Shown: positions 1 to 38,301 of the stretch, one piece after another
How positions within the stretch are numbered: the stretch's first letter is position 1
Layout: the number at the start of each line of letters is the position of its first letter
NCBI RefSeq assembly: GCF_001194135.2
Contig: NC_068997.1
Location: 16,885,672-16,923,972, forward strand
Origin: Octopus bimaculoides
Lineage: Eukaryota
Direction: 5' to 3'
Length of the DNA stretch: 38,301 nucleotides
Made by a program: the position numbers and the translations under genes
The notes under the pieces: generated by a model
Seen by the model: the letters and a program-made list of their open reading frames with translations, nothing else
The model's database searches: none
Told to the model about the DNA's origin: nothing

Positions 1-286
1 TATATCTATATATATATGTATAATATATATATATATTTATATATATATATATATATATAAATATATATAAATATACACACACACGCACATATTTTATAAT
101 AAGAAATGCATTATAAGACGAATCAAAATCGAAGAAGAATTAGTTAGAATTCTGCATTAAGTATAAACCATGAAAAATAGATTATAGAGCACATGAGGAA
201 GTATTTAAAAGATATATATGTATATATATAGAGGCTTACACACCATCATGCACACATATACAAACAAGCACGATTGTATGAATGTA

Positions 287-356
<70 letters not shown>
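287..356. repeat. (TATC)n microsatellite
   Basis: Direct: near-perfect TATC array ending at the SINE 5' end. Confidence 0.97.
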
Positions 357-515
357 CCGGAGTGGCTGTGTGATAAGTAGCTTGCTGACCCAACACATGG
401 TTCCGGGTTTAGTCCCACGGCGGGTCACCTTGGGCATGTGTCTTCTACTATAGCCTCGGGCCGACCGAAGTCTTGTGAGTGGATTTGGCTGACGGAAACT
501 GAAAGAAGACCGTCG
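357..515 (+). mobile_element. SINE family A, 5' half (tRNA-derived head plus CORE-like block)
   Basis: A-box-like TGGCTGTGTG and B-box-like GGTTTAGTCCC, then accttgggcatgtgtcttctactatagcctcggg...gacggaaactgaaagaag. The same block recurs at 17011, 21066, 32604, 34025 and 37121. Confidence 0.9.
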
Positions 516-1762
516 TATATATATATATATATACGACGGTCTTCTATATATATATANNNNNNNNNNNNNNNNNNNNNNNNNNNNNNNNNNNNNNNNNNNN
601 NNNNNNNNNNNNNNNNNNNNNNNNNNNNNNNNNNNNNNNNNNNNNNNNNNNNNNNNNNNNNNNNNNNNNNNNNNNNNNNNNNNNNNNNNNNNNNNNNNNN
701 NNNNNNNNNNNNNNNNNNNNNNNNNNNNNNNNNNNNNNNNNNNNNNNNNNNNNNNNNNNNNNNNNNNNNNNNNNNNNNNNNNNNNNNNNNNNNNNNNNNN
801 NNNNNNNNNNNNNNNNNNNNNNNNNNNNNNNNNNNNNNNNNNNNNNNNNNNNNNNNNNNNNNNNNNNNNNNNNNNNNNNNNNNNNNNNNNNNNNNNNNNN
901 NNNNNNNNNNNNNNNNNNNNNNNNNNNNNNNNNNNNNNNNNNNNNNNNNNNNNNNNNNNNNNNNNNNNNNNNNNNNNNNNNNNNNNNNNNNNNNNNNNNN
1001 NNNNNNNNNNNNNNNNNNNNNNNNNNNNNNNNNNNNNNNNNNNNNNNNNNNNNNNNNNNNNNNNNNNNNNNNNNNNNNNNNNNNNNNNNNNNNNNNNNNN
1101 NNNNNNNNNNNNNNNNNNNNNNNNNNNNNNNNNNNNNNNNNNNNNNNNNNNNNNNNNNNNNNNNNNNNNNNNNNNNNNNNNNNNNNNNNNNNNNNNNNNN
1201 NNNNNNNNNNNNNNNNNNNNNNNNNNNNNNNNNNNNNNNNNNNNNNNNNNNNNNNNNNNNNNNNNNNNNNNNNNNNNNNNNNNNNNNNNNNNNNNNNNNN
1301 NNNNNNNNNNNNNNNNNNNNNNNNNNNNNNNNNNNNNNNNNNNNNNNNNNNNNNNNNNNNNNNNNNNNNNNNNNNNNNNNNNNNNNNNNNNNNNNNNNNN
1401 NTATATATATACACACGTCTATATATGAATATGTTTGTGTGTGTACGTGCGTTTGTATGACTGTACACTAGTTGTTCATTCAACAATTTGTAATAAATTT
1501 TAAAACTATATATGCAAAACTACATGCAAAAAATACAAACATTAACAAAGAAAATTCTAAATATCCTTCTTAAATGTTACTTAATAAAGTCTGTTTATTT
1601 TTCTAATACATTCACAAAAACGCCCGTCGTACGAGCATACGTAGTGAATCAGAATGTAAGACGTACACAAATACTCAGTATTCCTATACATGAAGTCATA
1701 TCCATGTATTTTTCTCAATAATAAAATCGCAAATATTCAATCACATACACTTACGCCATTAA

Positions 1763-1824
<62 letters not shown>

Positions 1825-1839
1825 ATCTACGGGCGTGTG

Positions 1840-1888
<49 letters not shown>

Positions 1889-1984
1889 ACATATACACGC
1901 TCGCATATGCACTGTTTGTGGGGCGTATAATCAGTTCAGTCATATATCTTAAATTTTCTGCCATTTCTACCACCACCAGTGCAA

Positions 1985-2100
1985 TAAGAATAACAATAAT
2001 AACAATAATAATAGTAATAACAATGATGGTGATGATGATGATGATGATGATGGTAATAACAATAATGATAATAATAATAATAATAATATTAACAATAACT
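1985..2100. repeat. Compound (AAT)n/(GAT)n microsatellite
   Basis: Direct: source of the poly-I/poly-M pseudo-ORFs. Confidence 0.95.
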
Positions 2101-2430
2101 AAAGCAACCACCATAATAAGAGGAAAATGTAAAAATTTTCCATAAGCATCTGTCAGAAAAACACAACCAGAGTGTGTATGCCTGTATGTATATTTTTTAT
2201 TGCATCACATTCTCGCGTTTTTCTATTATTAATTGAGTTTTAAGGAAAGAATACATACCTATGTGTGTACACATAGGTATAGGCAGAACACAATCGTACA
2301 TATCTATGCATGCGTGCAGGAGCGTATGTACCATTTTATATGAGTGTGTAAATTTGTACTCATATATGTGCATCCATACAACATCACACATGTTTGCGAA
2401 TATCTATGTATGCGCGCGTGTGTGTATGCA

Positions 2431-2474
<44 letters not shown>

Positions 2475-3280
2475 NNNNNNNNNNNNNNNNNNNNNNNNNN
2501 NNNNNNNNNNNNNNNNNNNNNNNNNNNNNNNNNNNNNNNNNNNNNNNNNNNNNNNNNNNNNNNNNNNNNNNNNNNNNNNNNNNNNNNNNNNNNNNNNNNN
2601 NNNNNNNNNNNNNNNNNNNNNNNNNNNNNNNNNNNNNNNNNNNNNNNNNNNNNNNNNNNNNNNNNNNNNNNNNNNNNNNNNNNNNNNNNNNNNNNNNNNN
2701 NNNNNNNNNNNNNNNNNNNNNNNNNNNNNNNNNNNNNNNNNNNNNNNNNNNNNNNNNNNNNNNNNNNNNNNNNNNNNNNNNNNNNNNNNNNNNNNNNNNN
2801 NNNNNNNNNNNNNNNNNNNNNNNNNNNNNNNNNNNNNNNNNNNNNNNNNNNNNNNNNNNNNNNNNNNNNNNNNNNNNNNNNNNNNNNNNNNNNNNNNNNN
2901 NNNNNNNNNNNNNNNNNNNNNNNNNNNNNNNNNNNNNNNNNNNNNNNNNNNNNNNNNNNNNNNNNNNNNNNNNNNNNNNNNNNNNNNNNNNNNNNNNNNN
3001 NNNNNNNNNNNNNNNNNNNNNNNNNNNNNNNNNNNNNNNNNNNNNNNNNNNNNNNNNNNNNNNNNNNNNNNNNNNNNNNNNNNNNNNNNNNNNNNNNNNN
3101 NNNNNNNNNNNNNNNNNNNNNNNNNNNNNNNNNNNNNNNNNNNNNNNNNNNTATATATATATATATATCATATATATATTGCTTGCATCTGCACGTGCAT
3201 TATGATGTATCTGACTATATCTATATTTACATACATATATCTCTATATAAATTCGCACACACATATATATCATATACGTA

Positions 3281-3480
3281 TATACATACATACATACATA
3301 CATACATACATACATAAACACACACTTATATACATACATACATACATACATACATACATACATACATACATACATAAACACACACTTATATACATACGTG
3401 CATACATACATACATACATACATACATACATACATACATACATACATACATGCATACATACATAAGCATGCATACATAAA
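3281..3480. repeat. (TACA)n array with a 60 bp higher-order duplication
   Basis: The interruption taaacacacacttatata occurs twice, exactly 60 bp apart (about 3315 and 3375). Confidence 0.9.
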
Positions 3481-3960
3481 TTTTTATACACATACTGGAA
3501 CAAATATGGATGTCTGAGAGCAAACATTTTACTGCCCGCGGCAAATTTCGAAAGCAGCATATTTACTGGTTGAAAATACATATTGATGACTGCACTAAAA
3601 TGTTACCATCATTTAAATGTCTTACAATTTAACGAAGATGGTGATTATTATGCGTTGGGTGTGAGAGGAATAATGCATGCATACGTACATGCATACATTC
3701 ACATTACACTCACACACTCACGTACATTTCCATACACATGTATTCACACACATATCTGCATGTATGCATAAATTTATACACGCGTACACACTATGATTTT
3801 TATCATATAATACGTTCAACTCTATAGTGCACAGTCTTTGATGTTTCGGCAGTTCGCTAAAAATATTCTCCTCAGTGTACCTGTCCAAATTCCATTTATA
3901 ACATTAAGTCCATATAAATCAGAAATGCGCCACGTGGTTCCCCCCCCCCTATGTTTAGCC

Positions 3961-4322
3961 ACAAGGGGCTAAACATAGGGGGGGGGGACAAACAAGGACA
4001 GACAAAAGGATTAAGTCGATTACATCGACCCCAGTGCGTAACTGGTACTTAATTTATCGACCACGAAAGGATGAAAGGTAAAGTCGACCTCAGCGGATTT
4101 TGAACTCAGAACGTAGCGACAGNNNNNNNNNNNNNNNNNNNNNNNNNNNNNNNNNNNNNNNNNNNNNNNNNNNNNNNNNNNNNNNNNNNNNNNNNNNNNN
4201 NNNNNNNNNNNNNNNNNNNNNNNNNNNNNNNNNNNNNNNNNNNNNNNNNNNNNNNNNNNNNNNNNNCGAAATACTGCTAAGCATTCCGTCCAACATGCTA
4301 ACGATTCTGTCAGCTCGTCGCC
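3961..4322 (-). mobile_element. SINE family B, full length, interrupted by an N-gap
   Basis: Reverse complement of the copy at 14546-14774: head gagctgacagaatcgttagc, B box gttcaaaatcc, tail tttgtccc...tttagccccttgt. Confidence 0.9.
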
Positions 4323-4354
4323 CCAGTAATAATAATATTAAAGATAGTAATGAG

Positions 4355-4481
4355 AATTTTGGCTCAAAGCCAGCAATTTCAGAGAAAGGGACAAAGCGAT
4401 GACATCAACCCCAGTTAAACATTGGAGTTGACGCAATCGATTTATCCCCTTACTCGAAATTGCGTGCCTTGAGCCAAAATT
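4355..4481. repeat. Imperfect palindrome made of two SINE-B tails
   Basis: aattttggctcaaagccagcaatttc pairs with gaaattgcgtgccttgagccaaaatt; the arms match the SINE-B tail type seen at 12832-12893. Confidence 0.8.
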
Positions 4482-4605
4482 ATTATTTTATTAAACTTCG
4501 AGAGGTCAATTTTATTAACCTTGAAAGGAAAAGTCAACAATGGCAGATTTTAATTCGAGCAAGAACAATACCATTCCTGAGTCAAGAAAATGATGATAAT
4601 AAACT

Positions 4606-4783
4606 AGTTTCCGACTTGGGCAGAAAACCAGCAATATCTTAGGGGTTTAGTTGAGGATATCGGCTCCACAACTTGTACTTATTTTATAGACATCGAAAGT
4701 CAAAAAGTATAAAAGTTGATCTCAGCGTAATTTGAACTCAGGACGTAAAGTCGAACGAAATGCCGCTAAGCGTATTGTCCACT
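4606..4783 (-). mobile_element. SINE family B, degenerate
   Basis: gtacttattttatagacatcgaaag...aaagttgatctcagcgtaatttgaactcaggacgtaaag...cgaaatgccgctaagc aligns to the other B copies. Confidence 0.75.
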
Positions 4784-5275
4784 GTAGGGAAATGCAACAG
4801 TATGAGAAATAAATCTTGAACGCCGAATTATAATGCAAATATGAATATTTTGCTACTTCTGACCGCGGTATACATTTTTATATGGGTGTGTGTATGTGTG
4901 ATGTGTGTAGTATGAGAAAAAGACAGAGAGAGTGGGGGGGGCGTGTTTGTGAATTTGTACGTCTGTATGTGTGTCTGTCTGTTTGTTTGTGTACGTGTGT
5001 GTTTGTGGATGCATACGCGCGTTTTTCATTTTTTCCGCACACGAAAGGGTATGGGAAAGAAATCTCGGGCTGGTATTTCAACAGGAAACATGTACACCGT
5101 GATTGTAAACTACGTGCGCTATTGTTTGCGGGCAAGTGTAGAAATAGCTGATTTATATACGCAAGGACGATAAACAAACAATGAAGAACTATATATATAT
5201 GAAAGAACCAAAAAGAAGAAAAAATACACAATAAATATTTTGTCATAAGAGCAGCCTCAAAATATGCTTATGCAT

Positions 5276-5590
5276 GTTCAGTCATTTGAATGCGGCCATG
5301 GTGGAGCACCGCCTTTAGTCGAAAAAGTCGATCTCAGGACTTTGTAAGCCTAGTACTTATTGCATCGTGTTCTTTTGCCGAATCGCTAAGGTACGGGGAC
5401 GTTAACACACCAATATCGGTTGTGAAGAGATGGTGGTGGTGGTGGGGGGGACAAGCACTGACACAAATACATACATACATTTATATATATATTTATGCGA
5501 GGGATTTTTTACAGTTTCCATCCACCAGTTTCACTCACAAGGCTTTAGTCGGCTCGAGGCTTCAGTAGAAAACACTTGCCCAAGATGCCA
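5276..5590 (-). mobile_element. SINE family A body and tail, lacking its own tRNA head
   Basis: Reverse complement of the A core, internal microsatellite and A tail (ggagcaccgcctttagtcga). Confidence 0.88.
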
Positions 5591-5687
5591 TTGTCGACCT
5601 CGGCGGAATTTGAACTCACATCGTAACGGCAGACGAAAAGCGATAAGCGTTTCGCCCGGCGTGCTAACGTTTCTGCCAGCTCGCCTT
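5591..5687 (-). mobile_element. SINE family B head fused to the A body
   Basis: Reverse complement reads ggcgagctggcagaaacgttagcacgccgggcgaaac...gagttcaaattccgccgaggtcgac. Confidence 0.88.
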
Positions 5688-5732
5688 ATATTTATTTATT
5701 TATTTATTTATTTATATATATATATATATATA

Positions 5733-5890
5733 CGTGTGTTTTTGTGTCTGTGTTTGTCCCCCCACCATTCTTGACAACCGACATAGATGTATTTACGTCC
5801 CTGTAACATAGCAGTTTGGCAAAATAAACCGATAAAATATGTATTAGGCTTTCAAAGAATAAGTCATGCGGTCGATTTCTCCAACTAAAA
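5733..5890 (+). mobile_element. SINE family A 3' part, degenerate
   Basis: gtgtttgtcccccaccattcttgacaaccga...ggtcgatttctccaactaaa. Confidence 0.8.
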
Positions 5891-6119
5891 CATATATATA
5901 TAAGTATCCGTGCAAATATATTTTTGAAGATACATACTAATAGAGTGGACTAGAATTTGATAAAGTCACACCTACGAAATTATCGACAAATCTAGCGGTC
6001 GATTTTGATAGTTCATTGTTATAAAATGCAACCCATTACATCTATTTTTTTCTAGGAAGTATAATTGTACAGCTAAGAAGGTACTTTGCAACATATGTTA
6101 TACTCATATTGATATAAAT

Positions 6120-6690
6120 AACGTATGTTAGGAGGTCATTAACATTTTAATACTGAAATCTTCTGGGCTAAGAAACATGGAAATGAACTTACATATGTAA
6201 TCATGAGTAGCTACATGGATGATGAAATAACGAATTAGTTGTAGTGATCAGGATAGACACTCACGCTCAAAAAAGAAAGGCATACAATCCACTAGCAGAG
6301 GACTGTATAGAGATGATAGGTTGGCTATGTATACCAATAACAAATGATATGAGTTGGAAAAGTTTGGAAAATACTAAGAGTTCAATAAAAAATTACAATC
6401 ACACACTTATAAATAGTAAATGTAGATATTACCTTATAACAGACCCTGCCAAAATATCAAAACGAAGAAACAGCATAACCTGGGATACCCAATAGATTTT
6501 TCTAGCAGTATCTTGAACATTTTCAATTTAACCAATACGTTATGTGAAGGACGTATAACTCCTACAAACAAAACAGGATTCGATAAGTATTAATGACCTG
6601 CAGGGACACCGTATTTCGTTATGCAACTATAATATACTACGAAGTATATTGAACACCTTCCATAAAAAATCTGTAGAGATAATCTTAACA
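6120..6690 (+). mobile_element. Possible degenerate Penelope-like retroelement fragment (RT C-terminus and linker)
   Basis: Manual translation across stops and a frameshift gives FNTEIFWAKKHGNELTYVIMSS ... KRRNSITW ... RISLCNYNILRSILNTFHKK. The order resembles recalled Penelope motifs (YRKPNxxxxYIxxxSNHP; KRxIIWFNPP; KISYSCxxNxKSIIxxHNKK). Similarity is weak. Confidence 0.4.
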
Positions 6691-7844
6691 AACGATAAGT
6701 ATATATGTACTATACATGTTTGTGTGTATATTGTTGCTTGTCACCTGTACATCTCACGGCGTATATAGTGCATCATCAATATTTAATTCTAATATATGTA
6801 TGTGTGAGTGTTTGTGATGAATATAAGTATAGGACTATCTATGTGTGAAATGTATATATGCGTGAACTCGCAATAAAATTTTGCACTACCATAAATAATA
6901 TTTACGGACCTACGAAAAATGTATACCATTTGAATGCAACAACTACAAGGCTAGAAATTATTTCTAGCAACTGTGGAAATAGAGACAATGGAAATGTTAA
7001 AGCATAGCTTTTGTTGCTTGCTCTTTGTTCACTGCAGAAAAATTAAATATGTTGCCATTTTGAACGCAATGCCCCACTTACGCTCACACTTACACACAAA
7101 CACGTGCATAAACATAGACACAAAATCATATCCTGCAATTAGAAATGGGTTTTAAAAAATGAAACGATAATAGAAAAATAAATGTATTTAGGAAAAGTAT
7201 TGACCGGGGCTACATTAACAAAAAAAGAAATGAATAGAAAATAAAGTAAAGAGAAATACAAAAAGGGCAGATTAGATAGTTTAGTCTAAGGCTTACCATT
7301 CCCCTAACTCATATGAGATATTCAATGCCTTGAAAACTTAGAGTCAAATCACTGGTTGATCAAAGATCAAAGCCGACCATAGTAATAATAATGAAAGAAA
7401 AAAAACCAATGCTTTTGGACTTTATGAACTTAAGATTCCTGTAACAGCTGAACCTTCCGGATATTCTGTCTCGAATGTAACATCGGTTGCTTCACGTAAC
7501 CACTCTCTGCACAATAACAGCAATTTTAGAGCTGCATATTTTCTTTGTAGCTAGATAATGCTAATTATTTCCAACCCAAATGCTGCTAACGTATTGCTAT
7601 AAGCTGACATATTTTACGTCTTAAAATTCACAATTTCTTCAGTTATCTTATCAGTTAGAGCAAAATTTGGTTTCATATAAACATTCATTTATGTTCTTTT
7701 GGTTTCTAAATTCAATTTTTTTCTTATATATTCCAATTTTCAGTTTTTATGTTCAGCTATGCAACGTAACCGAGCTACTAGTTTATTGTTTCTACACTCT
7801 CTTTAAGTTCAGCTTCTAATTTTCTTCTGTTTCTCTCTGTTTAC

Positions 7845-7849
7845 ATACA

Positions 7850-7898
<49 letters not shown>
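7845..7898. repeat. (CA)n microsatellite
   Basis: Direct. Confidence 0.97.
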
Positions 7899-7900
<2 letters not shown>

Positions 7901-8514
7901 ATGTATTTGCACCATATCGGAATAATTTAAGCGAGGCCATACACAGCACCTAACTTTGTATTTGTAAGCTGAAACACATAAGGATATGGATACATACATA
8001 TATACATACATACATGTATATATATACATACATACATGTATATATATACATATACATACATATATATTTACATATATATATTATGTGTATATGTATGTAT
8101 ATAAACAGCTGGGTGTGTCGACATTTCTCACAAGACCCATTACTGTTTATCGATCTTAAGACGAAGTATTCAATATATTTTCCATGTTAGCTTTCAATTA
8201 ACAATTAATTTTCTCTCTATCTTCGTCTCTACTCTCTCTCTCTCTCTCTCTCTCACATACACACACAAACAAACACACACTCACACACACACACAAACAT
8301 ACACACACACACACACACACGCACACACACAAACACACACAATTCTCTTATGTATTTCTATTTATCTATTTTTATGTGTGTTTATCTGTGAAAGTCTTAT
8401 ATTGTTTAGCTCAATGAGCAAAGACGTAAAGTGGCTGAACATAATAAGCAACAGCTGTTTGATTGAATCACTAAAATCAAAGGAAATTTCTGTGACAAGC
8501 AGAAAAATAGTCAT

Positions 8515-8517
<3 letters not shown>

Positions 8518-8582
<65 letters not shown>
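8518..8582. repeat. (AAT)n microsatellite
   Basis: Direct: about 21 units. Confidence 0.97.
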
Positions 8583-8583
<1 letters not shown>

Positions 8584-9116
8584 GCCCTAATGCAGTATCA
8601 GGCAGTGGCTCTAATATCTTCTGATCTTAACTGATTGGAAGTGTTATCTTGTACATTGTTTTGTCTTGGTATGAAAGATGGGCTACAGCAAATATTCTGC
8701 TTAATACCACAGATTTGCTTATCAGCTGTTTGACCTTAACCAATTGAGCATGTCCCTTGGTGGCTGACGATGTGTGCATATCTGATTAAGAGCAGAAGTA
8801 GTGGGAGAGCATCTGAGTCATGTGTTGAGAGGAATTCTTTGGAGTTTGGATAATTCACCTTTGGAAACATGGGTGTTTCATTCAACATCCTTATACAACC
8901 CTTACTCAGAGACCTCTTGAGCGGGATGGGCTACTCGACCTGAAGAAAATTCTAACTGGGCCCCTACCTCCAAGGTGATGCGTTGTTAATCTTGATATGA
9001 GATCACCATGTCACGCACATATGGTTGGGATGCCATGGGTAGTCATGATGGGTATACTGGGCTTCGTATATTTTACCCCAGAGTCACCTTGGTTGCATGC
9101 ACTGTTCTCTCACTCA
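8583..9116. mobile_element. Non-coding interspersed element embedded in an (AAT)n tract
   Basis: GC-richer complex sequence with (AAT)n abutting both ends (8518-8582 and 9117-9128) and no credible ORF. Recalled as a dispersed octopus repeat (unverified). Confidence 0.6.
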
Positions 9117-9132
9117 ATAATAATAATAGCAA

Positions 9133-9349
9133 TTATCCTTCCTACTGGAGGCACAGGGTCTCACATTTGGTGGGAGGGAACTAGTCGATTACATCAATCT
9201 CAGTGTGTAACTGGTACTTAATTTATCAACCCCGAAAGGATGAAAGGCAAAGTCGACCACGGCGGAATTTGAGCTCAGAACGTAGCGACGGGCGAAATAC
9301 CGCTAAGCATTTCCTCCAATGTGCTAATGATTCTGCCAGCTCGCCGCCT
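9133..9349 (-). mobile_element. SINE family B with a third tail variant
   Basis: Head and Pol III boxes match the other B copies; the tail reads ttccctcccaccaaatgtgagaccctgtgcctccagtaggaagg on the minus strand. Confidence 0.9.
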
Positions 9350-9510
9350 GTAAAGTTAGTAGCAATTCCAATAATTGTCACAGCCTTAGGAACAGTAAAT
9401 AAATGTCTTATGAAATATATTGAACAACTAGATTTTTGCAATCCGGAGGAGACGTTGCAGAAACGACGCTGCTCGAAAAAGCTCGAATACACCAGAGTGT
9501 ATTCTAAAAC
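9350..9510 (+). mobile_element. R4/Dong-like (RLE-clade) non-LTR retrotransposon C-terminal fragment
   Basis: Translation KLVAIPIIVTALGTVNKCLMKYIEQLDFCNPEETLQK matches the recalled RLE terminal motif VIPIVIGALGTV...YLEQL...ETLQK. Confidence 0.72.
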
Positions 9511-10542
9511 TTATACATCACTTAGCATCTCATTTTCCTTTGAAACTACCGGGAATACATATCTGCACAAATTTGAGATGTGGGCTGAGGATTATTATTT
9601 TGAATGTATCAAATACAAACACTCCCTCAAAGTCACTCATTTTAGTTTCATCATAACTGTCGATAAAGATATGGAAGACGGGACATTCTCATTTTTGGCT
9701 CTCTAGAAATGTTCTTGACATAATGATGAGTTCCAAGTTTTCCTTACTTTTCTAATATCGCGGTTAATATTTTGTGAGACTCCCAGTATGAGCTGATGAA
9801 TACCAGTTACCAATAAAGAACCGCATTTATAGCAGAAAAGCAAATGATTCATTCATCACGGACAGCCGGTCGATTAGCGATATTCTTTGATGCCTATAAA
9901 AGTCAGTGCATCAAATGTCTGCAACTAGATACTCTATGTCATGTGATGCTTTGTTATATAGTTGTTGTCAGATCGCTTGTGAAGTTTCATATGAGTGCAA
10001 CTGGCAACAGAGAATTCAGTACAACCTGCTGAATGGTCGGGTCGTCGGCGATAAAACCAGCACTGGGCTTGCCTGCTGAAAAATGTTGCCAGAACACCAG
10101 CAGGTCTAAAAAACAAGACCTGTCAAATGAATGAGTGAACCTAGTGTAAGTGCAGTGACTATATAAAAGTAGCAAGGAAACTCAAAAACTCCGGGTTGGT
10201 GCCCTGCCACTAGGAGTGATGCACCCTTCAGTTTTTGTTAGGCATGGCTTAAGAGAAGCTAACTCTAATATAAGACCAAATATGCTGGGAATGACATTGA
10301 ACATTTCAGGGGTCTTTTAATTGCACTTGAGGTCAGGGGTTCCCCACATTCATGTGACTGCCAGCCATACTGGTACTTGTTGTCTTGTTCTGTTGTTCTG
10401 GCTCATCTCTGGATCATATGAATAGGATGGAGAGGGTGTGCGTGGTGGTGGGAAAGCCTTATTGGACCTAAAATTTTAGATTTGCTAGCATTTTGCGTGG
10501 GAAATGGTCGGTGTGATGGTCTTCGTCGGTCAGGAGCGGACA

Positions 10543-10545
<3 letters not shown>

Positions 10546-10580
<35 letters not shown>
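10546..10580. repeat. (CAT)n microsatellite
   Basis: Direct: source of the poly-H/poly-D pseudo-ORFs. Confidence 0.95.
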
Positions 10581-10604
10581 GTATGTATGTATGTATATAT
10601 ATAT

Positions 10605-10657
<53 letters not shown>

Positions 10658-10925
10658 TATATATANNNNNNNNNNNNNNNNNNNNNNNNNNNNNNNNNNN
10701 NNNNNNNNNNNNNNNNNNNNNNNNNNNNNNNNNNNNNNNNNNNNNNNNNNNNNNNNNNNNNNNNNNNNNNNNNNNNNNNNNNNNNNNNNNNNNNNNNNNN
10801 NNNNNNNNNNNNNNNNNNNNNNNNNNNNNNNNNNNNNNNNNNNNNNNNNNNNNNNNNNNNNNNNNNNNNNNNNNNNNNNNNNNNNNNNNNNNNNNNNNNN
10901 NNNNNNNNNNNNNNNNNNNNNNNNN

Positions 10926-10970
<45 letters not shown>

Positions 10971-12496
10971 CATACATACATACATACATACATATATTCT
11001 TAAAATTCTTTAATTTTTTTTCAGCCTTAAAGAGCTGCTGCCATGCTGGGGCACCACTGTTGGCTGTGCTACACCATTGTTTGAAACCTCTTCTGATATG
11101 TGACATTTGGCGAATGGGAGAGTCTGATGCTGCTTGTCCCCATCCGTGTTTCCTGTCGTGAAGTAGGTTCATCTGCAACCCTTGACAGGAGAGGAACCAT
11201 ATATTTATATATATATATATATATACATACTGAAATTACTCTAAATGTAACACTTGCGAAAAATGCTGCTCAGTAGGGTCCAAGGTAGAACCATGTGGTT
11301 CCAGACCAAATTACTTAAGCCCACCTGCACTTATTGAAATATGTATTTATCTTTATATATTTGCATGTATCGCTACATACATACGTTCATACATACATGC
11401 TTACACACTGACATTCGCACACATATATATGCACACGTTTATATATATATATCTGTCGTGTGAGCGTGCGCGTGATTATGGATGTGTGAGCGTGTGTGTA
11501 TGTTTCTATGAGTATGTGCAAGTTTGTGCGAGTGTATTCGACAATAACAACTGACAGGGTTTAGAAATAAAAAGTCAAAACAGCTGTATCCGGTTTAATC
11601 AACGTGATTGTCCTATTTGCAATAAGACACTGTTAAAGCTTTAAGCATACGCAACCAAAACTATCATACACTCTCAGTTATTTTGCATACAATAGCGCAA
11701 TAGGTATGTACACACAAAACACCCCTCTCCCCAATACCACACAAACATGCTTACACGCTACTATGTATAGAATGAGGCAACGAAGTAGACACATAATCTT
11801 GCGCGAATGTGTACTCACACGTGCTGACAGAAACCCATCGCATATATATTCATGCATGCATATATACATACATACATACATATATATATANNNNNNNNNN
11901 NNNNNNNNNNNNNNNNNNNNNNNNNNNNNNNNNNNNNNNNNNNNNNNNNNNNNNNNNNNNNNNNNNNNNNNNNNNNNNNNNNNNNNNNNNNNNNNNNNNN
12001 NNNNNNNNNNNNNNNNNNNNNNNNNNNNNNNNNNNNNNNNNNNNNNNNNNNNNNNNNNNNNNNNNNNNNNNNNNNNNNNNNNNNNNNNNNNNNNNNNNNN
12101 NNNNNNNNNNNNNNNNNNNNNNNNNNNNNNNNNNNNNNNNNNNNNNNNNNNNNNNNNNNNNNNNNNNNNNNNNNNNNNNNNNNNNNNNNNNNNNNNNNNN
12201 NNNNNNNNNNNNNNNNNNNNNNNNNNNNNNNNNNNNNNNNNNNNNNNNNNNNNNNNNNNNNNNNNNNNNNNNNNNNNNNNNNNNNNNNNNNNNNNNNNNN
12301 NNNNNNNNNNNNNNNNNNNNNNNNNNNNNNNNNNNNNNNNNNNNNNNNNNNNNNNNNNNNNNNNNNNNNNNNNNNNNNNNNNNNNNNNNNNNNNNNNNNN
12401 NNNNNNNNNNNNNNNNNNNNNNNNNNNNNNNNNNNNNNNNNNNNNNNNNNNNNNNNNNNNNNNNNNNNNNNNNNNNNNNNNNNNNNNATATATATA

Positions 12497-12527
<31 letters not shown>

Positions 12528-12538
12528 GTATGTATATA

Positions 12539-12746
12539 TTTGTGTGTCTGTGTTTGTCCACCAACATCGCTTGACAACCGATGCTGGTGTGTTTACGTTC
12601 CCGTAACTTAGCGGTTCGGCAACAGACATCGATAGTATAAGTACTAGGCTTACAAAGAATGTCTTGGGGGCGATTTTCTCAACTAAAGGCGGTGCTCCAG
12701 CATGGCCACAGCCAAATGACTAAAACAAATAAAAGAATAAAAGAAT
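12539..12746 (+). mobile_element. SINE family A 3' half
   Basis: cttgacaaccgatgctggtgtgtttacg...actaaaggcggtgctccagcatggcc...aaaagaataaaagaata. Confidence 0.92.
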
Positions 12747-12831
12747 ATTTATATATATATATATTTATACGGGAGAGAGAGAAAGTGAGGGAGAGAGAGA
12801 GAGAGCGAAAAGTGAGAATGACATATTGACT

Positions 12832-12893
12832 TCAGATTTTGGCACAAGGCCAGCAATTTCTTGGGAAGGTGTAAGTGGATAATATGGACCCAA
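12832..12893 (-). mobile_element. SINE family B tail fragment
   Basis: ttttggcacaaggccagcaatttc...gtaagtggataatatggacccaa, the same tail type as at 4355. Confidence 0.65.
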
Positions 12894-12902
12894 TAGAGTT
12901 CT

Positions 12903-13000
12903 ATATTTAAGAGATGAGGAATTATTTATATTATTTACATTATTTACATTTGTCGGATGTCTGTCCTCATCTTCTTTGTTGTTAACACAACGTTTCAGCT
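12903..13000 (-). mobile_element. SINE family D, 3' half (hammerhead GAAAC side plus tail)
   Basis: Minus strand reads agctGAAACGTTgtgttaacaac...atgtaaataatgtaaataa. It completes the hammerhead started at 13265-13292. Confidence 0.72.
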
Positions 13001-13292
13001 TCTAAGCAACCTCCTTAGCAGACTGAGTGCAGATATGAATAGCATATGGGAACCAGTATAAAGGAAGGATAGGAAAATTTTAGATTTATAAGCCCTAAAA
13101 TTCACTCCATAATTACCTACGAGCAGATGACGTAGTGGTTAAGAGAGCGGCCTACTAACCCCAAGATTCCAAGTTCGATTCCAAGCAGTCACCTGAATAA
13201 TAATAATAATAGTACCATCGAAAAATACCTTAGGAATGAGAACCCAGGTTCGAAATTTCCCCAAGACACCCGATGAAGGCTGGAGCGTGATC
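12984..13292. ncRNA. Split minimal type I hammerhead ribozyme motif (probably inactive in this copy)
   Basis: Joining 13265-13292(+) to the reverse complement of 12984-13000 gives GACAC-CCGATGA-A-GGCTG-GAGCGTGAT-CAGCT-GAAAC-GTT-GTGTT. Stems I and II pair, and stem III is the palindrome AACGTT. Confidence 0.65.
13121..13292 (+). mobile_element. SINE family D, 5' half (tRNA-like head, (AAT)n, hammerhead CUGANGA side)
   Basis: A box TAGTGGTTAAG at 13133-13143, anticodon-like loop CTACTAA, B box GTTCGATTCC at 13173-13182, then gacacCCGATGAaggctggagcgtgatc. Confidence 0.82.
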
Positions 13293-13471
13293 TTTATTCA
13301 ACATGCGCTGTATGATAACCCGATTATTAATGAATAACGCAAACAATCTCTTGCGTGCGGATTGGTGGGAAACTTCAACTGCAAAAAAAAAAAAAAAAAG
13401 TTTGCTCCTATTTAAAGATATAACTACTCGCTGACGAGTATCTCCAAAATCCTTAATGACATATAATAATC

Positions 13472-13722
13472 TAATGCGCCCTTTTAAAGCCTAGTCAGGC
13501 TCATGAGCCCGATTTCCCGGTTTCTATGGCGTATGTGTTCCCCAGCCGGACGGGACGCCAGTCCATCGCAGCGTTACTCATTTTTGCCAGCTGAGTGGAC
13601 TGGAGCAACGTGAAATGAAGTGTTTTGCTCAAGAACACAACGCGTCGCCCGGTCCAGGAATCGAAACCACAATCTTACGATCATGATGCTGACACCCCAA
13701 CCACTAAGCCACGCGCCTCCAC
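13472..13722 (-). mobile_element. SINE family C, tail type 1
   Basis: Minus strand: A box tggcttagtgg, B box gtttcgattcc, core gttgtgttcttgagcaaaacacttc...ccactcagctggcaaaaatgagt, tail ctgcgatggactggcgtcccgtcc. Confidence 0.88.
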
Positions 13723-13977
13723 AATGGCATATAAGTATTTACTAATTAAAATCAAAATTAATGATTATATTTCACACTCATTGACTTGTACTATTGAAGA
13801 ACCATCATTTACCTCCCCAGCGGCACACAGTGATTCAACCCTGGCATGACAAGGTACTGTATGTATTTTCTACCCAGTAATTTTACTTGCTTAAGGTTCC
13901 ACTCATATTTCCATCATATCATCAGACCCCCGGCCACAAAAGTATATACTGGACAAAGCAATTCTCGGTAGATTAGG

Positions 13978-14265
13978 AGCATTCCGTCGGTTACGACGAT
14001 GAGGGTCCCAGCTGATACGATCAACGGAACAGCCTGCTCGTGAAATTAACGAGCAAGTGGTTGAGTGCTCCACAAACATGTGTACTCTTAATATAGTTCT
14101 CAGGAAGATTCAGCGTGACATAGAGTGTGACAAAATGGCCTTTTGAAATACAGACACAACTCATTTTTGACAGCTGAGTGGACTGGAGCAATGTGAAATA
14201 AAGTGTCTTGCTCAAGGGTACAACTCGTAGCTAGGAATTGAACTCGCGAAGCCACGCGCCTTTAC
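13978..14265 (-). mobile_element. SINE family C, tail type 2, with a deletion in the tRNA head
   Basis: Shares a ~65 bp core (14159-14224) with 13576-13641; the tail is unrelated. Confidence 0.85.
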
Positions 14266-14545
14266 CTTGGTAGATTATGACCGAAAACAAGACAAAAGCA
14301 AAAACAAAAACAAAAAGAAAAGAACAAGCTGGAAGCGATTTAGTCACATCTTAGTTTAGGAAAGTTGACGCTATCGCAAAAGAGCATCAATAACTTTGGG
14401 TGGGTCTTTGTTTCTTTTATATTACTGTAAATATGTTTCCTTTCCCGTGTGTGGACATACATCTGTGATCCGTGTAATCGCAAAAAAAAAAGAGGAAAAC
14501 AAGACATAAAACACATTTAAGTACCCTAATAAGTTGGTGCTTAAA

Positions 14546-14774
14546 GGCGGTGAGTTGGCAGAAACGTTAAAACGCCGGGCGAAATGCTTAGCGGTATTTC
14601 GTCTGTCTTTACGTTCTGAGTTCAAATTCCGCCGCGTTCGACTTTACTTTTCATTCTTTCGGGTTCGATTAAATAAGTACCAGTTACGCACTGGGGTCGA
14701 TATAATCGACTTTATCCGTTTGTGTCTTTGTGTGTCCCCTCTGTGTGTAGCCCCTTGTGGGCAGTAAAGAAATA
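14546..14774 (+). mobile_element. SINE family B, full length
   Basis: ggcggtgagttggcagaaacg (A box region), gagttcaaattcc (B box), tail agccccttgtgggcagtaaagaaata. Confidence 0.93.
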
Positions 14775-14945
14775 AGAAACGTTAGCACGCCGGGCGAAAT
14801 ACTTAGCGGTATTTCGTCTGTCTTTACGTTCTGAGTTCAAATTCCACCGAGGTCGACTTTGCCTTTCATCTTTTCGGGGTCGATAAATTAAGTAGCAGTT
14901 GCGTACTGGGGTCGATCTAATCGATTTGCCCCCTCCCCGAAAATT
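14775..14945 (+). mobile_element. SINE family B, second unit of a head-to-tail dimer
   Basis: Starts at agaaacgttagc directly after the first tail and ends in a different tail, gccccctccccgaaaatt. Confidence 0.92.
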
Positions 14946-17010
14946 ATTATGAGGCAACGTCGATAGAGAGTCAGGCAATACAACTCCAGCGGTTAGTTAG
15001 TACCATTAAAGTAGGAAGCTGAAATCCTACGGAGGTTAAGTTTGCTTTTCGTTTCCCAATATTGATAAAACGATGTACGAAAGAAATACTAGGGTAAATA
15101 TAATATTAATTTAAAACATTGAATCATATTGAAAATCAAGATGCTGCATTTATTGGCTACGAAGTGTTATAGCCAGCAGGTGAACGACTTTCAGTTCTAT
15201 AGAACATGATAAGTTTTACAGTTGGTAAATTATAGATCAGTTGGGCTCAACAGGGTTTTTTGTAAGAGCTTTTCTGTAAGATGGCAACATAAAGCTCTCC
15301 GGATTATATATCAACGATCAACGAAAGCTCTGTTTACTGGCTTTAAACTAGCCCCAATATAAGATACATACTTAAATGCATGTGTGTGAATGTGCGAGTA
15401 TGTATGTGCGTGTGTGTGTGTATGCGTGTGAAGAGGGGCATACATACACATATATATATCTACACAAATATATTATATTGTATATATGTGTTTATGTATG
15501 TTTATAAAAATGTAATACGTATTCATATTTTTCTCCGTATTTTTGATTAACCGTATATATATAAATATATATATGTATGCACATACATACNNNNNNNNNN
15601 TTACATATATATACACGCACCTACACATATATACACATGCTCATAAACAGACAGATAGACAAATAGACAGGTAGCGACAGATAGAGAGAGAGGGGGGCGG
15701 AAGAGAGATAGAAAAAGACACTGGGAGACAAAGAGAGATTGAAAGATAAGCAAGAAGAATGAAATTTAATACTAAATAGAAATAAAGAAATTACTGCAAA
15801 AAAGAAATAATAATAATAATAATAATGATAATAACAATACGAAAAGCATACATATAAATATAAATAAAAATGTGAATATTATCTGAACGTAATGCAAAAA
15901 TCCACAGCTGAGAAGTGGCAAACTTTCACATACGCAAATACATACATTCATACATTTGTACACACCCATACACTTTCAAGTAGAAAACAAAACAACAACA
16001 ACAACGCCAAAAACAACAAGCACACGTGTATATATATATATATNNNNNNNNNNNNNNNNNNNNNNNNNNNNNNNNNNNNNNNNNNNNNNNNNNNNNNNNN
16101 NNNNNNNNNNNNNNNNNNNNNNNNNNNNNNNNNNNNNNNNNNNNNNNNNNNNNNNNNNNNNNNNNNNNNNNNNNNNNNNNNNNNNNNNNNNNNNNNNNNN
16201 NNNNNNNNNNNNNNNNNNNNNNNNNNNNNNNNNNNNNNNNNNNNNNNNNNNNNNNNNNNNNNNNNNNNNNNNNNNNNNNNNNNNNNNNNNNNNNNNNNNN
16301 NNNNNNNNNNNNNNNNNNNNNNNNNNNNNNNNNNNNNNNNNNNNNNNNNNNNNNNNNNNNNNNNNNNNNNNNNNNNNNNNNNNNNNNNNNNNNNNNNNNN
16401 NNNNNNNTATATATATATATATATGCATATGTATGTATACACACATACATACGCCGCACAGATATGCATAAAAAACCACGAATACGCACAAAACATTAAG
16501 TTTTACTTAGGAGCTGATCTTTTGTCTTGTGTCTTTTTTAGCGTTGTGAATTGTTGTTGTTTTTTATATATATATTGCTTCAGTTTTTCTTTTTTCTTTT
16601 TTTTTTTTCAATAAATTTGCATCTGTTGCGTGGTTATTTCATGTACTTAATTTCTCTTTCTTCACTTTTCAACTTATTATATAACAGAGACTTATTTTCT
16701 CAGGCTGATATCATCATCATAATCATCATCATCATAATCATCATGATGATCATCATCGTTATAATCACTAGCTGAAGTTTAATAATCACAATCGTCGTCG
16801 TCGTTGTCGTCATCATCATAGTTAAAATAATTGTAATGCATAATATTATACTCCTTGTCAGGATATGCGTTCGAGTGTTATGGCTTGGAGCAAGTTTAAC
16901 TATGGAAGAAAATAGAAGGCAAAATCAAAGTCTTTGCACAATAAACTTAGTTCAAGGAATAAGCGTTCTAAAAACCTTAAGAATCGAAGAACTCGATGAC
17001 AGCATCACAA

Positions 17011-17370
17011 TCTGTGTGATAAGTAGCTTGCTTACCAACCACATGGTTCTGGGTTCAGTCCCACTGCATGACACCATGGGCGAGTGTCTTCTGCTATAGC
17101 CTCGGGCCGACCAAAGCCTTGTGAGTGGATTTGATAGACGGAAACTGAAAGAAGCCCGTCGCATATATTCATATATTCATATATATGTGTGTGTGTGTGT
17201 CTGTTTGTCCCCCTCACCATCACTTGACAACCGATGCTGGTGTGTTTACGTCCCCCATAACTTAGTAGTTCAACAAAGGAATAAGCCCTGGGGTCGATTT
17301 GTTCGACTAAAGGCGGTGCTCCAGCATGGCCACAGTTAGATGACTGAAACAAATGAAAGAACAAAAGAAT
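17011..17370 (+). mobile_element. SINE family A, near full length
   Basis: Head, core, internal (TA)/(TG) tract and tail are all present, with an internal deletion in the tail. Confidence 0.93.
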
Positions 17371-17664
17371 GGGCGCAGGGGTTAGCTCCTGCATTACTAA
17401 CTGTCTTCTTTAAGCTCAGCTAAACGATTGCTCCATCTTGGGGACGGAGGTAAAGAAAATGTTTGTTGCCAAATTGAAAAAATAAAGATGTCATGGACAA
17501 ACAAGAGGGGTCCAACAGGAATGAAAATAAAATTATAAACAAAATTCAAAGTTTATACGCTTTTAACACATATTGATCACGATAAACATAGATAAGAGTG
17601 AGTTTTAAGATAATGCGTCCGATTTCACTCAAATCATCATTAATTCTGGGGCACATTGTATTTA

Positions 17665-17751
17665 CTCGTCCGACCAAACGAGGGAGGGAACAAGGGTGGA
17701 GGCACTAATTGTAGGTGACGAGCGTAGCTTCCGGAAGTGGTCACGCGGTCA
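17665..17751. promoter_or_regulatory. Candidate promoter-proximal sequence with an ETS/GABP motif
   Basis: CpG-dense, GC-rich unique sequence with exact CCGGAAGTG at 17731-17739 and GGGTGGAGG, running into a gap. Confidence 0.33.
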
Positions 17752-18323
17752 NNNNNNNNNNNNNNNNNNNNNNNNNNNNNNNNNNNNNNNNNNNNNNNNN
17801 NNNNNNNNNNNNNNNNNNNNNNNNNNNNNNNNNNNNNNNNNNNNNNNNNNNNNNNNNNNNNNNNNNNNNNNNNNNNNNNNNNNNNNNNNNNNNNNNNNNN
17901 NNNNNNNNNNNNNNNNNNNNNNNNNNNNNNNNNNNNNNNNNNNNNNNNNNNNNNNNNNNNNNNNNNNNNNNNNNNNNNNNNNNNNNNNNNNNNNNNNNNN
18001 NNNNNNNNNNNNNNNNNNNNNNNNNNNNNNNNNNNNNNNNNNNNNNNNNNNNNNNNNNNNNNNNNNNNNNNNNNNNNNNNNNNNNNNNNNNNNNNNNNNN
18101 NNNNNNNNNNNNNNNNNNNNNNNNNNNNNNNNNNNNNNNNNNNNNNNNNNNNNNNNNNNNNNNNNNNNNNNNNNNNNNNNNNNNNNNNNNNNNNNNNNNN
18201 NNNNNNNNNNNNNNNNNNNNNNNNNNNNNNNNNNNNNNNNNNNNNNNNNNNNNNNNNNNNNNNNNNNNNNNNNNNNNNNNNNNNNNNNNNNNNNNNNNNN
18301 ATATTATATATATATATATATAT

Positions 18324-18362
<39 letters not shown>

Positions 18363-18999
18363 TACATTTATATAGATGTCTGTTTGTAGGTTTGTGTGTA
18401 TGTATATAATGTATATACATGTACGCATATATGTGTATATTTATATATATACATATATACACACATTGTGTGTATATATATTTACATGTGTATATAAATA
18501 TACATATATATATACGCAAGTTAGTAGAACGAAGCATTGATAGAAAATGAACAAACTTATTTGAAATATGTTTGAAATATATTACAACTCTGAAGACAAT
18601 TTCACTGCAGTTTACTGTGGAGAAAAAAAACCTTGCTTATGGTAAAAATTTTAGGGATACCATTACCAGCTTAAAGTGCTCACGTTACATTTTACACTTC
18701 TTTGATGTCTGCTACTGAAAGTTAGAGGGAAGATGAGGGACTGTATCACGTATTTTATAGTTCATCATCATCAACATATATCAGAGGAGTGAAGGATTTA
18801 TACAAATTGTTTGATGTTTATGGCTCGTCTTCTTTTTTGTATATCGCTTTAGTTGTAGCAAAGAAGTTGTATGTTACTCTCACCTTATCAGAAAGCTCAT
18901 TTATTTTCGTTAGAATTCTTGATGGATTCTCTAAAAGTAGGAATGATTCGTTGGAAGTATTATGCCTGGCATTGTACCTTTCTACAGCAGGACACAAAA

Positions 19000-19470
19000 A
19001 TGTTTTTTTTTAAGTGCTCTTCGAAAGTAGTCATCCACGCACTCTTGCCTCCAATGATGGGATGCGTTGCGTACCACATCTTGTGCTGTAGACAAAATGC
19101 TTTCATTTGCAGCCAATATACAACTGGTTTAGAAACAGCTGTAAAGTACTACTTCTGTTTTTCCCTTCCATCAGCACCGAGTTTATAACTAGTGATATTA
19201 TGGTCTTTTCTACGTCATTCTGGAGTGTACCTTCTACACTGAATCATTGTGAAATTGTACCTTCAGGATCTTTTCTGCTTTCCTGCAATAGATTATTAAT
19301 ATCTATATATCTCACTCGTAAATAGGTTATATGAATAGGTTATAAGTTGATTTCATACCTTGAGATTACCTGTTTATAGTTTGTTCTATTACATGTACAT
19401 CAACCCGACCGCTACACTGCCAAGAACCAACTATTATTTATGCAAATCATGCTACCCTCCCCTTCATCTC
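19000..19470 (-). mobile_element. Possible highly degenerate RTE-like LINE fragment
   Basis: Minus-strand translations IVGSWQCSGRVDVHVIEQTINR*SQ and AWMTTFEEHLKK resemble recalled RTE motifs YLGS..DG..D.E...RI..AS and RWxDxxxEDLKK. Many stops. Confidence 0.35.
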
Positions 19471-19659
19471 AGATTCTTGGTGCTTGGCTCGGCCTTAGCC
19501 TTCATTGTATCTGTACCTATTACCTCGTATCTCTGTCCTTTGACACCTTCTTACCTATTATTTTTACACATACACACACAGGCACGAACACACACACACG
19601 CACACCCCACACGCAAACGCACACACATATAGGTGTATGTATCCGTATAATACATACAC

Positions 19660-19719
<60 letters not shown>

Positions 19720-20132
19720 GCGTATATATGTACATATATATATATATACATACATATACATATAGGCATTCATATTTATACACATATATATGCACGCATA
19801 CATAAAACTTATTTTCACTTTTAATTGATTATTTGGTGGATTTTCTTTTGTTTGTTGTCTTAAAATTTATAGTTAAATTTTTGTCTAGTTTTCTAGGTCA
19901 TCTAAGAAAGAAACATGGATATAAATTATCAAATAAATAAATATGAGCGACACATGTTGAATATTTTCTCTGGTCGTCTTTGTTCTCATAATAAAGTGTA
20001 AGATTGTTTGAGTGTATATGTCATGACTGCGTGTATATCTATGTGCATACGTATATGTGCACATGCATTTCATATTTCAGTATGTACGTTTCGTATGTAC
20101 ATAAATACATATATACATACATACATACATAT

Positions 20133-20189
<57 letters not shown>

Positions 20190-21065
20190 TACATACATGC
20201 ACTTATATATGTATGTACATATTCACATATTAATGAACATATGTACAGGCATAAACATTCACATAATCACCGACACACACTCATACACACGCACACACTC
20301 ACATGCGTTCACACTCCCATATGGAGGCTTATGAGACAAATAGACTCCATTGCTCTTCCTGTTTAGTTTTATTTGGAGATTTAAGGCATGAAAAAAAAAA
20401 ATTAATACACTTTATACAGACAAGGTTTAATCACTAAAATCTCACTGAAAAGTCTTTTGTTAACTTGGGATCATCATCTTCTCGGTTCAAAGAATTAATG
20501 AATTCTGAAATTATTCTAGCTTCAATGATTTCTGCTTAACCCATTATCTTCTACTTAGGCTCCTGGGCAAAAAAATAGATAGTTGCATTTACAGCTCAAG
20601 AGTAATGATTGCAGGCAAACTAGAGGACAGATCTGGCTGCATCTTTTTCTGCGTGCATTGCTCATTACCGCTTTGCCGAGAATCCGGCAGTGTTGACGTT
20701 AAACCTGTTTCCGCTAAAGCGGGAACACTATGATAGGGTTATATATAGCGTAAACTATTCACCTACCGCGATCATATTGCTTGATTTGGGGACAGTTTAT
20801 GTAAAACCTTGTCATGTTTTTCTCATACATTTTTCTATGGGGGACTGACTTGTCCAAACACATCGTTTTATACTATTTTACTCTTCTATTTCTTTTGTTC
20901 GTGCAGACTGAAAACGATGCCCATTTTCCGTAATGAGAGTTTTATATTTTCTTTCGGTGTTACCTGTATGCATACATACATACAGACATACATACATATA
21001 TACGTGCATATATATATATATATATGCGTCCATATATATGCACATCTGTTGGTCTCTCGCTCAAC

Positions 21066-21241
21066 GTGGCTGAGTGGTAAGAAACTTCCTTCCCAAACAC
21101 ATGTTTCCAGGCTCAGTCTCGCTGCGAGGTACCTTGAGCAAGTGTCTTCTACTATAGCCTCGGGCCGACCAAAGCTTTGTGAGTGAATTTGGTAGACAGA
21201 TGCTTGAAGCAGCCCGTCGTATATATGTACATACATACATC

Positions 21242-21301
<60 letters not shown>

Positions 21302-21321
21302 ATGTATGTATNNNNNNNNNN

Positions 21322-21360
<39 letters not shown>

Positions 21361-21605
21361 ATGTATGTATGTATATATTTGTCTATACGTGTGTTTGTGT
21401 TTGTCCCCGCCGCCATTGCTTGACAATCAGTACTGGTGTGTTTATGTTCCCGTAACATAGCGGTTCGGCAAAAGACCGATAGAATAAGTACTAGGTGTAC
21501 AATGAATAAGTCCTCGGGTCAATTTTTTTCGACTAACACCCTTTAAGGTGGTGCTCCAGCATGGCCGCAGTCAGTGACCGAAATAAGCAAAAGACTAAAA
21601 GAATA
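21066..21605 (+). mobile_element. SINE family A, full length with an expanded internal (CA)n/(TA)n tract
   Basis: Head and core at 21066-21220, microsatellite and 10-N gap, tail at about 21390-21605. Confidence 0.9.
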
Positions 21606-23406
21606 GAATACATATACGTGTTTGTTTTTCAACCCTCTTTCTGTGACACGTTTTGTGATGTCTTTGTGGGATTTTGTGACTAATAAATAAAAATCATTAT
21701 TACTATTAACATTCCCATTGTGGATTTTACTATAGTTGTTATTGCCGTTGTTATTGTTGTTGTGAGAGCATTTCGAAAACAACACATTAATAAAGGATTT
21801 ACTGTCTGATGCAATCAAGCAAAAGTAAATTATAATTCATGCATAATACCTAAAAGGAAGCCATTTCGTATTGAGTTATGTATGCGTAGGTGTTTTACAA
21901 CACTCATTTATGCCTGGACATATAAAGCTATTCTATACATGTATACATACGCAAAATATACATACTTATGCATGTATACATACAGCCATGCATATATTCA
22001 CACATATACTGGGTGCCCCCAACCAGCCAATATATATATATACATATATATATACATACATATGGTGTTTATTAAAATACATTTCGTTTCCAAAATCAAA
22101 TGGTATCTACAAGTAGAATTTAATCCTTTTTTGAAGGTCTGTTTCCCAAACTGAGGACCATTTCTACTCCAGGAACTGTTAATAATACTAAGCAATCACA
22201 TCGCAAAGATGAAGAAACATTTCTTTAGCTATTTATGCACTTTTTCATTCAGTATCGAAATCGATGTTTTGCAACTCCTGATTTTCCATTCTGTTTTTAA
22301 AGGGTTTGCGATTGGATATTTCTTTACAATGATACTAAATACGTCATACACGATCGATATTTAAAATCAAAAGGCCACTGAGTATGTGCGATTTGTATCC
22401 AGTTATCGACCTAGCGTTGCGTTGTTTTAAGTCAAAAACATTTAGACCGTAGCCAAAGGTAAACAGTGGGATAATCATTAAGTAACACTTTGGAGAGTGC
22501 GATATACGATATCTTTAATCGTGACTATATATTTGTGGTGATGAAAACATTGTTGAACAAAACTTAAATCAACCGAACAAAAGCAAGGGTGATAACTCTG
22601 AAGAAAAAGAATACTTTTAATAGATTGATACGTCATTATTCTCTCCCCACTCCCTAAATAGAAACAAAGAAGAACATTAAGAAGGACCAACAAATGAAAA
22701 TTTCAGTGTGTTCAATATTTCAAAAGAGTAATTTCGATTACCCTCCCTGCCAACTATAAACTGATATGCTTGGAGTCCTTTTCTTTCCTTGGTAATCATA
22801 AATAATATTTCTGTAGAGCCAAATTTACTATTTTTTACTTTCCAGCGCTACATATTTATGACATTTTTACTGTGAGAATTCAGGCGAAAGCAATGATGTT
22901 CTTTTGATTTCAGCAAAGTATTTGCTCTACTATTGCCCAAGAAACTCCTACCTCAGAACTAGTAGATTCCTAACTACGTTTGTGTTTCTGAGTGTTTATT
23001 GCTTCATTCCTTCTTTCAGCTCTTGGATCGGAAGTTGCTGATTACGTTCTCGATCGCAGCATCTACTGAGGAGACCTTTCTTTAGGTAGGCTATGACCCA
23101 GGAAGCGGTGCGGTGCTAGAAGGAAGAAATAAGAAAATCAAGAGCAAAATTCAACTTAGCATTGCGGCTGAAAGTCGCAAATGAGGATCACAGATATATC
23201 TATATCACGTGATTTCGAACTTTGAGATATTTCCCTTAGTTCTCATCAGTAGGTTTCGCTGTTAGCCAAGACTTAAATATATGCCTACGTATAAATAACT
23301 ATCGATTTATACAAATGTATATGCATCATTGTGCATATATATTTATATATACTTATATGTGCGAATGTGTGCGTGCGTATGTTATATGGACATATCTCTA
23401 TGAATT

Positions 23407-23462
<56 letters not shown>

Positions 23463-24422
23463 CACACATGCATATATGCGTGCAAACACGCACACACACA
23501 CACATACACACGTACACACACGTACACGTATATAGCGTCTCATATGAGACCTGGGTGGGCTAATCTACATATTTGTACCAGTTTGACGACTGCTAAGAAA
23601 TTAATAATACTTTTCAAAACATAAGCACAATGACGCAAATAATTGAACGAAGGTGGATTTCGTACTAAAATACACCAACAATTTTTATAACTGATATCTG
23701 TCTTTTGTCTGACAACGAAGCTTATCTCTAAGTGTTCTTTTTACTACCCTCTTGAAATCACAGTCAAATATGATTGGAATTACAGCTTACTGTTTTAAAA
23801 AGCAAGTAATCCTTATTATACAATTCCGGATTTGATTATGATTAATCATTTAAAATGATTTAAATTTTATCTTACAGTCATTCTTAATATAAAATTCCGG
23901 AATATTTTACGACATGGTCAGAGCGGAAATGCTTTTGATCACAGGTCTTCTCGATGAAAGATGACGTGGGGCCATACAACAACAACAACCCAACAACAAC
24001 TATAACAACGGCAGCATATTGCCGTCAGCTATTTGGTTTTATCTCAGATATCATGGTGATAAAGTTATGCGAGATCTTACGATACTTGACGAATTGCAAG
24101 ACCAAAGAAGCCGTAAATCGGATATCCGGGCCGCAGTAACATGAATTTAGGATATGTCCACCAAGTTTAATCACACAGCAAATCTATGTGTATGTTATAC
24201 ATGTATAATTTTATATTGACTAATAATGCATGCATATTCGTATACTTATTATAGACATGCTTTCATCAAGCGATTGCATGTGTTAGCGTACGTGTCTATG
24301 TTGGAGCTTTTGTGTGTCTGTATATGTATGCGTTTCTATATTGCACATACAAATGTATAGACGCATAGCAACACGCGCACACTACATGCACAAGTATAAG
24401 AAATAGGACAGGTGTATGCATG

Positions 24423-24459
<37 letters not shown>

Positions 24460-24499
24460 CTATTTGTTTATACATATGACTATATTTAAGTATATTTAA

Positions 24500-24535
<36 letters not shown>

Positions 24536-24744
24536 CAAACACACATACACACACACACATATATATATATATACATATATATATACATAGATAGTTAAAT
24601 AGATAGTTAAATAGATAGATATTGCTGTGTGTGTGTATATATATATATGTATGTATTATGTGTGTGGATACATGTATGTATGTATTTATGTGTGTATGAA
24701 CAAATAAGGGAATAAATATTTCACAGTGGTAGTGAGAATTAAGC

Positions 24745-24787
<43 letters not shown>

Positions 24788-25324
24788 GTCTGTCTGTGTG
24801 TGTTTCTGTACATTGTGTGTACCTGTGCACGCGTGTATACGTACAAAAGTACAGTAATATATTGCACTTTTATAATCGTACTTAAAATACAGAAGCGCAC
24901 TCTATAAACGTATGTAAAATAAAAATAAGCCGAGGATTATTAATGTATATATGTATGTATATGCGGATGCATATATGCACGTCATATAGGCATTAAACTT
25001 TTAGAGAAACCGAAGCTAACGAGAGCGCTCAACAGAAATGAAAAACATCAAGCAGAGATCGTAAAAAGAAAATAAATCTAAAACAAATCCTACAGCATGC
25101 AAATAAAATAGGTATTCTCCATAACACAATCCTCTGACGATGGGTTGCTTCTGTGATCAGTAGATGTAGGAATGGTGGCTTCACCAGAGGATATGCGAAG
25201 CGTTTGAGAGCTGTGCGAATGTGATGTTGTGCATTATGCAACATGAAAAGCCGATTTCGTGAAAAAAAAAATGAAAAACGCGTAATGATCATCATCACCA
25301 CCACCATAATCATCATCGTCATGA

Positions 25325-25370
<46 letters not shown>

Positions 25371-25585
25371 AGGCATTGTCTACAGGCGAACGCCACCAAC
25401 CATTTGTCACCAGTATTGCGTTTCCTGTATTGCTGTAGCTTGGTCACTCTCCTGTACACCAGAGCCTTCAACCAGTTGGTCAATAAATGTCCGGCCAAGG
25501 TTGCTTTCCGTGTGTTGCTTACCACATCAGCATTGAACATACTACTTCATAATTACTATGAAGGTGGTGTCCACAGGATCATCGT
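25325..25585 (-). mobile_element. RTE/RTEX-like LINE 3' end with a (TAG)n tail
   Basis: Minus translation ILWTP...GK...GRTFIDQLVEGSGVQESDQATAIQETQYW*QMVGGVRL* followed by (TAG)n, typical of RTE-clade C-termini. Confidence 0.7.
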
Positions 25586-26371
25586 CATTTAAAAAAAAAA
25601 TTATTATTATGGTGGAGTTTACTCTCGGAAGATTACGATAAAGAACCTAGTTTCTTGCATGGGACTGCCATTTGATGCTTATGTCCAAATCACCAAATAC
25701 AAGCTTGTAAATCGAGTAAAAATAAATTTTAGAAGAAAAAAAATAGAACAGAAGACAAATGTAAATAAATCATTGCTGAGTTAAAAATTGAAGAAAGAGG
25801 ACGCAACAATAATGATCTTGCAAAAAGGAATGATTATGACACGTAACTGGCAAAGATATAAAAATAATTTCAGAGAGGTACTTAAAGAATTATTCTTCCG
25901 TGTAAAGAGAATTTAGGGACGGCGCTATATTGAAATGAAAAAAAAAAAAAAAAAAAANNNNNNNNNNNNNNNNNNNNNNNNNNNNNNNNNNNNNNNNNNN
26001 NNNNNNNNNNNNNNNNNNNNNNNNNNNNNNNNNNNNNNNNNNNNNNNNNNNNNNNNNNNNNNNNNNNNNNNNNNNNNNNNNNNNNNNNNNNNNNNNNNNN
26101 NNNNNNNNNNNNNNNNNNNNNNNNNNNNNNNNNNNNNNNNNNNNNNNNNNNNNNNNNNNNNNNNNNNNNNNNNNNNNNNNNNNNNNNNNNNNNNNNNNNN
26201 NNNNNNNNNNNNNNNNNNNNNNNNNNNNNNNNNNNNNNNNNNNNNNNNNNNNNNNNNNNNNNNNNNNNNNNNNNNNNNNNNNNNNNNNNNNNNNNNNNNN
26301 NNNNNNNNNNNNNNNNNNNNNNNNNNNNNNNNNNNNNNNNNNNNNNNNNNNNNNNNNNNNNNNNNNNNNNN

Positions 26372-26406
<35 letters not shown>

Positions 26407-26473
26407 ATATATATATATACACATGTGTGTGTATATGTGTGTTTGTGTGTGTATGTATGTATGTATGTATGTA

Positions 26474-26682
26474 TGTCTGTATTTGTGTCTGTGTTTGACA
26501 ACCGATGTTGTTGTGTTTACGTCCCCATAACTTAGCGGTTCGGCAAAAGTACCCGTTAGAATAAGTACTAGACTTACAAACAATAAGTTCTGGAGGAGGC
26601 GGGGAGGGCGATTTGTTCGACCAAAGGCGGTGTCCCAGCATGGCCGCAGTCACAGGACTGAAACAAGTTAAAGAGTGAAAGA
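26474..26682 (+). mobile_element. SINE family A 3' half
   Basis: ttgacaaccgatgttg...ccataacttagcggttcggcaaaag...aaaggcggtgtcccagcatggccgcagtc. Confidence 0.88.
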
Positions 26683-27074
26683 TATATATGCGTGTGTGAT
26701 ACATACATACATCACAGACATACATAAAGAGAATGAAAAAGAGAAATATACAATTTTATATTAATGAGTGCGTGCATACTTGTCTGTTTGTTTGTGTGTA
26801 CGTATAAATGTGTGCGTGCGCGGGCGTACGTGTGTGCGTATGCGTGTGTTCTGCGCTGAAAAGCATGTTGCTTAATGGGCGGTTTATAGTCCATGGGTTG
26901 AATCAATTTTGAACACACCATTGGAGTGTAATATGAGTACATTCAACGAATGTGACCCGCTTCAAACCGTCGAATAGTTTATCGCCTTCGGGAGACATCA
27001 AAATCGGTTCTGTGAGAACAATTGGAGGAAAAGTGTGAGGTAGGGAGTGGGGCTGGTAACCCAGCGTTACTCAC

Positions 27075-27143
27075 CTCTAACTACTGAACATATTTATCGT
27101 GTACATAAATCTAATCAACAATTTCAGGTAGAATGATTGCTTG
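27075..27143 (-). other. Candidate non-coding exon (69 nt)
   Basis: On the minus strand, a long pyrimidine tract ending ccattcag precedes it and GAG|GTGAGT follows. All three frames contain stops. Confidence 0.28.
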
Positions 27144-27421
27144 CTGAATGGACGAGTGAGTTAACGAAAAAAATATAAGCAATAAAGTGAGAACAAAACA
27201 AAAAAAAAAGCCATATGCCTGTGAATGTACCTCTGTATGTATGTATGTATGTATGTGTGTATATATGTATGTATTATATATGTAAATATGTAGGAATATA
27301 AATATAGGTATATAAATTTGTATAGGAATGAGCAAAATATCATCTATATGCTTATGTATGTGTGTACGTGTGTCTGCGCGTCTATGTGCATATTTATATA
27401 TAAGCATATATACACAAACAC

Positions 27422-27469
<48 letters not shown>

Positions 27470-27943
27470 NNNNNNNNNNNNNNNNNNNNNNNNNNNNNNN
27501 NNNNNNNNNNNNNNNNNNNNNNNNNNNNNNNNNNNNNNNNNNNNNNNNNNNNNNNNNNNNNNNNNNNNNNNNNNNNNNNNNNNNNNNNNNNNNNNNNNNN
27601 NNNNNNNNNNNNNNNNNNNNNNNNNNNNNNNNNNNNNNNNNNNNNNNNNNNNNNNNNNNNNNNNNNNNNNNNNNNNNNNNNNNNNNNNNNNNNNNNNNNN
27701 NNNNNNNNNNNNNNNNNNNNNNNNNNNNNNNNNNNNNNNNNNNNNNNNNNNNNNNNNNNNNNNNNNNNNNNNNNNNNNNNNNNNNNNNNNNNNNNNNNNN
27801 NNNNNNNNNNNNNNNNNNNNNNNNNNNNNNNNNNNNNNNNNNNNNNNNNNNNNNNNNNNNNNNNNNNNNNNNNNNNNNNNNNNNNNNNNNNNNNNNNNNN
27901 NNNNNNNNNNNNNNNNNNNNNNNNNNACACGCACACACACACA

Positions 27944-27996
<53 letters not shown>

Positions 27997-28492
27997 AGAG
28001 ACTATCAAGAGCATTGATGTTTAAGATATCGCTGTTTATGTATAGGAATGCATACAGACATAAATCATTTATATCTATGTGTTTTTCTTGTATTTGCTTA
28101 CCTATTTAGCACTTTGACAATTGCGTTATTGTTTGTACGCATATATATTTATGAGTGTGTGTGTGTGTGTGAGTGTATAGATATTTTCATAGATGCTTCA
28201 TAATAGTAGACATAGAAATACACGTTAGTTGATTTATAAAGCTTAAGTACAAACTTCGAGATGAACGAAATATGCATGAGTGAATGAATGAGGCTAGCGA
28301 CAATAGGAAGATTTGATATCCTTTAATCAAGTTGTTTTCTGGGGTCAGGTCATTATGAGGGTAACGAAGGTGTAGGCGCTAATTGAACTGGTGTAGACCG
28401 TAAAATTCTTGGTATTTGAAGAGGGCCATGGAGCTGAAAGAAGGGCGGGAAAAAATAAATGAATAAATAGATAGATAAATAAATAAATAAAT

Positions 28493-28545
28493 AAGTTTGC
28501 TTCCCAACCACGGCTCCCAACTGGTTCACGGTTCAGTCCCACTGC
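28493..28545 (+). mobile_element. SINE family A head fragment
   Basis: aagtttgcttcccaaccac...ggttcagtcccactg. Confidence 0.6.
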
Positions 28546-30874
28546 TCGTAAGAAATGCTATGTAATGTTATGTTTTGTATTAAAAAAAATAATTAACCGA
28601 TGTTGGTTAATTTGTCTGATGAAAAGTTTTCTCCATTTTCTCAATTTTCTGTTTATATACATATATATAAGACATATTCCATATATTCAATAAGACATTC
28701 AATACTTTATTTCATTGTACCATCCATTTTTATTTTATATTATATATTGTATATTCCATATTCTATATCCCACATTGGTTTTGCAGGAATATAAATAAAA
28801 CATAAAAAACAGACAGAGTTGGAACTCTTTTAAACAAAATAATATATTCCTCTATACACAATCATACAAACAACCCCTTTTTTTGTATTTATTTTTATCA
28901 CACACACACACACACACANNNNNNNNNNNNNNNNNNNNNNNNNNNNNNNNNNNNNNNNNNNNNNNNNNNNNNNNNNNNNNNNNNNNNNNNNNNNNNNNNN
29001 NNNNNNNNNNNNNNNNNNNNNNNNNNNNNNNNNNNNNNNNNNNNNNNNNNNNNNNNNNNNNNNNNNNNNNNNNNNNNNNNNNNNNNNNNNNNNNNNNNNN
29101 NNNNNNNNNNNNNNNNNNNNNNNNNNNNNNNNNNNNNNNNNNNNNNNNNNNNNNNNNNNNNNNNNNNNNNNNNNNNNNNNNNNNNNNNNNNNNNNNNNNN
29201 NNNNNNNNNNNNNNNNNNNNNNNNNNNNNNNNNNNNNNNNNNNNNNNNNNNNNNNNNNNNNNNNNNNNNNNNNNNNNNNNNNNNNNNNNNNNNNNNNNNN
29301 NNNNNNNNNNNNNNNNNNNNNNNNNNNNNNNNNNNNNNNNNNNNNNNNNNNNNNNNNNNNNNNNNNNNNNNNNNNNNNNNNNNNNNNNNNNNNNNNNNNN
29401 NNNNNNNNNNNNNNNNNNNNNNNNNNNNNNNNNNNNNNNNNNNNNNNNNNNATATATATATATATATATATATACACTCACACATACGCATACTATAAAC
29501 CAAAACTTGAGGACCTTGCATAACCAAATGAGAAAAGAATGACAATGACCAAGATTGACATCGTCCGACCAATGTTTCTACTTTAAGTACTCATGCACCC
29601 AGAGCTAATTGCATGCTTAACAATTGCATAACTCTTATACTCTTGCTACTCATTCATTCACATATATCTACCTACGTAATTATGAATATATATAACGATA
29701 ATAATGTATATGATTTGAGATGTTTGACTTGCTTTATCGTTTGCTGTCCTCTTTAACAATTATATATCTGCTATATCGGCAATTTGCAATGGCTCCATAA
29801 CTATCGTCTCGGCTAGAACCTACGAAGCCTAGTAATCCGTTACAGCACTTACCTAGCGTTCCTAGTCGTTTAGATCACCTGTGAACTAAACCCCCATATC
29901 TTGTATATGTGTGCGCGTGTGTTTGTGTGTGTATATCTATGTATACATATATGTATGTATGTAAATATATATGTGTACATATATATATATATATATANNN
30001 NNNNNNNNNNNNNNNNNNNNNNNNNNNNNNNNNNNNNNNNNNNNNNNNNNNNNNNNNNNNNNNNNNNNNNNNNNNNNNNNNNNNNNNNNNNNNNNNNNNN
30101 NNNNNNNNNNNNNNNNNNNNNNNNNNNNNNNNNNNNNNNNNNNNNNNNNNNNNNNNNNNNNNNNNNNNNNNNNNNNNNNNNNNNNNNNNNNNNNNNNNNN
30201 NNNNNNNNNNNNNNNNNNNNNNNNNNNNNNNNNNNNNNNNNNNNNNNNNNNNNNNNNNNNNNNNNNNNNNNNNNNNNNNNNNNNNNNNNNNNNNNNNNNN
30301 NNNNNNNNNNNNNNNNNNNNNNNNNNNNNNNNNNNNNNNNNNNNNNNNNNNNNNNNNNNNNNNNNNNNNNNNNNNNNNNNNNNNNNNNNNNNNNNNNNNN
30401 NNNNNNNNNNNNNNNNNNNNNNNNNNNNNNNNNNNNNNNNNNNNNNNNNNNNNNNNNNNNNNNNNNNNNNNNNNNNNNNNNNNNNNNNNNNNNNNNNNNN
30501 NNNNNNNNNNNNNNNNNNNNNNNNNNNNNNNNNNNNNNNNNNNNNNNNNNNNNNNNNNNNNNNNNNNNNNNNNNNNNNNNNNNNNNNNNNNNNNNNNNNN
30601 NNNNNNNNNNNNNNNNNNNNNNNNNNNNNNNNNNNNNNNNNNNNNNNNNNNNNNNNNNNNNNNNNNNNNNNNNNNNNNNNNNNNNNNNNNNNNNNNNNNN
30701 NNNNNNNNNNNNNNNNNNNNNNNNNNNNNNNNNNNNNNNNNNNNNNNNNNNNNNNNNNNNNNNNNNNNNNNNNNNNNNNNNNNNNNNNNNNNNNNNNNNN
30801 NNNNNNNNNNNNNNNNNNNNNNNNNNNNNNNNNNNNNNNNNNNNNNNNNNNNNNNNNNNNNNNNNNNNNNNNNN

Positions 30875-31186
30875 AGAAATTAGGTTTCTCAAAATCAAGA
30901 AGGAGAAAGTTGATTCGAAGACTCCAGATCCAGTCCATCACTGGAACTGTAAAAATCTGTAAAGCTTTTCAGAAATGTATCATTTAAGTATATATGAGCA
31001 TGTCTAGATATGCAAGTATATGCATGATAAGACATCATAAAACAAAACATACGAATATGCACGTATACATGCATACATCCATACAATGATGTTAAAGTTC
31101 GAATGAAGGAGTTTAGATCTAGGTTAGAAACCGGCTCTCTCTCTCTCTATTGGCAAGAAATCTTCAAATAAAACTGAACAATGACA
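30875..31186 (+). mobile_element. RLE-clade (R4-like) non-LTR retrotransposon 3' end
   Basis: Translation KLGFSKSRRRKLIRRLQIQSITGTVKICKAFQKCII* resembles the recalled RLE terminal motif LQxxxxxGTxKIxKTFxxF. The putative 3' UTR ends at a (TACA)n tract. Confidence 0.6.
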
Positions 31187-31354
31187 TATATACATAGATA
31201 AGGAGATAGATAGACAGATACATACATACATACATACATATATTCATACATACATACTTATATGCACAGATAGATACATGCATAATTCATCCATTCATCC
31301 ATCCATCCATACATACATATATCTACAAGGAGAGACAGACTGACAAACCAATTG

Positions 31355-31643
31355 ACAGAAAGCAGGTAAATTGGGATATATAATTGAGATTAACCTGATG
31401 CATATAATGATTTCGCTCAGTTGAAACGATTCTCATTTGCAGGTGATATAGCTCAATTACAAATGTTTTATAGAAAAGCAAGCGACTTGCACTAGGCGTT
31501 GTCAATTACGAAATAAATGACAACAAAATGGGACGACTTCACTTTTAATAGTTTAATTTTTTTTGTCCATAAGTATGCATGTACCCACATCTGAGTACAC
31601 GCGTACTTATGAGGTAAATACTGTACTTGTTTCAGTTCATTTG
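31355..31643 (-). repeat. Local ~290 bp repeat unit, copy 1 (inverted)
   Basis: Reverse complement aligns along its length with 32150-32442 and 33491-33778. Confidence 0.88.
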
Positions 31644-32149
31644 TATGTACACAGACACACACATATAGATCTGTACTTATGTGGTTGTCTGTCTCTCTCT
31701 CTCTCTCTATGTGTGTATGCATGTATGTATGTATGTATGTATTTATGTATGTATGTATGTATGTATGTATGTATATATGGATGGATGCATGCATGCATAG
31801 ATGTGTGCATACGTATATACCTATATGCAGGTTGCAAAAGGTATTTCAAGGCATATTTGGCAATTTCATATATAACTCTAACTTAGCAAAAATACTTCCA
31901 ATATGAAATACGTTTCAAAAGCTTCTATAAGCTTCAGAAGCGTTTGTGAATTCGCCTTCAGTTGCGGTGACTGCTTTAATCCAGAACCAAAATCTTTTAC
32001 GTGTCTGCACTAAATGATCTTCTATATTTCGGACATCGCCTGCACGGTCCGCAGCTTTCATTGAAAATATGTTATTGTGGGGATGAGGATTAGTCTCCCT
32101 TTTAACAAAACTCAGCGTGAGTGTGTATGTGTGTGTACCTGTGCATGTA

Positions 32150-32442
32150 GATGAATGAAAAAAAGGACCATATTTACCTCGTAAGTACGTGTGCACTCAC
32201 ATTTGGGTACGTGCATACTTATGGCAGAAATAACTGTACGCGACTGAAAGTGATGTCATTCCTGTTCTGTTGTCATTCATTTTCTAATTGATTATGGCTT
32301 CTCCGTATCTTTTGCTTTGGTGTAAAACATTTGTATATTGAACTATATCAACTCCTAATGAGAATCGTTTCGGCTGAGCGAAATCATTATGTATATATCA
32401 GGTTAATGCCTCGATTATAAATCCCAATTTATCTGCTGTCTG
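32150..32442 (+). repeat. Local ~290 bp repeat unit, copy 2
   Basis: Shares blocks such as gtgcactcacattt.ggtacgtgc.tactta.ggcagaaataa and atgagaatcgtttc....agcgaaat with the other copies. Confidence 0.88.
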
Positions 32443-32477
32443 TTTGTTTGTCTGTTTGTCTGTCCGTCTTCTTGTCA

Positions 32478-32513
<36 letters not shown>

Positions 32514-32603
32514 CTCTCTCTCTCTCCCTCTCACTCTCTCTCTCTCCCTCTCTCTCTCTCTCTCTCCCTCTTTCTCTCGGTATATATATATATATATATA
32601 TGC

Positions 32604-32990
32604 AGGCGCAGGAGTCACTGTGCGGTAAGGAGCTGGCTTCTCAACTAAATGGTTCCGGGTTCAGTCCCACTGAGTGGTATCTTGGGTATGTATCTCCTAT
32701 ATAGCCTCAGGTCTACCAAAGCCTTGTGAGTGGATTTGGCAAACGGAAACTGAAAGAAGCCCGCTGTGTGTGTGTATATGTGTGTATGTATGCATTATGT
32801 ACGTATTTATGTCTACATGTATTTGTGTTTCTGTGTTTGTCCCTCCATCATCGCTTGACAGCCGATGTTGGTGTGTTAGGCATCCACGCAACTTAGCGGT
32901 TTGGCAACAGAGTCCGATGGAATAAGGACTAGGCTTACAAGGAATAAGTCCTGGGGTCGATTCCTGTTCGACTAAAGGCGGTGCTCCAGC
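32604..32990 (+). mobile_element. SINE family A, near full length
   Basis: aggcgcaggagtcactgtgcggtaag head, B box ggttcagtccc, tail to ggcggtgctccagc. Confidence 0.92.
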
Positions 32991-33130
32991 GTACATATGA
33001 ATACGTACATACATACATGCATACATACAAATACATCCATACATACAAATACATTACATACATGCAAATATATATTCTTACACACACATCCATACATACA
33101 ACATATGTACATACGTACATACCTACATAC

Positions 33131-33397
33131 ATTATCTGCAGTTAGTCTGACTTTCGTTTTATTTGATAACCTTTTTCTATACTGGTTGGTTCTTCGCTTT
33201 GGTTTGCCATTTATTACGCTCGGTTCCTTTCCACTTCTTATTCCTTTTTACAGTATCTTTGAATCTCAGTCTAGGTCTTCCTTGGTTACTTTTCTCTTTC
33301 CATAGTTGGGAGTAAAGGGCTTTATTTGGGGCGTCTGTTCTTGTCTATCCTGTGTACGAGGCCCAACCTGCGCAAATTTCTATCAATAAGGTTTTCC
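33131..33397 (-). mobile_element. RTE/BovB-like LINE 3' fragment
   Basis: Minus translation NLIDRNLRRLGLVHRIDKNRRPK, then a 1-nt frameshift, then ALYSQLWKEKSNQGRPRLRFKDTVKRN...KWQTKAK. This is the classic RTE C-terminal motif. Confidence 0.85.
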
Positions 33398-33490
33398 ATT
33401 CACCCATTCATCCATCCATCAATATATGCATGCATACATACATACATAGATGTGCGCTCGCGCGTTTGTGTGTGCCTGCTCGTTTCCAAA

Positions 33491-33778
33491 TAAATGAATC
33501 ACTTAAAGCACAGTATGCACCTCACAAGTAAGTGTGCACTCACATTTCGGTACGTGCCTACTTACGGCAGAAATAAGTGTAAGTTATTAAAAGTAAAGTC
33601 GTTCACGTTTTGTTGTCATTCATTCTTTAATCGATTACACCTGGGCCAGATCTCTTGCTTTTCTATAAAGCATTTGTATACTAAGTTATATCAACCGCTG
33701 ATGAGAATCGTTTCAACCAAGCGAAATTGCTATGTAATGCATATCATGTTAATACCTCTCACTTAGATTGACTCCCAA
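33491..33778 (+). repeat. Local ~290 bp repeat unit, copy 3, with CTGATGAG...CGAAA
   Basis: Aligns with copies 1 and 2. CTGATGA at 33698-33704, CGAAA at 33722-33726. Confidence 0.88.
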
Positions 33779-34024
33779 GCGAGCTGTGTTCGCAATAATT
33801 TTCACACAGCCTTTTCTCTGCAATAGGACAGCGAAAGCTAGCAACGAAAATGAAGTTGCATTAATTACATCTCCTCAAACAAAATTCGTTGAACATTAAT
33901 TGAAAAAATGATTTAAAAATAACGAAAATGCTATAGGTAACGCCATTAATGTGAACAATTCTAATGACAAGTTTGGCGACACACACACACACACATATAC
34001 ACATAAAAATACATACACGTAAAC

Positions 34025-34191
34025 AGGCTACTTTCTGTTTTCGTCTACCAGATTCACTCACAAGGCTCTGGTCGGCCCGAGTCTATAGTAGAAGACACTC
34101 GCCCAAGCCGTTACGCAGCGGAATTGAACCTGGAACCATGTGGTTTACTTCCTACTTGCAAACTACTTACCACAACAAGCACGCCTGCACC
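34025..34191 (-). mobile_element. SINE family A 5' half
   Basis: Reverse complement of head plus core (ctcacaaggctctggtcggcccgagtctatagtagaagacac). Confidence 0.85.
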
Positions 34192-34204
34192 AATAGATAC
34201 ATCT

Positions 34205-34324
34205 AAAAAAAAAAATCTAAAATCAAAATTTTGGGGATGAACTTTTAATATGTCAGTCTCCAATTTTCTACTTTGTTGTGTGAACCTCCAAAAATGTTAT
34301 ATGGACCCCGGTTGACAACCAATG
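34205..34324. mobile_element. Possible hAT/Charlie-like non-autonomous element end
   Basis: ggaccccggttgacaaccaatg at 34303-34324 resembles the recalled hAT terminus ggacccc.ggttgagaaccactg. The partner TIR is not seen. Confidence 0.35.
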
Positions 34325-35035
34325 AGCTAGGTGAAAGAACGACTGATCGGCAGCACAATGTAACGAAAGCAAACCCGCTTTTGCTTGATGCTATGTCATA
34401 AAGTGGGCGAAAGAAAGAGAGCTACTACTTTTTATATATATTATATATAGTTTTCCCAAATTTAAAATGTGCTCATTGTGTACCCAAAAGATCAGATGGA
34501 TATTGTCTTTATTACTATTTACATTCCATATCTTCTTTCATTATATTTATCTCCATGTATTTCACCTTTCTACTGTCCCCTGATGTCTTGGACCTTTTGT
34601 GACTCACAAAAGAAATTGTTGTTTATTGTGTTTTCTTCCTTCCCCAACCCTTCCCTATTTTTACCTCTCTCTCTACCTCTCTACATTCAATGACATAAAT
34701 TCATTTACATATATATATATGTGTGCGTGTATTTGTGTGTGTGTGTGTGTGTGTGTGTGTAAGTGTAGAGAAGCCCATACACACTCATAATGCTCACACA
34801 GAATTTGAAAGCATATGGAAGGAGCTTTCTATAGAGTTAGCTCTGAGCATCTGATTACGTGTATGCGTGACTAATTATGGGTGCGAGTGAGAGACAATGA
34901 TTATCATTCTTGTGCGGCAAATATATCTGAATGAAGGAGGTTTTATCTACACAGATATACATATCCACATATATATATGCATATGTGTGTGTGTGTCTGT
35001 CTGTATCTCTGTGAATGCATCTATATATATGCAAA

Positions 35036-35089
<54 letters not shown>

Positions 35090-35523
35090 GTATGTATATA
35101 TATGCGTGTGTCTGTGTATGTGTACATATATGTATGTCTATCTATCTATTTATATATGTGTGTGTGTGTATATGTGTATGTGTCTGTGTGTGTCTGTGTG
35201 TGTCTGTGTGCTTGTATACGTCTACAAACGTGCGTACACATGCATGCACACACGCATACACACCTACTCACACTCACACACACATATACATACGCACATA
35301 CATATACAACAAATAAAATGTCGTCAAATCATGGTTTTTAGCGCATTTGAATTATGCTCAAACTCTTGCGTTGTCTTGGAGGATTTTCTTTTGTGCCATC
35401 CGTGCCGGAGTGAATATTAGTCTGGCTAATCCCAGTCATGATGTGTGCCATCTGGAAGAAAATGGATTCACGCTCTTCCATAATGGCTTCTTTCTTTTTA
35501 CTGCTTTTTAAATTCTTTATACA

Positions 35524-35554
<31 letters not shown>

Positions 35555-36579
35555 CATGCACATATACAAACACATAAGCATATAAAAGAGTTTCTTTTCC
35601 TGTCGGTATGTATGTATATATATGCATATATATGCATANNNNNNNNNNNNNNNNNNNNNNNNNNNNNNNNNNNNNNNNNNNNNNNNNNNNNNNNNNNNNN
35701 NNNNNNNNNNNNNNNNNNNNNNNNNNNNNNNNNNNNNNNNNNNNNNNNNNNNNNNNNNNNNNNNNNNNNNNNNNNNNNNNNNNNNNNNNNNNNNNNNNNN
35801 NNNNNNNNNNNNNNNNNNNNNNNNNNNNNNNNNNNNNNNNNNNNNNNNNNNNNNNNNNNNNNNNNNNNNNNNNNNNNNNNNNNNNNNNNNNNNNNNNNNN
35901 NNNNNNNNNNNNNNNNNNNNNNNNNNNNNNNNNNNNNNNNNNNNNNNNNNNNNNNNNNNNNNNNNNNNNNNNNNNNNNNNNNNNNNNNNNNNNNNNNNNN
36001 NNNNNNNNNNNNNNNNNNNNNNNNNNNNNNNNNNNNNNNNNNNNNNNNNNNNNNNNNNNNNNNNNNNNNNNNNNNNNNNNNNNNNNNNNNNNNNNNNNNN
36101 NNNNNNNNNNNNNNNNNNNNNNNNNNNNNNNNNNNNNNNNNNNNNNNNNNNNNNNNNNNNNNNNNNNNNNNNNNNNNNNNNNNNNNNNNNNNNNNNNNNN
36201 NNNNNNNNNNNNNNNNNNNNNNNNNNNNNNNNNNNNNNNNNNNNNNNNNNNNATATATATATATATATAAGTGTGTGAGTGTAGGTGTAGGTGTGGGTGG
36301 GTCTCTTGCTGGTTAGATTAATTTATGCTATTCCATCCCCACCAATATTCCCCCCTCTCCCTTTCCCGTAATTTTGCATATTCTCTAAAGCCTGATTATG
36401 AAACATAAAGAAGTGCGAGAAGAAAACATAATGAAGAATATAGAAAACATGGATGACGGGGTGGCGGAGGATGCAGAATGAAATGTTAAAGATGGTGCTG
36501 TGTACGCATTCATACACACACGTACAAATACGCGCACAGACACTTGTGTCTTTTATATACCAAAGAAAACGAAGTGACA

Positions 36580-37120
36580 GAAAGCAGACATAAACATAGA
36601 AAGTGTATGAGAGAGAGAAAAGAAACAAAAAAAACAAACAAACAAAGCAGAAGAGGAAAAAGTGAATGAGAGCGTGTAATGACCGGAAGGAGAGAAGAAG
36701 GTGATATTTGGGAAGCTTAAAGAACGTTAGGGGGAAATGCAATAAGTGTTTGAAGATAGAGAGAGGGGTAAGGAGATAGGGAGAAATAGGATAGGGAGAG
36801 GTAGGACAATGGGAAGAAGGAGGAGGAGATGGATGCAAAGGAGGAGGTAGGAGATAGGTAAATAGATTGATAGATAGATAGGTAGAGATAGTTTGAAAGA
36901 GAGATGGAGATAGAGATAAATAGATGTAGAGAAAGAGGAATGAAGAGGAAGGTGGGGGTGAATGCAATGAACTAATGAGGATAGTGGGAGAAGATTTTTG
37001 AGAGGTTTAAAGAAAGGGGAATTTGAACGAGGAGAATGAAGGCGAACGAGAGAGTGGGAAAGGTAGGAGCTAGAGATAGAAGGAAAGAATTGTAACACTG
37101 AAAGTGAAAGTAAAAGAAAG
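36580..37120. repeat. Purine-rich (GA) low-complexity tract
   Basis: Direct: strong A/G strand skew. Confidence 0.85.
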
Positions 37121-37451
37121 TGTGGCTGTGTGGTAAGAAGCTTGCCTGTCAACCACACGGTTCTGGTTTCAGTTCAAGGCCGAGGCAACTTTGGTAAGTC
37201 TCTTCTATCGTAGCCTCGAACCAATCAAAATTTTGTGAGTGGAGGTGGTAGACGTAACCTGAAAGAAACCCGGTGTTGGTGTGTATACGTCCCTGTAAAG
37301 TAGCGGTTCGGGCAAATAACCGACAAAATGAGTACCAGGCCTAGAAAAATATGTTCTGGAATCGATTCATTCGACAAAAATTCTTCAATGTGAAGCCCGG
37401 GCATAGCTGCGGTCAAATAACCGAGACAAATAGAAAATAAAAGATTAAAGA
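37121..37451 (+). mobile_element. SINE family A, old copy lacking the internal microsatellite
   Basis: Head and core join directly to the tail at gaaagaaacccg|gtgttggtgtg. Confidence 0.82.
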
Positions 37452-37906
37452 TATAAAAAGGAGCAGAAAGAGAATGAAAATCAAGAATGAAAACGAGGAA
37501 TATCATTGAATGAATTCAAGGGATACGAGGATTGTGGGAAAGAATGAATGAAATAGTGTCAATAATTGATATAAACAGACTCAAATGAATAAGTAAAGAA
37601 ACAGAAGAGAAAGAAGAAATTTAAAAGTTCCAATAAAGAAATCGGTAGTAGGAAGGAAAGAACGAAATATGAAATTTAGCAATGTTAGAAAGAGGAAGGA
37701 AAATAGAATGAAAAATGCTAAAGAAGAAATATGTAGCAGAAAAGAAAATGTGAATTGATAATCTCAGAGATGTATAAAGTGAGTGAAGTTTCGAGATAGA
37801 GGAATAAAGAAGAAAATAAGACGAGGAAAGAGAGTGAAGGAGCCAGATATAGAAAGACAAAGAGAGCATAACACTGAAAGGTGCCCACATATACTAAGAC
37901 ACACAA

Positions 37907-37978
<72 letters not shown>

Positions 37979-38010
37979 ACACACACATACATATAATTTA
38001 ACATACATAT

Positions 38011-38225
38011 ATATTCTTTTATTTGTTTCAGTCATTTGACCGCGGTCATGCTGGAGCACAGCCTTTAGTCGAGCAAATCGACCCCAGGACTTATTCTTTG
38101 TAAGCCTAGTACTTATTCTATCGGTCTGCTTTGCCGAACCGCTAATTTACGGGGACATAAGCACACCAGCATTGGTTGTCAAGCAATGCTAGGGGGGACA
38201 AACACAGACACACAAACACACACAG
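38011..38225 (-). mobile_element. SINE family A 3' half
   Basis: Reverse complement of the A tail (tttcagtcatttgaccgcggtcatgctggagcac...ggttgtcaagc). Confidence 0.93.
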
Positions 38226-38301
38226 ACAGACACATATATATACATATATATATATATATCTATATATATATACACACACATCCATATATATATGTATATA
38301 T

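Follow-up and report, generated by a model that had tools for sequence, protein, structure and literature searches.

A decayed and inverted copy of a dispersed repeat

The sequence analysed here (the window) is a stretch of 38,301 nucleotides from contig NC_068997.1 of Octopus bimaculoides; it is a repeat-rich, non-coding region of a draft eukaryotic assembly, with 14 runs of N that total 6,351 bases and dense (TA)n, (GA)n and (CA)n microsatellites. Within it a repeat copy spans positions 12896-13292 (Table 1), and we consider it very probable that this copy is a dead, inverted member of a tRNA-type SINE family whose consensus contains an intact minimal hammerhead ribozyme. The copy is decayed and shares ~93% similarity with the consensus of its own family. 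Open reading frame analysis indicates that the family is non-coding at 12896-13292, and the whole window holds neither a convincing ORF nor an RT ORF. All of the strings quoted in a preliminary description of this DNA, which was made from the letters alone, are present in the window, and its position for the A box (13133) falls inside that box. The end that it assigned to the element, 12903, has to be moved to ~12896, as the read depth drops from ~2,100 to ~130 left of 12895. In contigs from other species, the flanks past 12892-12897 are heterogeneous and AT-rich.

Members of the family are ~280-393 nt long, and the consensus measures 393 nt. In order, they comprise an optional 112-nt leader, a tRNA-derived head with A and B boxes, an (AAT)n or (CAA)n microsatellite, a module of ~150 nt, and a tail made of a short hairpin and repeats. 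The module contains a complete minimal type I hammerhead in the sense orientation, of the kind present in Penelope-like terminal repeats.

Table 1. Features of the repeat copy, with positions numbered from the first base of the window; slashes in sequences mark a boundary or separate paired strands.
Feature	Position	Strand	Description
SINE 3' region and tail	12896..12983	-	In element orientation GTGTT/AACAACAAAGAAGATGAGGACAGACATCCGACAAATG-(TAAATAATG)n-...TTCCTCATCTCTTAAATATAGAACTC
9-nt tandem repeat in SINE 3' region	12921-12950		
9-bp hairpin in SINE 3' region	12912-12920 and 12964-12972		AGATGAGGA/TCCTCATCT
Hammerhead 3' half	13000-12984	-	AGCT-GAAA-CG-TT-GTGTT; end of stem II 3' strand AGCU (family AGCC), G12-A13-A14, A15.1, C15.2, G16.2, U16.1, U17, stem I 3' strand GUGUU
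Predicted cleavage site	between 12989 and 12988		
Inversion junction	13001..13005	.	TCTAA; five bases outside either family segment
5' extension (leader)	13006..13117	+	112 nt; subfamily; runs straight into the SINE head
tRNA-derived head	13121..13192	+	
A box	13128-13138	+	TGACGTAGTGG (family TGGCGTAGTGG)
B box	13172-13182	+	AGTTCGATTCC (family GAGTTCGATTCC, starting at 13171)
(AAT)5 linker microsatellite	13196-13211	+	(CAA)n instead in many other copies
Body upstream of ribozyme	13212..13264	+	Second B-box-like motif GGTTCGAAAT at 13248-13257
Hammerhead 5' half	13265-13292	+	GACAC-CCGATGA-A-GGCTGG-AGCGTGATC; stem I 5' strand GACAC, core CCGAUGA (family CUGAUGA), bulged A at 13277, stem II 5' strand GGCUGG, loop 2, C starting the stem II 3' strand
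Inversion breakpoint	immediately after 13292		

Reconstruction of the family from genomic reads

Raw genomic reads from the same species were aligned to the region at an identity of at least 80%, and depths were summed over both read orientations. The depth is ~5,500 over the tRNA-like head and climbs to ~11,000 over the hammerhead module from 13240 onward, giving a ~10,000-fold basis for the consensus; it is ~1,300 over 13006-13117, ~130 left of 12895 and 0 right of 13300. Because ~90% of the family reads extend into sequence unlike that of the window, the repeat is dispersed and exists in thousands of copies. Colinearity of the two hammerhead halves, which lie 290 nt apart on opposite strands in the window copy, was reconstructed from read joints and loose ends. 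Specifically, an opposite-strand joint connects 13285 to 13000 in 2,686 reads (X23) and 3,303 reads (X24), the loose ends behind 13285 have the consensus GGTATATCAGCCGAAACGTTGTGTTAACAA (3,422 and 6,772 reads), and those behind 13000 read as the reverse complement of AGACACCTGATGAAGGCTGGAGGGTATATC (2,282 reads). The loose-end consensuses of the two sides overlap to form AGACACCTGATGAAGGCTGGAGGGTATATCAGCCGAAACGTTGTGTTAACAA, and the halves are therefore colinear in other copies, as the preliminary description had anticipated.

That description had also anticipated which letters an intact consensus would carry at the two defective positions, and both expectations were borne out. Position 13271 is T in 94% of the family reads, which yields CTGATGA, and position 12997 is G in 82% of them, which yields CAGCC-GAAAC and restores the G10.1-C11.1 pair. 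The consensus DNA reads AGACAC-CTGATGA-A-GGCTGG-AGGGTATA-TCAGCC-GAAA-CG-TT/GTGTT and the corresponding RNA AGACAC-CUGAUGA-A-GGCUGG-AGGGUAUA-UCAGCC-GAAA-CG-UU/GUGUU, where the slash marks the predicted cleavage site. The same family occurs under four other organism labels (B, D, E and F); there the head and the 5' half (13123-13285) lie on one contig, and neither the opposite-strand joint nor the hammerhead consensus differs. Read depth, consensus and contigs support a high-copy, dispersed, non-coding family in which a head with tRNA-type A and B boxes and a minimal type I hammerhead lie on the same strand.

The consensus contains a minimal type I hammerhead motif

In the consensus hammerhead, helix I has 5 bp (GACAC/GUGUU, with one G-U pair), an A is bulged after position 9 (13277) and followed by G at 13278, and helix II has 6 bp and an 8-nt loop and is closed by G10.1-C11.1. 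There is no helix III loop; the segment GAAA-CG-UU instead provides the palindrome AACGUU, and GUU serves as the cleavage triplet, in agreement with the NUH rule for such triplets. A minimal-hammerhead descriptor (bulge 1, stem II 6 bp, stem I 5 bp) has one match in the 393-nt consensus and none in 200,000 dinucleotide shuffles. Searches with Rfam models gave no hammerhead match in the window at the gathering thresholds or in 12400-13800 at E<=10. Three metagenome contigs with intact minimal hammerheads, run as a control, likewise went undetected at E<=1, so the negative Rfam result is uninformative and does not count against the motif. In folding calculations on the 47-nt core, the hammerhead fold has an energy of -11.5 kcal/mol and lies within 1.4 kcal/mol of the optimum (-12.9 kcal/mol), and the fold predicted for a 107-nt context is without stem I; we do not regard these folds as decisive.

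The variation among family reads is unevenly distributed over the ribozyme. Ordinary sites carry 2-5% non-consensus reads, mostly transitions, and CpG sites carry 10-12%. Position U7 (13274) has 8.0% T>A and 11.5% T>C, whereas the other core sites have at most 4%, and it is the only non-CpG site of high polymorphism in the 5' half of the hammerhead. Position 7 is the sole freely variable position of the hammerhead core and tolerates any base. The confinement of core variation to this position points to several master lineages in which the remainder of the core stayed under constraint, which makes a cleavage test worthwhile. Two further variants were seen at the 3' half: GTT is missing at the cleavage triplet (12989-12991) in ~5% of family reads, which resembles a 3-nt deletion, and G12 is changed to A (12996) in a further 560 reads, from CpG decay.

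Unrelated minimal hammerheads with a bulged A and the core CTGATGA-A-GGCTGC...GCAGCC-GAAACGT are present in metagenome contigs of eukaryotic sources (L001 737-769, L002 696-727 and L003 1849-1881); they serve as comparators only, as the search pattern fixed the core. On the strand opposite its hammerhead, L003 has an RT-like ORF at 2567-3163. Scans of bacterial and archaeal genomes and of viral contigs for minimal hammerheads gave no matches.

A tRNA-like head and an optional leader

The paired motif TAGTGG-N(25-45)-GTTCGANNCC occurs once in the 38 kb window, as compared to 0.00 occurrences expected from shuffles. In the consensus head, the A box TGGCGTAGTGG is perfect at 11/11 positions, the B box GAGTTCGATTCC is near-perfect, and the starts of the two boxes are 44 nt apart. 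The majority letters of the family at 13122, 13126, 13130, 13146, 13151, 13171, 13184 and 13190 repair the head of the window copy and restore a D-stem-like pairing. ARAGORN found no tRNA cloverleaf in the window or the consensus at its default settings, and only poor pseudo-structures at relaxed thresholds. A missing cloverleaf is common for old SINE heads, in which it is not a strict requirement. Loose ends before 13216 read TGTTCACCACAACAACAACAA..., that is, the end of the head followed by (CAA)n, in 1,344 reads. Head and hammerhead lie on the same strand of the same molecules, with the ribozyme in the sense orientation relative to the promoter. Judged from its sequence, the family is a tRNA-type SINE by its promoter motifs, size, copy number and dispersion.

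The leader (13006-13117) is conserved ahead of about one quarter of the heads, and loose ends behind 13114, 13121 and 13125 read GCCCACGGGCATATGGCGTAGTGGTTAAGAGCGCGGGCTAC, indicating that in other copies the leader runs straight into the head. Under one related organism label it extends farther upstream as AAAAGAAGCAGCACATATGCTAGGACACAA, and no internal homology was found between the 5' extension and the hammerhead module. Since a transcript with a tRNA-like +1 start could not carry these 112 nt, a simple Pol III model is difficult to reconcile with the leader, and the subfamily that bears it must come from RNA initiated upstream or from another way of spreading. The element has no TTTT; this Pol III signature is not significant, as 75% of shuffles have none either. 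That the element may be Pol III-driven, as the preliminary description held, has the A- and B-box motifs as its basis and is weakened by a subfamily with 112 conserved nucleotides upstream of the expected start.

Origin of the inverted arrangement and loss of the ribozyme

In the orientation of the element, the 5' part of the window copy (13001-13292) is inverted ahead of the 3' part (13000-12896); the break falls within stem II. The end of the inverted arm (...ATC) and the start of the direct arm (AGC...) are neighbouring consensus positions in the 3' strand of helix II, and at its opposite end the inverted arm stops at most 5 nt away from the 5' boundary of the family. Over the junction bases 13001-13005 the read depth is ~6, as compared to ~775 over 13006-13010. 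The junctions recur in contigs from independent runs of this organism: one (X2) crosses the inversion junction over 12972-13036 with 0 mismatches, and others cover 13287-13460 (X1) and 12837-12919 (X2); the inverted arrangement is thus not an assembly artefact. No target-site duplication is visible at 12895/12896 and 13292/13293, and no poly(A) is seen.

Twin priming is known to make 5'-inverted LINE-1 and SINE insertions, and the layout fits second-strand ('twin') priming at insertion. In such insertions, as here, an inverted 5' portion sits next to a 3' portion in direct orientation, the inverted portion extends to the 5' boundary, and neighbouring consensus positions meet where the two portions join; the copy described here differs in that neither a target-site duplication nor a poly(A) is visible. 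As the copy shows no such duplication, the DNA may equally well have been inverted later. Penelope insertions, too, typically include inverted 5' copies (PMC8557442).

Two core or stem mutations are present in this copy, U4 to C (13271) and C11.1 to U (12997), the latter leaving a G-U pair. As a result of the inversion and both substitutions, the copy cannot form the ribozyme and is inert. The preliminary description had called it probably dead, and correctly so, although one of the reasons that it gave does not hold: the GUU triplet is the consensus of the family and a permitted NUH triplet rather than a defect.

Evidence bearing on ribozyme activity

In paired-end RNA-seq of the species, reads cross the predicted cleavage site with no pile-up of ends, in a standard library that is poorly suited to detecting cleavage, and no back-joints of the kind expected from circles are found among the best-supported joints. 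Both strands have equal RNA-seq coverage, the pattern that copies embedded in longer transcripts would give. At the DNA level, the family reads include no class of copies that starts at G1.1, the cleavage site. The data on RNA ends, circles and DNA copies offer no support for the suggestion in the preliminary description that the element is ribozyme-processed. Penelope-type minimal hammerheads reportedly cleave poorly in vitro even as dimers (PMC4209133), and we regard cleavage as dimers in vivo as somewhat doubtful for this family. A weak RNA joint between 12938 and 13247, with one extra G, was observed in 14 reads (X41) and 8 reads (X42); it connects the module's 3' and 5' regions and could represent a tandem genomic copy or a circular RNA.

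Relationship to known hammerhead-bearing elements

The sequence features given by Cervera & de la Pena 2014 for Penelope-type minimal hammerheads (PMC4209133) are all present in the consensus. In these ribozymes the core C3 U4 G5 A6 N7 G8 A9 ... G12 A13 A14 is conserved in type I order, helix III is absent or 1 bp, positions 15.2-16.2 are palindromic, and helix I has 4-5 bp. Like them, the consensus hammerhead is of type I, with a CUGAUGA...GAAA core, G10.1-C11.1 and a helix I of 5 bp; it is without a helix III loop and palindromic at 15.2-16.2 (ACGU, extended to AACGUU); and it occurs in thousands of dispersed copies per genome. It differs from them in its helix II of 6 bp with an 8-nt loop and in its GUU triplet. 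The carrier differs too: Penelope-type minimal hammerheads sit in terminal repeats of elements encoding the Penelope RT and a GIY-YIG endonuclease, whereas here the hammerhead is carried by a tRNA-headed SINE. Cleavage of minimal hammerheads as dimers is attributed to Lunse et al. 2016 (cited in PMC6765202).

Two other groups of elements resemble the family. The schistosome Sm-alpha and Sj-alpha elements (Ferbeyre 1998 and Laha 2000, cited in PMC6765202) are likewise short, non-autonomous, high-copy retroposons in which a Pol III-type promoter is followed by a sense hammerhead. The schistosome hammerheads are canonical (PMC4209133) and their elements often form tandem arrays (PMC6765202), whereas the family described here bears a minimal hammerhead of Penelope type, occurs mostly as dispersed copies and belongs to an unrelated host genome. 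Animal non-LTR retrozymes (PMC7229834) share with it a non-coding, hammerhead-bearing and non-autonomous nature and a probable dependence on Penelope machinery; they have been proposed to be non-autonomous Penelope derivatives (bioRxiv 10.64898/2026.07.22.740005). A minority family here is also retrozyme-like, in that tandem or palindromic flanks surround the same module. Retrozymes have tandem repeats and circular RNAs and lack a tRNA-like head (PMC7229834); at our locus there is no tandem array, and the best-supported RNA joints include no circular one. In a search confined to the literature, we found no paper on a cephalopod or other tRNA-headed SINE with a Penelope-type minimal hammerhead, and it is plausible that the family is undescribed.

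A model for amplification of the family

To account for these features, we propose that master copies are transcribed by Pol III from the internal promoter, and that the 3' module with its hammerhead is the product of a capture, either from the terminal repeat of a Penelope-like element or from a unit resembling a retrozyme. Such a module may let the RNA use a Penelope-type reverse transcriptase and endonuclease, the role that a LINE-derived tail plays in ordinary SINEs. In the absence of helix III, the ribozyme would assemble only when two copies pair via the AACGUU palindrome, and would then cut after GUU, such that monomeric SINE RNA would stay whole and could be copied. We assign a probability of roughly 0.6 to the account as a whole, namely a SINE that bears a Penelope-type hammerhead, amplification by Pol III and Penelope RT, and an inert copy at this locus. 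The Penelope partner, taken by itself, is a little less likely than not.

The main, if indirect, reason to think that the module came from a Penelope-like or retrozyme element is provided by the minority family mentioned above. In its members the module is flanked by the perfect palindrome AGGTTCGTCCATCGA/TCGATGGACGAACCT, and farther downstream the 15-mer TCGATGGACGAACCT follows again (positions relative to the window 13242, 12936-12962 and 13058-13069), which suggests head-to-head or tandem units like those of Penelope ends or retrozymes. A head-to-head and tandem look has been described for both the ends of Penelope-like elements and retrozymes (PMC8557442, PMC4209133, bioRxiv 10.64898/2026.07.22.740005). 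The module has about twice the read depth of the head, and part of this excess is probably due to 5' truncation.

We weighed this account against three other explanations. That two unrelated short strings on opposite strands merely happen to spell a hammerhead when joined would be a natural reading of the window copy alone, with its halves far apart, two key positions wrong and an empty Rfam search; the family consensus, which joins the halves and repairs both positions, the read joints and the shuffle test together refute it and leave chance a negligible probability. It is also very unlikely that the family is not a SINE at all, the module being a Penelope terminal repeat or tandem retrozyme next to which the tRNA-like head is an unrelated insertion. 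Such a reading could draw on the twofold depth of the module and on the palindromic or tandem-like flanks that replace the head in a minority of copies. However, thousands of reads (e.g. the 1,344 at the 13216 loose end) and contigs from other species (13123-13285) run from the head or its end through the microsatellite to the module, the head and the ribozyme share a strand, and a twofold excess of the module is what 5' truncation leads one to expect.

A more serious competitor, which we nonetheless consider unlikely, is that a genuine tRNA-derived SINE is moved by a conventional LINE (RTE or CR1) via its tail, and that the module is a captured piece of a Penelope element or retrozyme that no longer cleaves or is of use. 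Consistent with this idea, neither the RNA nor the DNA bears a signature of cleavage, and the tail is of an AT-rich, short-repeat type that LINE-dependent SINEs have as well. The reportedly poor in vitro cleavage of Penelope-type minimal hammerheads, even as dimers (PMC4209133), points the same way. A useless relic is at odds with a core that is intact in the consensus of thousands of copies and common to four other organism labels, with high polymorphism only at N7, where change is tolerated, a pattern pointing to a core retained by master copies, and with the presence of the module outside the SINE in the palindromic and tandem contexts typical of Penelope ends.

Animal genomes contain thousands of minimal hammerheads, most of which have been taken for remnants of truncated Penelope elements (PMC4209133, PMC7761336). 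In the genome studied here, a tRNA-type SINE carries and amplifies a large part of them. If Penelope reverse transcriptase copies the family, that class of retroelement would have a SINE counterpart, and a compact system of ~280 nt would be at hand to ask whether the ribozyme acts in processing, in recognition by the RT, or in nothing. Our furthest-reaching proposal is tentative and, on balance, rather doubtful: the family may be the first of tRNA-headed SINEs to parasitise Penelope-like elements, with a captured Penelope terminal-repeat unit as its 3' module and a minimal hammerhead kept by selection in the master copies, and such SINEs, rather than truncated Penelope elements, may explain many of the 'dispersed' minimal hammerheads in animal genomes.

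Other repeats in the window

A BLAST comparison of 12600-13700 with the window revealed no second copy of the family, the other matches being to two neighbouring SINE families and to microsatellites, and pattern searches of the window for CTGATGA-N(8-38)-GAAAC and for the palindrome AGGTTCGTCCATCGA each returned zero matches. An extremely abundant SINE-like repeat is located at 12600-12747; with a read depth of 40,000-75,000 it far exceeds the 12896-13292 family, and it has seven copies in the window. A further repeat of very high copy number (depth 20,000-44,000) lies at 13562-13672 and also at 14159-14231. The reads behind 13641 continue as the reverse complement of the B-box-like sequence GAGTTCGATTCCCGG, and the 13562-13672 repeat is probably a tRNA-derived SINE on the minus strand.
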